The notes beneath the pieces are model-generated. The model had not been told where the DNA came from. It searched no databases and was given only the letters and a program-made list of their open reading frames with translations. From positions 187,183-251,182 of the forward strand of contig CAWJQM010000016.1 in NCBI GenBank assembly GCA_963845095.1: a stretch of DNA of 64,000 bases, in the 5' to 3' direction. The DNA is from an uncultured delta proteobacterium. GTDB taxonomy: Bacteria; Desulfobacterota; Syntrophia; Syntrophales; Smithellaceae. Of the stretch, positions 1 to 64,000 are shown in pieces (position 1 is the first letter of the stretch; every line of letters begins with the position of its first letter). The position numbers and the translations under genes are program-made.

Positions 1-573
1 TATCGCGGGATGTCCATCCGGAATCGGTAACATTGCCGCCCGATGAAAAACTTTATCTTGGTCATATTTCAGAATTTATTTTGCGCGCCTTTAAGCACTA
101 CCAGTTACAGGAGAGTTTTAAGGATTTCTATGGCTGCCGCATTATTTTGAAATTCCGGAAATTAACTCCTCAGGAGATGCGTTCGAGAAAATTCACTGAT
201 TATTCCCGCTTTGCCGTAGGCGCGGCAGGAGCGGTTGCCGGCGTTGTGACACTGATCCCGGTGAATATGATTTTATTTCTGGTGGACGGGGTGAAAACGG
301 AAATCGACCGGCAGGAATTTGAAGAACGTGTCATAAAGATGGGGCTTCCGCCGCCCAAAAAGGGCGCCGTCACCCATGAAGCTGGAAGAGGGGGGACGGA
401 CTCTTTTATATGTAAAAGATGAAATAGAACAGGAAGTCACGGGTAAAGCCAGCGCTAGATTGCAATTTGATGATAAAATAGCAAGTTATATAGTTGAAGA
501 GTGTGTTCTGGAAAAAGTCACCCCCGAGGAGATGGAACTTTATCAGGAAGAGATTCAACGCTTTAAAAAATGA
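1..573 (+). CDS. hypothetical membrane-associated protein; possibly 5'-partial at window edge; reading frame broken once (ORFs 33..422 and 376..573)
   Basis: Frame 3 is open from position 3 with no stop before the TTG at 33. Hydrophobic segment FAVGAAGAVAGVVTLIPVNMILFLV. The frame-1 ORF continues to the stop at 571-573. A G6 run at 390-395 is a plausible indel site. No family recognised. Confidence 0.4.
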
Positions 574-633
574 TAATTGGAACCCGCTTTTGCCCGTTGT
601 AAAATAATCTTATAAACAGGATGAGGAAAATAA

Positions 634-3619
634 ATGATGTCTGATCAATCGAAATGTCCCCGGCCGACTCTGGAAGCCGGCGATGTGCTGCATGGATTTA
701 AAGTCTTACGGGTAGAAACATTGCCGGGGGTAAGAATTACGGCTTATGAAATCGAACATAAAAAAACCGGCGCCAAAGTTTTACATCTGCACGGCGATGA
801 CAGGGAAAATTTGTATGCGATCGGCTTTCGCACTCCGCCTGCTGATTCTACGGGGCTGCCCCATATTTTAGAGCACTCCGTGCTGGCGGGCTCCGAAAAA
901 TATCCGCTCAAAGATGTTTTTAAAGAATTGATGCGCTCCACGCTGCAGACATTTATCAACGCCTTTACCTATCCGGACAAAACAGTTTATCCCGTGGCCA
1001 GCCAGATCAAAGGAGATTTTTTCAATCTTGCCCGCGTTTATACCGATCTGGTGCTGCATCCGCGTCTGCTGAAAGAGACCTTCTTGCAGGAAGGCCATCA
1101 TCTGGAATTTGCCGTACCGGATGATTTGTCAAGCGATCTGATGATCTCCGGCATAGTCTATAACGAAATGAAAGGGGCATACTCTTCGCCGGATTCACTC
1201 ATGTATAAGTCGATACAGGAGGGCTTATATCCCGAGAGCGTTTATTCTTTTGATTCCGGCGGTGATCCCGATGTAATTCCGACCCTGACTTATGAACAGT
1301 TCCGCCAATTCCATCGAACTTATTATTCTCCTTCCAATGCCCGTTTTTTTATTTACGGAGATATCCCGACGGCCGAGCATCTGGCTTTTCTGGAAGAAAT
1401 GCTGGCGGGATTTGAACGCGTAAAAGTCAAGTCGGCGATCAAGAGCCAGAAACGCCTGACTAAACCGCGCATTGTCCGCAGCACTTATCCGATAGATAAA
1501 AATGAATCTCTGGCCGGGAAAGCTTCGGTGAATCTGGCCTGGATGATGTCGGAAAATACCGATTACGAAAATTCACTTATCCTGGAAATTATTTCGGGGC
1601 TGCTTACGGGCAGTTCGGCCAGTCCCCTGCGCAAAGCCCTGATTGATTCGAACCTGGGCGAAGATTTGACCCCGGTCAGTGGAATTGAGGGCGATTTAAA
1701 GCAGTTGCTGTTTGCCGTCGGACTGAGGAATACGGACAGCGCCGATGCTCCGGCTATTGAAAAACTGATTTTGACAACCCTGGAGAATATAGTATCTACC
1801 GGATATGACAATGACCTGATCGAAGGAATTCTGCATCAGATTGAATTTCACGGCAAAGAAATTGTCCGGGGATCATATCCTTACGGAATTGCCTTGATGG
1901 GCAATGTGTTTCAATCCTGGCTTTACGATGGCGATCCATTGATCGGTCTGGATTTTCCCCTGATTATCGAGAAAATACGCACGCTCTGGGCAGCCGACCC
2001 GCAATTATTTCAGAAAATGACCAGGCACTGGTTCCTGGATAATAAGCATCGAATTCTGGCGATAATGGAGCCCGATCCGGATTTTGGTGAAAAGAAGGAA
2101 AAAGAGTATCGGGAAAAGATGGCCCGGCTCAAAGCATCGTTTGAATGATGCCCAACTTGCAGAAATTAATGCGCAGGCGAAGGAATTGAAAAAATTCCAG
2201 TCCGAACCCGATTCCCCGGAAGCTGCGGCCACTATCCCCCAATTACAGATCTCCGATATTCCCCGGGCGGTGGCAATAATTCCGGCACAAAATGCCGTCA
2301 TGGGCGGCGTTCCGGCACTCGAGCATGATATTTTTACCAACGGGATTGCTTATCTCGATTTAGTCTTTGATATTTCCCATATTCCGGAAGAGCTGCAGCT
2401 TTATTTGCCGCTTTTGGGCAAGATCATTTCCGGTATGGGAGCCGCCGGATTTTCCTACGATGAAATGGCCAAACGCATAGCTCTGAAAATGGGAGGATTC
2501 GGCTATGATCCCGGCGCGGGATTTTCCGCCGATGCCGGCAGCTGCTGGCAAAAGATGATTTTTTCCGGATCCGCCCTTTATCGCAATCTGCCGGAGGCGC
2601 TGGATGTTATCAGCGATATTCTCTGTGCCGGTGATCTGAGCAACGAAGAGAGAATGTCTGATTTGATCGCCGAGCGGAAAAACAATCTGCAATCGGCAAT
2701 TGTCCCTTCCGGACATATTTTCGCCCGCCGGGCGGCAGGAGCGGCGCTCACACTGCCGGCGTATCGTGACGAACAATGGAACGGGCGCACACAATTGCGC
2801 TTTGTCCAGGCTGTCGCGCGTAACTTTTCTGCGGCGAAAGCGGATCTGGCCGCAAAGCTGGCAGCGCTAAAAGCAATGATTTTCAGCGCAGATAACCTGA
2901 TTATTAATGTGACTGCCGAAACCGCTGGTTTGCAGCTGGTTGCGGATAATATTGCCCGGCTGCTGAACAGACTGCCGGCAAAGGCAGATAAACAAAAGCA
3001 GGCGGTGCCGCCGCTGCCTGCGGTTTGGGCGGGAATTGCCGTACCGTCGCAAGTTTCATATGTCGCCCGGGTGTTGACGGCGCCGGCATATATCGATCCC
3101 GCCACGGCCCTGCTGATGATTGCGGCCAGGGAATTATCCAACAGCTATCTGTATAAGCATATCCGGGTGCAGGGCGGGGCTTACGGGGGTATGTCCTCCT
3201 GTGATGCATCGCTGGGCCTCTTCTCTTTTCTTTCCTATCGCGATCCTCACCTTGCAGAAACTCTGCAGGTATTCCGGGATGCCGAAGACTTCTTCGCGCA
3301 AAATGAAATTTCTGCCGACGACATGAAAAAGGCCATCATCAGCACGATCGGGATGCTGGATAAGCCTATGGATCCGGGAAGCCGCGGCCATGCGTCCTTG
3401 ATGCGCGACATTGCCGGCGTTACCGATGAGATGCGCCAGAAATTCCGCGAAGAAATATTATCGGCCACGCCGCAAAAGCTGAAGAAAGCATTGGGCGAAT
3501 ATTTCCCGCGCGCATCAAAATCAGCGGCGGTGGCGGTTTATTCGGCACAGGAAAAGATCGATGAAGCCAATAGAAGCCTGAAAGAAAAACTGGTTCTGGA
3601 GCATATTTCTGAAGATTAG
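634..3619 (+). CDS. M16C-family zinc metallopeptidase (PreP/presequence-protease-like insulinase); frame broken once
   Basis: Inverted zinc motif HILEHS (HxxEH). ORFs 634..2148 and 2084..3619 are the N and C halves of one ~990-aa PreP-like protein. They join at ...MARLKAS|NDAQLAEINAQAKELKKFQ near the T-run at 2140-2142. Span length is 3n+1. Confidence 0.85.
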
Positions 3620-3622
3620 CTG

Positions 3623-3741
3623 GCTGTTGAAAAAGACTCATCTGCAGCGTTACGCTTCGGCTCTCTCTGCTCACGTACCTCTAAAGTACGCTCCGCTGCT
3701 CGCTCCTCGCGATGCCTTGCAGCTAAACCTTTTTGAACAGC
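3623..3741. repeat. 119-bp imperfect palindromic intergenic element
   Basis: Termini GCTGTTGAAAAAG (3623-3635) and CTTTTTGAACAGC (3729-3741) are reverse complements with one mismatch. There are internal partial inverted repeats (ctgcagcgttacgc / gcgatgccttgcag; cgtac..gtacg). Single copy in this window. Confidence 0.5.
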
Positions 3742-3789
3742 CTGTGAGACTGGGGGCAACACCATGCTAGATTTTCCGGAGGAATCATT

Positions 3790-4014
3790 ATGACTGATAA
3801 AAATGATGAGGAAACACGGCACATCAACTGTTTTTCCTGTGAGCATTTTTATATCACCCATGAACAGCGATATCCTTACGGCTGCAGCATAATTGGTTTT
3901 AAATCCGCCCGGATGCCTTCCGTTGACGTTTATATAAATTCCGCTATCAGATGCGGTCTGTTTGCGCAAAAAGAAAAACAAGAAGATAAGGCATCAGGTG
4001 AGGCTTTGCGCTGA
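3790..4014 (+). CDS. small Cys-rich hypothetical protein (74 aa)
   Basis: ATG preceded by ggagga. CFSC (CxxC) plus two further Cys (YGCS, IRCG). Function unknown. Confidence 0.5.
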   Translation: MTDKNDEETRHINCFSCEHFYITHEQRYPYGCSIIGFKSARMPSVDVYINSAIRCGLFAQKEKQEDKASGEALR

Positions 4015-4031
4015 GTAATTTTGTGCTTGCC

Positions 4032-4163
4032 GTTTATTTCTCCCATCAACAACAGCGATTCATCATTATGCCGTGACACGCTTCTTTCAACTGCTTTGGA
4101 ACTGTGATTGGCATAGCAATAACTGCATAAGTGTTTGCAGGTATTGTATTCGCCGATGTCAAT
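4032..4163 (-). pseudogene. C-terminal fragment of a Cys-rich protein with CX3CX2C (DUF1848-like by memory); no start codon
   Basis: Minus-strand translation gives SKSIDIGEYNTCKHLCSYCYANHSSKAVERSVSRHNDESLLLMGEI. The frame opens just after a TAG and has no Met. An adjacent out-of-frame fragment (~4165-4285) reads ..RFTDEQIKEFIQKYLRKEVEQKH*. Confidence 0.3.
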
Positions 4164-4291
4164 GCTTTTGCTCTACCTCTTTCCTCAGATATTTTTGAAT
4201 GAACTCCTTGATTTGTTCATCTGTAAAACGTTTGTGTAACTGAATCACCTTATGATCCCCCTTTTGGGCAGGATCATATCGTTTTTCGGGT

Positions 4292-4333
4292 GTTCACTTT
4301 TAATTTTAAATTTAAAAAGGTTCACTTTTAATT
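4292..4333 (+). promoter_or_regulatory. two identical 14-bp direct repeats GTTCACTTTTAATT (4292-4305, 4320-4333)
   Basis: Exact 14/14 repeat with 28-bp periodicity. It lies immediately upstream of two TTGACA boxes (4339, 4366). Candidate regulator binding sites. Confidence 0.35.
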
Positions 4334-4365
4334 CTTATTTGACACTTGAAAAATTTTGTTTGTTC

Positions 4366-4394
4366 TTGACATGAAAGATATTTTTTCCGATACT
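4366..4394 (+). promoter_or_regulatory. sigma70-like promoter TTGACA-17 bp-GATACT upstream of the 4Fe-4S gene
   Basis: TTGACA at 4366-4371, a 17-nt spacer, GATACT at 4389-4394. An RBS aacggagga follows before the ATG at 4429. Confidence 0.45.
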
Positions 4395-4428
4395 TTCCGC
4401 AATTCTTTAAAACGGAGGATCTGTTAAT

Positions 4429-5421
4429 ATGGTGGACATGACATTGTGTAAGAAACTGGCCGAAGCCGTTGGGGCAGGAGAATCGCCGCTGGTTCCAAAG
4501 ATTTTTGAGGCCATGGTCAATGATGAAGAGGCAAAGGTCATGCTTTTGGCGACCCCCCCGGCAACTGTAGAAGAATTAGCGGAAAAGTCCGGATTGTCCA
4601 GGGATGTAATCATGACGATGATGGATTCCTTATTCCACCGCGGGTTGATCTTTAAAGCCACAAAAGGCGGTGAAAAGAAATTCTATCGCGTAAAATCAAT
4701 TCCACAAATGCATGATTCCACCAGTCTGACCCCGGGAATTTCCCGGCATGTGCTGGACCTCTGGAAAGAGTATATGCAGAAGGAATGGCCGAGTTACGGT
4801 CAGATAATCATGGATTTCCTGCCCGGTGCCATCATGCGGGTTGTTCCCGTCAATGAAAGTGTCGAACCGCAATCACAGATTCTTGCCTATGACGATGTCG
4901 TCAAGATTATCGGGGATGCTAAAACGCTTTCCGTTACAAATTGCTCCTGCCGCGTGATTTCCGGAAATTGTAAAAAGCCGCTGGAAGTTTGCATGCAGGT
5001 CGATCGCGCCGCTGAATACAATATCGAACGGGGTACGGGACGGGAGTTGTCCAAAAGCGAAGCTGTCGAAATTCTGAAAAAGTGCCGGGAGGAAGGGCTG
5101 GTGCATGTTGTTGATAATCGCCAGACTGTAGGCCATGTCATCTGCAATTGCTGCAATGATTGCTGCCTGAACTGGGCTATTATGAAGGGACCAAAGAAAT
5201 GGGTGGCGCCCAGCCGTTTCGAGGCTTTTGTTCATGCCGATCTTTGCAGTGGATGCGAAGCGTGTCTGGATCGATGTTTTTTCGATGCTCTTTCCATGAA
5301 GGATGATCTGGCCGCCGTAGATCCTGAAAAGTGCCTGGGATGCGGTGCTTGTACAGTCGTCTGCCCGACGGACGCCTTAAAGCTCAAAGAGGTTCGACCA
5401 TCCGATTTTGTTCCGGTTTGA
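4429..5421 (+). CDS. 4Fe-4S dicluster-domain protein with Cys-rich middle region
   Basis: C-terminal CSGCEACLDRC and CLGCGACTVVCP ferredoxin motifs. Additional clusters: NCSCRVISGNC and ICNCCNDCC. 330 aa. Confidence 0.7.
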   Translation: MVDMTLCKKLAEAVGAGESPLVPKIFEAMVNDEEAKVMLLATPPATVEELAEKSGLSRDVIMTMMDSLFHRGLIFKATKGGEKKFYRVKSIPQMHDSTSLTPGISRHVLDLWKEYMQKEWPSYGQIIMDFLPGAIMRVVPVNESVEPQSQILAYDDVVKIIGDAKTLSVTNCSCRVISGNCKKPLEVCMQVDRAAEYNIERGTGRELSKSEAVEILKKCREEGLVHVVDNRQTVGHVICNCCNDCCLNWAIMKGPKKWVAPSRFEAFVHADLCSGCEACLDRCFFDALSMKDDLAAVDPEKCLGCGACTVVCPTDALKLKEVRPSDFVPV

Positions 5422-5429
5422 GAGGAGCA

Positions 5430-5766
5430 AAAGGGTAGCAGGATCTTCGGGATGCTGAAGATAAAATGTGCCGGTGGGTAATCTTCTTGAGAATATCGCA
5501 GCACAGCCACTCCCCGAACTCCACGACGCGTTTCTGGTGGCAGGATGGACAGAACGCCGGCGCTTGCAGGAAAAGGCCAGCAGATATTCATGGCCGCAGT
5601 CTTTGCGCTTCACACGGGCGAAGCCTTTGTGCAGGTCGCCGCAATCAAGGTACCGATAGATCACCTTCTCCATATAAGGCCGCCAGAAACCATGGCCACA
5701 GTGAGAAACGATCGTCGTATTCCTGCACAAAGGTTTCAAAATAGTCTTCCACGCAGTTAAGATCAC
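5430..5766 (-). mobile_element. IS91-family transposase N-terminal (zinc-binding domain) remnant; frameshifted and 3'-truncated
   Basis: ..GFWRPYMEKVIYRYLDCGDLHKGFARVKRKDCGHEYLLAFSCKRR.. The sequence then continues in another frame (..HFIFSIPKILLPF..). The fragment ends against the 4Fe-4S gene stop. Confidence 0.6.
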
Positions 5767-5821
5767 GGTTTTTGAATCCGTATTTTATGCAATGCAACGG
5801 TCGCGCTTTAAATCTTTCATA

Positions 5822-6250
5822 TCAGCCGTGAAGAGTAACCCGCTTTCCGTCAATTTCCAAACTAGTCTTGGAATAGGTAAGTTTTTGAATAATCTTACCA
5901 TCTTGAAAGTGGATCACATCAACCCCTCGCCTTTTTTCCGATTTTCCTTCATAGCCCTTTTCAAAAGAAGGACTTTCGAACTGCCAGCGGTAAAGAATTT
6001 TCTGCTCTTGCTCGTCGATGAATGTATCTTCACTGATAAACCGAAACCCGCCATGATGGGTAAACCAAGACGTCCAAGCCTTTCGGAGGCCTTCCTTTCC
6101 CTTAGCGTGTCCCCCCGTCCAGTTTTCAAATAAGATATCATCATGAAAAAGTTTCATCACACCGTCCAGATCATGGTTTCCCCAGGCTTGATTCCATTCC
6201 TTCAACGCTGTCATCATTTCTTCTCGTGATAGTTTCATCATTGCCCCCAT
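5822..6250 (-). CDS. SnoaL-like / NTF2-fold family protein
   Basis: 142 aa. The pattern ..EWNQAWGNHDLDGVMKLFHDDILFENW.. is typical of SnoaL-like polyketide-cyclase-fold proteins. The true start may be one of the internal ATGs at codons 4-5 (ggggg RBS). Confidence 0.6.
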   Translation of the reverse strand: MGAMMKLSREEMMTALKEWNQAWGNHDLDGVMKLFHDDILFENWTGGHAKGKEGLRKAWTSWFTHHGGFRFISEDTFIDEQEQKILYRWQFESPSFEKGYEGKSEKRRGVDVIHFQDGKIIQKLTYSKTSLEIDGKRVTLHG

Positions 6251-6571
6251 AGCTATCGATTAAACCACTTTTTTAAAAGTAATCCGTCTTTGAGTCGAGG
6301 TAGGGTAGAAATACTGTGCACCCATGTTTAGTGCAACGTCTTCAATCGTTTCCGCCAGTTCCAGCTTCATGGTAAAAGGTCGCCAGACCATGCATCACGT
6401 TTCCGAAAGCCTCCCCAGCAAGGCTCATCAATATCATGATTGCCGAAAAAACAACATCAATGATTAAGTATTCAAGTCAAGCATTTTGCTGAGGTAAGCA
6501 ATGTGTGGATAACAGGAATCTGTGCTTATTTTGAAAGACGGACTCATCCATCTTAAAACGCACTTTTCAAG

Positions 6572-6700
6572 TCGGGAATGATAGAAATGCGCATTGGCAA
6601 AACTCACCGGCAAAATTCGATAGTCCACTTAGCGTGCGACTAAATTGCAAATGCACTGGATTCCCGATAACGTAAAGGTCACGCGTCAGGCCGGGAATGA
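6572..6700. repeat. three CGGGAAT-core motifs in alternating orientation downstream of alaS
   Basis: tcgggaatga at 6572-6581, tggattcccga at 6657-6667 (inverted), ccgggaatga at 6691-6700. Units 2 and 3 can pair as a 7-bp stem on the alaS transcript. Confidence 0.4.
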
Positions 6701-6724
6701 CAATATGGAGACTCCAGATTAAAA

Positions 6725-9369
6725 CTACTTTGTCAGCAACTTTTCCAAGGCCGGAAAAATCTTGCCCAGATTTTCCGGCTGGGTGCCGCCGGCCTGGGCC
6801 ATGTCGGGACGGCCTCCGCCGCTGCCGCCGACAAGCGGGGCGAGTTCCTTGATGATGTTGCCGGCGTGAATACTTTCCGGCCAGGTCTTTGGTAACCATG
6901 CAAAGCAGAAATGCTTTTTCCCCGGCTTTGCCGCCTAGAAAGATTATCCCCGATTCCAGCTTATCCCGCAGCTTGTCGCCGAAATCGCGCAGTGTCTTGG
7001 CATCACTGATATTTACTTCCGTGGCCAGCACTTTCACGCCGCCGATTATCTTTAACCTGACTTAATAAATCTCCGGAGTCTTTGGCGGCCAGTTTCCCTT
7101 TGAGCGCCTCGATTTCCTTTTCCAGATCTTTGCTGTGTTTGAGCAGTTTTTCGGCGCGGTCGGTCAGTTCCGAGGGGCTTGTCTTAAACAACAAGGCGGC
7201 CTTTTTCAGTTCTTCCTCAGCCTTTTGCACATGCAGGAGCGCCTGTCTGCCGGTGACCGCCTCGATGCGGCGCACTCCCGCAGCGATCGCTGATTCATGC
7301 AGCACCTTTAATAAGCCGATATCGCCCGTGCGGGTAACATGTGTGCCGCCGCAGAGCTCCATGCTCATTTCGCCCATTTTGACTATACGCACCGTGGCCC
7401 CGTACTTTTCATCGAATACGGCGGTGGCGCCAGTTTTCAGAGCGTCTTCCAGGGCGCATACCTCGGTTACCACTTCGATATTTTTTCGAATTATGTCGTT
7501 GGCAATATCTTCTATGCGGCTTAGTTCTTCATCGGTGATTTTGGAAAAATGAGAAAAATCAAAGCGCAGCCGTTCGGTATTAACCAGCGACCCGGACTGT
7601 TTGATATGATCCCCCAATACGGCTTTGAGCCCCGCCTGCAAAATATGCGTGCCGGAGTGGTTGGCGGCAATGGCTTTTCTCTTTTCCAGATCAACAATCA
7701 GATGAACTTTATCGCCGGTTTTAATTTTCCCTTTTTGGACAACGCCCTTATGCACGAAGAGTTTTTCCACAGGCTTTTTCGTATCCTGCACTTCGAAGAC
7801 AAAATCCTTGCCTTCCAGATATCCGGTGTCGCCTGCCTGCCCGCCGGATTCGCCATAGAACGGCGTTAATTCCACTATCAGTTCGGCAACCTGCCCTTCA
7901 ATCAGGCTCTCTACCGTTTTCCCCTCCAGAAAGATGGCCGAAATTTTCGATTCTGCTTTTGTCACTCCTTCATAACCGCAGAAGTTCGTGACAATACCGG
8001 AGCTGGATGCTTTCAGGTAGCATTCGTCGATCGATTCCTCCCCGCTGCCTTTCCATGCCCCGCGGGCACGCTCGCGTTGCTGCTCCATTTCGGTTTCAAA
8101 GCCTTCATTATCCAGCGTCAGCCCATCGCGCCTGACAATGTCCGCCGTCAAATCCGTGGGAAAACCGAAAGTATCATAGAGCTTGAATATCAGTGAGCCG
8201 GGGAGAACTGACTTGCCCGCTTTTTTCAGCGCTGCCGTTTCTTCCTGCAGAATGCGCAAACCGGCATCGAGTGTTTCCATGAAACGCTGCTCTTCATTGA
8301 TTATAACCTTGGTAATGAAGGATGACTTTGATTCCAGGTCGGAATAGACATCTTTCATCATAGCAACGACAACTTCAGCGCACTGATAAAGAAAAGGCTT
8401 ATTAATCCCCAGCATTTTGCCATGACGGGCCGCCCGGCGCAAAATGCGCCGCAGAACATAACCGCGGCCTTCATTGCTGGGCAGAATTCCATCACCTATT
8501 AAAAAGGTCACAGCCCGGCTGTGATCGGCGATAACCCGAATGGAGGTATCATCATCGGCTTTATGGCCATAGGTTTTGCCGCTGATTTTTTCGACAAATT
8601 GAATAATGCCGCCGAATAAATCAGTGTCATAGTTGCTTTTTGCGCCCTGAATAACCGCCGTAAGCCTTTCTAAACCCATTCCTGTGTCGATATTCGGTTT
8701 GGGTAGGGGAGTTAATTTCCCTGTTGCGTCGCGGTCAAATTGGGTAAAAACCAGATTCCAGATTTCCAGATAGCGATCGCAGCCGCAATCCAGATCACAT
8801 TCCGGCCTTCCGCAGCCGACGCTGGCGCCCTGATCGTAAATGATTTCGGAGCAGGGGCCGCATGGCCCGGTATCCCCCATCATCCAGAAATTACTTTTTT
8901 CGCCCATCCGGACAATGCGATCGACGGGCACTTTCATTTTTTCATGCCAGATGTTGTAGGCTTCGTCGTCATCCTGATAAACCGTAACCCAGAGTTTATC
9001 TTTCGGCAGCTGCACAACCTCGGTTAAATATTCCCAGCCCCAGGCAATTGCTTCTTCTTTGAAGTAATCGCCAAAGGAAAAATTGCCCAGCATCTCAAAA
9101 AAAGTATGATGGCGGGCGGTGATGCCGACATTTTCCAGATCATTGTGTTTGCCGCCGGCGCGTACGCACTTCTGGGAGGACGCTGCCCTTGTATAGCCCC
9201 TGTTTTCCAAACCTAAGAAGGCGTTTTTGAATTGCACCATCCCCGAATTGGTGAACATTAACGTCGGATCGTCTTTGGGAATGAGAGCTGAGCTGGCAAC
9301 GACAGTATGCCCTTTCCCTGCAAAGTATTGTAAAAAACTTTCCCGAATTTCACTGCCCGTCTTCGCCAT
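6725..9369 (-). CDS. alaS: alanine--tRNA ligase; frame broken twice near the 3' end
   Basis: The 788-aa ORF 7003..9369 is canonical AlaRS. The remaining C-terminus ([16 protein letters not shown]..., then [26 protein letters not shown]...LLTK*) is recovered by frame shifts at ~7044-7054 and ~6861-6868. Stop at 6725-6727. Span length is 3n+2. Confidence 0.9.
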
Positions 9370-9401
9370 GTAAATCTTCCTCCGGTATCTTTCCTGTTTT
9401 T

Positions 9402-9521
9402 CTTAGGAGCCGTTGCGAAATAGTTTGTTTTTATGTATTTCGTTACGGCTCCTTATGTCGTTTTATCATTCATTTGACCACCCCTCCGGGGGGCAAGACC
9501 AAGTTATTTTTTCTAAACGGC
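9402..9521 (+). repeat. structured hairpin element, copy A
   Basis: Arms aggagccgttgcgaaat (9405-9421) and atttcgttacggctcct (9437-9453). The core tttgaccacccctccggggggcaagaccaagttatttt is identical to copy B. Confidence 0.75.
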
Positions 9522-10083
9522 GCAATATCAAGCCCGCCGGGAATCCTCTGCCCAGCAGACTTTGAAATATCTTTTTCTTTTCTTTAATATCCTGCAGGCC
9601 GTCTTTTTTCCCGGCCAATTTTTTTCTAATTAACAGAGCAACGGCTTCTTCTTCCGGCATTTCCCGCCGCACTTCTTCTATTGCCTGATCGATCAAATTT
9701 GCCGCAACACCTTTTTCCTTCAGGCTGGCGATAATTTTTCTATTTCCGCAGAGTTTATTTACTGCAAGATTACGCGCCCATTGAGAGGCAAAAGAAGAAT
9801 CATTCAGATACTTCAAATCGTGTAGTTTTTCCAGTGCTTCTTTAATAACAAGTGCGGGAAACCCTTTTTCCCGCAGCTTTTTCTCTACTTCTCGGGCACT
9901 GCGCGGACGCAATGACAAAAAGCGATATGCTTTTTGCTTGGCATGCTGCAAATCAAGATAATCAGCCGTTTTAATTGGATTATCTGCATTATTCGGCACA
10001 GGATCATCCGTCAGTGCTGCATCATACAAATTATTTATGCCGCCGCAGCAATTTTTAAAACGTGACCGGGAATAGCGAATCAC
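9466..10083 (-). CDS. recX: recombination regulator RecX (C-terminal ~17 codons and stop lie inside repeat copy A)
   Basis: RecX three-repeat pattern (..[15 protein letters not shown].., ..[22 protein letters not shown]..). Overlaps the recA stop by 4 nt. The N-terminal extent is uncertain. Confidence 0.8.
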
Positions 10084-11102
10084 TTAACCTCTTCTGATGC
10101 GGCAATATTCAAGCCCAGCTTATCCTTAACTTCGTATTCCACCTGTTTCATGATGTCAGGATTTTCTTTCAGGAAGATGCGGGAATTATCGCGGCCCTGA
10201 CCCATTCTGTCGCCCTTATAAGAATACCAGGCGCCGCTTTTTTCGATAACGCCCTGCTCGGCGGCCAAGTCCAGAACATCGCCTTCGCGCGAAATGCCTT
10301 CGCCAAAAATAATATCGAATTCCGCTTCCCGGAAAGGCGGCGCCAGTTTATTTTTAACTACCTTAACTTTTGTCCGGAAGCCCGTTACATCCTGCCCGGT
10401 TTTCAGCGATGTCATTTTACGAATGTCCAGCCGTTGAGACGCGTAGAATTTCAGGGCATTACCGCCGGTAGTCGTTTCCGGATTGCCGAAAAACACTCCG
10501 ATTTTCATGCGCAGCTGATTGATAAAGATGACGGTTGTTTTAGATTTACTGATGCTGCCGGTAAGTTTGCGCAGCGCCTGCGACATGAGTCTGGCCTGGA
10601 GGCCCATCTGGGCGTCGCCCATTTCGCCTTCCAGTTCGGCTTTGGGAACCAGAGCCGCCACGGAGTCAATCACCAGAATATCCAGGGCGCCGCTGCGCAC
10701 CAGCGTCTCGGCGATTTCCAGGGCCTGTTCGCCGGTATCCGGCTGGGAAATAAGGAGGTCATCAGTGTTGACGCCGATTTTCCGGGCATAGGTTACATCA
10801 AGGGCATGCTCGGCATCGATAAAAGCCGCCAGCCCGTTGGCCTTTTGCGCTTCAGCAACGATGTGCAGAGCCAGTGTTGTCTTGCCGCCGGATTCCGGCC
10901 CGTAGATTTCGACAATTCTGCCGCGCGGCACGCCCATAGTGCCCAGAGCGATATCCAGGCTCAGGGATCCCGTGGATATTGCGGGAACATCGGCAACACG
11001 CTCTTTGCCGCCCAGTCTCATGATTGATCCCTTGCCGAATTGTCTTTCAATTTGGGTTATCGCCAATTCCACCGCTTTCGATCTATCTAAATCTGCGCAC
11101 AT
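10080..11102 (-). CDS. recA: recombinase RecA
   Basis: 340 aa. Walker [10 protein letters not shown]. Conserved RecA core throughout. Confidence 0.97.
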
Positions 11103-11153
11103 ATGAAACCTCCGTTAAATTTGCTATATTTTGTATAATCAATTAAAACCCCA

Positions 11154-11735
11154 TCAACCGGTAAGGGGAATCGCTGCCAGTTTTGTATAAATTGCCCCCT
11201 GCGGCGTCAGGTTGCTCTGAAATAAAATCAATTCGTGAGCCTGGAATTCTCCCGCCGTAAATTCGCTGTTCTTTTTTAATGCTTCTCCAATACTTGCCGC
11301 CGTGCCGCTGTCTTTGATGCGTCCCAGAGTAAGGTGGGCGCGAAACGGCCGATTCTCGCGCGGAAAGCCAAGTTTCTCGAAGTCCGCTTCCAGATTATTT
11401 TGCAGCAGGGCTAGTTTTCCGCTATCGCCGGCTGTACCCACCCAGAGGACGCGCGGTTTTCTTAAATCCGGGAAAACACCCATCCTTTCAACTCTTAGCG
11501 GCAGGGATGGTGTCGCCGCCGCCTGTTTTTTTGCGGCGGCGCAGATGCTTTCCACAGAGCTGCGATCAATGTTCCCAAAGAACTTCAAAGTCAGATGGTT
11601 GCTTTGTGGACGCGTCCAACTGATTGCGCCGCGAATTTCCCTTTTGAGCTTTTCCTGCAAACGGGCAATGGCCGCCAATATCTCCTCCGACGGCTCGATG
11701 GCTAAAAAAGCCCGGATGTTCTTTTCCGCATCCAT
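11154..11735 (-). CDS. thpR: RNA 2',3'-cyclic phosphodiesterase (2H phosphoesterase, LigT/ThpR)
   Basis: Two HxT motifs: HLTLKF and HLTLGR. 193 aa. Confidence 0.85.
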   Translation of the reverse strand: MDAEKNIRAFLAIEPSEEILAAIARLQEKLKREIRGAISWTRPQSNHLTLKFFGNIDRSSVESICAAAKKQAAATPSLPLRVERMGVFPDLRKPRVLWVGTAGDSGKLALLQNNLEADFEKLGFPRENRPFRAHLTLGRIKDSGTAASIGEALKKNSEFTAGEFQAHELILFQSNLTPQGAIYTKLAAIPLTG

Positions 11736-11738
11736 TTA

Positions 11739-12983
11739 TCATTTTCCCTGTAAATAATTTTTCAGCAGCAGCAGCGCCGCCTGGGAAAAAATCATTTTGT
11801 TTCTTTTTCTGTCCCACCGGTGAGCATAATGGCGGCAGATAGTTTGTGCCGCATCACTCAATGCCAGATAAACGGTGCCGACAGGCTTGGCGTCGCTCCC
11901 GCCGGCAGGTCCGGCAATACCGGTAGAGGCCAGTCCGAGATCGGTGCCGGCCATTTTGCGTACGCCTTCGGCCATGAGCCGCGCTGTTTCTTCACTCACC
12001 GCGCCATGCTTTTCAATTATCGCCGCCGGGACACCAAGCAGGCTGATTTTGGCCGCATTGCTGTAAGTGACTGCAGCGCGTTCCAGATATTCGGAACTGC
12101 CGGCAACATCGGTCAATCGGCTGGTTATCAATCCGCCGGTGCAGGATTCCGCCACGGCTATTGTCAGCTTTTTTTCTTTCAACAGCTCTGCCACAATTTC
12201 TTCCAGAGTTTTTTCGCCATAGGAAAAAATATATTTATTCAAACGGGCAGTAACTTCGTCGCAGGCCAGTTTTAATTTTTCCTCGGCGGCCTCTTGAGTT
12301 TTCTGACGCGAGACCAGAACAACATGGTTTTCCGGGAAAACAGGGTAAAAGCCGATGTTGACACCCAGGGCGGCAAAATCAATATCCGCCAGATTCTTAT
12401 CGACAGCGCCTTCGCCAAGCCCAAAGGTCTTAATGGTTTGTTTGGCAATATACTGTTCATTTTGCGGGAATTCCCGGCGCAAAATCGGGATAACACCTTC
12501 CGGAAACATTTTTTTCGTTTCCCGGGGAACACCGGGAATGACAAAAATCCATTTTCCCAAGACATGCAGCGCAAAGCCCGCCGCCGTACCCACCGGATTG
12601 GCAATGACTTCCGCCCCCCGGGGAAACATGGCCTGCTTGGTATTGTTTTCTATCCAAACGAGTTTGTATTGGGTAAAGATTGCTTTAATGTGGTTTAAAA
12701 CTTTTTCATCGGTATACAGCGGCAGGCCAAAAGCCTGGGCGATGGCTTCCGTAGTGATGTCATCGACTGTCGGTCCCAAGCCGCCGGTGCAGATAACGAC
12801 ATCTGCCAGCGGCAAAAGATAGTTTAAGCGGCTTTTAATGGAAGCAAAATTATCTTCGACCGACATTATTGCTTCCACACTCCAACCTTGCAGATTTGCC
12901 TCCCGGGCAATAAAAGAAGAATTGGTATCGGTGGTCCGCCCGCTCATCAGCTCGTTGCCGATGGTTAGAATAGCTATTTTCAT
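11739..12983 (-). CDS. cinA: competence/damage-inducible protein CinA (MoCF-binding domain + nicotinamide-nucleotide amidase domain)
   Basis: 414 aa. N-terminus MKIAILTIGNELMSGRTTDTNS. C-terminal PncC-like domain (..AVAESCTGGL..). Confidence 0.9.
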   Translation of the reverse strand: MKIAILTIGNELMSGRTTDTNSSFIAREANLQGWSVEAIMSVEDNFASIKSRLNYLLPLADVVICTGGLGPTVDDITTEAIAQAFGLPLYTDEKVLNHIKAIFTQYKLVWIENNTKQAMFPRGAEVIANPVGTAAGFALHVLGKWIFVIPGVPRETKKMFPEGVIPILRREFPQNEQYIAKQTIKTFGLGEGAVDKNLADIDFAALGVNIGFYPVFPENHVVLVSRQKTQEAAEEKLKLACDEVTARLNKYIFSYGEKTLEEIVAELLKEKKLTIAVAESCTGGLITSRLTDVAGSSEYLERAAVTYSNAAKISLLGVPAAIIEKHGAVSEETARLMAEGVRKMAGTDLGLASTGIAGPAGGSDAKPVGTVYLALSDAAQTICRHYAHRWDRKRNKMIFSQAALLLLKNYLQGK

Positions 12984-12994
12984 AAGGCTTCCTT

Positions 12995-13450
12995 TTAAAA
13001 TTTTATCAAATACACCAACAGCAACATCAATGCCCCGGCGTAAATTCCTGCTCCGACATCATCGAGCACAACACCCCATCCGCCCGGCAGCCTCTGTAAA
13101 TTATTGAGAGGAAAAGGCTTTAAGATATCGAATACCCGGAACAGAACAAATCCGGCGCAAAGATGCAGGATTGTAATCGTCACCGGCAGCATAGTTACCT
13201 GAAAGCCGATGATTTCGTCAATAACAATGCGCTGATCGTCTTTTTTGGAATAAATTTCTTCAGCGCGTCCGGAAACATAAACGGCTAAAACCATTAAAGC
13301 CAGCACAACGAGCAGACGCAAAAACCAGGGCAGGGGCAGGCAAAGCAGGCAAATGGGAACACCGGCTAAAGTGCCAAAAGTTCCGGGAGCAATCGGCGCT
13401 AAACCGGAACCAAAACCGCTGGCCAGAAACTTGATTGCTTTTTGGTTCAA
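12995..13450 (-). CDS. pgpA: phosphatidylglycerophosphatase A
   Basis: 151 aa. SGFGSGLAPIAPGTFGT motif. TTG start. Confidence 0.85.
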   Translation of the reverse strand: MNQKAIKFLASGFGSGLAPIAPGTFGTLAGVPICLLCLPLPWFLRLLVVLALMVLAVYVSGRAEEIYSKKDDQRIVIDEIIGFQVTMLPVTITILHLCAGFVLFRVFDILKPFPLNNLQRLPGGWGVVLDDVGAGIYAGALMLLLVYLIKF

Positions 13451-13460
13451 AACCCGTCCC

Positions 13461-13628
13461 TCAACCTTCTAAAGCAAAAATATTGCCTTTTTTCAACCAG
13501 TTAAGTTTGTGTAAGCTATCTTCTTTTTGTTTCTGTGTCAAACTTTTTTCAACATATCGTGCTTTAATTGGAACCTTGATCTTTTCCGGTACAGAACCCG
13601 GCAGATGACCAAAACCGGGATAATTCGA
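13461..13628 (-). pseudogene. start-less ORF remnant ending just upstream (10 nt) of pgpA
   Basis: 55 open codons (..PGFGHLPGSVPEKIKVPIKARYVEKSLTQKQKEDSLHKLNWLKKGNIFALEG*) with no ATG or GTG. The frame is closed upstream by a TAG inside tandem-repeat unit 1. Looks like the 3' end of a displaced gene. Confidence 0.3.
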
Positions 13629-13815
13629 CTAAAGAGCTTCAATTCGCTTTGCTTCTTTAGCGGTGTCATTAACCCCGCGTCGCTCCGCTTGCGGGATAAT
13701 TCGACTAAAGAGCTTCAATTCGCTTTGCTTCTTTAGCGGTGTCATTAACCCCGCGTCGCTCCGCTTGCGGGATAATTCGACTAACCAATTCTGCTGCGCT
13801 TTGCTTGCATAATTG
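13617..13815. repeat. 76-bp tandem repeat: two identical units plus a diverged partial third
   Basis: Units 13617-13692 and 13693-13768 are 76/76 identical. The third unit (from 13769) shares gggataattcgactaa, caattc and gctttgctt. The unit contains short internal stems (ctaaagag/cttctttag; ccccgc/gcggg). Confidence 0.9.
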
Positions 13816-13832
13816 GAGTCTCATTATATTTC

Positions 13833-13861
13833 TTGACAATAGAACGATTGTTCTATACCAT
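13833..13861 (+). promoter_or_regulatory. promoter-like TTGACA-17-TACCAT with 7-bp inverted repeat ATAGAAC-N4-GTTCTAT in the spacer
   Basis: TTGACA at 13833-13838. Inverted-repeat arms at 13839-13845 and 13850-13856. The -10 is weak. Confidence 0.3.
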
Positions 13862-13914
13862 ACCTTCCAGGAAAGTCAAGGAAACTTTATAATAATTATA
13901 TCTGAAGAAAGGCC

Positions 13915-13950
13915 TTGTGCAAATCAAATATTGTACGTTATAATGTACGA
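13915..13950 (+). promoter_or_regulatory. putative toxin-antitoxin promoter/operator: TTGTGC-18-TATAAT flanked by two GTAC cores 12 bp apart
   Basis: TATAAT at 13939-13944. TGTACG repeats have GTAC at 13933-13936 and 13945-13948. The site lies ~30 bp upstream of the antitoxin ATG. Confidence 0.45.
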
Positions 13951-13976
13951 AATTTGTAAATATTGCGAGGTGTGAA

Positions 13977-14258
13977 ATGCCAAGATTAAAAATTGATGAA
14001 GATATTAAACCATTATCCGACGTAAGGACAGGTATCGCGAGCTTTATCAAGCAAGTTCATAATACGAAAAGACCTTTGATTATTACACAACATGGAAAAG
14101 GAGTTGCCGTTTTATTGGACGTCTCTGAATACGAGGCAATGCAGGAGAAACTTGAACTTTTGACGGATGTTCAGAATTCTCTTAGTCAACTCGAAAAGGG
14201 TCAAGGGGTTGCGCAGGAAGATGCAAAAGAAAAAGTTCTCAAGAGAATCCAGCAATGA
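13977..14258 (+). CDS. type II antitoxin, Phd/YefM family
   Basis: 93 aa. ..RPLIITQHGKGVAVLLDVSEYEAMQEKLELL.. is typical of Phd/YefM. ATGA overlap with the downstream toxin. Confidence 0.9.
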   Translation: MPRLKIDEDIKPLSDVRTGIASFIKQVHNTKRPLIITQHGKGVAVLLDVSEYEAMQEKLELLTDVQNSLSQLEKGQGVAQEDAKEKVLKRIQQ

Positions 14259-14551
14259 AAATTATTTGGTCGCCATTGGCTATTGATAGAGCTTCGGAAA
14301 TTGCCGCATATATTGCACAAGACAAACCATCTGCTGCGGAAAAATGGATTAACACGGTATTTTCAAAAATCGAGCAACTGGAATCTTCGCCTGAAATAGG
14401 GAGGGTTGTGCCTGAAATTAGAAATGACCAATTCAGAGAGTTTATCTATGGTAACTACCGCATTATATATCGCATTGAAAAAAAACAAATATCCATTCTT
14501 ACAATTCGGCACGGTAAGCAGATATTGCCGATAGATGAAATTTTGAGCTAA
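14255..14551 (+). CDS. type II toxin, RelE/ParE superfamily (ParE-like)
   Basis: 98 aa. ..GRVVPEIRNDQFREFIYGNYRIIYRIEKKQISILTIRHGKQ.. Translationally coupled to the antitoxin. Confidence 0.85.
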   Translation: MKIIWSPLAIDRASEIAAYIAQDKPSAAEKWINTVFSKIEQLESSPEIGRVVPEIRNDQFREFIYGNYRIIYRIEKKQISILTIRHGKQILPIDEILS

Positions 14552-14676
14552 GCCGTTGTTCGAAAATAACTTGGTCTTGCCCCCCGGAGGGGTGGTCAAA
14601 TAAATGTTGGGTACGGCATAAGGAGCCGTAACGAAATAGAGAAAAAGAACAGGTAATTTTCGTAACGGCTCCTAAG
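14548..14676 (-). repeat. structured hairpin element, copy B (inverted orientation)
   Basis: The reverse complement aligns with copy A over both hairpin arms and the 38-nt core. CTTA is present at both flanks. The toxin stop TAA (14549-14551) lies in its terminus. Confidence 0.8.
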
Positions 14677-14864
14677 AGATTTGACAAGAAGGGTGATAGC
14701 GGCAAAGACATTTCACAGTTTGAATATAACCATCTCAGAAGGCATGGCGGATTGAATTATGAAACACCTCAGCCTTCACCGGCATACGCCGGTCTTCGAG
14801 TCCTTGGCCTCGCGTCACCTCGCGCCACCTTCAGGTGGTCAGGTGATCAGCCTTTTGTGTTGTT

Positions 14865-16260
14865 ATGACCGATCTTATTTTCAGTCTCCAATCCTGGCCG
14901 CGGGCCATAGCCCATATTGACGGCGACGCCTTTTTTACTTCCTGTGAAGAGGCCATCCATCCGGAGCTTAAGGGAAAGCCGCTGATTACCGGCGGCGAGC
15001 GCGGCATTGTCGCCTGCGCCAGTTATGCCGCCAAAAGGGCTGGGGTCAAGCGCGGCGTCCCGCTGCATGAGGCGCGGCAGATCTGCCCTCAGTTAATCAT
15101 CCTGCCTTCCGATTACGAAACTTACAGCCTGTTTTCACAGAGGATGTTCGGCATCATGCGGCGCTTCACCCCCGACGTCGAAGAGTATTCCATTGACGAA
15201 GCCTTTGCCGATATCACCGGCATGCGCCGGGCCCTGCACGCGTCGTACGAAGAAATCGCCCTCCGGATGAAAAAGGAAATTGAAAGAGAGCTGGGCATTA
15301 CCGTTTCCGTGGGCCTGAGCATTACTAAGGTCCTGGCAAAGGTTGCCTCCAAGCACCGGAAACCGGCCGGCATGACGGTAATTAAAGGGAGGGATATTGC
15401 CGGAATATCTGCAGAATCTGCCGGTGGAAAAAGTCTGGGGCATCGGTCAGGCCACAACCAACTATCTGGCCAAGATGAATATTTCCTCTGCGCTGGAATT
15501 TGCCCGTCTGCCCGAAAAAACAGTGCGAAGTAAATTCACCAAACCCGGCGTGGAAATCTGGCAGGAGCTGCGCGGCAATTCAGTTTACCCGGTATCAGCC
15601 GAAGCTAAAAGCTCCTATGCCTCGATCAGCAAGACAAAAACTTTTGCCCCGGCCACAAACAATGCCGAGTATCTTTTTGCCCAACTGATGCGCAATATGG
15701 AATCGGCCTGCATCAAAGCCAGGCGCTATGGGCTTGCTCCGCAGAAAATCGCCGTGTTCCTGAAGAAAAATAATTTTTCTACGCAAGGCAGCGAAGCAAG
15801 GCTTACGCGCCCCTGTGCCTGCCCGCTGGAATTTTCCGGAATTATCCGCGCTCTCTTTGACGCCTGCTTCCGGCCGGAGGAAATTTACCGCGCCACGGGA
15901 GTTATTCTTCTGGATCTGCAACCGGATGCCAACACTCAATATTCTCTTTTTGATGATCCGCCGCAGGCGGAAAAAATAAAGGAACTATACGGTGCCGCCG
16001 ATGAACTGGGGAAAAAATTCGGCAAGCACACTTTGTATCTGGGCAGTTCCCATCCGATTGAGAAACTGGGCAAAGGACGCCGGGGGACTTCCACTGTGCG
16101 CGAACAAACGCGCCTGTTGGGCGAAACGCCGCCGCCGGCATCTGGGCTTGCCGCTGCTTCACATCAAGACGGAAAACTGACAATAATTTGCTGCCGAAAA
16201 ACGAGAGAGCCGGAACAAAGATCGCAAAACGAAAATTATCGGCGCGCCTGCTCTTCATAA
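14865..16260 (+). CDS. dinB: Y-family DNA polymerase (DinB/Pol IV-like); frame broken at ~15390-15399 and probably again at ~16121-16135
   Basis: N-terminus ..IAHIDGDAFFTSCE.., ..YSIDEAFADITG.., SVGLS. The second ORF carries LPVEKVWGIGQ (HhH). A third frame ends ..RRRRHLGLPLLHIKTEN* at 16180, which looks more protein-like than the as-assembled tail ending at 16260. Confidence 0.8.
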
Positions 16261-16383
16261 AGGGTCTGCGCCAGTCAGAAATCCGTTGGACGCTTTGCCC
16301 TGCCAACGTTAATTTTTATTGGATATTGCTTTAATATTAAAGTATTGTGTCCGGGAAGCAAGCTGTTCCCCGGGGATTTAATG

Positions 16384-16404
16384 CCGCAAATATTGCGGTC
16401 TTTT
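16384..16404 (+). terminator. weak hairpin plus T-tract downstream of dinB
   Basis: ccgcaa-ata-ttgcgg followed by tctttt. The stem is short, so confidence is low. Confidence 0.25.
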
Positions 16405-16454
16405 GGTTATTAGCGAGGATACAAATAAATATTTTGGGCATCAGGGGAATTCCC

Positions 16455-16941
16455 ATGATCCGTCAACGCCGCAATGTCTGATGCTGATGCTATTGCCGGC
16501 ATCTATAACTACTATGTCGTCAACACTGCGATTACTTTCGAGGAGGAAGTGGTGTCGGCAGATCAGATGGCAAAACGTATTGGCGATGTAAATTCAGCAG
16601 CACTGCCCTGGCTGGTTGCCGAGCAATCCGGCCGTGTAGTGGGCTATGCTTATGCCAGCAAATGGAAGACTCGTTCCGCCTATCGGTTTTCCCTAGAGAG
16701 CGCTATTTACCTGCAGGATGGCGCCGCCGGAAAAGGTGTTGGAGGCAAGCTTTACGGGGAACTTCTCCCCGCATTGAAGGAGCGCGGCGTTCACGTCGTC
16801 ATTGGCGGCATTGCACTGCCAAATCAAAGCAGTGTCGCCCTTCATGAGAAGTTCGGCTTCAGGAAAGTGGCCCATTTCGAGGAAGTAGGGTTCAAGTTCG
16901 GCCGGTGGCTCGACGTCGGTTATTGGCAAAAGGTGCTCTGA
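16455..16941 (+). CDS. GNAT N-acetyltransferase (phosphinothricin-acetyltransferase-like); possible frame break at the extreme 5' end
   Basis: ORF 16474..16941 begins inside the expected first strand (..DADAIAGIYNYYVVNTAITFEEE..). ATG 16455 (MIRQRR..) in another frame supplies the usual M-I-R start. Otherwise the start is 16474. Confidence 0.7.
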
Positions 16942-16985
16942 TGCCCGGTGGTTATACATCATTATAAAATACTTAAGGGATTGTT

Positions 16986-17379
16986 ATGAATCATACATTC
17001 CGGGGCATCTTGGCGGTAGCCCTCACGGGCATTTGGGTTAATGCATCTGAGTTTGTGAGAAATGAAGTTCTGCTAAAAACGTATTGGGTTGACCATTATC
17101 GCTCACTTAGAATGACTTTCCCTTCTGAACCACAGAATGGAATGATGTGGATTGCCTGGGGATTATTATTCGCCATAGCAATTTATTTCATTTCCAGAAA
17201 ATTCAATCTGATACAAACGACGCTGATCAGCCTGGTTTATGGCGTTTGTCTTGATGTGGGTTGTTGCCTGGAATCTTAATGTACTCCCGATTGCCATTCT
17301 GCTTTACGCTGTTCCGCTCAGTCTTTTGGAATCCTTTATAGGCTCTTATATTTGCATGAAGATATCTCCACCTGACTAA
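16986..17379 (+). CDS. small hypothetical integral membrane protein; frame broken once
   Basis: ORF 16986..17279 is followed in the +1 frame by WFMAFVLMWVVAWNLNVLPIAILLYAVPLSLLESFIGSYICMKISPPD* (stop 17377-17379). Break at ~17228-17236. Confidence 0.5.
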
Positions 17380-17411
17380 GCATTATTCCGGGGACGCCAA
17401 AGCGACAAAGT

Positions 17412-17441
17412 GAAAAAGGGGGAGCAGTTTCCTGCTCCCCC
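17412..17441 (-). terminator. rho-independent terminator of the fadB-like gene
   Basis: 10-bp GC-rich stem gggggagcag/ctgctccccc (17418-17427 / 17432-17441) with a 4-nt loop. On the minus strand it is followed by TTTTTC. Confidence 0.75.
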
Positions 17442-17484
17442 TTCACGGAATAGAAGTTCAGGCCGGCAGCGTTGCCGGACCCTT

Positions 17485-19503
17485 CTACTTGTAGAACTTT
17501 TTCCCGAACAGCTTCTCGCTCAATCCGGTCAGGTCGCCCCACTTCATGGGACCGCCCTTATCCGCCGGATATCCGGTGCCCCAAATCATCCCGACATCAA
17601 TCATGGCGGGCGAACTGACAATTTTCCGGTCCAGGAGATCCTTGCCGACTTTCAGCATGGATTCGTTAAAACCGTTCTGCATCTCCTCAGCAGATACTTC
17701 TTTCGGCGTTCCCTTGGCAATCAGCGGCAGGACTTCGGGATCGACACTGCCATCTTTGAGGAAGAATCCCTTGCCCGATTTTTTCAGGCCGCATCTCCCT
17801 GCTTCCACGACATTCTTCAGCGTCGGTTCGACAAATCCCATCCCTTTCATGGCCTTGTAAGGAACATCGATGCCGACTTCATCGACCAGGCGAATCGGCC
17901 CCACCGGCATACCGAAGGAGGTCACGGCGCTATCCACCTTCTCGATGGAATTGCCCGCTTCCAGGTATTCCAGGGCCAGTTTGAGGTAAGGGAACAGGAG
18001 GGCGTTGACAACAAAGCCCGGATTGTCGAGGCAGACGATGGGACGTTTCCGAATGAGCCCCGTGAAATTCAAGAGGTTGTCAATGGTTTCCTGGGCAGTC
18101 TGTTCACCGCGGATCACCTCCACGAGCTCCATCATCCAGACGGGGGAGAAGAAATGGATGCCTCCGAACCGCGCCGGATTGGTGACAAAGGGCGCCATCG
18201 AGGTGATGGGGATGGAAGAGGTATTGCTCGCCACAATGCAGTCCTCCCGGACTACCTTGCTCAGTTCTCCGTAGACCTGTTTTTTGACGCCGATTTCTTC
18301 GAAGACGGCCTCGATGACGATATCTACCTCTTTAAACGCATCGATATAGTCCGATGTGGTGGTGAGGCGGGACATCAGATCTTCTACCGGTTCCTTCAGG
18401 CGCTTTTTCTCGGCCATTCCGCCCAGTATTTTCCGAAGAAAGGCCTTGCCCGGTTCCAGAGCTTCGGGAATGTCCTTCACCAGGACAGGAATCTTCGTAT
18501 TGCGCAGGATGTCGATAATGATCCCCCGGCCCATTGTGCCGAAGCCAAGGACCGCAGCCTTGTTGATTGTCTTGGGAGTGAAGCCCTTTGTCATCATGCC
18601 TTTGGGCTTGTCCGTCATCCCCTTGATGAAAAATGTATTGATGCTGCCTTTGGCCTGATTGCTCAGCAGCACCTTGACGAAGTTCTCCTTCTCCAGTTCC
18701 AGGCCCTCTTCCAGAGAGAGCTTGACGCCCCGGTGCATGGCATCGAGGGCATAGATGGGTCCCGGGATCTCGCGCCCCTTCGTAGCCTTGAGTATCCCCT
18801 GTTTGGCCATATCCGCGATGGCATCAACCTGGGAGAAGTCCTGGACGGGACGCTTCAGGTCTGCCTTCCCGGCGCTGATTTCCGCGAGAAAGGCCTTTGC
18901 TGCGATCAGCAGGTCGGCATCGGCGGGAATGAGCCGGTCGATGATCCCCAATTCCAGAGCTTTCGCCGCCGGCAGCATCTTTCCTTTGAGGATCAGCTCA
19001 AAGGCCGGATAACCGATCAGCCGGGGCAGCCGCTGGGTTCCGCCCCCGCCGGGGAAGAGGCCGACGTTGCATTCCGGCAGGCCGATGAGCGTAGTTTTTC
19101 CCTCTTTGGCAATACGCCCCGTACACGCCAACGAGAATTCCAGCCCGCCACCCAGGCAATGCCCGTGTATCGCCGCCACGGAAGGATAAGCCAATTGGCT
19201 CATCCGGGCAAAGCAACCGTGGAAGACATCCAGGATCTTCCGGGCCACATCGGCAGACTCAACCTGTGACATGGTTTTGAGATTGGCCCCGGACTGAAAA
19301 TTGTCCGGCTTTCCGGAAATGAAAATGATCCCCCGGAGCCCCTTTTCCTTCTCCACGTCTCCCATCAGCCGGGCGAAATCTGCAAAGGCCGCATCCGTCC
19401 ATGTGTTCATCGCGTCACCGACCACATCAAAGGTAACGACGCCGACACCATCCTCCACCCGCATGTTGAAAATTTGACTCATGAAGCACCTCCTTGTTTT
19501 CAA
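17485..19503 (-). CDS. bifunctional enoyl-CoA hydratase / 3-hydroxyacyl-CoA dehydrogenase (FadB/FadJ-like)
   Basis: 672 aa. N-terminal crotonase fold (..AAIHGHCLGGGLEF..). C-terminal NAD-binding GFGTMGRGI and the HCDH domain. Confidence 0.9.
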   Translation of the reverse strand: MKTRRCFMSQIFNMRVEDGVGVVTFDVVGDAMNTWTDAAFADFARLMGDVEKEKGLRGIIFISGKPDNFQSGANLKTMSQVESADVARKILDVFHGCFARMSQLAYPSVAAIHGHCLGGGLEFSLACTGRIAKEGKTTLIGLPECNVGLFPGGGGTQRLPRLIGYPAFELILKGKMLPAAKALELGIIDRLIPADADLLIAAKAFLAEISAGKADLKRPVQDFSQVDAIADMAKQGILKATKGREIPGPIYALDAMHRGVKLSLEEGLELEKENFVKVLLSNQAKGSINTFFIKGMTDKPKGMMTKGFTPKTINKAAVLGFGTMGRGIIIDILRNTKIPVLVKDIPEALEPGKAFLRKILGGMAEKKRLKEPVEDLMSRLTTTSDYIDAFKEVDIVIEAVFEEIGVKKQVYGELSKVVREDCIVASNTSSIPITSMAPFVTNPARFGGIHFFSPVWMMELVEVIRGEQTAQETIDNLLNFTGLIRKRPIVCLDNPGFVVNALLFPYLKLALEYLEAGNSIEKVDSAVTSFGMPVGPIRLVDEVGIDVPYKAMKGMGFVEPTLKNVVEAGRCGLKKSGKGFFLKDGSVDPEVLPLIAKGTPKEVSAEEMQNGFNESMLKVGKDLLDRKIVSSPAMIDVGMIWGTGYPADKGGPMKWGDLTGLSEKLFGKKFYK

Positions 19504-19773
19504 GATTTATTTGCAATAACGAAACTAATATTGATTGTCTGCATTTTACCAGCGCCCGGGAAACTGCTGAAGATCAGGCGCGATGTCACCGATCTGCTGA
19601 AAAACCGTGCTTCCTGCCTTGCTGCTCTAATAACTGCTGAGTGAATTTTTTTATTCTTGATAAGATGTTGACTCTCTGTCAAGTAAAATTTAAGAAAATA
19701 TTTCCCGGCGGATAAATAACTTTTTATTGCTTATTCTCATTGTATTCTATACCTTACATAATCAATGAATTAA

Positions 19774-20982
19774 ATGTCGGGATGGTATTTAAAAAAACTG
19801 TTTCCCGGAATCGAGGCAGGTATGACGGAATCTCCAAAGAAACTAACTTTTTTCGAGGCGGCATCCATTATTACCGGTTACGGCATCGGCGGGGGAATCA
19901 TGGCCATGCCTTATCTGGCATCTCTTACGGGGCTCGTTCCTATGGTGCTGATTCTTCTGGCCGCTTACTTTCTCAGTCTTTTGCTGCACCTCATGGCGGC
20001 CGAAATCATGCTGCGTGACGGCGAGAGCAGACAAATAATTGAGCTTTTTGGCAAGTACCTGTTTCAGGGCCGCCTGGCGGGAGTCATAACATGGCTGGTT
20101 TTCAGTATGATCGTGGCGGCATTTATCGCCAGTCTTTCGGCCTACATTGCCGGTGGGGGAGAAATCCTCCGGGAACTTCTCGGAATACCGGTATGGGTCG
20201 GTCATTGCTTTACCTACGCAATTGCGGCGGGGGTTGTTTTCTTCGGGCTGAAGGTGCTGGGAATGAGCGAGAAATATGCCGTTATTGCCATTGTGCTCCT
20301 CATTGTGAGTTTGGCACTGGCCTCCCTGCGTCTGCCCTATGCACTGCCGTTATTTGCCCAAGGCCATTCCAACGCCTCCCTGGCGCTCTTCGGCATGAGC
20401 ATGTTCAGCTTCTTCGCCCTCTTTTCCGTGCCCCAGGTTGTGCAGGGGCTTTCCTGGAACAAGCGGCTTATTCCGCGCGCTATCGTGACGGGCATGGCTA
20501 TTAACGGTATTGTGACCTTAATTCTCGTCCTGATTAGCATCGGTGTAACAAAGCAGGTGACCCGCATTGCCATCATCGGCCTGGGGCAGGCTCTCGGGAG
20601 CTGGGCCAATGGCATTGGCTCGCTTTTCATCCTGCTGGCAATGCTCACCAGTTACTGGTCTGTATCATTTGCCCTTGCGGTTGCGGTGCAGGAGCGTCTC
20701 GGCTGGGGACAGCGGGTCTCCTGGCTTATGGCAACGCTGCCTTCCTTCATTATTGTCATAGCCCAGGTAAGCGACTTTCTGGGTTTCATGAGAATAGCCG
20801 GGGGAGCCATTGCGGTGCTGGTGGCCATCATGATTGTGCCCCTCCTCAACGCTACCCGCCGCCATGGGCCGGTCAAGAATCCCGAATGGAGCATGGGCGT
20901 CTGGGGCAAACCGGCATTTCAAATCCTGGTCGTGCTCGCCTTTCTCCTGATGGCGGCAGGTTCGCTGGTGACTATTTCCTAG
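19774..20982 (+). CDS. amino-acid permease, Trp/Tyr-permease-like (HAAAP) family
   Basis: About 11 predicted TM helices. N-terminal FEAASIITGYGIGGGIMAMPY. The start may be Met17 (19822). Confidence 0.6.
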   Translation: MSGWYLKKLFPGIEAGMTESPKKLTFFEAASIITGYGIGGGIMAMPYLASLTGLVPMVLILLAAYFLSLLLHLMAAEIMLRDGESRQIIELFGKYLFQGRLAGVITWLVFSMIVAAFIASLSAYIAGGGEILRELLGIPVWVGHCFTYAIAAGVVFFGLKVLGMSEKYAVIAIVLLIVSLALASLRLPYALPLFAQGHSNASLALFGMSMFSFFALFSVPQVVQGLSWNKRLIPRAIVTGMAINGIVTLILVLISIGVTKQVTRIAIIGLGQALGSWANGIGSLFILLAMLTSYWSVSFALAVAVQERLGWGQRVSWLMATLPSFIIVIAQVSDFLGFMRIAGGAIAVLVAIMIVPLLNATRRHGPVKNPEWSMGVWGKPAFQILVVLAFLLMAAGSLVTIS

Positions 20983-20999
20983 GCCAGACAAGACATCTG

Positions 21000-22604
21000 C
21001 TACCTTGAGTACAGAACCTCTCCATCGATACAGGTGGCGCGCACTTCGATGGCGTGTATTTCCTCGGGACGCACACGCAGGGGATCCGCGGACAGGGAGA
21101 CCAAATCGGCGCACTTACCGGGCGTTATTGTGCCCCGGCGATCCTCCTCGAACTGGGCATAGGCCGCATGTTTGGTGTACATAGCCAACGCCTGAGTCAC
21201 GGATATCCTCTGTCCGGGCACATATCCTTCCCGTGTAACCGCGCACTCCACCGCTGCCAGTACCCGTTGGGTTTCCACCGGAGAATCCGACGAACCCGCC
21301 AGCGGGATTCCCTCATCAAGAACAGAGCGCAAAGGGTAGGTGTCCTCCATGCGGAATGTTCCGATCCTCTTTTCGAGAAAGGGACTATCCGAATGGATGA
21401 ACATTGGTTGCATGGAGAGCACTAGTCCCAGTTCCTTGACTTGGCGCAGCATTGCAGCATCCATCATTGCAGCATGTTCAATGCGGTGGCGATGGTCGGG
21501 ACGCGGATAATTCTGCAACAGGCGGGAATAAAGGTCGATGCAAAGTCGATTGGCCCGGTCGCCGATAGCATGAATCGCGAGCTGATATCCTGCACAGTGT
21601 GCCTTGGACATGAGATCAAAGAGAGCGTTTTCCTCATAGAGCAGGAAGCCGGCATTGTCCGGTTGGTCGGAATAGGGCGTTTGCATGGCGGCAGTGGAAG
21701 AACCGAAGGTGCCGTCGGCGATGATTTTCATGCCTCCTACACGCGTGCGGCCGGGGGAAGCGGCTCCCTGAAGCCAGAAATCCTTTGCTTTCGTTAGCGC
21801 TTCGGTGTCCCTGCCCATGAGTAAAAGATAAAGCGCCTGGGGAATATGCCCCCGCAGCAGCTCCAGAAGAGGCAGATCGAAGGCTCCGATCCGCCCCCCG
21901 GGCCCGTAAGGATCGGTCTGCAGGATAGCGCCCAGTGATGTTATGCCGTAGCCAAGCATGATTCCAAACGTCTTTTGCACCCCGGCAACGAGCTCTTCCA
22001 TGCCGGGCATGGGCACGTGGTTCAGAATGAGCGGCACGGCATTCTCGCGAAAAAAGCCCAGGGGGTCACCGTGCTCGTCGCGGTCAATAATGCCGCCGGC
22101 TGGTTCCGGTGTTGCCGCCGATATGCCCGCAGCCGCAAGAGCGCAGGAATTGGCGAGCACCGAATGTCCGTCATGCCGCATGATGATCACCGGACGACAG
22201 GAGCTTACGCGGTCGAGATCATAACGGGTCGGCATCTGCGGCTCACAAAAGTGCTGTTCGTCGAAGTTGCAGCCGATAATCCATCCGTCGCCGCTTTTCT
22301 CCCGCTCGGCAGCAGCGAGGCGGCGGATGAGCTCCCCCATATCCCGGACGCCAAGGAGGTTGGTGTTCATATTATAGAAAACTGTCGAGAAGGGATGAAC
22401 ATGGCAGTCGCAAAAGCCGGGCAGCAGCGTCGCTCCCTTAAGATCAAGAGGTTCGAAGCCCGGCCCCAGTGCCGCCCGGCATTCTGATAAATTACCAACC
22501 GTCACGATAACGCCATCCCGGACTGCTACCGCCTCGACGGCAGGCCGGGCTTCATCCAGAGTGTGGATAGTCCCGCCGTAAAATAAGAGTTCATGGGGTC
22601 GCAT
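21000..22604 (-). CDS. amidohydrolase-family metal-dependent hydrolase (Amidohydro_3 / YtcJ-like)
   Basis: 534 aa. ..LLPGFCDCHVHP.. metal-binding start. C-terminal ..GSSDSPV.. and ..GTITPGKCADLV.. patterns. Confidence 0.8.
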   Translation of the reverse strand: MRPHELLFYGGTIHTLDEARPAVEAVAVRDGVIVTVGNLSECRAALGPGFEPLDLKGATLLPGFCDCHVHPFSTVFYNMNTNLLGVRDMGELIRRLAAAEREKSGDGWIIGCNFDEQHFCEPQMPTRYDLDRVSSCRPVIIMRHDGHSVLANSCALAAAGISAATPEPAGGIIDRDEHGDPLGFFRENAVPLILNHVPMPGMEELVAGVQKTFGIMLGYGITSLGAILQTDPYGPGGRIGAFDLPLLELLRGHIPQALYLLLMGRDTEALTKAKDFWLQGAASPGRTRVGGMKIIADGTFGSSTAAMQTPYSDQPDNAGFLLYEENALFDLMSKAHCAGYQLAIHAIGDRANRLCIDLYSRLLQNYPRPDHRHRIEHAAMMDAAMLRQVKELGLVLSMQPMFIHSDSPFLEKRIGTFRMEDTYPLRSVLDEGIPLAGSSDSPVETQRVLAAVECAVTREGYVPGQRISVTQALAMYTKHAAYAQFEEDRRGTITPGKCADLVSLSADPLRVRPEEIHAIEVRATCIDGEVLYSR

Positions 22605-22613
22605 AATGCTTTT

Positions 22614-23460
22614 TCATCCTCCGGCTTCCTGCCAACTGACAATATAATCGTGGGATTTCCTTTCGGGGGCGTGTTCATTAATCCGCCATTGGCCGCTGAG
22701 GCCCAGTTCGCGTGTCGTGAGCTCAAAATGGCTCAGGGCAATGCCCAGGTCAATATCCTGAATGGGAACTTCCCGTAATTTGTAGCCAAATGCCCGCTCC
22801 AGATAAAAATGAAAATTATTGGCGGCGGCAGCACGTAAAATACGCCAGGGCTGCTTGTTGGAGGCCGACGGTGCCAGGCGAATATTTTCCAGCGCACGGA
22901 GAATATTTTCCGGCCTGCTCCGGAGTTAAAGGCGTAGAGAAATTTTCCGTAAAGAAGATATCCTTCCAGGGCTTTCGGTGATCAGATCCGGCGGAGAGGC
23001 GAAATATTTTGTCGGTTAATGATTTGCGGTCAGCAGGATAGCCGACAGGGCTGACCGCGGGAAGGAACTCGTTTTCCTGCAAGTTTATTGCCTGGGCAAA
23101 ACCGCCGGCATTGAAAGTGCCCGCCATCCAGCAGGTCCCCAGTCCGAGTGCTGTTGCCTCTAATATTAATAGTTCCATACAGTAGCCGAAATCCACAACT
23201 GCTTTGCTGCTTTTCTTAATTGCTCCGGTCAGAAAAAGCCGCGCGTTTTTGATTACTCCGTAAGTGCCCAGTTTTTTCCATTTTTCGGGCGAGGACATAT
23301 CCAGCTTGATTAATTGAAATCTGGGTTTGCCGCCAAATGGCCCCGCATGCTCAGCGGCAACAAGAGAGTCCAATTTCCGCAGAAGCTCATCGTCCAGCGG
23401 TTTATCGGCATAAGTGCGGCACGAAAAGCGCTTTTGAATTAATTCAGTTATGTCCGGCAT
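22614..23460 (-). CDS. nitroreductase-family protein (~281 aa); frame broken once
   Basis: ORF 22816..23460 (..RFSCRTYADKPL..). The next frame continues RALENIRLAPSASNKQPWRIL....WQEAGG* (stop 22614-22616). Break at ~22897-22903. The stop lies 9 nt before the amidohydrolase start. Confidence 0.8.
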
Positions 23461-23619
23461 GATCTTTCCTAAAAAATTTTGTTGGAAAAAATACTCAGTA
23501 AATGTACTATAAGTAGGCTGAAAAGAAAAACTTTTTTCAAAAATATTGTCATAATAAAATAAACATGCCCAAAGTCAGGAAGCATATTTTTTACAAAGTC
23601 GTCCAATAGGGAGCCATAT

Positions 23620-25185
23620 ATGAAGCTAGCCAATGTAAATGAAATGCGTTCTATGGATCATTACGCCATGGAAAAGCTGGGGATCAGCGAAGAAATCCTG
23701 ATGGAAAATGCCGGTCTTGCGGCGGTTCATCTGCTGCAAAAAGAAATCGGCATCAGCGGCAAAAAATTTGTCATATTTTGCGGTTCCGGCAACAACGGCG
23801 GCGACGGCCTGGTGGTGGCCCGCCAAATCCATTCTAATGGCGGCAAGGCCAAAGTGTTCCTGCTCGGCGATCCCAAAAAGTACCGCGGCGCGGCGAAAAC
23901 CAATTGGAAAATTTTGGCAAAATTGCCTGTTGATATAATAAAAATCAATGCGGCTCGAGATGCCCGCAGGGATATCCTGCATTGCGATGTCGTTGTCGAT
24001 GCGATATTCGGCACCGGCCTTGATCGGGAGATAACAGGATTAGCGGCGGATGTCATACAGCTTATCAACAGTTGCGGGTGGAAAGTCATCTCTCTGGATA
24101 TTCCTTCCGGGATTAATGGCAATACCGGTGAAATTATGGGCAGGGCAGTCAAAGCTGACTATACCGTAACTTTTGGTCTGCCGAAAACCGGCAATATGCT
24201 TTATCCCGGTTATGAGCTTTGCGGCAAACTTTTTGCCACGCATATCTCCTTTCCTCCCTCCCTTTATGGGCGCGGTGAACTTCAGGTGGAAACCAACAGT
24301 CGTGTGTCCTTGTCGCCGCGTCCGGCGGAAGCATACAAAGGATCGATGGGCGATGTGCTCTTTATAGCCGGAGCGGCCAACTACTTTGGCGCCCCTTATT
24401 TTTCGGCGATGTCATTTTTGAAAGCAGGCGGGGGTTATGCCCGACTTGCCGCACCGCAATCAATAGTGCCTTTTATTGCCGAGAACGGCCGTGAAATTGT
24501 TTATCTGCCGCAGGCGGAAACCGGCGCCGGAAGCATCGCCCTGAAGAATAAAGAGCAACTGCTGGCAGCAGCGGAGAATGTCGATATGGTGGTCATCGGA
24601 CCGGGCCTCTCTTTACAGAAGGAAACAGCGCGGCTGGTGAAAGACCTTGTAGCCGGGATCAAAGTTCCTCTTCTGATCGATGGCGACGGCCTTACTGCCG
24701 TAGCTGCTGATCCGTCAATTCTCCGGAAGCGAAAAAATCCCACGATCCTGACCCCGCATTTGGGCGAAATGGCAAAGCTTTCCAGAAAATCTCCAGCGGA
24801 CATTAGTGCCAATAAGATAGAAATTTTGCAGGAGAAGGCAAAGCAGCTGCAATCCATAATTGTTTTAAAAGGCGCCCATTCTTTGATCGGAATGCCCAAT
24901 GGCAATGTCTATATCAATTTAAGCGGTAATTCCGGAATGGCCACCGCCGGTTCCGGGGATGTCCTGACCGGCTGCATTGCGGCAATGTTCGGTTTGGGGT
25001 TGGCGCCGGATAAGGCAACACGCAAAGGAGTTTTTCTGCATGGCTACGCCGGTGATCTGGCCGCGTTACAAAAAGGCGCCGACGGCATTACGGCCAAAGA
25101 TATCATGGATTTTCTTCCGCTGGCCTTGAAAAATGACCGGGCCGGGAATATTGATGAATATTATGAACCGCCGGTTATTTCCTAG
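23620..25185 (+). CDS. nnr: bifunctional NAD(P)H-hydrate epimerase / ADP-dependent dehydratase
   Basis: 521 aa. YjeF_N motif GSGNNGGDG and C-terminal kinase-like GSGDVLTG. Confidence 0.9.
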   Translation: MKLANVNEMRSMDHYAMEKLGISEEILMENAGLAAVHLLQKEIGISGKKFVIFCGSGNNGGDGLVVARQIHSNGGKAKVFLLGDPKKYRGAAKTNWKILAKLPVDIIKINAARDARRDILHCDVVVDAIFGTGLDREITGLAADVIQLINSCGWKVISLDIPSGINGNTGEIMGRAVKADYTVTFGLPKTGNMLYPGYELCGKLFATHISFPPSLYGRGELQVETNSRVSLSPRPAEAYKGSMGDVLFIAGAANYFGAPYFSAMSFLKAGGGYARLAAPQSIVPFIAENGREIVYLPQAETGAGSIALKNKEQLLAAAENVDMVVIGPGLSLQKETARLVKDLVAGIKVPLLIDGDGLTAVAADPSILRKRKNPTILTPHLGEMAKLSRKSPADISANKIEILQEKAKQLQSIIVLKGAHSLIGMPNGNVYINLSGNSGMATAGSGDVLTGCIAAMFGLGLAPDKATRKGVFLHGYAGDLAALQKGADGITAKDIMDFLPLALKNDRAGNIDEYYEPPVIS

Positions 25186-25218
25186 CGCCGCAAATTTTGA
25201 ACAGCTTGTGGAGGTTAG

Positions 25219-25699
25219 ATGGAAGCAATTTCCAGTGTCTGGCCATGGTACATTGCCGGTCCTTTGATTGGTTTGTTTGTTCCATCCCTTTTAATTGCCG
25301 GTAATAAGTTATTGGGTATCTCCAGCTCGTTGCAACACATATGTTCTATTGTACTGAACACAAAAAAATTTGCCGCTTCCGGTTACAACCCGTCAGCAAA
25401 TCGCTGGAAATTTTTCTTTGTACTTGGCATTGCGCTCGGCGGGTTGGCTGCCAAGCTTTTTCTGGGTGCCGGCGATATAGATTTTCTACCCCGGCAATAT
25501 TATACCTGGAAAGGATTGATCCTTCTTTTCACCGGCGGATTTCTGATCGGATTCGGGACGCGTTATGCGAATGGTTGCACGGCAGGCCATACCATTTCCG
25601 GAATTGCAACTCTGCAGCTCTCGGGACGTGGTTGCAACAATTTCTTTTTTTGTTGGCGGATTAATCTATACTCAATTATTTTTTCTTCTTTTTAATTAA
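25219..25699 (+). CDS. YeeE/YedE-family (sulfur-compound transporter-like) membrane protein; frame broken near the 3' end
   Basis: ..GFGTRYANGCTAGHTISG.. signature. The C-terminal helix VVATISFFVGGLIYTQLFFLLFN* lies in the next frame (break ~25620-25630). Confidence 0.75.
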
Positions 25700-25713
25700 G
25701 CGAGCTCAGAGCT

Positions 25714-26126
25714 ATGCAAGACATAAAATATATTTTTTGGGGGATAGCCTTCGGTATCTTACTGACCAAAGCGGACTTGATCAGCTGGTTCAGAATCAAG
25801 AATATGTTTCTCTTTAAAGAGGCACACCTGTATCTGGTAATATTTTCCGCCATCGCAACTGCGGCGCTTGCAGTTTTTCTGATCAGGCATTTTAAACTGA
25901 AGACACTGGCCGGTCAGGAGATTGTAATAGAAAGAGAAGGCATTGAACAAAGGAACCGTTATCGGCGGAGTAATGTTTGGTATCGGCTGGGCGGCAACCG
26001 GCGCTTGCGCGGGACCAATCTTTGCACAGATCGGCGCCGGCGAATGGGCGAGCGATAATGACATTGATCGGCGCAGTGTTCGGTGCATACTCATACTCGG
26101 TTACCAAATCCAGTCTGCCGCACTGA
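25714..26126 (+). CDS. second YeeE/YedE-family membrane protein; frame broken twice
   Basis: Three consecutive frames give MQDIKYIFWGIAFGILLTKADL.., ..NKGTVIGGVMFGIGWAATGACAGPIFAQIGAGEWA.., ..IMTLIGAVFGAYSYSVTKSSLPH* (stop 26124-26126). Confidence 0.7.
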
Positions 26127-26159
26127 CGTGGCCGATTTTGCCGGCAGAGCTTATGCAAA

Positions 26160-27133
26160 TCAGATGCGTCGGGAAAGAACATATTCCGCCACGGCATTGA
26201 GCTGATTAATTTCCGGGCGTTCATTGAAGATCGGCAGCAGAGCCCGGGCTGCTTTAATATATTTTGCCGCACTCTGCAGGGAATAATCAATGCCCTGATA
26301 TTTATTAATCAGGCTCAAAATCAAAGGAATGACTTTCTCATTGCCCTGCTTGCCGGTAATCAGATTTTGGGCCTGGTCTTTTTCTTCTTTTGTGGCGTTC
26401 TGGAGGGCAAAAATAAGCGGCAGAGTCATTTTGCCCTCTTCCAGGTCTTTGCCGATTGCTTTGCCGAATTCCTGCTCCCGGGCCATATAATCCAGCGTAT
26501 CGTCGGTGATCTGAAAAGCCATGCCGATGTTATAACCGAATTGGTACAGAGCATCAATCCTGTTCTGCGGCGCCGAACCGAGAATAGCCCCGGCGGCACA
26601 GGCCGCAGACAGCAGACAGCAGTTTTCTTTTCGATTATATTTAGATACTCTTCTTCCGTGATGTTGACATCACCGCACTTCATGAGTTGAAAAACTTCGC
26701 CTTCCGACATGACGTTGGTGATTCTCGACATAAGTTTGATCAGGGCGATGTCGCTGATTTCGGAGAGCAGTTTGAATGCCTTGGAATAAAGAAAATCGCC
26801 TACCAGGACGCTGGCGGCATTTCCCCAGATGTTATTGGCGGAGGTTTTCCCGCGGCGAATTGTCGCCTGGTCAATGACATCGTCATGCAGCAGGGATGCA
26901 GTGTGGATAAATTCCATGACGGCCGCCATCGGGAAACGGTGATCGCCATTGTAATCGCAGAGCCGGGAACTGATGAGGAGCAATAGCGGACGGAATCTTT
27001 TTCCGCCGCTGTCAATCAGATGGTGAGCGACCTCGGGGATTAACCTGACTTCCGAAGTCAGATATTTATCCAGGTATTTTTCCATCTGCTGCAGGTCGCT
27101 TTTGTAGGCGGCAAAAACATCTTGAATTTGCAT
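26160..27133 (-). CDS. polyprenyl diphosphate synthase (IspB-like, trans-IPPS); frame broken once
   Basis: First Asp-rich motif LLHDDVID and second FQITDDTLDY. The halves 26426..27133 and 26160..26522 join at KTAV|LLSAACAAGAILG (~26610-26623). Span length is 3n+2. Confidence 0.85.
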
Positions 27134-27232
27134 CGAATTAATACCTTATCTCTATTGAAGATGGATTAAACTATATTTAAAGTAGTGGTGCTTGTCAAAT
27201 GACAATTAAGCAGCGATCTGTCATAATTAAAT

Positions 27233-28587
27233 TTAATCAATGATTCGGGCAAAAAGGTCGTAATCATCAGCGTCAATGATTTTGCATTGGACGATGGCGC
27301 CGGTTTTGGCCTGTCTGCCTTGAACGTAGGTGATGCCGTCAATCTCGGGGGCCTGCCGGCGGCAGCGGCCGGTATAGACATAATCGCTGCGATCGCTTTT
27401 CCCTTCAATTAAAACTTCGCACGTGGTGCCGATTAAGCTTTGATTTATTTTATTCGATATTGCTGCCTGTTCATACATAATAATATCGCGGCGGCGTTCT
27501 TTTTCCGCCTCCGAAATTCTTGCAGCAAGCAGAGCAGCCTTTGTCCCTTCTTCCCGCGAATAGGGGAAAACGCCCAGGTGATCGAACCTTGTCTCGATGA
27601 TGAAATCGAGAAGCCTGTCAAATCTTTTTTGTGTCTCCCCGGGAAAACCGACAATAATTGACGTGCGTAAAGCAACATCGGGAATAATTTCTCTTGCTTG
27701 AGCAATGATTTTTTTAATGCCGGTGCCGGTGACGTTGCGGTTCATTGCCTTTAGAATATGCTCGTCGATGTGCTGGACAGGCAAATCAATATAGCGGCAG
27801 ATTTTCTTACTGCCGGCCAGAGATTTCATCATTTCCGGAGTAATGTGAGCCGGATGGGCATAGAGAAGCCGGATCCAGTCAATTCCCTTTATCCTGGTCA
27901 TCCCGGTTAACAGATCAGGCAGTTGAGGGCGGCTCGGTAAATCCTTGCCGTAAGCTGTTGTGTCCTGTCCGGTGATAATGATTTCCCGAATGCCTCTGGC
28001 TGCCAGCATTGACGCTTCCCGCAGGATGTCTTCCGGCTTCCGGCTGCGGGCTTTGCCCCGGATGTCGGGAATGACACAGTAAGAGCAGCGATTGGAACAG
28101 CCGTCGGAAATCTTTAGATAAGCGCTCACAGAGGTATTGGACAGAATCCGTGCATGCCGCGAAGTCATTAAAAAATCAGGTTTGGTGATAATGGCGGCAC
28201 GCTTTGCATTCGCGGTGCGTAAGCGAGCTTACATGGGCTCGTTATATTGCCTACTTCTCCCGTGCCGACATATAAATCAACCTCGGGTATCTCTGCGAGA
28301 AGCTGCTGGCCATAGCGCTGCGCCAGGCATCCCGCGACGACAAGACGAAATTGACGGCTGCCTTCTTTTTTTTCGCGGGCGAGCAGCAATATCTCTTCGA
28401 GAGCTTCTTCCTTGGCCGGATTAATAAAAGCGCACGTATTGACAATGACGATATCAGCCAGTTCGCGGCGGGGAACGATTTGCAGGCCGGATTTACTGAG
28501 CAGCCCGCCCATTACTTCCGAATCAATCAAATTCTTCGGGCAGCCCAGGCTGATGATATGAATTGTTTTTGGCTTGGTCACCTTCAC
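27233..28587 (-). CDS. rimO: ribosomal protein S12 methylthiotransferase; frame broken once
   Basis: N-terminal UPF0004 domain (ISLGCPKNLIDSE). Radical-SAM CSNRCSYC. C-terminal TRAM domain. The halves join between GTGEVGNI and ARLRTANAKRAAIITKPDFL (~28230-28250). Confidence 0.85.
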
Positions 28588-30809
28588 TGGGGCAACTTTC
28601 TGATCAGCACTTTTCTCGGTTTGGCGCCGTCGGACGGGCCGACGATGCCTTCGCGTTCCATCTGCTCGATCATGCGGGCTGCGCGGTTATAGCCGATTTT
28701 CATGTAACGCTGAACAAGGGAGATTGATGCCTGTCCCAGCTCCCCGACGAGGGCCACCGCCTCATCATATTTTACATCGAAATCTTCTTCATTTTGTTTG
28801 TCCTGGGCTGCTTCCAAGGCAAAATTTTCAATGGAGGCATCATATGCCGGCTGGGCCTGAATTTTAATAAAATCAACAATGCGGGCAATTTCATCATCGG
28901 AAACATAAGCTCCGTGGATGCGGGCAAGTTTGGAGGTGCCCGGCGGAATAAAAAGCATGTCGCCGGAACCCAGCAGCAGCTCGGCGCCCGGCTGATCGAT
29001 AATCGTGCGGGAATCTATCTTGGAAGAAACCTGAAAGGAAATGCGCGTCGGGAAGTTGGCTTTGATCAGGCCGGTAATGACATCGACCGATGGCCTTTGA
29101 GTGGCGATGATTAAGTGGATTCCGGCCGCCCGGGCCATTTGCGCAAGACGAGTCAGCGATTCTTCCACATCGCGCGACGCCACCATCATCAGATCGGCAA
29201 GTTCGTCAATTATTACGACTATATAAGGAAGCCGTACATGGTTTATCTGCTGACTGTGCTTATCCATACTCGCTGCGAAACCGTCATCGTTCTCTATCCG
29301 TGCGAGTTCTCTGGCGGCCGCCTTGCCTTTCGGATTTTTCAGGAGCAGTTCATTGTAGGAATCGATGCTTTTTACTCCCAGATCACTGATGACGCGGTAG
29401 CGCCTTTCCATCTCTTCCACAGTCCAGCGCAATACCTGCGAGGCTTTTTTAGGATCAACGACTACCGGATGCATCAAATGCGGGATGCCTTCGTAGGAGG
29501 ATAATTCCAGCCTTTTGGGGTCAACCATGAGAAATTTAACATCATCGGGCAGGGCTTTAAAGAGTATACTGCAAATCATCGCGTTGAGGGCGACGCTTTT
29601 ACCGGAGCCGGTGGTTCCCGCAATGAGCAGGTGCGGCATTTTTGTTAAATCGGCGATTACCGGTGTGCCCACAAAATCTACACCCAGAGCAATCGGCAGG
29701 CGCAAGGAAGAGTTCGCGAAAGAATCGTTGTCGAGTACGTCTTTGAGAAAGACCTGGTCCCTTTTCAGGTTAGGTATTTCAATGCCGATCACCGATTTAC
29801 CCGGGATGGGTGCAATAATCCGAATGCTCGGCGCCATCAGCGCCAGCGCCAGGTCATCGGAAAGGTTGGTTATTTTATTGATTTTCACTCCGGGAGCCGG
29901 TTCCAGCTCATACATTGTGATTACCGGGCCGGGCGTGACTTCCACCACGCGTCCTTCCACGCCGAAATCAGCCAGCTTCTTTTCCAGAATGCGGGAATTG
30001 GTGATGAGATAATCCCGCTTGATGCGGGTGTCTTTGTGCTGAGATTCCGTAAGCAGGGTAAACGGCGGCAGCTGGAATTTGCCGTCAGCTTTAGAGAAAT
30101 CAAAATGCGTCTGTTCAACTTTTTTAATTTTCGCTTTTTTGGGTACGGCCACTTTGTCTTCAATAACCGGCTCGGGTTTGCTCTGTACCTTCATTTTGCT
30201 GATAGCCAGGGAAGTAAGGGCTGAAATCCTGGCTTTAATGTTCTGAAAAATGCTCCAGAAACTTTGGGATACATTTCCGGCAACTGTAATCAGGGAAACT
30301 TCGATCATTAAAATCAGTGATACAATTAAAATCAGAATCAAAAGGATATATGTGCCGGCAATATTAAAATAGTTGAGCAATATCTGGACTGCCGCTGCGC
30401 CGATTGATCCGCCGACTTTTAATTTTACTCCATAAACTGATACTGTTTTAACAATTGCGGTCATCAGTCCGGCAAAGGAAACGGCAAACAAAACAATGCC
30501 TGATAAATTGCTTTTGCTGAGCTTAAATTCTGCCCGGAAAAAATATTGAAAAGCGCAAAACAAGAGAATTAATGGTAAAAAAAAGGCACTGATTCCGAAC
30601 AGATTGATCAACCAGCCGGCCAAATAGGAGCCAACAATGCCGGTAAAATTATGTATTCGCTGAATATCGGGAGCGACAAACTTGACAAAGGGGACGGGAT
30701 CATACGGATGGTAGGAGATCAGGCACAAAAGCAAAAAAACAGCCAGGGCGAGGCATACTGCACCTTTGATTTCTCGCATTCGCTTGTTATCAGCTTGCTT
30801 TTGTTCCAT
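28584..30809 (-). CDS. ftsK: DNA translocase FtsK/SpoIIIE
   Basis: 741 aa. N-terminal TM helices. Walker A GTTGSGKS. C-terminal gamma domain (..ISLVQRYMKIGYNRAARMIEQME..). Confidence 0.95.
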   Translation of the reverse strand: MEQKQADNKRMREIKGAVCLALAVFLLLCLISYHPYDPVPFVKFVAPDIQRIHNFTGIVGSYLAGWLINLFGISAFFLPLILLFCAFQYFFRAEFKLSKSNLSGIVLFAVSFAGLMTAIVKTVSVYGVKLKVGGSIGAAAVQILLNYFNIAGTYILLILILIVSLILMIEVSLITVAGNVSQSFWSIFQNIKARISALTSLAISKMKVQSKPEPVIEDKVAVPKKAKIKKVEQTHFDFSKADGKFQLPPFTLLTESQHKDTRIKRDYLITNSRILEKKLADFGVEGRVVEVTPGPVITMYELEPAPGVKINKITNLSDDLALALMAPSIRIIAPIPGKSVIGIEIPNLKRDQVFLKDVLDNDSFANSSLRLPIALGVDFVGTPVIADLTKMPHLLIAGTTGSGKSVALNAMICSILFKALPDDVKFLMVDPKRLELSSYEGIPHLMHPVVVDPKKASQVLRWTVEEMERRYRVISDLGVKSIDSYNELLLKNPKGKAAARELARIENDDGFAASMDKHSQQINHVRLPYIVVIIDELADLMMVASRDVEESLTRLAQMARAAGIHLIIATQRPSVDVITGLIKANFPTRISFQVSSKIDSRTIIDQPGAELLLGSGDMLFIPPGTSKLARIHGAYVSDDEIARIVDFIKIQAQPAYDASIENFALEAAQDKQNEEDFDVKYDEAVALVGELGQASISLVQRYMKIGYNRAARMIEQMEREGIVGPSDGAKPRKVLIRKLPQ

Positions 30810-30851
30810 TACTGGCCGTTCATAAAATTAATATTGCATTGGAGAAAAAGG

Positions 30852-31607
30852 TTAAGCAGAAGTTTTCTCTTCCATATCTTTAATGACTGAGGTGTCGGCC
30901 TCTCTCCAGTAGTCATAGTTGGTAATAATGACTTTTCTAACCCTCTCGATCAGTTCGTGCCTGTTTTCAATAGTATAGCTTTTTACATCAACGGGTTTGC
31001 CGATGATCAATTTCACCCGGCCCGGGGTAACTTTTAGAGATCTTTTGGGCATGATCTTCCCGCTGCCGATAATTGATACAGGAATAATCGGTACGCCGGA
31101 TTTGATGGCGAGATGGAATATCCCCTGTTTAAAAGCCTTGATTTCTCCGTCGGCGCTTCTTGTTCCTTCGGGGAAGGACATTACTGATTTTCCTTCCCGG
31201 ATGCGCAGTGCCGCTTCATCCAGGCTCTGCATTGCTTTTTCGTGATTTCCCCTGTCTATTTCAATATATCCCGCAGTTTTCATGGCTGCGCCGAAAATAG
31301 GAATGGCGAAAAGTTCCTTTTTGGCGAGCCAACGGAATTGACCGGGTATATGGCCAAGAGCAATAAAGATATCAAAATCACTTTGATGGTTGGCCATAAA
31401 AATTTGCGGTTTGCCGTAGATGATATTTTCTTTGCCTATTACTTCCACTTTCGTATTGGATATGAAGAGCAGTATTTTCGCCCAGAGTTTGGCTATCTTA
31501 TGAATTCTGTTTTCGGAATTCGGAATAATAGATATAATGATGCACCAAAAGGAGATAAATCCGGTAATGGCGACACCAACTGTAACAAGAAGCGCAGAAC
31601 GTATCAT
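30852..31607 (-). CDS. plsC: 1-acyl-sn-glycerol-3-phosphate acyltransferase
   Basis: NHQSDFD (HX4D) and FPEGTR motifs. 251 aa. Confidence 0.9.
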   Translation of the reverse strand: MIRSALLVTVGVAITGFISFWCIIISIIPNSENRIHKIAKLWAKILLFISNTKVEVIGKENIIYGKPQIFMANHQSDFDIFIALGHIPGQFRWLAKKELFAIPIFGAAMKTAGYIEIDRGNHEKAMQSLDEAALRIREGKSVMSFPEGTRSADGEIKAFKQGIFHLAIKSGVPIIPVSIIGSGKIMPKRSLKVTPGRVKLIIGKPVDVKSYTIENRHELIERVRKVIITNYDYWREADTSVIKDMEEKTSA

Positions 31608-31823
31608 CGAATTATTCCTTGGGCATTAAATTTATTGGTAAATTTTTACTTGATTATGCTAATGAAGTCAATGATGAATATCAAATGAACATTAAAAGCA
31701 TAGAAAATATTTGACAAATATCGCCCTTGGTAATAACATCGCGAAACTTTTTGATAGTTTAAGCGCTGCTGGCGCTTTTTTCATTTGTGGAAATAAATCA
31801 TTTACGCCGCAGGTTTCAGGACA

Positions 31824-32814
31824 ATGCAAAGTGTTTTAAAAAGAAAAAGAGCTTTGGAAATAATCGATAATTTCCAAAGGGCGGGAGTATTGGTGGTCGG
31901 AGATATAATGGTTGACCATTTTATCTGGGGCAAGGTATCCCGCATTTCTCCGGAAGCGCCTGTTCCGGTTGTGGATGTGCAAAAAGACAGTATTTTGCTC
32001 GGCGGCTGCGCTAATGTGCTCAACAGCATCTACGCTATGGGCGGCAAAGGTTATGTGGCCGGAGTTATTGGCGCCGACAATATCGGAAAACGGCTGCTTG
32101 CGGAATTGCAGCAGCGGAAAATTGAAACCGACGGTATAGTCGTCGAAAAAGGGCGGCCGACTACTTTAAAAACAAGAATCGTTGCCCATGGCCAGCAGAT
32201 GGTGCGTTTTGATAAAGAAAGCAGAAACCCGATTCCCCCGGCCAGCACCAGGAAAATACTGGAGATATGTAAAATCACTGCAAAAGAAAATTGGCGCGGT
32301 TGTTGTTTCCGATTACAGTAAGGGTGTAGTTTCGAGGGAACTGATTGGGGGAATTAGAAAAATTGTGCAGGATGCAAAAATATACATCTGCCTCGATCCG
32401 AAGCAAAGCGACTTTTCCATATATGAAGGAGCTTATGTAATTACTCCCAATCACCACGAGGCGCAGCGTGCTGCAGGGATGGAAATAAACGATCAGAATG
32501 ATCTCCGGCAGGTGGGGGAAACGCTTTTAAAAAAATATAATTTTCAGGCGCTGCTGATTACCCGGGGCGAAGAAGGCATGAGCCTCTTTGAAAGAGGTCA
32601 GAAGATTACCCATACTTACTTTTCGGCTCAGGCCAAAGAGATTTATGATGTTACGGGCGCGGGGGATACGGTTATCGGTGTGCTTGCCCTGAGTCTGGCG
32701 TCCAAAGCCAATCTTCAGGAAGCAACCTGTCTGGCCAACCAGGCCGCCGGCATTGTGGTGGGTAAAGTGGGAACCGCTACGGTTTCGCAGGAAGAGTTAA
32801 TACGAGGTTTATGA
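31824..32814 (+). CDS. rfaE1: D-glycero-beta-D-manno-heptose-7-phosphate kinase (RfaE domain I, PfkB family); frame broken once
   Basis: VLVVGDIMVDHFIWGKVSRISPEAPVPVV hallmark. C-terminal DVTGAGDTV. The halves join at ..RKILE|YVKSLQKKIGAVVVSDY (~32262-32268). Confidence 0.85.
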
Positions 32815-33370
32815 GCAAACCGACTTCCGCGGAACCAGTAAAATTAATATTCAGTGTTTTTGCGGCAACAGTTCCGAAACTGGATGAAACCATAGCAAAG
32901 TTGACCGCATATTACGGACAACCTGATTTTATCAGCGACCCGGTGCCTTTTGATTATACGGATTATTACTGCCGGGAAATGGGTGAAAATTTAGTCCGGC
33001 GTTTTTTGTCCATGGAAAAACTGGTAAGGCCCGAGTTGCTGCCGGATATTAAGCTGGCCACCAATGATATCGAAAACTGTATTTACCGATTGACGGCGAA
33101 CGGCAGGTCAATATTGATCCCGGTTATATATCCAAAAGCCATCTGATTCTGGCTACCGGAAAAGGTTATTCACACAGGCCTTATTTACGCGATGGTATTT
33201 ACGCCGATTTGACGTTGTTCTATCAGAACAAGAAATTTTGTTCTTTGCCGTGGACCTATCCGGACTACGCGGATGAAAAGCAGCTGGCAATGCTCGATAA
33301 AATAAGAGCAGAATATTTATTGCAGTTAAAGTCAATGACACTCGCTGAAAGCGAGCATAGCGAAGCTTGA
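32811..33370 (+). CDS. DUF4416-family protein; frame broken once
   Basis: ORF 32811..33146. The next frame continues ..KLYLPIDGERQVNIDPGYISKSHLILATGKGYSHRPYL..WTYPDYADE.. to the stop at 33368-33370. Break near the A4 run at 33073-33076. Confidence 0.6.
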
Positions 33371-33470
33371 GGCGTAAGTGGAATTGATCCCGAAAGCGAA
33401 GTCCTGTAGGTACAGGACGAAGCTATTCGGGAACCAGAGGGTTGTTTTTTAATAAAGATTAGGTGTATAA

Positions 33471-34349
33471 ATGATCAAAAGCATGACAGGCTACGGGCGT
33501 GTGGAAACCACGGGGCAGGACAGAAATATTGTTGTGGAATTTAAATCTGTCAATCACCGTTTTCTGGAAATATCTTTGCGCATGCCGCAGGCTCTGTCCC
33601 CTCTGGAATTGGAATTTAAAAAGAAAATCGGCGAGAAGATAAAGCGGGGAAGAGTGGAGGTGTTTATCCGTCTGGAAGCAGGGAGCACCAACGCCGCGGA
33701 GGCGATAGTGAACCTGGATATTGCCCGGAATTATTTTGCCGCTTTGCAACGCCTGAAAAATGAGTTTGGCCTGACGGAGGAAATTGGACTGAAAACTCTG
33801 GTTGGCTTTCGGGATATTTTTTCCCAGCCTGCCGAAACTGAAATTCAGCCGGATGTTTTAAAAAAGATTGCCGCTGCCCTGGAAGAAGCTCTGGATATGC
33901 TGGTCTCGATGAGGCAGGAGGAAGGCTTAGCTATTTATCAGGATATGAAGCAGCGGCTGGATTTAATCAAGGGTATCCTGGGGACGATCAATGCCCGATC
34001 GCCGCAAGTTATTCTTGAATATCAAAGGCGTTTGGCGGAAAGAATAAAGGAACTTACGGCCGGATGTGTCATAGATGAATCGCGGCTGGCCCAGGAAGCG
34101 GCCATCCTCGCCGAAAAAAGTGATATAACCGAAGAAATAGTGCGGATGCACAGTCATATTGGCCAGTTTGTTACGCTGCTGCAGAGTGCAGAGGCAGAAG
34201 GCAAAAAGATTGATTTCCTCCTGCAGGAAATGAACCGGGAAATTAATACGATCGGATCGAAAAGTAACGACGCGGAAATCGCCCGTCAGGTGATTGAAGC
34301 AAAGAGCGAGCTTGGCAAACTGCGCGAACAGGCGCAAAACATAGAGTAA
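33471..34349 (+). CDS. yicC: YicC/YloC-family stress-induced protein
   Basis: 292 aa. MIKSMTGYGR start and C-terminal ..FLLQEMNREINTIGSK.. signature. Confidence 0.9.
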   Translation: MIKSMTGYGRVETTGQDRNIVVEFKSVNHRFLEISLRMPQALSPLELEFKKKIGEKIKRGRVEVFIRLEAGSTNAAEAIVNLDIARNYFAALQRLKNEFGLTEEIGLKTLVGFRDIFSQPAETEIQPDVLKKIAAALEEALDMLVSMRQEEGLAIYQDMKQRLDLIKGILGTINARSPQVILEYQRRLAERIKELTAGCVIDESRLAQEAAILAEKSDITEEIVRMHSHIGQFVTLLQSAEAEGKKIDFLLQEMNREINTIGSKSNDAEIARQVIEAKSELGKLREQAQNIE

Positions 34350-34352
34350 ATT

Positions 34353-34958
34353 ATGGATAAAGGAAAATTTATAGTTGTTTCCGCGCCATCGGGCACCGGG
34401 AAGAGCAGCATTTGCCGGCGTCTCTTACAGGCCTGTCCGGAAATTCAATTTTCCGTTTCTTATACAACGCGATCACCGCGGCCCGGTGAAGTGGAGGGGA
34501 AAGATTATTTTTTTATTTCCCGCCAAGAATTTCAGGAACGTTTGGACCAGGGTGATTTTGCGGAATGGGCGGAAAGCTACGGCCATCTTTATGGCACCTC
34601 CATAAGGACGATGAAAGAATCTTTAGCAAAAGGGACAACCGTTTTGCTGGATATTGAACCGCGCGGCGCAAAACAGATTAAACAAAAATTCCGCGGCGGT
34701 ATCTATGTTTTTATTCTGCCGCCGTCGCGGGAAGAACTTCTCCTGCGCTTGGAAGGACGCGGTCATGAAGAATCAGCTGTCATCCGGGCCAGATATGCCC
34801 AGGCGGAAAGCGAATTGAAAGAAATTTCCTGGTATGATTATGTGATTTTCAACAATGACCTGGAAACGGCTGTCCATCAATTGCTGTCGATTTATATTGC
34901 CCAGGGGTGTAAAAGAAGCAATTTGCAAAGTAAAATAAAAAAATTTATGAATAAATAA
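34353..34958 (+). CDS. gmk: guanylate kinase
   Basis: P-loop [29 protein letters not shown]. Confidence 0.95.
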
Positions 34959-34989
34959 TAAAAGTGGTTGCAGGGAGGTTCTAAAAGAT

Positions 34990-35259
34990 ATGGCCAGAAT
35001 TACTGTGGAAGATTCTTTACTGGTTGCCAAGACGAGATTTGGTCTGGTATCGCTGGCATCAAAACGGGCGCGCCTTTTATTAAAAGGAGCGAAGCCGCTG
35101 CTGCAGAGCAAAAACAGAGAAGTCGTGCTGGCGCTGCGCGAAATTGCCGCAGGCAAGGTTAACTATGCCCATCCGGAATATCTGGAAGGGGCAAAGGAAG
35201 ATTTCAAACCAATTCCTGATAATACTGAGTTCATTGGCGATGAAGAATATCTCGAATAA
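34990..35259 (+). CDS. rpoZ: DNA-directed RNA polymerase subunit omega
   Basis: [25 protein letters not shown]. 89 aa. Confidence 0.9.
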
Positions 35260-35989
35260 GCAGGCAGTCGATAAATTAATCTTTGCGCTTGACGCCGCAA
35301 GTCTGGACGAAGCATTATCATGGATTAAGCTCCTGTCCGGCCATGTCGGCATGTTTAAAGTCGGCAAGGAGTTATTTACAGCGGTCGGCCCGAAAATTGT
35401 CGATTGCATTAAACAAAGAAACCAGCGGATTTTTCTGGATCTCAAGTTTCATGATATTCCCAATACTGTTGCGCGTGCCGCCGAATCTGCCGTCAAGCTG
35501 GGTGTTGATATGTTTAACGTGCATGCTTCCGGCGGCAGCAGAATGATTTCGGAAACAGTCCGGGCTGTCGAGGCTTTGGCCGCAAAAAACGGTCAGGCTA
35601 AACCGATTGTTCTGGCTGTGACGGTATTAACCAGTCTGAATGATGCCGACCTCCGGGAAATAGGATTTGCAAAAAGCGCCAATGCCCAGGTGCTGCATCT
35701 GGCTCGTCTGGCTAAAGATGCCGGCGCTGACGGCGTTGTTGCTTCTCCGCAGGACATTGCGGAATTGCGCAGCCGGCTGGGTAAGAATTTTATCATTGTG
35801 ACCCCGGGCATTCGCAGTTCGCTCGAAACGGTAAAGGATGACCAGAAAAGAACTCTCAGCGCCCTGGAGGCCGTAAAGTTGGGCGCTGACTACATAGTTG
35901 TCGGCAGGCCGATTCGGCAAGCAGCCGATCCCCAGGCAGCCTGCCGGAATATTGTTCAGGAGATCGCCACCGGGATGACTGCCGCTTAA
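35240..35989 (+). CDS. pyrF: orotidine 5'-phosphate decarboxylase
   Basis: Start chosen at ATG 35240 ([18 protein letters not shown]). [14 protein letters not shown] catalytic region. The longer ORF from 35144 overlaps rpoZ. Confidence 0.85.
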
Positions 35990-36019
35990 GCAATGCGCAG
36001 CGGAGATTACGGGTAATGT

Positions 36020-36769
36020 ATGGAGATAATTTACGGTATAAACCCGATCAAGATTCTCCTCCGGCAGCTGCGAACTGAGTTGGCAAAGGTGATTGTGGCG
36101 TCTGGCAAAAGCGGATCAAGCCTGACGGAAATTATAGAAGCCGCCCGCCAAAAAAACATTCCTGTTGAATTTCAAACCAGGCAATACCTCGATGAATTGG
36201 TCGGCAACTCCGATCATCAGGGAGTTGCAGGACTCCGCCCCGCTTTTGTTTATTCGGGCTTAGATGATTTGCTGGGAAACCGCAGTCCGCAATTTAGCTT
36301 GGACCTGATTTTAATCCTCGATAGCATTATGGATCCCCAGAATCTGGGGGCGATAATTCGGACAGCTTATTGTCTGGGGGCCAACGGAGTAGTAATCCCG
36401 GCTGATCGGGCTGCATCCGTTACTGCCGCAGTGGTCAAAGCTTCTGCCGGCGCAGCGCAGCAATTGCCCATTGCCAGAGTCACTAACCTGGCGCAGACCA
36501 TCGATTATTTGAAAGAAAAAAAGTTTTGGGTTTTTGGGGCGGATGCGCACGATGGCGGTAATCTGCAGGAATTGGACTTTAACTGCCATGTTGCTTTGGT
36601 GTTAGGCGGAGAAGCAAAAGGGATCCGTCCCCTGGTGAAAAAGAAATGCGACTTTTTGTTATCTGTTCCTCTGCAGCGAAGTTTCGATTCCCTGAATGTC
36701 TCTGTTGCTGCCGGGATAATCCAGTACGAAATATTCAATCAACGCCGCCGGATAATAGGGAGAAAATAA
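36020..36769 (+). CDS. rlmB: 23S rRNA (guanosine-2'-O)-methyltransferase, SpoU/TrmH family (RlmB-like)
   Basis: 249 aa. N-terminal substrate-binding domain and C-terminal SpoU knot (..LVLGGEAKGIRP..SLNVSVAAGI..). Confidence 0.8.
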   Translation: MEIIYGINPIKILLRQLRTELAKVIVASGKSGSSLTEIIEAARQKNIPVEFQTRQYLDELVGNSDHQGVAGLRPAFVYSGLDDLLGNRSPQFSLDLILILDSIMDPQNLGAIIRTAYCLGANGVVIPADRAASVTAAVVKASAGAAQQLPIARVTNLAQTIDYLKEKKFWVFGADAHDGGNLQELDFNCHVALVLGGEAKGIRPLVKKKCDFLLSVPLQRSFDSLNVSVAAGIIQYEIFNQRRRIIGRK

Positions 36770-36853
36770 GATAATTCCAGCAAAGGATGATGCTGATAGA
36801 CAATTTACCGCTTGCCACGGCAGCTGAGATTTATGTTCTTAATATTTAACTGG

Positions 36854-36882
36854 TTGAATTAACATGGTATATAGTTTATAAT
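36854..36882 (+). promoter_or_regulatory. near-consensus sigma70 promoter TTGAAT-17-TATAAT upstream of pilC
   Basis: TTGAAT at 36854-36859, a 17-nt spacer, TATAAT at 36877-36882. Confidence 0.5.
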
Positions 36883-36926
36883 GATTAACATGAATATTGT
36901 CCCGGTGAAGAAAGGATAATTTAAAT

Positions 36927-38135
36927 ATGCCAGTTTTTGTTTGGGAAGGTACGACCAGAAAAAATGAAGCTAAAAAGGGAGAGATGGAAGCGGCAGATGA
37001 ACTGGCTGTCCGCGGACTCTTGCGCAGACAGGGATTTAAATCGATTGCCATAAAAAAGAAACCCAAAGACATTTCGGAGTATTTGCCTTTTTTAAAGGGG
37101 AAAGTTGCCGAGAAAGATGTTGTTGTCTTCTGCCGCATCTTTTCCACCATGATTAACGCCGGTTTGCCGCTTATTCAATGTCTGGATCTCTTGAACCAGC
37201 AGGAACAAAACAAAACCTTTAAAGAAATTATTAAGAAAGTGAAGGAGGATGTAGAGAGCGGCGCCAGCTTAACCGATGCATTAAGGAAACATCCGGCTGT
37301 TTTCGATGATCTCTTTGTCAATTTGGTTGCCGCCGGCGAGGCCGGTGGTATTTTGGATGTTATATTGGGACGCCTTTCCAGCTATATGGAAAAGGCAATG
37401 AAGCTGAAAAGCCAGGTCAAGGGAGCGATGACCTATCCTGTTGCTGTTCTGGCTATTTCCATCGGTGTTGTCGCTTTATTACTGCTCAAAGTCATTCCCG
37501 TCTTTCAGAAGATGTTCGAAGGCATGGGCGGGGAGCTTCCCGGCCCCACCCAATTTTTGGTAAATGCCAGCGCATTTGCCCAGAGTTATTGGTGGATCAT
37601 GGCCGGTGTGATAGTTGCAGTTGTTGTGGCCTTCGGCAGATTTTATAAAACGGAAAAAGGGCGCTGGACCATAGATTCTCTGCTGCTCAAAGCCCCGATC
37701 TTCGGGCCGCTGCTGAAAAAAGTGGCTGTGGCAAAATTCTCCCGAACGCTTTCCACCATGATGAATTCAGGCGTTCCCATTCTGGAAGGATTGAATATCG
37801 TCAGTAAAACTTCGGGCAATGTGGTGGTCGAAGCCGCCCTGATAAAAACGCGCCAGAGCATCAGCGAAGGACGGACAATAGCGGAACCGCTAATGGAAAC
37901 TGGTATTTTCCCGCCAATGGTGGTGCAGATGATTGCTGTCGGTGAAGCGACGGGAGCCTTGGATACCATGCTCAGCAAAATCGCCGATTTTTACGATGAC
38001 GAAGTTGATGCGGCAGTTTCAGCAATGACCGCCCTTTTAGAGCCGATTATGATGGTTTTTCTGGGTGGAATCGTTGGTGGCATGATTATCGCGATGTATT
38101 TGCCGATCTTTAAAATGGCTTCGGTTGTCGGTTAA
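36927..38135 (+). CDS. pilC: type IV pilus assembly platform protein PilC (GspF family)
   Basis: 402 aa. Duplicated T2SS-F domains. C-terminal ..LLEPIMMVFLGGIVGGMIIAMYLPIF.. Confidence 0.9.
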   Translation: MPVFVWEGTTRKNEAKKGEMEAADELAVRGLLRRQGFKSIAIKKKPKDISEYLPFLKGKVAEKDVVVFCRIFSTMINAGLPLIQCLDLLNQQEQNKTFKEIIKKVKEDVESGASLTDALRKHPAVFDDLFVNLVAAGEAGGILDVILGRLSSYMEKAMKLKSQVKGAMTYPVAVLAISIGVVALLLLKVIPVFQKMFEGMGGELPGPTQFLVNASAFAQSYWWIMAGVIVAVVVAFGRFYKTEKGRWTIDSLLLKAPIFGPLLKKVAVAKFSRTLSTMMNSGVPILEGLNIVSKTSGNVVVEAALIKTRQSISEGRTIAEPLMETGIFPPMVVQMIAVGEATGALDTMLSKIADFYDDEVDAAVSAMTALLEPIMMVFLGGIVGGMIIAMYLPIFKMASVVG

Positions 38136-38169
38136 TTAACTTAAACTTGGCCTGATTTGGAGATGAAAA

Positions 38170-38246
38170 TGGTCGGGATGGCGCGATTTGAACGCGCGAC
38201 TCCTGCGTCCCGAACGCAGTGCCCTACCAAGCTGGGCCACATCCCG
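38170..38246 (-). tRNA. tRNA-Pro (anticodon CGG)
   Basis: Manual cloverleaf: acceptor cgggatg/catcccg; anticodon stem ctgcg/cgcag with loop ttCGGga; T-arm gcgcg-ttcaaat-cgcgc. CCA is encoded. Confidence 0.9.
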
Positions 38247-38449
38247 ACGTGGCACGGACGATATAGAATTTATTTCTAAATGTCCACTTTTTTTTATTCG
38301 GGCTCGAATTTATTCTTCAGCAAGGGGATTGTAAGGCATGATTTTCCGGCATGAAGTCACTCGTCTTCTGCGGTATTTATGTACTTAATTGTTTTTTACA
38401 GGGCGGCATGATAATATAACTTATCTTCATAAGCAAAAAGGTGAGAAAA

Positions 38450-38866
38450 GTGATAATTTTTGACTTGAAATGTGAAAACGGGCATAAATTTGACGGCTGG
38501 TTTAAGGATCGACAGGCCTTTATTGATCAAAATTCGCAAAAACTTGTGGCTTGTCCGACTTGCAATAGCTGTCGAGTCAATATAGTGCCATCTTCAGTTA
38601 CGATTGCGGGAAAAGATTTCCGTTCCGCCGGAAAAGGGGAGGAAAAGGGAAATTCCACGCTAAAAACCCTGCAGGCGCTTCATCAGTATATTGATAAAAA
38701 CTTTGAAGATGTCGGCAATTCATTTGCCGAAGTTGCCATAAAGATTCATTACGGGGAAGAGGAAAAACGCAATATCAAAGGAACGACAACTCCACAGGAA
38801 GATGCAAGTTTAAGGGAGGAAGGCGTTCAGTTTTTTAAAATTCCCATCCCTAAAATGGACAGCTAG
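38450..38866 (+). CDS. DUF1178-family zinc-ribbon protein
   Basis: GTG 38450 gives MIIFDLKCENGHKFDGWF..CPTCNS, the typical DUF1178 N-terminus. The ORF track starts 9 nt earlier. Confidence 0.7.
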   Translation: MIIFDLKCENGHKFDGWFKDRQAFIDQNSQKLVACPTCNSCRVNIVPSSVTIAGKDFRSAGKGEEKGNSTLKTLQALHQYIDKNFEDVGNSFAEVAIKIHYGEEEKRNIKGTTTPQEDASLREEGVQFFKIPIPKMDS

Positions 38867-38961
38867 TACCTCAATGTTTCATGAAACACATCCGGAATTA
38901 TTCTTAATACAGCGGAAGAGCCGATTCGTCTGAGGCTTTCATTTTAAGGTATTAACAATTT

Positions 38962-41278
38962 ATGCAAAAAAATTATAAGAGCATTATTGATAGTATCGGC
39001 AATACACCACTGGTCGAAATCTGCCGGCTCAATCCCAATAAAAAAGTAAGGATCATGGCGAAAATGGAGAGCGCCAATCCCGGCGGATCAATAAAAGACC
39101 GTACCGCGTTATTCATGATTGAGCGGGCTGAGAAAAGAGGGGAGTTAACACCTGATAAAATTATCCTGGAAGCGACCAGCGGCAACACCGGCATCGGTCT
39201 GGCCATGATTGCCGCGGCTAAAGGTTATAAATTATGCCTGACGTTGACGGAGTCGGCCAGTGAAGAGAGGAAGAAGATATTACGCGCTCTGGGGGCTGAA
39301 CTGCATTATACGCCGGCAAATCAGGGAACTGACGGCGCTATTGAGGTGGCCTATAAAATGCTCCGCGAAAACCCCGGCAAATATTTTGGCACCGATCAAT
39401 TCAATAATGAAGATAATATTGCCGCTCATTATTATGGAACAGCTCAGGAAATCTGGGATCAAACTGAAGGTGCCGTCACCATGGTGGTATCTTGTCTCGG
39501 CACTACCGGCACCGCCATGGGAATTTCCCGCAGGCTCAAAGAATTAAATCCGCAAATCAAAATTATCGGTGTTGAACCATATTTGAAGCACAAGATCCAG
39601 GGTCTGAAGAATATGCGGGAGTCTTACCGGCCGGGTATATTTGATAAAAAGTGCCTGGACGAAAAGGTGAATATTCAGGATGAGGATGCTTTTGTCATGG
39701 CCCGCAGACTGGCCCGTGAAGAGGGGATTATGGCCGGCATGAGTTCCGGCGCCGCGATGTTCATTGCTGCGCAAAAAGCGATGCAGATGCAGGAAGGGAT
39801 GATCGTGGTCATTTTCCCGGACAGCGGAGAGAGGTATTTAAGCACGGAATTATTCGCCGTCAAAGAAGAAGTATCGACTTTCAGTCTATACAATATCCTG
39901 CAACGCCAAAAAACTTTTTTTAAGCCTGTTTCATCCGGAGAAATTCTCATGCATACATGCGGGCCGACGGTCCACGACGCGCCGCATATGGGAAATTACC
40001 GGCGCCTGGTTGTCTCCGATTTGGTTTGCCGCTATTTGACGTATCAGGGTTATGCGGTTAAGCATATAGTGGATCTGGTCGATCTCACAGATAAATCGGT
40101 AAAAGGCGCGGAAAAAGAGGGCATGGAGCTGGCCGGTTACACGGATAAATATTGTAAAATATTTTTGCAGGATGTGGAATCCTTGAATATTTGCCGAAAT
40201 AACATTTACGTTAAAGCTTCGGAAAATGTTGAGGAGATGCTGAAAATAGTCGAAAAATTAGTCGATAAGAACTATGCATATGAGAAGTTGCACTCGGTGT
40301 ATTACGACATATCCAAATTAGCCGATTACGGGGTTCTTTCCAATGTGAATTTGCGAAAAACCCGACAGGCAAAAACCATTGACCTGGATGATTATGAGAA
40401 AGATAGCCCGATGGACTTTGCCCTTTTAAAAAGGGCAAGCTTGGGAGAGTTGAAAAGGGGCATATATCACAAAACAAAATGGGGCAACATCCGGCCGGGT
40501 TGGCATATTGAGTGCGCGGCGATCTCTCATAAATATCTGGGTGCGCTTTATGATATTAATATCAGCGGCGTTGATGAAATTTTCCCGCATTGTGAAAATA
40601 TTTTAGCGATCAACAAAGCTTTGACCGGCAAGAGCGGCGCAAATTACTGGCTCAATGCCGAATTGGTGATGGTTGCAGGCCGAAAGATGTCGCGTTCCTT
40701 AAATAATGCCCTGCCCTTATCGGAATTGTTCCGGAGTGGCTACACGGGAAGAGATGTAAGGTTTTTTTTGTTGGGAGTGCATTATCGCAAGCCGCTTAAT
40801 TATTCTGAAGAAGCAATGGCAACGGCGAGGAATAATGTCCGGAGGCTTGATATGTTTGTTTGCCGGCTTAATGCTGTTGAATAATGACGGCATTGGCTGT
40901 CCGGAGCTGGATCAGTTGATTTACGATCTTAAAAACGGTTTTGCGGCCGCCATGGATGATGATTTGAATATAGCCGTTGCCCTGGCTGTGCTTTTTGATT
41001 TTATCGGTAAAATAAATTTATCGTTAAGCCGGGGAGCAATCAATCAGGATGACAGCCGGAAGATATTGGCGGCGCTGAAAAAGATCAATGAAGTTATCGG
41101 AGTGATGAATTTTGATGTGTTGACCGCATCGCAGGAAATACAGAATTTAATTACGCGCAGAGAAGCTGCGCGACGGGCGCATAATTGGCAGGAGGCCGAT
41201 ATTTTAAGGTCTCAACTGGCCGCGTTAAATGTTGATGTTCTGGATATGCCGCAAGGGACAGTCTGGCATTATCGATAA
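38962..41278 (+). CDS. fusion protein: PLP-dependent cysteine synthase (CysK/CysM-like) + divergent cysteine--tRNA ligase-like module; frame broken once near the 3' third
   Basis: Residues 1-~300 carry GGSIKDR (PLP Lys), TSGNTGIGLA and GTTGTAMG. The sequence then reads directly ..LYNILQRQKTFFKP..CGPTVHDAPHMGNY.., PGWHIECAA, VDEIFPHCENI, RKMSRS. The DALR-2-like and C-terminal part (DDDLNIAVALAVLFDF..) lies in the next frame (break ~40870-40882). Confidence 0.8.
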
Positions 41279-41293
41279 AATGGAGAAACGCAC

Positions 41294-42115
41294 ATGGCAG
41301 CCGTGCGAAAATCGGCAATAGCCGGTTCCTGGTACCCGGGTCATGCTTCTGCCCTGAAGCAGGATATTAAAAATTATTTTGCTTCGGTGCCTGATTTCGA
41401 TTTGCCGGGAGAGATTTCAGGCCTGGTTGCACCCCATGCCGGCTACGTTTATTCCGGACTGGTGGCCGCCTATGCGTACAAGCTTATTTCCGGCAGGAAT
41501 TACGATGCCGTCGTCATCGTTGGCCCCAGTCATCGCGTGGCTTTCTCCGGGGCGTCTATTTATCGCAGAGGCGGGTATGAGACGCCTTTGGGGATTGTTC
41601 CTGTTGCCGAGCATTTAGCTGATCATATTAGTAATTTCAGCGGAATTGTCCATGACCTTCCCGCAGCTCACATCCAGGAACATTCTTTGGAAATTCAGCT
41701 GCCTTTTCTGCAGGTTGCCCTGGGGGATTTTTCCTTTGTACCTCTGGTGATGGGAGATCAGAGAGCCGACACCTGTTATGAACTGGCGGAGGCGATTTAT
41801 CAGGCTATAAAAGGTAAAAAAATACTGATTGTGGGCAGTTCTGATTTATCCCATTTTCATAATTATAACAAGGCCTCGCAGTTGGATGCCGTAGCTCTCC
41901 AGTATTTACAAAGCGGTGATGCAGCCGGGCTTTTAAAAAGCTTGGATAGCGATATTTGCGAGGCTTGCGGCGGCGGACCAATGGCTGTGGCGATGCTGGT
42001 GGCGCAAAAGATGGGCGCTGAAAAGTCAAAATTGCTGAAATATGCTAATTCGGGAGATGTAACCGGAGATAAAAGTTCAGTGGTTGGATATGCGTCGGCA
42101 GTATTTTATGAATAG
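41294..42115 (+). CDS. amrB: AmmeMemoRadiSam system protein B (MEMO1-like)
   Basis: ..IAGSWYPG.., ..VAPHAGYVYSG.., ..EHSLEIQLPFLQ.. 273 aa. Confidence 0.85.
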   Translation: MAAVRKSAIAGSWYPGHASALKQDIKNYFASVPDFDLPGEISGLVAPHAGYVYSGLVAAYAYKLISGRNYDAVVIVGPSHRVAFSGASIYRRGGYETPLGIVPVAEHLADHISNFSGIVHDLPAAHIQEHSLEIQLPFLQVALGDFSFVPLVMGDQRADTCYELAEAIYQAIKGKKILIVGSSDLSHFHNYNKASQLDAVALQYLQSGDAAGLLKSLDSDICEACGGGPMAVAMLVAQKMGAEKSKLLKYANSGDVTGDKSSVVGYASAVFYE

Positions 42116-42127
42116 GAGGATTGCGCA

Positions 42128-42676
42128 ATGGAACTGACCCCCAAAGAAAAAGCGACTCTGCTGGATATCGTTAAAAAAACTATTGCCGGCAAAGTTAATA
42201 ATAAGAATGTACCCAAGATAACGGTTGATTCGGAAACACTGAAAGAAAAAAGAGGTGCCTTTGTTACGTTGAAAAAAAGGGGTCATTTGCGGGGGTGTAT
42301 CGGTTACATCAAAGCAGTCAAGCCGCTTTGGGAAACCGTGCAGGAAATGGCCGTTGCTGCTGCCTTTCACGATCCGCGTTTTCCGGCGCTGCAGGCCGAG
42401 GAACTTAAAGACCTGTCCCTGGAAATATCGGTCTTGAGTCCATTGCAACGTATTAAGAATATTAACGATATTGAGGTAGGGAAGCACGGTTTATATATTG
42501 TTCGGGGATATAATTCCGGTCTGCTGCTGCCGCAAGTGGCAGTTGAGTATGGTTGGGACAGGGAAACATTTCTTCGGGAAACTTGTTATAAGGCCGGTCT
42601 GTCGGCGGAAGACTGGATGAATTCAGAAACGGAAATTTATATTTTTTCAGCGGATTATTTTGGCGATACAGATTAA
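42128..42676 (+). CDS. amrA: AmmeMemoRadiSam system protein A (AMMECR1 domain)
   Basis: ..RGAFVTLKKRGHLRGCIGY.. AMMECR1 signature. 182 aa. Confidence 0.85.
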   Translation: MELTPKEKATLLDIVKKTIAGKVNNKNVPKITVDSETLKEKRGAFVTLKKRGHLRGCIGYIKAVKPLWETVQEMAVAAAFHDPRFPALQAEELKDLSLEISVLSPLQRIKNINDIEVGKHGLYIVRGYNSGLLLPQVAVEYGWDRETFLRETCYKAGLSAEDWMNSETEIYIFSADYFGDTD

Positions 42677-42729
42677 TCGGAAAATTATCCAACCCGGAAT
42701 CGGTTTTTATAAAAAAATAAAAATTTACC

Positions 42730-42758
42730 TTGACAAACACAGCCATAAAAATTAGAGT
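42730..42758 (+). promoter_or_regulatory. candidate promoter of the tRNA cluster: TTGACA-17-TAGAGT with an AT-rich upstream tract
   Basis: TTGACA at 42730-42735, TAGAGT at 42753-42758. Preceded by tttttataaaaaaataaaaattta (UP-element-like). Confidence 0.4.
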
Positions 42759-42846
42759 CGGCAATTCGCGCGGATATGTGCGATTGTTTCTTGGTGCTTG
42801 AATTTGTAAGCCGTTGATATAAAAGGTTAAATTGAGTTGAGGGTTC

Positions 42847-42922
42847 GCTGGCGTAGCTCAATCGGTAGAGCAGCTGATTTGTAATCAGCAGGTTGCGGGT
42901 TCGAGTCCCATCGCCAGCTCCA
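42847..42922 (+). tRNA. tRNA-Thr (anticodon TGT)
   Basis: Acceptor gctggcg/cgccagc. Anticodon stem gctga/tcagc with loop ttTGTaa. T-loop ttcgagt (one C-A mismatch in the T stem). CCA is encoded. Confidence 0.85.
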
Positions 42923-42944
42923 GTTCCGATATATTTAATATGAT

Positions 42945-43029
<85 letters not shown>

Positions 43030-43050
43030 GAATATTTGAAGTGTAAATTA

Positions 43051-43126
43051 GCGGGAGTAGCTCAGTGGCTAGAGCGTCAGCCTTCCAAGCTGAGGGTCGC
43101 GGGTTCGAATCCCGTTTCCCGCTCCA
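43051..43126 (+). tRNA. tRNA-Gly (anticodon TCC)
   Basis: Acceptor gcgggag/ttcccgc. Anticodon loop ctTCCaa. T-loop ttcgaat. CCA is encoded. Confidence 0.9.
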
Positions 43127-43170
43127 AGCTTTTTAGTTTAGTTGTAGGGCGAAAAGCCTAGAGCAACCTC

Positions 43171-43246
43171 GCCCACGTAGCTCAGTCGGTAGAGCACATC
43201 CTTGGTAAGGATGAGGTCACCAGTTCAATCCTGGTCGTGGGCTCCA
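43171..43246 (+). tRNA. tRNA-Thr (anticodon GGT)
   Basis: Acceptor gcccacg/cgtgggc. Anticodon stem catcc/ggatg with loop ttGGTaa. T-arm accag-ttcaatc-ctggt. CCA is encoded. Confidence 0.9.
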
Positions 43247-43370
43247 GTTAGGGGGCATAAGAAATGACCACCCTGCGGGTCTTGTGGCCTTCAGGTTATG
43301 GCAAGACCATTTCGTTATGGCCCCTTATGCCGGTTGCGTTGTTATAGTTATTATTTGATGACGGCTTAAG
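43247..43370 (+). repeat. structured hairpin element, divergent copy D
   Basis: Starts right after the tRNA-Thr CCA. Arms agggggcataagaaatg / catttcgttatggcccct. Shares ccttatgcc, tatttga and the terminal acggcttaag with copies B and C. Confidence 0.65.
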
Positions 43371-43378
43371 GGAGAGTT

Positions 43379-43528
43379 ATGCGGAATAATATTATTTTAG
43401 CTTGTACGGACTGCAAGCAAAGGAATTACACAACAACAAAAAACAAGCGTACTATGCAAAACCGCCTGGAGCTGAAGAAGTATTGTAAGTTTTGCCGGGG
43501 GCACAAGTTGCACAGGGAAACCAAGTAA
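43379..43528 (+). CDS. rpmG: 50S ribosomal protein L33 (49 aa; below the ORF-track cutoff)
   Basis: Manual translation: [52 protein letters not shown] aagggagag. Confidence 0.9.
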
Positions 43529-43546
43529 ATTTGACTCAAAGTAAAC

Positions 43547-43623
43547 AGGCCAGTAGCTCTAATGGATAGAGCGCCGGACTCCAAATCCGGATGCTGGGGG
43601 TTCAAGTCCCTCCTGGCCTGCCA
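43547..43623 (+). tRNA. tRNA-Trp (anticodon CCA)
   Basis: Acceptor aggccag/ctggcct. Anticodon stem ccgga/tccgg with loop ctCCAaa. T-loop ttcaagt. CCA is encoded. Confidence 0.9.
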
Positions 43624-43650
43624 GTTTTTCCTTTTAGTAAAGGTTGGAAA

Positions 43651-43854
43651 ATGGAAAAAATCAAATTATTGATGCAAAAGATAATGCTTTTTCTCAATGA
43701 TGCCAAAGCTGAGCTCAAACGGGTTACTTGGCCGTCACGCAAGCAAACAATGGCATCCACACTGGTCGTAATAATAGTCGTTTTTGTTATGGCGATTTTT
43801 TTCGGTATAATTGATTTCGGTTTGGCTAAACTGATTAAATTAATTTTAGGTTAG
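43651..43854 (+). CDS. secE: preprotein translocase subunit SecE
   Basis: Start at ATG 43651 (MEKIKLLMQKIMLFLNDAKAELKRVTWPSRKQT..). Single C-terminal TM helix. The longer ORF overlaps tRNA-Trp. Confidence 0.85.
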   Translation: MEKIKLLMQKIMLFLNDAKAELKRVTWPSRKQTMASTLVVIIVVFVMAIFFGIIDFGLAKLIKLILG

Positions 43855-43858
43855 CAAA

Positions 43859-44389
43859 ATGGCTTTTAAATGGTACGTCGTTCACACCTATTCGGGATAC
43901 GAAAACAAAGTTAAAATAAGTCTGCAGGAAAGAGTTGATCTTGCTAATGCCCAGGCTTATTTTTCCGATATTCTGATTCCCGAAGAAGACGTCGTGGAAT
44001 TGATATCCGGGGAAAAGAAAACTTCCAAACGCAAATTTTTTCCGGGCTATATTCTTGTCCGGATGGAAATGAATGATGAGACCTGGCATATTGTTAAAGA
44101 CACTCCCAAAGTTACCGGTTTTATTGGCAGTAAAGATAAACCTTCGCCTATTTCCGACAAAGATGTCGAAAATTTAAAGGTCAGAATTGATGAAGGAACT
44201 TTAAAACCCAAACCGAAGTTTAAATTCGATGTCGGCGATCATGTAAAAATAATTGACGGACCATTTACGAATTTTGACGGCGTTATTGATGAGGTAAAGC
44301 CGGAAAAAGGAAAACTGCGTGTTATTGTCAGTATTTTTGGCCGGCCGACTCCCGTGGAGTTGGATTTTATTCAGGTCATGCAAGGATAA
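43859..44389 (+). CDS. nusG: transcription termination/antitermination factor NusG
   Basis: MAFKWYVVHTYSGYENKV.. NGN domain plus C-terminal KOW domain. 176 aa. Confidence 0.95.
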   Translation: MAFKWYVVHTYSGYENKVKISLQERVDLANAQAYFSDILIPEEDVVELISGEKKTSKRKFFPGYILVRMEMNDETWHIVKDTPKVTGFIGSKDKPSPISDKDVENLKVRIDEGTLKPKPKFKFDVGDHVKIIDGPFTNFDGVIDEVKPEKGKLRVIVSIFGRPTPVELDFIQVMQG

Positions 44390-44446
44390 ATATTTTTAGA
44401 ACAGGCTTTTTTAGGCCTAAAAAATCTCAAGATCAGGGTGATCATT

Positions 44447-44872
44447 ATGGCAAAAAAGGTTATTGCAAGTATCAAATTGCAGATTAAGGCTGGAAAGGCG
44501 ACACCGTCGCCCCCGATCGGTCCGGCATTAGGTCAGCACGGCGTCAATATTATGGAATTTTGCAAGGCGTATAATGCATTAACACAAAAACAGGAAGGAA
44601 TGATCATTCCTGTCGTTATTACCGTTTATGCCGACAGGTCATTTACCTTTATTACTAAAACACCGCCGGCTTCAGTGTTGCTCAAGCAGGCGGCGAAAAT
44701 AGCCAAGGGGGCAAGTGATCCCAAAAGAGAAAAAGTGGGAGTAGTTACGGCAAAACAGGTAAAAGAGATTGCCGAATTGAAATTTAATGATTTGAATGCC
44801 GTAAATATCGAAGGCGCCATCAAAATAATTGCCGGTACGGCTAGGTCGATGGGGATCGAAGTCGCAGGTTAA
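44447..44872 (+). CDS. rplK: 50S ribosomal protein L11
   Basis: [40 protein letters not shown]. Confidence 0.95.
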
Positions 44873-44890
44873 TAAAAACGAGGTTTATTT

Positions 44891-45589
44891 ATGTTAAGAA
44901 GAGGCAAACGTATATTAGCAGCAAAAGCAAAGGTTGAGCCAACTAAGCGTTATACTCTGAAAGAGGCAGCGGAAATGGTTGTATCAATGGCCGGCGTCAA
45001 ATTTGATGAAACAGTGGATGCCGCCGTCCGTTTGGGAGTTAATCCCGCCCATGCCGATCAAATGGTCAGGGGAAGCGTTGTTTTGCCCAACGGTTTGGGT
45101 AAAACAGTCAGAGTGCTGGTTTTTGCCAAGGGTGAAAAGGAAAAAGAAGCCCTGGAAGCCGGGGCCGATTTAGTTGGTAACGATGAAATTATTGAAAAGA
45201 TAAAAGGCGGCTGGTTTGAATTTGACCGCGTTGTCGCAACACCTGATATGATGGGTGCGGTGGGGAAAATCGGCAAGATTTTAGGCCCCCGCGGTTTGAT
45301 GCCCAATCCCAAAGTCGGCACTGTTACTTTTGAAGTGGGCAACGCCGTGAAGGAACTTAAAGCCGGTAAGGTTGAATTTCGTGTGGAAAAAGCGGGAATT
45401 GTACATTCTCCCGTCGGGAAAGTTTCTTTTGGCGCCGAAAAATTGCAGGAGAATATTCAAGCTTTGCTGGAAACAATTATCAAATTAAAACCCTCTGCCA
45501 GCAAGGGGATCTATATTAAAAGCGTTTCCCTTTCCAGTACAATGGGCGCCGGTGTGAAAGTTGATCCGCTCGATATTAAGAGCGCTTAG
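44891..45589 (+). CDS. rplA: 50S ribosomal protein L1
   Basis: 232 aa of canonical L1. The stop TAG (45587-45589) lies in the terminus of repeat copy C. Confidence 0.95.
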
Positions 45590-45692
45590 GAGCCGTTACG
45601 AAATAAGCTGTTCGCTTACTGGATTTCGTTACGGATCCTTATGCCGTTCCCAAAGGTTATTTGACCAAGTTATTTTTGGGCAACGGCTTAAG
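45585..45692 (+). repeat. structured hairpin element, copy C (internal deletion of the CCCCTCCGGGGGG core)
   Basis: cttaggagccgttacgaaat..atttcgttacggatccttatgccgt..tatttgaccaagttatttt..aacggcttaag. Lacks the ~21 nt between the two gacca direct repeats that are present in copies A and B. Confidence 0.8.
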
Positions 45693-45922
45693 TGTAGAAA
45701 ATGATATTTTAAAGATAAAAGGTCGAAGATAGCAGGTACAGAAGTTTAAACGTAATGAGGCCTGCCGAGACTCGTGGAATGAAAAGAGTTGCTTTATTTA
45801 AGGTAAACAATTTTTAGAAAACGGGCATCGGATTGAAGGAAAGGTTACCGTTTTTATTCTGTATGTGGCTATATTCTCCGGCCTCGTGCATAATAAAATA
45901 ATATTGAAAGGAGGCTGATATA
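45693..45922 (+). promoter_or_regulatory. rplJ 5' leader (candidate L10 autoregulatory leader)
   Basis: A 230-nt untranslated gap before rplJ with paired segments (gcagg..cctgc; aaacgg..ccgttt+T-run). The position matches known L10-leader regulation. The structure was not verified against a covariance model. Confidence 0.3.
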
Positions 45923-46447
45923 TTGGATCGGAGAACGAAAGAGCAAATTGTATCCGAACTGCAGGTAAAACTCAAAAAAGCCAATCTCGGCGTTTTAACC
46001 AGTTACAGCAAAATGAATGTCGAGAAAATGGAAGCACTGAGAAATGTGCTCCGCAAGTCTAATGCTGAGCTGAAAGTTGTGAAAAACACACTTTTGGATA
46101 TTGCTGCGAAGGAAACAGCATTCAGCATACTTGCCGATCATTTCAAATGGCCCATAGCTGTTGTTTTGAGCTATAAAGATCCAGTAGAGCCGACAAAGGC
46201 TCTTATTGATTTCGCCAGGAAAAATCCCGAACTGGAAATCAAGATTGGTGTGCTGGATGGCAAAATCTTAAACAAGAGTGATCTTACGACTCTGGCAGAG
46301 TTACCCAGCAGAGAGGTTCTACTTGGGAAATTGGTTTCTGTTATGGCAGCGGTGCCGACATCACTGGTGACAGTGTTAAGCGGCGTACCGAGAAATTTTG
46401 TTCAAGTGCTCAATGCTTATTGTGATAAGAAAAAAGCATTAAATTAA
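45923..46447 (+). CDS. rplJ: 50S ribosomal protein L10
   Basis: TTG start 8 nt after aaaggagg. MDRRTKEQIVSELQVKLKKA.. 174 aa. Confidence 0.9.
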   Translation: MDRRTKEQIVSELQVKLKKANLGVLTSYSKMNVEKMEALRNVLRKSNAELKVVKNTLLDIAAKETAFSILADHFKWPIAVVLSYKDPVEPTKALIDFARKNPELEIKIGVLDGKILNKSDLTTLAELPSREVLLGKLVSVMAAVPTSLVTVLSGVPRNFVQVLNAYCDKKKALN

Positions 46448-46474
46448 TCAAACATACAGAGAGGTATATTGAAT

Positions 46475-46864
46475 ATGGCAAATCAAATTACAAAAGAAGA
46501 TGTAGTAGAATTCATTGAAGGAATGACCGTATTAGAGCTTTCCGCTTTAGTTAAAGAATTAGAAGAAAAATTTGGTGTTTCTGCTGCTGCTCCCATGATG
46601 ATGGCCGCCGGAGCCGCACCCGGAGCCGCTGCCGCCGCTCCGGCAGAAGAGCAGACTGAATTTAGTGCTATTCTCACCGGTTTTGGTGCGGAAAAGATTC
46701 AGGTAATCAAAGTTGTGCGTGCTATTACGGGCTTGGGCTTAAAAGAAGCCAAAGATTTGGTGGAGGGAGTGCCCAAACCGATCAAAGAAGCGGTTGCTAA
46801 AGATGAAGCTGCAACGATTAAGAAGAAAATTGAAGAAGTTGGCGGAACAGTAGAGATTAAATAA
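46475..46864 (+). CDS. rplL: 50S ribosomal protein L7/L12
   Basis: [23 protein letters not shown].., Ala-rich hinge, C-terminal ..[20 protein letters not shown].. Confidence 0.95.
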
Positions 46865-46899
46865 TAAATAATATTTAAATATATTATTTTAAGGATGCT

Positions 46900-51017
<4,118 letters not shown>

Positions 51018-51066
51018 TTGGTTCATAAGTTACACTTAAGTTTTTAACCGTACAGGAGAATAAGCT

Positions 51067-54000
51067 GTGGAAGACGTTTTCAGCTATTTTGAAAAACCAA
51101 AAAACCCCATTAGATTCAATGCTATGAAGATTTCCATTGCTTCGCCCGAGAAGATTCTTTCCTGGTCTCACGGGGAAGTGAAGAAACCGGAAACAATCAA
51201 CTACCGGACATTTAAGCCGGAAAGGGATGGGCTTTTTTGCGCGAAAATATTTGGGCCGGTAAAGGATTACGAATGCCTGTGCGGTCGCTATAAAAGGATG
51301 AAGCACCGGGGTGTGGTTTGCGAGAAGTGTGGTGTGGAAGTTATTCAGTCCAAAGTCCGCCGGGAAAGAATGGGGCATATTACTCTGGCCACTCCTGTTG
51401 CCCATATCTGGTTTTTAAAAAGTCTTCCCAGCCGCATCGGCAATCTTATGGATTTATCATTGAAAGAGCTGGAAAAAGTTCTTTATTTTGAATCATGGAT
51501 TGTGCTTGATCCCAAGGCGACTCCTTTAAAAAAGAAAGAACTGCTGACCGATGAAGAGTACAGCGAATGCACAGAGCAATACGGAGAGAATGGCTTTGTT
51601 GTCGGAATCGGCGCTGAAGCTGTAAGACAACTGTTGGAAGAGATTGATTTAGAAAAGCTTTATGAAGAATTAAGAGCCGAGGTTGTCACTGTTGTTTCGG
51701 AGACCAAGAAAAAGAAACTCGTTAAAAGACTTAAGGTTGTAGAAGCGTTACGCAAATCGGGAAATAAATCGGAATGGATGATTTTGACCGTTCTTCCGGT
51801 TATTCCACCTGATCTACGCCCGCTGGTTCCGCTCGATGGCGGCCGCTTTGCAACATCTGATCTTAATGATTTGTATAGACGCGTTATCAACCGCAATAAT
51901 CGTTTGAAACGCTTGCAGGAGTTAAATGCGCCGGAAATTATTATCCGCAACGAAAAGAGAATGCTCCAGGAAGCGGTGGATGTGCTTTTTGATAATGGCC
52001 GCCGTGGCCGGGCCATAACCGGCACCAATAAAAGGCCTTTGAGGTCTCTATCGGATATGCTCAAGGGCAAGCAGGGTCGATTCCGCCAGAATTTGCTGGG
52101 GAAGCGAGTTGATTACTCCGGTCGTTCAGTCATTACCGTAGGCCCGGATTTAAGACTGCACCAGTGCGGCTTGCCCAAGAAGATGGGCCTGGAGCTCTTC
52201 AAACCTTTCGTCTATAATCGTCTGTTGGAAAAGGGATACGTTACTACGGTCAAAAGCGCCAAGAAAATGGTGGAGCGCGAAACTGCCGAAGTATGGGATG
52301 CGCTCGATGAAGTTGTGCGTGAATATCCTGTTATGCTCAATCGCGCGCCAACGCTGCATCGTCTTGGTATGCAGGCTTTTGAACCGGTGCTGATCGAAGG
52401 CAAAGCAATCCGTTTGCATCCTTTGGTTTGTACTGCTTTCAATGCCGATTTCGACGGTGATCAGATGGCTGTGCATGTTCCTTTATCCATTGAAGCGCAA
52501 ACAGAGTGCCGCGTCTTGATGATGTCGACCAATAACATTCTGTCCCCTGCCAATGGAAAGCCGATAATTATTCCCAGTCAGGATATCGTTTTGGGCATTT
52601 ACTACCTGACGCGCGCCAAGAACGGCGTTAAGGGTGAAGGAATGATTTTTGCCGATCCCGATGAAGTCCGCTGTGCCCTGGATGCCGGTGCCATAGATCT
52701 GCATGCCAAAATTAAAGTGCGGATCGATTCCGAATTAAAAGACACAACAGTGGGACGGGTTATTCTTTCGGACATAGTGCCCCGGGAAATTTCTTTCGAC
52801 GCCATTAATAAGCTGATGAACAAGAAGGAGTTGGCTAACTTAATTGACCATTGCTACCGCTTATGCGGTGATAAAACAACGGTGCTTCTGGCCGACAGAC
52901 TCAAAGATTTAGGATTTAAGTATGCGACTGTTTCCGGAATTTCTTTTGCCGTAGGCAACATGATTATTCCGGAGAATAAAAAGAATATTGTTTTGCAGGC
53001 GGAAAAAGACGTACTGAAAATTCAGAAACAGTATATGGATGGTTTAATCACTGATGGTGAGCGCTACAATAAGGTTATCGATATTTGGGCGCAATCTACG
53101 GAGAAAATCGCGACAGAAATGGTGAACGGTATCAGCACAGAGGAAGTTACCGGCGCCGACGGCAAAAAGCGGAAAGCGGAAAGCTTCAACCCGATTTTCA
53201 TGATGGCTGATTCCGGTGCCCGAGGGTCAGGGGTGCAGTTAAGACAGTTGGCCGGTATGCGCGGATTGATGGCCAAGCCGTCGGGAGAAATTATTGAAAC
53301 ACCGATTACGGCAAATTTCCGCGAAGGGTTAACCGTTCTGCAGTACTTTATTTCCACTCACGGCGCCCGTAAGGGTTTGGCCGATACCGCTTTAAAAACG
53401 GCCAATTCCGGGTATCTGACGCGAAGATTGGTTGACGTGGCGCAGGACTGTATAATTACTGAGCGGGATTGTGAAACAGTTGACGGAATTTATGTTTCCG
53501 CCTTGATGGAAGGCGGTGAAATCATTGAAACTGCCGGTGAACGTGTATTAGGTAGAGTTGCCTTGCAGGAAATAAAAGATCCGTTTACCGGTGAAGTCAT
53601 TGTGCACGCTAATGAAGCCATTGACGAAGCTTTAGCTGAAAGAATTGATCATTCCGGAATTGAACAGGTTAATATTCGCTCTGTTTTGAGCTGCCGGGCC
53701 AAACACGGCGTTTGCTCTATGTGTTATGGACGCGACCTGGCGCATGGCCATCTGGTGAACATTGGTGAGGCTGTCGGTATTGTTGCCGCTCAATCTATTG
53801 GGGAGCCGGGAACGCAGTTGACAATGAGAACATTCCATATCGGCGGTACAGCCAAATTTGACGAGCATTCCACGCTGGAAGCACGCCATGACGGTTTGGT
53901 CAAGTTCATAAACTTAAATGCTGTAAAAACCAGAGAAAATGACTATGTGGTCATGAACCGGCACGGTGAAGTGCACGTTTTGGATGAACAGCAACGCAGC

Positions 54001-55167
54001 CGCGGTAAATATACGGTTCCTTACGGCGCTCATTTAAAGGTAAGTGACAACACAACAATTAAGAGGGGACAGTTAATTGCGGAATGGGATCCTTTCTCCA
54101 TTCCAATCCTGGCGGAAGTTGACGGTATAATCAAATTCGGTGATATTATTGAAGGAAAAACCATGCAGGAGCAGGTGGACGAAGTTACCGGTCTGTCCCG
54201 TAAAGTCATTATTGAATTCAAGGGCGGAGACTTAAGGCCACGTGTTTCGATTAAAGACAGCAAGGGGAGGACAGCTAAAATACCGGGCACAAATGCTATG
54301 GCCCGCTATCTATTTTCGGTCGGAATCAATATCGTAGTGTCGGAAGGAGACGAGGTCCGGGCCGGCGACATCATAGCGAAAATACCGCGGGAAACAACTA
54401 AAACGAAGGATATCACAGGCGGTTTACCGCGAGTTGCCGAATTGTTTGAGGCTCGTAAGCCAAAAGATTTTGCTGTTATTAGTGAAATTGATGGTGTCGT
54501 TTCTTATGGTAAAGATGCCAAAGGTAAGCGGAAAATCATTGTAACACCGGAAATCGGTGAAGAAAAAGAATATCTGATCGCTAAAGGTAAGCATGTGAGT
54601 GTCCAGGAGGGCGACCGCGTTACTCCGGGTGATGCCTTAATGGATGGTATGAACAATCCCCATGACTTGTTGGCGATTAAAGGCGAAAAAGAACTGGCCA
54701 GATATCTGGTCGATGAAGTGCAGGAAGTCTATCGTTTACAGGGTGTCAAGATCAACGATAAGCATATGGAAGTTATTGTGCGGCAAATGTTGCGCAGGAT
54801 CCGGGTGACTGATCCCGGTGATACCGTCTTTATAGCTGATGAGCAGGTTGAGCGCTACCGTTTCCAGGAAGAAAACGAAAAGGTCATGGCTCAGGGAGGG
54901 CGTCCGGCTATTGGCGAACCGCTGCTTCTGGGAATAACCAAGGCATCGCTGAGCACACAGAGTTTCATTTCTGCAGCTTCGTTCCAGGAAACGACAAGAG
55001 TCCTTACCGAGGCATCTCTCTCGGGCAAGACCGACTACCTGAGGGGCTTAAAGGAAAACGTTATTATGGGCCGTCTGATACCTGCCGGTACAGGCCTGGT
55101 TATGTACCGGAAACTGGGTATTGAGGTGGAAGATCAGATAGCGGGTATGGATGTCGAACTAAGTTAA
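51067..55167 (+). CDS. rpoC: DNA-directed RNA polymerase subunit beta'
   Basis: 1366 aa, GTG start. Zn-finger [27 protein letters not shown] catalytic motif. Confidence 0.97.
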
Positions 55168-55269
55168 AGAAAGCTGAGAAAAAGCTTGACATATGAGCAC
55201 TGAGTTGATAGTGAACAACGCTTTGCTACTGCTGGAAAATTAGCAGGAAAAGTTAGATCGGGAGGAAAA

Positions 55270-55641
55270 ATGCCGACGATAAGTCAATTGGTTCGCAAAG
55301 GCAGAAACAAGATACAGAAGAAAACAAATACACCGGCACTGGGATCATCGCCTCAGCGCCGCGGCGTTTGTGTCCGGGTTTATACGACGACTCCGAAAAA
55401 GCCTAATTCGGCTTTGCGCAAAGTGGCCAGAGTTCGTCTCACCAGTGGTTATGAAGTTACTTCTTACATTCCGGGTATCGGGCATAACTTGCAGGAGCAT
55501 TCGGTTGTTTTGGTTCGCGGAGGCAGGGTCAAGGACTTGCCTGGCGTCAGATATCATATTGTTAGAGGCACGCTTGATGCCGTTGGTGTTGCCGATCGTA
55601 AACAGAGCAGGTCAAAGTACGGAGCGAAAAAGCCAAGTTAG
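55270..55641 (+). CDS. rpsL: 30S ribosomal protein S12
   Basis: [22 protein letters not shown].. Confidence 0.97.
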
Positions 55642-55655
55642 ACGGAGATAGTTAA

Positions 55656-56126
55656 ATGCCAAGAAGACGGGAAATAGAAAAAAGGGATGTTTTGCCCGAT
55701 CCGAAATTCAACAATAAGCTGGTTGCGAAATTTGTCAACTCGTTGTTAAAGCGGGGTAAGAAGAGCACGGCGGAGAGCATTCTCTACGGTGCTTTCGACA
55801 TTATTGAGAAGAAAGTAAAAGAGCAGCCGGTAGAGCTTTTCGAGAAAGCATTGAATAACGTTAAGCCGATTATCGAAGTAAAATCAAGACGCGTTGGCGG
55901 TTCTACTTATCAGGTGCCGACAGAAGTTGTCCCTGCCAGACGCACGGCGCTCGCCATCCGGTGGTTGATTACGAATGCCCAGGAAAGAACGGAAAAAACG
56001 ATGCGGGAAAAGCTGGCCGGTGAATTGATTGACGCCGCCAATAATCGCGGTGGAGCGATCAAGAAAAGAGAAGGTGTGCATAAGATGGCTGAAGCCAATA
56101 AAGCTTTCGCCCATTATAAATTTTAA
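55656..56126 (+). CDS. rpsG: 30S ribosomal protein S7
   Basis: [18 protein letters not shown].. 156 aa. Confidence 0.97.
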
Positions 56127-56190
56127 TTAAAGGGTATATTGATTAAACGACAAGAGAACTAACCATTCAAAGTTAAGGAGGTAGATTGAC

Positions 56191-57384
56191 ATGGCAAAGA
56201 AAAAATTTGAAAGGACTAAGCCGCATTTAAATATCGGAACAATCGGTCACGTAGATCATGGTAAAACTACATTAACAGCCGCGATTACCAAACATCTGGC
56301 CACGAAAGGGTTTGCGGAATTTCGCCCTTTCGATTCCATAGATAATGCTCCCGAAGAAAAAGAAAGAGGCGTTACCATCAACATCTGTCATGTGGAATAT
56401 CAGACGGATAAAAGGCATTATGCCCACGTCGATTGTCCGGGGCACGCCGACTATATTAAAAATATGATTTCCGGCGCCGCCCATATGGACGGAACAATTC
56501 TTGTTGTCGCCGCATCCGATGGTCCCATGCCGCAAACAAGAGAGCACATCCTCCTCGCCCGTCAGGTTCAGGTTCCTTACATTGTCGTTTATCTTAATAA
56601 AGTAGATCTTGTTGATGATCCCGAGCTTCTCGATCTGGTTGAACTCGAATTAAGAGAGCTCTTAACTCAATATGAATTCCCCGGTGATGATATTCCCATT
56701 ATTCGTGGTTCGGCCTTGAAGGCTTTGGAAGCTGATGATCCTAATTCACCCGATGCCAAGTCCATTTGGGAGTTAATGGATGCCGTAGACAGTTATATTC
56801 CGGAACCAAAACGTGATACCGAGAAGCCCTTCCTGATGCCTGTTGGCGATGTTTTCACTATCTCCGGCCGCGGTACGGTTGTAACCGGGAGAGTGGACAG
56901 GGGTATTGCGAAGGTAGGCGAGGAAGTGGAAATTATCGGTATTCGTCCCACCTTTAAAACGGTTGTCACCGGTGTGGAAATGTTCCGCAAAACTCTTGAT
57001 GAAGCCCGTGCCGGCGATGATGTCGGTTTGCTCTTAAGAGGTATTAAACGCGAAGAAGTTGAAAGAGGCCAGGTTATCGCGAAGCCGGCTTCCATCACTC
57101 CGCACACAAAATTTGAAGCCGCTGTTTACATTCTGACCAAGGAAGAAGGCGGGCGCCACACACCATTTTTCTCCGGCTACCGTCCGCAGTTTTATTTCCG
57201 GACAACCGATGTGACCGGTGTGGCAACGCTACCGGAAGGTGTGGAAATGGTTATGCCCGGTGATAATGTTAACATGCGCATAGAGCTGATTACCCCTATC
57301 GCCATGGAAGAACAATTGAGATTCGCTATTCGCGAGGGTGGCAGGACAGTAGGCGCTGGCGTCGTAAGCAAAATTATTGAATAG
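56191..57384 (+). CDS. tuf: elongation factor Tu
   Basis: [14 protein letters not shown] and NKVD GTPase motifs. 397 aa. Follows rpsG directly, with no fusA between them. Confidence 0.97.
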
Positions 57385-57408
57385 AAACGGGAAAAGGTTA
57401 TCCGATCA

Positions 57409-57717
57409 ATGAAAGACCAAAAGATTAGAATTCGTCTCAGAGCTTACGACTATAAATTACTGGATCGTTCTGTTGAAGAAATAGTAGAAACGGCAAAAAG
57501 GACCGGTGCACGTGTCGCCGGTCCTATTCCTCTTCCTACGGAGATCAATAAGTATTGCGTAAACCGTTCACCTCATGTTGATAAAAAATCCCGTGAGCAG
57601 TTTGAAATCAGAACACATAAAAGACTGATTGATATTGTTGAACCTACGCAGGCTACGGTGGATGCTTTAATGAAATTGGATTTGTCTGCCGGAGTGGATG
57701 TGGAGATAAAAGCGTAA
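57409..57717 (+). CDS. rpsJ: 30S ribosomal protein S10
   Basis: [19 protein letters not shown].. 102 aa. Confidence 0.97.
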
Positions 57718-57807
57718 GTTCAAATTCGAGTGTTGGGAGAAGGTAAGAATCATTACCATTCTTCAAAATGTAGTTTATTGGCTTTATCTTTCATAAAAAG
57801 TTGGAAA

Positions 57808-58443
57808 ATGATGAACAAGGGAATCATTGGGAAAAAAATAGGAATGACTCAGGTTTTTGATGATGATGGTGCTGCAGTTGGAGTTACCGCCATTGAGGTT
57901 GAGCCGTCCGTTATCGTTCAGGTAAAGACCAAAGCCAAAGAAGGGTACGATGCTATCCAGCTTGGCTATGGACGCAAAAAACAAAAGAATGTAACAAAAC
58001 CACTGCAGGGCCATTTTAATAAAGCCAACAAAGGTTTTTTCCAAAAGCTCAAGGAATTTGGCACAGATGGCTCACAGCAGGAAATCGGGCAGGAGATTAC
58101 CGCAGATATTTTTAAGGCAGGTGATTTTGTTGACGTTATCGGGACATCCAAAGGCAAGGGGTTCCAGGGAGTTGTCAAAAGGCATGGTTTTGCGGGTGGC
58201 CGGGCTACGCACGGTTCTATGTTTCATCGGGCGCCGGGATCTATTGGCGCCAGCGCCGATCCTTCGCGCGTCTTTAAAGGCACAAAAATGGGTGGCCACA
58301 TGGGCTGTGTCCGAAAAACAATCCAGAATCTGCAAATTTGGCAAGTTCGAGCGGACAGAAATTTGATTTTGTTGAAAGGTTCGATTCCGGGAAGTAAGAA
58401 AGGTTTTGTGCTGATTCAGCAGGCTAAGAAAATAAGTGGTTAA
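57808..58443 (+). CDS. rplC: 50S ribosomal protein L3
   Basis: Start at ATG 57808/57811 (MMNKGIIGKKIGMTQVF). The ORF-track upstream extension is unlikely. Confidence 0.93.
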   Translation: MMNKGIIGKKIGMTQVFDDDGAAVGVTAIEVEPSVIVQVKTKAKEGYDAIQLGYGRKKQKNVTKPLQGHFNKANKGFFQKLKEFGTDGSQQEIGQEITADIFKAGDFVDVIGTSKGKGFQGVVKRHGFAGGRATHGSMFHRAPGSIGASADPSRVFKGTKMGGHMGCVRKTIQNLQIWQVRADRNLILLKGSIPGSKKGFVLIQQAKKISG

Positions 58444-58464
58444 GTCACATCTGGAGTTATAAAC

Positions 58465-59088
58465 ATGGCAGTAGCAGATGTTTTTGATATCGAAAAGAAG
58501 AAAGTTGCTCAAGTTGATTTAAATGACGCTGTTTTTGGCGCCGAAGTCAATGAAGCAGTCGTTTATGATGTAGTCAAGATGCAAATGGCGGCCCGACGTT
58601 CGGGAACATCTTCCACGAAGACGAGGTCTGATGTCCGTGGCGGCGGGAAAAAGCCCTGGCGGCAAAAGGGTACAGGACGGGCCCGGGTGGGAACGACCAG
58701 ATCGCCTATTTGGCGTGGTGGCGGAATTGTTTTTGGTCCTCATCCTCGCGATTATTCCTTCAGTGTTCCGAAAAAGGTACGGAAAAAAGCATTAATTTCC
58801 GTACTGAGCATGAAACTTAAAGAAGATAAAATGGTGATACTGAAAGATTTCCCCATGGAAAAAATCAGCACCAAAGCATTTAAAAAAGTCGTTGATCTCT
58901 TTGGATTTAAAAAAGCGCTTTTTGTTCTGGATATAAAGAATGATGTCTTATTAAAGTCTTCCCAGAACATAAGGAACGTTAAAATGATCAGATCAGAGGG
59001 TATTAATGTTTATGATGTTTTAAATTGTGAGCATTTAGTTCTTCTTGAACCCTCCGTAAAACAGATTGAGGGAGCATTGCTGGCATAA
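58465..59088 (+). CDS. rplD: 50S ribosomal protein L4
   Basis: ..[16 protein letters not shown].. 207 aa. Confidence 0.95.
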
Positions 59089-59375
59089 TGGAAGTACATC
59101 AGATTATAAAAAAACTGCTGGTTACAGAAAAGAGCACCGTTGCCCGGGAAGAAGCAAATAAGTATATTTTTGAAGTCGACCGGAAAGCCAACAAGGTGGA
59201 AATCGGCCATGCTGTGGAAAAATTGTTTAAAGTTAAAGTTCTGGATGTCCATGTAATGCATGTTTTAGGCAAAAAGAAAAGAGCAGGTAAAGTCATGGGA
59301 CAGAAGAGCTCCTGGAAAAAGGCAATTGTTACATTAAGTGCCGGTAACCGTATAGAGATTAGTGAAAGCTTATAA
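59088..59375 (+). CDS. rplW: 50S ribosomal protein L23
   Basis: 95 aa. ..KYIFEVDRKANKVEIGHAVEKLFKVKV.. Confidence 0.95.
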   Translation: MEVHQIIKKLLVTEKSTVAREEANKYIFEVDRKANKVEIGHAVEKLFKVKVLDVHVMHVLGKKKRAGKVMGQKSSWKKAIVTLSAGNRIEISESL

Positions 59376-59397
59376 GCACTAGTTAAGGATTGGAACA

Positions 59398-60219
59398 ATG
59401 GGAATTATTAAGTACAAGCCGACATCAGCGGGGAGAAGATTTCAGAGTGTTTCCGATTTTGAGGAGATCACTTCCGCCGAGCCGGTAAAAAGCTTACTCA
59501 AGCCGCTGAAGCGAACGGGTGGACGCAATAGTTATGGCCGTATTACAGCCAGATATATTGGCGGCGGGCACAAGAGAAAATACCGGATAGTCGATTTTTG
59601 CCGCAATAAGACCGACATTCCGGCAAAAGTAGCCTCCATTGAATATGACCCGAACAGAACAGCGAGAATTGCTCTTTTAAATTACCGGGACGGTGAAAAA
59701 AGATATATAGTCGCGCCCGCGCAAGTCAATGTAGGCGATGTCATAGTCAGTGGTGAGAAAGCCGACATAAAACCAGGCAATGCTATTCCCTTGAAATCCA
59801 TTCCTTTGGGCTCATTGATTCATAATGTTGAGTTGAAAGTTGGTCGAGGAGGTCAGCTGATCCGTTCAGCCGGCGCATATGGCCAATTGATGGCGAAGGA
59901 AGGCGACTATGCTCAGGTAAGACTTCCTTCCGGTGAAGTACGCAAGGTGTTTATTGAATGCATGGCTACCATTGGCCAGGTAGGCAACAACGAGCACGAA
60001 AATATCAGCATCGGCAAAGCCGGCAGGAAAAGATGGATGGGTAAGAAGCCTCATGTACGCGGCGTAGTAATGAATCCCGTTGATCATCCGATGGGTGGCG
60101 GCGAAGGCAAGTCTTCTGGTGGCAGGCATCCGTGCACTCCTTGGGGTGTACCGACGAAGGGTCATAAAACCAGGAAAAATAAGAGCACAGATAAATATAT
60201 TGTTAAGAGACGAGGTTAA
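59398..60219 (+). CDS. rplB: 50S ribosomal protein L2
   Basis: 273 aa. ..GGGHKRKYR.., ..[12 protein letters not shown].. Confidence 0.97.
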
Positions 60220-60224
60220 AAAGC

Positions 60225-60506
60225 GTGGCACGTTCGATTAAAAAAGGTCCGTATATCGAGGAAAGACTGCTTGCTAAAGCCCGTAAGATGGAGACGGAAG
60301 GCAGCAAAAATGTTATTAAAACTTGGTCGCGGCGTTCAACCATAACACCGGAACTCATTGGCTTTACATTTGCGGTGCATAACGGGAAAAAGTTTATCCC
60401 GGTTTACGTAACGGAGAATATGGTGGGGCATAAGCTAGGTGAGTTTTCACCGACGAGGACTTTTTATTCCCATTCGGGTGATCGTAAAACGAAAGTCCGC
60501 AAATAA
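60225..60506 (+). CDS. rpsS: 30S ribosomal protein S19
   Basis: GTG start. [11 protein letters not shown].. ..[23 protein letters not shown].. Confidence 0.95.
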
Positions 60507-60545
60507 AAACTTACGCTCTGATCGATGCGTTTGAGGTTGATAATT

Positions 60546-60878
60546 ATGGAAGCGAAAGCAGTTGCAAAATATATCAGGATGTCACCGCAGAAAGTTAGAC
60601 TGGTGGTCGATTTGATTAGAGGGAAAAGAGTTCAGGAAGCGCAGAACATTCTCCTTTACACAAGAAAATATGCGGCAGGGATTGTTGCCAAAGTTCTTAA
60701 GTCAGCCGCTGCTAATGCTGCTCAGAATCCTAACATTGATGAAAATATTCTTTATGTTAAGGAAGTATTCGTCGATCAGGGACCGGCGCTGAAGCGCTGG
60801 AGAGCGCGGGCGCAGGGAAGAGCGGCAGGGATCAAAAAGCGAAGTTCACACATTACAGTCGTCTTGGATGAAAAGTAA
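60546..60878 (+). CDS. rplV: 50S ribosomal protein L22
   Basis: Start at ATG 60546 ([20 protein letters not shown]). 110 aa. Confidence 0.93.
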
Positions 60879-60890
60879 GGAGGAACGATA

Positions 60891-61535
60891 TTGGGTCAGA
60901 AGGTTAACCCGGTAGGATTACGATTAGGTTTTATTAAAAAGTGGCAGTCAGTATGGTTTGCCGACAGAACCTATAGTGAAATGTTGCATGAAGACTTGAA
61001 GATCAGAAAATACCTCAAGAAAAAACTCTATCATGCCGGTATTTCGAGAATTGAGATTGAGCGCGCTGCCAACAAGGCTAAGGTCAATATTTATGCAGCG
61101 CGGCCAGGTGTGATCATTGGCAAAAAAGGCTCGGAAATTGAAAAGCTGAAAGCTGAGATCGAGAAATTTTCGCAGGCGGAAATAATCATCAACATCTTAG
61201 AGGTACGTAAACCGGAAATTGATGCCCAGCTTGTTGCCGAGAATGTGGCTATGCAATTGGAAAGAAGGGTTGCTTTCCGCCGGGCAATGAAAAAATGTGT
61301 CGGTTATGCCCTTAAATTCGGTGCTAAAGGGATTAAAATCAACTGCTCCGGCCGGTTGGCGGGGTCGGAAATCGCCCGAGCCGAATGGTATCGTGAGGGA
61401 AGAGTTCCTCTGCATACACTGAGGGCCGACATTGATTATGGCTTTACTGAGGCCAATACAGCCTACGGGCTGATCGGTGTTAAAGTTCTAATTTTCCACG
61501 GTGAAATACTGCCGGTAAAGAAAGATAAGCAGTGA
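60891..61535 (+). CDS. rpsC: 30S ribosomal protein S3
   Basis: TTG start. [12 protein letters not shown].. with KH domain. 214 aa. Confidence 0.95.
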
Positions 61536-61617
61536 TTATTATTGCGCCGGTCGGTTTTTCACGGGCTGGTAGTAAGTCAGGGAATTTCGTTGTAAAGAGC
61601 AACAGGAGTTTTACATT

Positions 61618-62040
61618 ATGTTAATGCCGAAAAGGGTGAAATACAGAAAGCTGCATAAGGGCCGTATGGGTGGCAAGGCCACCAGAGGGGGCTCGATATC
61701 TTTTGGCGATTTTGGATTGCAGGCGGCGGAATGTGGATGGATTACAGCAAGGCAGATTGAAGCGGCTCGTATTGCCATGACACGCCATGTCAAGCGTGGC
61801 GGTAAAATCTGGATCAGGATATTTCCTCATAAGTCTTATACCAGAAAGCCTGCCGAAACACGAATGGGCAAAGGGAAGGGAGCGCCGGAGGGATGGGTGG
61901 CAGTAGTGAAACCCGGTTCGGTTCTCTACGAGATGGAAGGGGTAAGCAGAGAAGTGGCCAAGGAAGCCTTTCGTCTTGCGGCGCACAAGTTACCGATTGC
62001 CACTAAATTTTTAGCAAGGGAGATATCTGATGAAAATTAA
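61618..62040 (+). CDS. rplP: 50S ribosomal protein L16
   Basis: [17 protein letters not shown].. 140 aa. Confidence 0.97.
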
Positions 62041-62224
62041 AGAAATCAGAGATCTCGGTATTAACGAGCTCAAACAAAAAAATATTGAATTGGTAGAAGA
62101 ACTTTTTAAGTTGCGGATACGTCATGCGTCAGGCCAGTTGGAACCAACGGCAAAGCTGGGCCATCTGCGGAAAGACATCGCCCGTATCAATACGGTGTTG
62201 AAGGAAAAGGAGGCTGCAAGTTAA
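62030..62224 (+). CDS. rpmC: 50S ribosomal protein L29
   Basis: [29 protein letters not shown].. 64 aa. Confidence 0.95.
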
Positions 62225-62225
62225 C

Positions 62226-62483
62226 ATGGCTGAGCAGGGGAATAAGCGCACAATTAAAGGTGTAGTTACCAGCGATAAAATGGATAAGACTATCATCATC
62301 AGGGCGGAACGTCTGGTGAAGCATACGATTTTTCATAAGTATGTGCGCAAACACGTGAAATACAAGGCCCATGACGAGCAAAACCAGTGCAAAGTGGGTG
62401 ATACGGTTCTGATTATTGAGGCGCGTCCGATGAGTAAAGACAAACGCTGGCGGATGCTCGAAATTCTGGAGAGAGCAAAATAA
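62226..62483 (+). CDS. rpsQ: 30S ribosomal protein S17
   Basis: ..KRTIKGVVTSDKMDKTIII.. 85 aa. Confidence 0.95.
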   Translation: MAEQGNKRTIKGVVTSDKMDKTIIIRAERLVKHTIFHKYVRKHVKYKAHDEQNQCKVGDTVLIIEARPMSKDKRWRMLEILERAK

Positions 62484-62525
62484 TAACTTGTTTATTCGGC
62501 AGGTTATTTTGATGGGGTTTTATTT

Positions 62526-62894
62526 ATGATTCAGATGCAGACCATACTAAATGTTGCGGATAATTCCGGTGCCAAGAGAGTAGCTTGTATCAAGGTGCTG
62601 GGCGGATCGAAGCGGCGTTATGCAAGTTTGGGAGATGTTATTGTTGTTGCCGTAAAGGAAGCCATTCCTAATTCCAAAGTTAAAAAGGGCGACGTAATGA
62701 AGGCTGTCATCGTGCGCACAGTCAAGGAAGTGAAAAGGCCGGACGGATCTTATCTGAAATTTGATGACAACTCGGCTGTTTTAATTTCCAATCAGATGGA
62801 ACCCATTGGAACAAGAATTTTCGGACCAGTTGCCCGCGAATTGAGAGCAAAGCAATTCATGAAGATTATCTCTCTGGCACCAGAGGTTTTATAA
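62526..62894 (+). CDS. rplN: 50S ribosomal protein L14
   Basis: [17 protein letters not shown].. 122 aa. Confidence 0.97.
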
Positions 62895-62916
62895 ACGTGT
62901 TTCGAAGAGGAAAAAG

Positions 62917-63240
62917 ATGAGCTTAAGCAGATTGAAAAAAGGGGATGTCGTTAAAGTTCTTGCAGGCAAAGATAAAGGCAAGACGGGAAAGATACTGAAG
63001 ACTGTTCCTGAAAAATCCCGGATCGTTGTCGAAAAAATAAATATTATTAAGAAACATAAGAAACCGGATCAAAAAACCAGAGGCGGTGTCGTCGAGAAAG
63101 AGGGATCCCTGCATGTTTCGAAAGTTGCATTATTTTGCAATAAGTGCAACACGGGCGTACGAGTAAGAAACAAGGTCCTTGAAGATGGTAAGAAGGTACG
63201 CATCTGCAGTAAATGCAACGAAGTAATCAATGTAGGTTGA
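62917..63240 (+). CDS. rplX: 50S ribosomal protein L24
   Basis: ..[21 protein letters not shown].. KOW motif. 107 aa. Confidence 0.95.
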
Positions 63241-63245
63241 TAAAA

Positions 63246-63785
63246 ATGGCAAGATTAAAAGAATTTTACACAAAAGAAGTTGTTCCTGCACTGACCAAAG
63301 AATTTAAATACAAAAACCCGATGCAGGTACCCAAGCTGGATAAAATTGTTGTCAATATGGGTTTAGGCGAAGCTATTCAGAATATAAAAATTATTGATGG
63401 CGCCTTACAGGAAATGGCAATGATTACGGGACAGCGACCGGTTGTGACGAAAGCCAAGAAATCTATTGCGACGTTTAAATTAAGGCAGGGAATGCCCATT
63501 GGTTGTTCGGTTATCCTGCGCAAAGAAATTATGTATGAATTCTTTGATCGCCTGGTTAATGTCGCTTTGCCGAAAGTAAGGGATTTTCGCGGGATTTCGG
63601 CTAATTCATTTGACGGTAGAGGAAATTTCTCCATGGGTTTACAGGAGCAAATTATTTTCCCGGAAATTGAGTACGACAAGGTGGAGAAGGTCAAGGGAAT
63701 GAACATTACTATAGTGACTACAGCGAAAACAGATGCCGAAGCTAGAGTTTTGCTAAAGCTGATGGGTGTACCATTTAAGAATTAA
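63246..63785 (+). CDS. rplE: 50S ribosomal protein L5
   Basis: Start at ATG 63246 ([16 protein letters not shown]). 179 aa. Confidence 0.95.
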
Positions 63786-63811
63786 TTGAGGAATGTCCGG
63801 AGGAATTTGGC

Positions 63812-63997
63812 GTGGCAAAGAAGTCATTAATTGCAAAAGCGAAAAGGAAAATGAAGTTTTCTGTCCGAGAATACAATCGCTGTCCGATTTGCGGAAGACC
63901 GCGAGCCTATTATCGGAAATTTGATATGTGCAGAATCTGTTTACGCAAGCTTTCCTTGCAGGGAGAGTTGCCGGGTGTAATAAAATCAAGCTGGTAA
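63812..63997 (+). CDS. rpsN: 30S ribosomal protein S14, zinc-binding type Z
   Basis: 61 aa, GTG start. CPICGRP..CRIC zinc ribbon. Confidence 0.93.
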
Positions 63998-64000
63998 ATT

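Follow-up and report, generated by a model that had tools for sequence, protein, structure and literature searches.

Four related elements at gene ends

The window, the whole 64-kb stretch of DNA that was analysed, contains four related elements of 105–129 bp and none besides. It belongs to a Smithellaceae/Syntrophaceae MAG; its NusG is identical to PKN69747.1, from a MAG labelled ‘Deltaproteobacteria’, and other proteins in the same 90% clusters bear the names Smithella, Smithellaceae or Syntrophaceae. The first-pass annotation had reported four copies, here termed A to D; all of them are present where it had placed them, and their sequences align end to end. Copy A (+ strand; left TTA 9403–9405, body 9406–9521, right TTA decayed to GCA at 9522–9524) is located in the minus-strand recA-recX-alaS operon, between recX and alaS, and is antisense to the operon. 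The last 18 codons of recX come from the sequence of copy A; the RecX domains stop at residue 188 of 205, before the element-derived codons. Copy B, the flagged copy (− strand; TTA 14673–14675, body 14552–14672, TTA 14549–14551), lies between a phd/parE toxin-antitoxin pair and dinB, and its TTA at 14549–14551 serves as the stop codon (TAA on the + strand) of the parE toxin gene (14255–14551). Neither the RecX nor the ParE protein of the window had an exact match on any other contig.

Copy C (+ strand; TTA 43248–43250, body 43251–43365, TTA 43366–43368) sits between tRNA-Thr(GGU) (43171–43246) and the ribosome-binding site of rpmG, which starts at 43379. It had been described as divergent, and belongs to a GGGGGC/GGCCCC subfamily. 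Copy D (+ strand; TTA 45586–45588, body 45589–45687, TTA 45688–45690) separates rplA from the L10 leader and rplJ. The TAG stop of rplA (45587–45589) is composed of the target TA and the first G of the element, and a weak match to the L10 leader begins at 45705, beyond the copy. None of the four insertions disrupts the downstream ribosome-binding site. The first-pass annotation placed every copy immediately 3′ of a gene or tRNA; copy A is not simply 3′ of a gene but sits within the last codons of recX.

The copies were also detected with a profile HMM built solely from copies of other genomes. The profile matches exactly four places in the window, with E-values of 1e-22 (D), 3e-19 (B), 2e-13 (A) and 7e-9 (C, a partial match). 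For the motif TTTCGTTAYGGNNCCTTATG, the window has four occurrences where chance would give 0.12. A window search with the 15-mer of the left arm returned the eight expected arms minus the divergent left arm of copy C, plus one match at chance level, and revealed no further real copy. The element bodies measure 99–121 bp. They are small (under ∼300 bp) and non-coding; the only open reading frame is a spurious one of 47 aa that crosses copy D.

The family in other genomes

One genome per species was scanned with the internal motif. At least 119 loci matched, of which at least 116 are real, from at least 51 genomes; L020, L053 (Lachnospiraceae) and L081 are chance motif matches with no element present. 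The first-pass annotation had regarded a lack of further copies as evidence against mobility, and this number of additional copies removes that objection. The host range is wide. The hosts among the matches listed comprise ∼40 Desulfobacterota, four NC10/Methylomirabilota MAGs, five Holophagae, one Nitrospirota bin and one Chromatiaceae bin. The Desulfobacterota listed, Desulfobulbales included, are Desulfobulbaceae, Desulfocapsaceae, Desulfurivibrionaceae, Desulfonema and Smithella/Syntrophaceae, and the Desulfobulbaceae include the isolate Hydrosulfovibrio ferrireducens and Desulfobulbus sp. Tol-SR. The copies in the Nitrospirota and Chromatiaceae bins share 96% and 91% identity with copies from NC10, and both bins have an NC10-like G+C content, so that mis-binning is as likely as transfer in these two cases.

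Copies are dispersed, with four in the 64 kb of the window and multiple copies in the genomes listed, and one NC10 MAG carries at least 14–16. Beyond the copy that brought in each listed locus, ∼0.018 further copies per kb were found. Among the matches listed, the median identity of copies is 86% within a genome and 72% between genomes, and the nearest relative of copy D is 83% identical, from the MAG HGW-Deltaproteobacteria-12. The G+C content of the listed hosts ranges from 42 to 68%; near-identical ends across such hosts point to repeated horizontal spread of a transposase.

Terminal inverted repeats and a predicted double hairpin

The consensus element has 106 nt and, between its two flanking TTA triplets, reads GGAGCCGTTACGAAATAAC-X-loop-TTTCGTTACGGCTCC-TTA-TGCCGTT-...-X′-GTTATTnTTTGACAACGGC. 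Its outer ends are imperfect terminal inverted repeats, with pairing between GGAGCCGTTACGAAATAAC-X on the left and X′-GTTATTnTTTGACAACGGC on the right. The ends are inverse to each other across ∼20–28 nt, with an extra GGA in the left one. The earlier description of the second terminus as an imperfect inverse of the first is borne out by 95% pairing of GCCGTT with AACGGC. In the middle of the element, the left end recurs in inverted form (TTTCGTTACGGCTCC); a TTA follows, and then the first part of the right end, likewise inverted (TGCCGTT). With internal inverted copies of both ends, a single strand could fold either as two hairpins, S1 and S2, or as one long foldback. Both types of fold are predicted, depending on the copy, with z-scores of about −4 to −10. 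In copy D (z = −7.7), S1 spans 45589–45638 on the + strand, with the left arm GGAGCCGTTACGAAAT, the internal arm ATTTCGTTACGGATCC and a conserved central T-T mismatch; S2 with the right terminal repeat spans 45644–45687 (+), where GCCGTT...AACGGC is arranged around X′-GTTATT.

Pairing was counted over 86 distinct copies, for which slid controls gave 34–47% paired cells. S1 is paired in 96.7% of cells, and six of its pairs have changed on both sides (e.g., A-U in 64 copies and G-C in 14). S2 is paired in 95.3% of cells, with one pair that is U-A in 59 copies and C-G in seven. X and X′ are paired in 63% of cells with many compensatory types, and their complementarity is wholly lost in one NC10 subfamily. 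Stem covariation, proposed earlier as a check, is thus seen as compensatory changes in S1, S2 and X/X′ alike. The loops, by contrast with the earlier statement that they differ completely between copies, share a conserved start, ATAAC-X, whose complement X′-GTTAT lies near the right end.

The T-T mismatch of S1 results from the presence of CGTTACG on the same strand in both arms. The T of the left arm is invariant (86/86 copies). The right arm was fixed by the search pattern, so its conservation is partly a matter of ascertainment, and the left arm alone is independent evidence.

A nested module and size variants

Copies A and B had been noted to have an identical core. The segment is indeed the same in both; it is, rather than a core, the right-arm segment TTTGACCAAGTTATTTT, as found in copy D, split by a 21-nt module, CCCCTCCGGGGGGCAAGACCA. 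The module occupies 9481–9501 (+) in copy A, where it is bordered by a repeated (G)ACCA, and 14572–14592 (−) in copy B, as located by alignment and blastn-short. Copy D lacks it and its site is uninterrupted. A longer relative of the module, GACCACCCTGCGGGTCTTGTGGCCTTCAGGTTATGGCAAGACCA, fills the S1 loop of copy C (43266–43309, +), and blastn-short detected module-related inserts in three copies of other genomes (L028, L039, in the opposite orientation, and L079).

Size varies further across the family. One variant of 52 nt (L102) consists of nothing but the two ends, and two others (L008 and L037) have a minimal S2. Head-to-tail tandems with one common TTA occur at three loci (L030, L074 and L120). 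Internal deletions and the nested 21-nt module would account for the size variants.

TTA flanks and overlap with stop codons

In 99 distinct copies among the matches listed, the left flank is TTA in 97–99% and the right flank in 87–95%, and no further target consensus was found in the flanks. The duplicated flank is therefore TTA and not CTTA as initially reported; the preceding base varies (C in 37, G in 29, T in 23 and A in 10 of the 99). In the window, copies B, C and D have TTA on both sides, and one side is decayed in copy A.

The copies are enriched at stop codons. An overlap with the stop of an open reading frame of at least 80 codons was found for 57 of 97 listed copies (59%); random TTA sites drawn from the same loci gave 13%. 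The 31 overlaps on the left are always TAG, formed by the target TA and the first G of the element. The 38 on the right lie on the other strand and comprise 26 TAA, eight TGA and four TAG; 12 copies overlap a stop on both sides. Right-flank variants, TCA and CTA, are mostly reverse-strand stop codons of convergent genes, which indicates that the right triplet evolves as host DNA. The figures of 31 left and 38 right reveal no orientation preference at stop codons. Nor was orientation related to local GC skew (62 vs 71 copies, p = 0.49), a noisy proxy that provides weak evidence.

TTA is the complement of TAA and overlaps T-TAA or T-TAG, so that many tolerated targets would be stop codons. The stop would be preserved upon insertion, since TTA followed by the element's G reads TAG on the left, and the duplicated TTA on the right reads TAA on the other strand. 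Stop codons may offer TTA especially in G+C-rich genomes, and insertions that restore the stop may survive selection. A stop-preserving design together with purifying selection against intragenic insertions would place copies exactly at gene ends; active targeting of gene ends may play a part as well. The combination of a TTA target with a first base G, which allows the element to land on a stop codon without destroying it, may aid high copy number in compact genomes.

Empty sites in relatives and a difference within the species

A metagenome scan with the L1 protein yielded 80 loci from relatives whose L1 is 72–93% identical. A profile search found the element at sites C and D in none of the 80. 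Between rplA and rplJ, the window has a spacer of 336 nt; most relatives have 188–284 nt, ∼100 nt less. At site D, relatives read AGCGC-TTA-AT, and their L1 stop codon TAA overlaps that TTA; the window reads AGCGC-TTA-(GGAGCC...AACGGC, 99 nt)-TTA-AGTG. At site C, six relatives have the tRNA followed by CTCCAG-TTA-AGGAGAnTTATG and rpmG (in short, CCAG-TTA-AGGAGA), and the window has CTCCAG-TTA, the 115-nt element and TTA-AGGGAGAGTTATG, with the short right flank AGGGAG.

Site A was compared with two relatives whose RecA is at least 90% identical (L206 and L207). These have GGCTTGATAT-TAA-ATAAATTAGGAAAGATACCGGAGGAA ahead of the ATG of alaS, an empty form that can be written GATAT-TAA-ATAAATTAGG (starting ATAAA). 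The reverse strand of the window reads GATAT-TGC, the element, and then TAA-GAAAAACAGG, with one duplicate intact and the other decayed to TGC. In both relatives, recX continues and overlaps the start of alaS. Another RecA relative, L205, has a different gene order and is uninformative for this site.

Copies A, C and D thus each correspond to an empty site with a single TTA in relatives and to TTA-element-TTA in the window: the elements were inserted, and TTA is duplicated around them. In sequence, such a 3-nt duplication looks the same as an element that carries one TTA and lies beside another, and the two cannot be told apart. The possibility raised at the outset that the four loci are vertically inherited 3′ UTRs is contradicted by the 80 relatives that lack the element at C and D.

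The family is also polymorphic within the species. One contig of this species, from a different sample (L120, identical L1), contains a fifth copy of 85 nt plus one TTA, placed exactly at the left TTA of copy C (43248–43250). This indicates that the copy number of the family has changed within the species, by gain or by loss. The difference from the window could instead be a deletion between repeated TTAGGGGGC.

A probable non-autonomous transposon family and its candidate enzyme

The elements very probably represent a family of non-autonomous DNA transposons (MITEs) of ∼105 bp that are moved in trans at TTA by a 3-nt staggered cut. The first-pass annotation had favoured a MITE on account of the terminal inverted repeats and the short flank duplication, and this reading is strengthened by the empty sites for three of the four copies, the extra copy in the same species and the presence of the family in at least 51 genomes. 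A transposase encoded elsewhere would bind the imperfect terminal inverted repeats and make a 3-nt staggered cut at TTA, and repair would duplicate the TTA. The parent would be a TTA-flanked transposase unit bounded by GGAGCCGTTACGAAA and ACAACGGC.

The best guess for the enzyme is a DDE transposase of the IS5 family, of the IS427/IS1031 type, as judged from the 3-bp TTA duplication and the first bases of the ends, because elements of this type duplicate TTA/TAA. IS1237, of the IS427/IS1031 group of the IS5 family, duplicates TTA/TAA and has ends that start with GAGG (PMC2516522, Table 1). No IS5-family member with matching ends was found in the ∼0.9 Mb around the copies, in plasmids or in viral contigs, and no transposase gene is linked to the repeats there. 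In the related eukaryotic system, PIF/Harbinger-Tourist, Tourist MITEs duplicate TTA/TAA too.

Searches for the parent returned only members of the family itself. The ∼0.9 Mb flanking the copies contains no autonomous element that combines the family's ends with a transposase. The consensus element has no match among plasmids, and the left end has none among viral contigs. Solo left ends, considered as a possible parent IS, turned out to be truncated copies or MITE pairs flanking ordinary genes, and left-end/right-end pairs 200–6000 nt apart were all pairs of separate MITEs. A screen of the listed loci for TTA/TAA-flanked inverted repeats 500–3000 nt apart likewise gave only MITE pairs. Clustering of all open reading frames near copies disclosed no recurrent transposase-like neighbour.

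Alternative explanations

A plain terminal-repeat model does not explain the strong conservation of the internal arm and of the T-T mismatch in S1. These features, together with S2 and a loop-to-tail pairing that co-varies between copies, could mean that the double hairpin is the substrate of an unrecognised mobilising enzyme acting on folded single strands, or that the hairpins are selected for a host role at gene ends. If true, either version would account for internal arms conserved across phyla to the same degree as the termini, and for the failure to find an ordinary IS with the same ends; taken together, the two have perhaps a small chance of being right. It is rather less probable that the family derives from a single-strand DNA transposon, as a PATE of the IS200/IS605 type or a REP-like element with a RAYT, an alternative already offered in the first-pass annotation. 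An HUH enzyme would then act on one strand, where it recognises S1/S2, cut at each flanking TTA and place the element 3′ of a TTA, with no true duplication. A hairpin at each end, the CGTTACG of both S1 arms with its invariant mismatch, the tandems that have one TTA in common (L030, L074 and L120) and the lack of a DDE partner in the ∼0.9 Mb around copies all fit this model. However, the ends are inversely repeated over ∼20–28 nt, a trait that PATEs lack, and TTA is present on both sides, with the right one drifting like flanking DNA. The consensus also has no GTAG-type REP head, no tnpA- or RAYT-like gene recurs near copies, and orientation shows no bias by local GC skew, noisy as that proxy is (62 vs 71).

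The position at gene ends, the compensatory stem changes and the strong predicted folds (z down to −9.6) would suit a structured RNA or 3′-UTR element, such as a terminator, an mRNA stabiliser or a small RNA, that is kept by selection, with mobility secondary or absent. Such a role is very unlikely. The elements lie in either orientation relative to the overlapped gene (31 same-strand and 38 opposite), copy A is antisense to its operon, terminator and promoter scans of the four window copies are at background, and Rfam has no match on the elements. Moreover, close relatives have empty sites, and these transcripts therefore do not contain the elements as a conserved part. There is next to no likelihood that the elements are sites of site-specific recombination (integron attC or Xer/dif-like) that mark gene cassettes, a reading to which the imperfect palindrome, the attC-like size and the location directly after genes might lead. 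The flanked genes are core housekeeping genes (rplA, tRNA-Thr/rpmG and recX/alaS), syntenic in relatives without the element; the consensus lacks RYYYAAC/GTTRRRY core sites; and copies occur in both orientations, form no arrays and have no recurrent integrase neighbour.

Relation to known repeat families

Bacterial MITEs are ∼100–200 bp long, form strong hairpins, are intergenic near genes and are occasionally fused with host reading frames (PMC3184786, PMC10969869). The window family displays all the structural characters that these reviews give for MITEs, and no known parent was found around the copies. Like Correia/CREE of Neisseria, RUP of S. pneumoniae, ERIC of enterobacteria and Nezha of cyanobacteria, the elements are non-coding, with terminal inverted repeats and a short target duplication, and Nezha offers the same picture of empty and filled sites between relatives. 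They have, however, no detectable sequence similarity to Correia, RUP, ERIC or Nezha. Correia, RUP and ERIC duplicate TA and the window family TTA. Those MITEs are each confined to one genus or family, whereas the window family extends across several phyla and has an internal inverted copy of both ends.

Chunjie of Geobacter uraniireducens is a MITE from the former ‘deltaproteobacteria’ that, like the window family, occurs within operons and overlaps genes without breaking them. It is 178–235 bp long; its terminal repeats measure 21 bp and its direct repeats 9 bp (PMC3184786). Its size and 9-bp repeats, against ∼105 bp and the 3-bp TTA here, led to its rejection as a relative. REP/BIME sequences with their RAYTs and the PATEs of IS200/IS605 resemble the window family in being short, hairpin-forming, highly repeated and extragenic, and the conserved mismatch in the S1 stem recalls protein-recognised hairpins. 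Both groups, unlike the window family, lack target duplication and terminal inverted repeats. REPs are 20–40 nt long, have a conserved tetranucleotide head and flank a RAYT gene; the unit described here, of 106 nt, has none of these features.

Rfam returned no match on the elements at the gathering threshold or at E-values up to 10. A literature search with the arm sequences gave one irrelevant fungal match, and a search for literature on MITEs in these host taxa found none. The first-pass annotation did not recognise the element as a named family, in agreement with this absence of Rfam, literature, plasmid and viral-contig matches. The family is apparently an unnamed one of a well-known kind; it is no new category of mobile element.

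Its notable features are the host breadth, the stop-preserving design, the second copy of each end inside the element and the tiny nested module. Its value lies mainly in the annotation of poorly studied anaerobes. In Desulfobacterota, NC10 and Holophagae, the repeats account for odd stop codons, C-terminal tails (as in recX) and enlarged spacers. Metagenome assemblies are likely to break at them, and polymorphic copies are usable as strain markers.

A hairpin module nested within the MITE copies

Some copies of the MITE family carry a tiny, G+C-rich hairpin module nested within them. The module is found in both orientations and its position within the host element varies. In the window it occupies 9481-9501 in copy A, 14572-14592 (minus strand) in copy B and 43266-43309 in copy C, and it is also present at seven loci from other genomes or metagenomes (L001, L007, L027, L028, L039, L068 and L079). 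The short form is the 21-nt sequence CCCCTNCGGGKGGCAAGWCCA, and a longer form includes GGTCTTGTGRCCTTCAGGTTATGRCAAGACC; the module is bordered by a short (G)ACCA repeat. Copy D (45586..45690, +) represents the uninterrupted site. Among the sequences examined, the nested module was found solely within MITE copies.

MITE insertions at gene ends and within-species polymorphism

Copy A (9403..9524, +) contributes coding sequence to its neighbor: the final 18 codons of recX (9466-9521, minus strand) come from this copy, its nested module included. The recX genes of relatives end 21 codons past the insertion point and overlap the alaS start. Copy B (14549..14675, minus strand) adjoins a toxin-antitoxin pair, in which the genes for a Phd/YefM antitoxin and a ParE toxin (13977-14551) overlap by 4 nt, and the right-hand TTA duplicate of the copy doubles as the TAA stop codon of the ParE toxin gene. 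The sequence directly 3' of copy D (45705-45865) resembles the ribosomal protein L10 leader, though weakly (28.9 bits against a gathering score of 44), which places the insertion point between the rplA stop codon and the L10 leader.

The site of copy C (43248..43368, +) differs between members of the species. The same-species contig L120 (JGI sample 3300036987) carries at 1272-1362 an additional 85-nt copy and one TTA, arranged head to tail with copy C, at the site equivalent to 43248-43250 of the window. The two sequences display a within-species presence/absence polymorphism.

A -35-like hexamer at the right end

Most of the non-window copies among the matches listed contain a perfect -35-like hexamer, TTGACA, at a distance of 8 nt from the right-hand end (TTTGACAACGGCTTA), as exemplified by L063, a locus from outside the window, at 3140-3161. 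The four copies in the window all have degenerate versions of it. As judged from the sequence, TTGACA together with a suitable flank could constitute an outward-facing hybrid promoter.

Host range and assembly quality

Copies assigned to a Nitrospirota bin (L074) and a Chromatiaceae bin (L006) are 96% and 91% identical, respectively, to those of NC10 (Methylomirabilota), and the flanking DNA at both loci has an NC10-like G+C content of 0.63-0.64. These two apparent host groups may not be genuine hosts but the result of NC10 contigs having been mis-binned.

Three window genes look split or shortened. The rpoB gene (46900-50425) is divided into two ORFs (46900-47490 and 47474-50425) and is intact in L120 (1371 aa); alaS (7003-9369) encodes 788 aa versus 880 aa in another locus, L203; and dinB (14865-16260) is spread over two overlapping ORFs. 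This pattern suggests that the assembly contains indel errors, as opposed to true biological changes. A 76-nt unit repeated in tandem (13616-13806) lies in the interval that separates pgpA from the phd/parE pair; its 2.2 copies are 100% identical, and a partial third copy that has diverged comes after them. The repeat could be a duplication within the remains of a gene, or it could stem from misassembly.

Follow-up and report, generated by a model that had tools for sequence, protein, structure and literature searches.

A cysteine synthase fused to a divergent cysteinyl-tRNA synthetase module in Smithellaceae and other Desulfobacterota

HisZ is a paralogue of histidyl-tRNA synthetase (HisRS) that regulates HisG, and Bacillus subtilis has a cysE-cysS operon upstream of rlmB...secE-nusG. 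The latter resembles the locus described here in its genetic coupling of cysS to cysteine synthesis and in lying close to rlmB and the secE-nusG-rplK-rpoB cluster, but it is an operon instead of a fusion, contributes a serine acetyltransferase and not a sulfhydrylase, and has another gene order. MshC, the cysteine ligase of mycothiol synthesis (3C8Z), is derived from CysRS, has changed its job and has its catalytic-domain fold in common with the protein reported here, but lacks the anticodon-binding domain that the latter has. In Mycoplasma penetrans, a methionyl-tRNA synthetase (MetRS) is fused to aminotransferase-like domains (PMC13215547). Here, too, a class I synthetase has a covalent link to a domain with a PLP-enzyme fold, although both the amino acid and the kind of PLP fold are different, the extra domain sits at the N-terminus and is used for dimerisation, and the sequence is unrelated. 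In the same phylum, Desulfobacterales have a second gene of CysRS type, CysRS* (Mukai et al. 2016, PMC5389517), which is without an anticodon-binding domain, lies downstream of selC*/selB* and is neither fused to nor adjoining CysM. Our literature searches found no description of a CysM-CysRS fusion, in agreement with an earlier note on this DNA whose author knew of no characterised example.

Such a fusion is encoded at positions 38962-41278 (+ strand, like all the features given below) of the window, the whole 64,000-nucleotide stretch of a Smithellaceae genome that was analysed. It comprises a CysM-type cysteine synthase, a linker of 8 residues and a complete CysRS, in which the catalytic domain is followed by DALR_2 and by an anticodon domain at the C-terminus. 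One open reading frame (38962..40884, 640 amino acids [aa]) matches Pfam PALP at residues 10-287 (E 2e-70) and tRNA-synt_1e at residues 320-623 (E 1e-80), and a second one, in the +1 frame (40835..41278), matches DALR_2 (E 3e-11) and CysS_C (E 3e-7). The CysM-type module covers residues 1-298 (38962..39855; Pfam PALP, NCBIfam cysKM) and is followed by the linker AVKEEVST (residues 299-306, 39856..39879), which fills the space from residue 298, where the cysKM match ends, to residue 307/308, where the cysS match starts. The CysRS-like N-terminus, the Rossmann catalytic domain and the CP domain occupy residues 307-638 in the first frame (39880..40876; Pfam tRNA-synt_1e), while the DALR_2 helical domain and the anticodon-binding domain at the C-terminus (Pfam) correspond to repaired residues 640-771 in the second frame (40880..41278), with the stop of the gene at 41276-41278. 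The in-frame fusion, the linker of about 8 residues and the full CysRS architecture resuming after one frame break had all been claimed in the earlier note, and the complete domain matches and the intact relatives bear this out. The fusion is a genuine single gene. Its least conserved part is the linker, with a mean pairwise identity of 0.60 among 119 clade members.

The frame break consists of a single surplus T (GTG to GTTG, 40877..40878), recognised by alignment to locus L001, which is 98% identical to the window in DNA sequence and encodes an intact protein of 771 aa. This is the only difference from L001 at the break site, and it yields an apparent stop at 40882-40884. Removal of the surplus base leaves a clean ORF of 771 aa free of further stops, and intact orthologues of 771-783 aa are found in >120 clusters. 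Were the break biological, the gene would be a recent pseudogene or would use a programmed +1 frameshift, giving a 640-aa product with CysM and the catalytic domain besides the full-length one. The break is indeed present in the given sequence, and the surplus base lies outside any long homopolymer. However, all relatives are intact, including those that are 97-99% identical, the exact 640-aa product is on record in no assembly, and the dN/dS against L001 is 0.02-0.055 across all three parts of the gene, with 0.055 for the part downstream of the break. Other database entries of 640 aa were considered as the same truncation and rejected, as they are N-terminally truncated gene calls. In the same window, identical single-base insertions split pfkB and, at two points, the essential rpoB, and dinB, an M16/PreP peptidase gene and a miaB-like gene are likewise split, so that at least four other genes besides rpoB are affected. 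A biological break is thus very improbable and, because rpoB, pfkB and other core genes of the window are broken alike, the sequence comparison indicates that the break is a one-base insertion error of the assembly or record.

The PLP lysine of the CysM half, K45 in GGSIKDR (39094-39096), is invariant in the 119 clade members and in all fusion clades. This half also contains the TSGNTG substrate loop, the GTTGT phosphate loop and MSSGAA, of which the SSGA serine is the PLP N1 binder. The residues of these motifs are 98-100% conserved in the 119 members, and the TSGNTG loop is invariant. Among solved structures, residues 9-299 are matched best by the CysM enzymes (O-acetylserine sulfhydrylase B) of E. 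coli/Salmonella (2V03, 2BHS and 2JC3; 255 bits, 45-46% identity), with which all PLP-binding motifs are shared, and the window CysM half passes the NCBIfam cut-off of the cysKM subfamily (TIGR01136, 365.4 versus 344.15), as does the intact orthologue P0001 (364 versus 344). It differs from these enzymes in the 470-residue C-terminal extension of the protein and in missing the cut-off of the cysM equivalog (TIGR01138, 362 versus 394.2). No cysE was seen within the 64-kb window.

The CysRS half aligns end to end with 8QHP, 3TQO and 1LI5. In common with E. coli CysRS (1LI5/1LI7/1U0B) it has the domain order and length, the equivalents of C28, C209, H234, W205 and H206, a HIGH-type motif and the anticodon domain. 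The motifs quoted from this gene in the earlier note (GGSIKDR, TSGNTG, GTTGTAMG, TCGPT, HMGN, KSVK, WHIECAA, SGVDEIFPHCENI and KMSRSLNN) were each found where it had placed them, and HMMER alignments to 1LI5/1U0B confirm its equivalences to E. coli C28, C209, H234, H235 and E238. In these alignments C333 of TCGPT corresponds to C28 (39958-39960). HMGN occupies residues 342-345 (39985-39996), KSVK residues 378-381, WHIECAA residues 514-520 (WHIEC, 40501-40515), SGVDEIFPHCENI residues 535-547 (including FPHCENI, 40582-40602) and KMSRSLNN residues 575-582 (KMSRS, 40684-40698), while QGTVW is found in the C-terminal part (41252-41266).

To judge which of these motifs are unusual, 91 canonical CysRS representatives were used as the conservation baseline. 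Two supposed deviations disappeared, since Asn is found at the fourth position of the HIGH motif in 66/91 of them, as in HMGN, and the second Lys of KIIK, which reads KSVK in the window, is variable. Those at H235 (Cys), E238 (Ile) and K269 (Arg, KMSKS to KMSRS) are real, with the canonical residue present in 91/91, 91/91 and 90/91, respectively, and two more that had been overlooked, N66D and T68V, have to be added. The canonical residue is found in 91/91 at T68 and 90/91 at N66, so that all five positions replaced in the window protein are practically invariant in canonical CysRS. Of the zinc ligands, the equivalents of C28, C209 and H234 are kept and the fourth, E238, has become Ile; H235, the His after the zinc ligand H234, has become Cys. 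The equivalents of W205 and H206 are kept, while N66 and T68 (NITD) are replaced by D and V, the latter being V373 (40078-40080). In the E. coli CysRS structure, T68 presumably binds the amino group of the substrate. Other differences from the E. coli enzyme are the fusion to CysM, two Arg (RR) after the HIGH motif and an inserted stretch within the CP region.

Among 119 Smithella-type sequences, C333, H342, G344, N345, W514, H515, C518, H543 and the K-M-S-R-S residues are 100% conserved, C544 (the Cys in place of H235) and I547 97%, and QGxxW 97-99%. A second Syntrophales clade, only ~50% identical (n = 117), has FPHCEN[VIL] in 100/117 and KMSRS in 103/117 of its members and keeps the C-terminal GxxW. 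The set N66D, T68V/I, H235C, E238I/V/L and K269R is stably conserved across the Syntrophales, and by sequence the amino-acid pocket appears rewired relative to all canonical CysRS examined.

With its changed pocket and its physical tie to cysteine supply, this divergent CysRS homologue could also be an MshC-like ligase, adenylating cysteine and joining it to a small-molecule acceptor to form a low-molecular-weight thiol, as the earlier note had considered. A partial match to the MshC model exists, but its score falls far below the cut-off (TIGR03447, 175.5 versus 485.1), and the solved MshC matches with 118 bits versus 259-310 bits for CysRS structures. Moreover, the anticodon-binding domain is kept, neighbours of the kind expected for a thiol pathway (glycosyltransferase or deacetylase) are absent at the loci examined, and the cysS model (TIGR00435) is passed by the intact orthologue P0001 (370.7 versus 340), the two window fragments scoring 299.7 and 63.1 separately. 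We therefore regard a ligase of this type as highly unlikely. Passing TIGR00435 is no proof of synthetase activity, because a Desulfobacterales relative without KMSKS scores 376.6. The AlphaFold2 (AF2) model reached a pLDDT of 85 in a second run (61 in the first, on a shallow alignment) with a pTM of 0.65, and superimposes on chain B of the CysRS-tRNA complex 1U0B with a TM score of 0.84, covering all domains. Values of pLDDT fall below 50 at residues 289-303, in the linker region. Channelling between the two halves is unsupported by this model, because it is not confident about how the domains are arranged relative to each other (pTM 0.65) and the linker is of low confidence.

The earlier note had asked about the phyletic spread of this architecture, which turned out to be wide: the fusion occurs in Smithellaceae/Syntrophales clusters by the hundreds and in Desulfobacterota proteins by the thousands, and is common in syntrophic and sulfate-reducing bacteria. 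In a neighbor-joining (NJ) tree the CysRS halves form their own clade apart from canonical CysRS, each of them either part of a CysM fusion or encoded directly downstream of a CysM gene; those that stand alone (P0139, P0147 and P0140) start 2-4 nt past a PALP gene or overlap it. All members of this CysM-coupled clade have the HxGxxRR signature, with RR after HIGH. Most of those outside the Syntrophales are without catalytic motifs. Desulfobacterales relatives keep the Zn/Cys pocket and have neither KMSKS nor the anticodon motif, and Desulfovibrionales relatives, including WP_126381224.1 of D. ferrophilus, are without C28, C209, HIGH and KMSKS. The genomes with such decayed relatives must have another CysRS, since their fused halves have lost the aminoacylation motifs. 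Couplings of cysM and cysS have also arisen independently with a fully canonical CysRS, as a fusion in Nanoarchaeota and as a gene pair in Patescibacteria.

In the Syntrophales, the fusion has a stable position of housekeeping character, gmk-rpoZ-pyrF-rlmB ... tRNAs-secE-nusG (L001, L087, L089 and L090). The upstream neighbour, a DUF1178 zinc-ribbon gene (38441..38866; Pfam DUF1178, E 1e-39), is conserved in all Syntrophales-type loci and takes the same place in these four. Downstream are amrB (Memo; 41294-42115, NCBIfam TIGR04336) and amrA (AMMECR1; 42128-42676, NCBIfam TIGR04335), and the gap between the fusion and amrB is 15 nt, not 16 as first counted. Co-transcription with these AmmeMemoRadiSam genes, also suggested earlier, is probable here from the short gap and from the lack of a terminator-like site between the fusion and amrB/amrA, the promoter/terminator scan being otherwise uninformative. 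The link is only local, however: in the Syntrophales, amrB/amrA come after the fusion at some loci only, and they are absent at the same position in L090, a Smithella genome, and are absent at all non-Syntrophales fusion loci, so that we rejected them as conserved functional partners and do not count them as part of the unit. Contexts vary by order: tmk accompanies the fusion in Desulfobacterales, and permease, T2SS or DciA genes do so in others. An Rfam scan found tRNAs only and no T-box or riboswitch upstream of the fusion, and no tRNA-Sec-like gene lies near it. With its anticodon domain and with DUF1178 and amrB/tRNAs as neighbours, the window protein falls outside the definition of CysRS*.

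From these sequences, the best reading, to which we give slightly better than an even chance, is that the protein is active both as CysM and as CysRS, with its amino-acid pocket rewired. In the living organism the gene is one intact frame of ~771 codons, and it would encode a bifunctional protein. Its N-terminal half would use an activated serine (O-acetyl- or O-phosphoserine) and sulfide to make L-cysteine, and its C-terminal half would most likely retain the ATP-dependent activation of cysteine and its transfer to tRNA-Cys. In this way, cysteine formed in cis would be consumed beside its site of production, the proximity being provided by a flexible tether and not by a fixed tunnel; such tethering may be what the fusion gains. 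The Syntrophales CysRS half retains the ATP-binding signatures (HxGN and KMSRS), three zinc ligands, Trp205/His206 and the anticodon-domain signature, and since Desulfobacterales and Desulfovibrionales relatives have lost KMSKS, HIGH or the zinc cysteines, this retention points to selection for catalysis. Purifying selection is strong on both halves (low dN/dS; 0.03 against L090 for CysM and for the CysRS catalytic domain). On the other side, five positions that hardly vary in canonical CysRS are replaced, among them a zinc ligand (E238) and T68, and the combination T68V + E238V recurs in L002, a relative without the HIGH motif, which in sequence terms may speak against activity.

The fused half could instead be an auxiliary paralogue, with a separate canonical cysS serving translation. 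In that case it might sense cysteine or tRNA-Cys to regulate CysM, in the style of HisZ-HisG, or might activate an altered CysM-made substrate such as a cysteine derivative or selenocysteine. The separate clade, the changes at positions invariant in canonical CysRS and the fact that most other clade members cannot be synthetases, given the motif losses of Desulfobacterales and Desulfovibrionales, are all consistent with this, and extra CysRS paralogues are known in Desulfobacterota (CysRS*, PMC5389517). A standalone CysK and a CBS cluster are present in a Smithellaceae MAG, so that the fusion need not be the source of cysteine. By analogy with the genomes of the decayed relatives, that of the window could likewise hold another CysRS. 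However, a pure sensor would not need the ATP motifs, zinc ligands and anticodon signature, which other lineages have lost and which are strictly conserved across the deep Syntrophales clade (dN/dS ~0.03). The chromosomal position is vertically inherited, besides being housekeeping in character, and tblastn with E. coli CysRS and a canonical representative detected only fusions and no second cysS in the window, in the ~20-kb flanks or in >80 loci. We thus consider the paralogue a serious alternative of clearly lower probability, while the active enzyme being the only CysRS of its genome is a possibility that falls just short of even. The likeness to HisZ, which is an analogy only, applies to decayed clade members, of which those of Desulfobacterales keep the Zn/Cys pocket without KMSKS and the anticodon motif, much as HisZ keeps the amino-acid site, has lost aminoacylation and is attached to the biosynthetic enzyme of its amino acid; the window protein is less HisZ-like than these relatives, because it keeps the ATP and tRNA signatures.

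A broader scenario, which we put forward as rather unlikely, is that the CysM-coupled clade went from synthetase to non-synthetase while attached to the biosynthetic enzyme of its own amino acid. Syntrophales would then have it as their sole CysRS, with Cys235 and a hydrophobic residue at 238 in place of the universal His235/Glu238 and with Thr68 lost, whereas it would have become a HisZ-like cysteine sensor for CysM in Desulfobacterales, where only the zinc-cysteine pocket is kept, and a scaffold in Desulfovibrionales.

If the Syntrophales protein charges tRNA-Cys, then four to five "invariant" residues can be replaced in rebuilding the zinc site with which CysRS selects cysteine without editing, and this would be a natural case of amino acid synthesis covalently tied to tRNA charging. 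If in addition it is the sole CysRS, with a rewired pocket, it would overturn the assumption that selection of cysteine always requires the site formed by C28/C209/H234/E238 and T68. If, on the contrary, the protein charges no tRNA, thousands of Desulfobacterota entries named cysteine--tRNA ligase would be misnamed, many of them being without KMSKS and yet past the curated cut-off, and the family would add a new case in which a domain derived from a synthetase serves cysteine synthase as regulator or scaffold, with a bearing on the control of cysteine in sulfide-rich anaerobes.

In the window, the fusion gene is split over two ORFs of the forward strand, the first (38962..40884) encoding 640 aa and the second (40835..41278) lying in the +1 frame relative to it. 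PALP is complete in the first (residues 10-287) and is followed there by the catalytic domain of a class I CysRS (residues 320-623); the second supplies DALR_2 and the C-terminal domain with which CysRS binds the anticodon. Among the NCBIfam models, the cut-off of the cysteine synthase subfamily cysKM was exceeded by residues 10-298, and the cysS model was matched by residues 308-631 plus the second ORF. The CysM-CysRS fusion proposed in an earlier note is thus real, with every expected domain matched and an inter-domain linker of ca. 8 residues, as had been described. HMMER aligned solved CysRS (8QHP, 3TQO, and 1LI5/1U0B) along the entire length and bore out all the motifs quoted there and their equivalence to C28, C209, H234, H235, and E238 of E. 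coli.

To judge the frame break, we used the locus (L001) of the closest database protein (P0001, 771 aa), which reads through the break as RLNAVNNDGIG. Both loci are fully syntenic and 98% identical at the DNA level, and the sole difference at the break is GTG in L001 versus GTTG in the window (40876-40879). Across the 22 kb in common there were 17 indel events, and those in coding sequences were single-base insertions, all on the window side. Wherever L001 overlaps, a 1-nt window insertion caused the break, not only in the fusion but also in pfkB (31824-32814, insertion at 32265) and rpoB (46900-51017, insertions at 47476 and 50408), both intact in L001. Core genes were split at 634-3619, 14865-16260, 27233-28587, 31824-32814, and 46900-51017, and probably at 6567-9369; genes for an M16/PreP peptidase, DinB, and a MiaB-like methylthiotransferase were also split by single-base frame breaks, and alaS, which lacks its C-terminal part, is probably frame-broken too. 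Deleting one T from the fusion gave a 771-codon ORF with no further stop, with dN/dS values against L001 of 0.054 (CysM), 0.020 (CysRS catalytic part), and 0.055 (portion past the break). Given the intact P0001/L001, the similar breaks in other genes, and the clean repaired ORF with low dN/dS, it is very unlikely that the gene is a pseudogene or undergoes programmed frameshifting, and a genuine frameshift of any kind is hardly credible; the break is an error in the sequence record. The record is so rich in indels that any frame break in the window should be distrusted. Elsewhere in the window, one ORF of 619 aa (17410-19269, forward strand) lacks any Pfam match and is most likely a shadow ORF, antisense to a gene for a FadB-type enoyl-CoA hydratase/3-hydroxyacyl-CoA dehydrogenase (17485-19503, reverse strand).

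The window protein belongs to a large and conserved fusion family. Over 120 clusters (90% identity level; members of 771 to 783 aa, ≥77% identical) represent Smithella, Smithellaceae, and related MAGs, and every one is annotated as cysteine--tRNA ligase. A search of 50%-identity representatives added at least eight more full-length fusion clusters, with identity of the CysRS half as low as 29%; named carriers include Desulfovibrio ferrophilus (WP_126381224.1) and one Nanoarchaeota MAG. Among the matches listed from a sample of GTDB genomes, fusions were present in Desulfobacterales, Desulfobulbales, Desulfovibrionales, and others. At least 7,996 proteins reached E ≤ 1e-30 in a profile search (8,000 candidates scored), the best 120 being full-length fusions of 757 to 792 aa; those that carry a name come from Desulfobacterales and related taxa. 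The earlier note was aware of no characterized example, and our literature search found no paper describing a CysM-CysRS fusion.

Neighbor joining of 124 CysRS modules placed every Desulfobacterota fusion, the window type among them, apart from canonical CysRS, although long-branch effects are possible in this distance-based method. A Nanoarchaeota fusion (P0124) and an adjacent cysM/cysS pair from a Patescibacteria MAG, whose CysRS is fully canonical, fell within the canonical group and are independent couplings. All clade members share an "RR" behind the HIGH motif, and across the clade the CysM half is highly conserved while the CysRS half is not. Only three members are truly standalone (P0139, P0147, and P0140), and each starts 2 to 4 nt past a CysM-type PALP gene or overlaps one. 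Unfused pairs, CysM followed by a CysRS-like gene, were seen in four loci (L082, 251-2588; L083, 7108-9455; L086, 7193-9521; L046, 9995-12282). One 761-aa protein (P0132) has PALP, only the first ca. 60 CysRS residues, and then a weak Radical_SAM match; it represents either another type of fusion or a contig that is chimeric or wrongly assembled.

The altered motifs were measured against 91 canonical-clade CysRS representatives. Two of the claimed deviations, HMGN and KSVK, are ordinary, since Asn occupies HIGH position 4 in 66 of the 91 and KIIK varies at its second Lys. H235C, E238I, and K269R do stand, together with N66D and T68V: T68, H235, and E238 are invariant (91/91) and N66 and K269 nearly so (90/91). 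Across 119 sequences of the Smithella type, conservation was 100% at the equivalents of C28, H37, G39, N40, W205, H206, C209, and H234 and throughout KMSRS, 97% at C235 and I238, and 98% at V68. A sister Syntrophales clade, ca. 50% identical, keeps the combination: T68 to I/V, the C-terminal GxxW, FPHCEN[V/I/L] (100/117), and KMSRS (103/117). The Syntrophales variant therefore looks like a stable alternative active-site configuration rather than decay.

Other orders present a different picture. The 119 top-scoring fusions of the profile search (P0301-P0419, e.g., P0314 and P0407, MDM8525526.1), from Desulfobacterales/Desulfobacteraceae/Desulfococcaceae where named, retain C28, T68, W205, C209, and FPHHENE; Glu fills HIGH position 4 (HxGE), KMSKS is absent (KVDEQ or the like stands in its place), and the anticodon motif is truncated. 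One KMSKS-less Desulfobacterales fusion scores 376.6 against the TIGR00435 cut-off of 340 and bears the ligase name, probably a systematic misannotation of these fusions. Desulfovibrionales members (P0125 from D. ferrophilus; loci L010, L011, and L012) have lost C28, C209, HIGH, and KMSKS in a CysRS-like half still of about 470 residues, a pseudo-synthetase domain that has been kept although only the CysM to which it is attached is intact. Judged from their motifs, the CysRS halves of both groups cannot be working synthetases. These relatives imply that the CysM-coupled lineage can coexist with another CysRS, as in the main alternative for the window protein, an auxiliary paralog that would sense or act on an altered substrate in a genome that also has a canonical cysS. 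We regard this as a serious but somewhat doubtful possibility; because the relatives show that motifs erode once catalysis is dispensable, it is significant that Syntrophales have kept them so strictly.

The Syntrophales gene order is pfkB-DUF4416-yicC-gmk-rpoZ-pyrF-rlmB-pilC-(tRNA-Pro)-DUF1178-[fusion]-(amrB-amrA)-tRNAs-secE-nusG-rplKAJL-rpoBC, a position that reflects stable vertical inheritance within a housekeeping block and that we take to be reminiscent of the Firmicutes cysS-rlmB-secE-nusG neighborhood and the Actinobacteria cysS-rlmB pair. Upstream, the neighbor in Syntrophales-type loci is invariably a DUF1178 zinc-ribbon gene, about 90 to 290 nt away (window, 38441-38866; L001, 9480-9905; L087, 6495-6911; L089, 6290-6706; L090, 9511-9906), and was not found beside the fusion in other orders. 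Downstream, amrB (Memo) and amrA (AMMECR1) occupy 41294-42676 with no adjoining radical-SAM partner. The suggested AmmeMemoRadiSam link is incidental, because this position lacks both genes in all other orders and in one Smithella genome (L090, 12316-13205), where the tRNA cluster and secE-nusG directly follow the fusion. The window tRNAs are Thr-UGU, Tyr, Gly-UCC, Thr-GGU, and then Trp between amrA and secE (42847-43623) and a minus-strand tRNA-Pro(CGG) (38170-38246), with no tRNA-Cys in the 64 kb. A Smithellaceae MAG (JAUYFM010000020.1; L073, 8611-13605) carries a separate sulfur amino-acid cluster of two Cys_Met_Meta_PP genes, a standalone CysK (308 aa), and a CBS-domain PALP enzyme (459 aa), so at least one Smithellaceae genome has cysteine-synthase capacity besides the fusion.

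An AF2 model (114-sequence alignment; pLDDT 85, pTM 0.65) was confident in both halves, with pLDDT <50 in the linker (289-303). Foldseek matched the N-terminal half to O-acetylserine sulfhydrylases; for the C-terminal half it matched 1U0B, a complex of CysRS with tRNA (TM 0.84 across the whole chain). None of the Foldseek matches was a solved chain spanning both halves. Since a fixed tunnel has no support, the conservative reading would be that a flexible tether keeps the halves close to each other. An MshC-like ligase, the other option of the earlier note beside a housekeeping CysRS, is highly improbable. The window protein is intact and belongs to a CysRS lineage coupled to CysM, and we lean toward a bifunctional enzyme whose CysRS half may still activate cysteine and charge tRNA-Cys through a rewired pocket.
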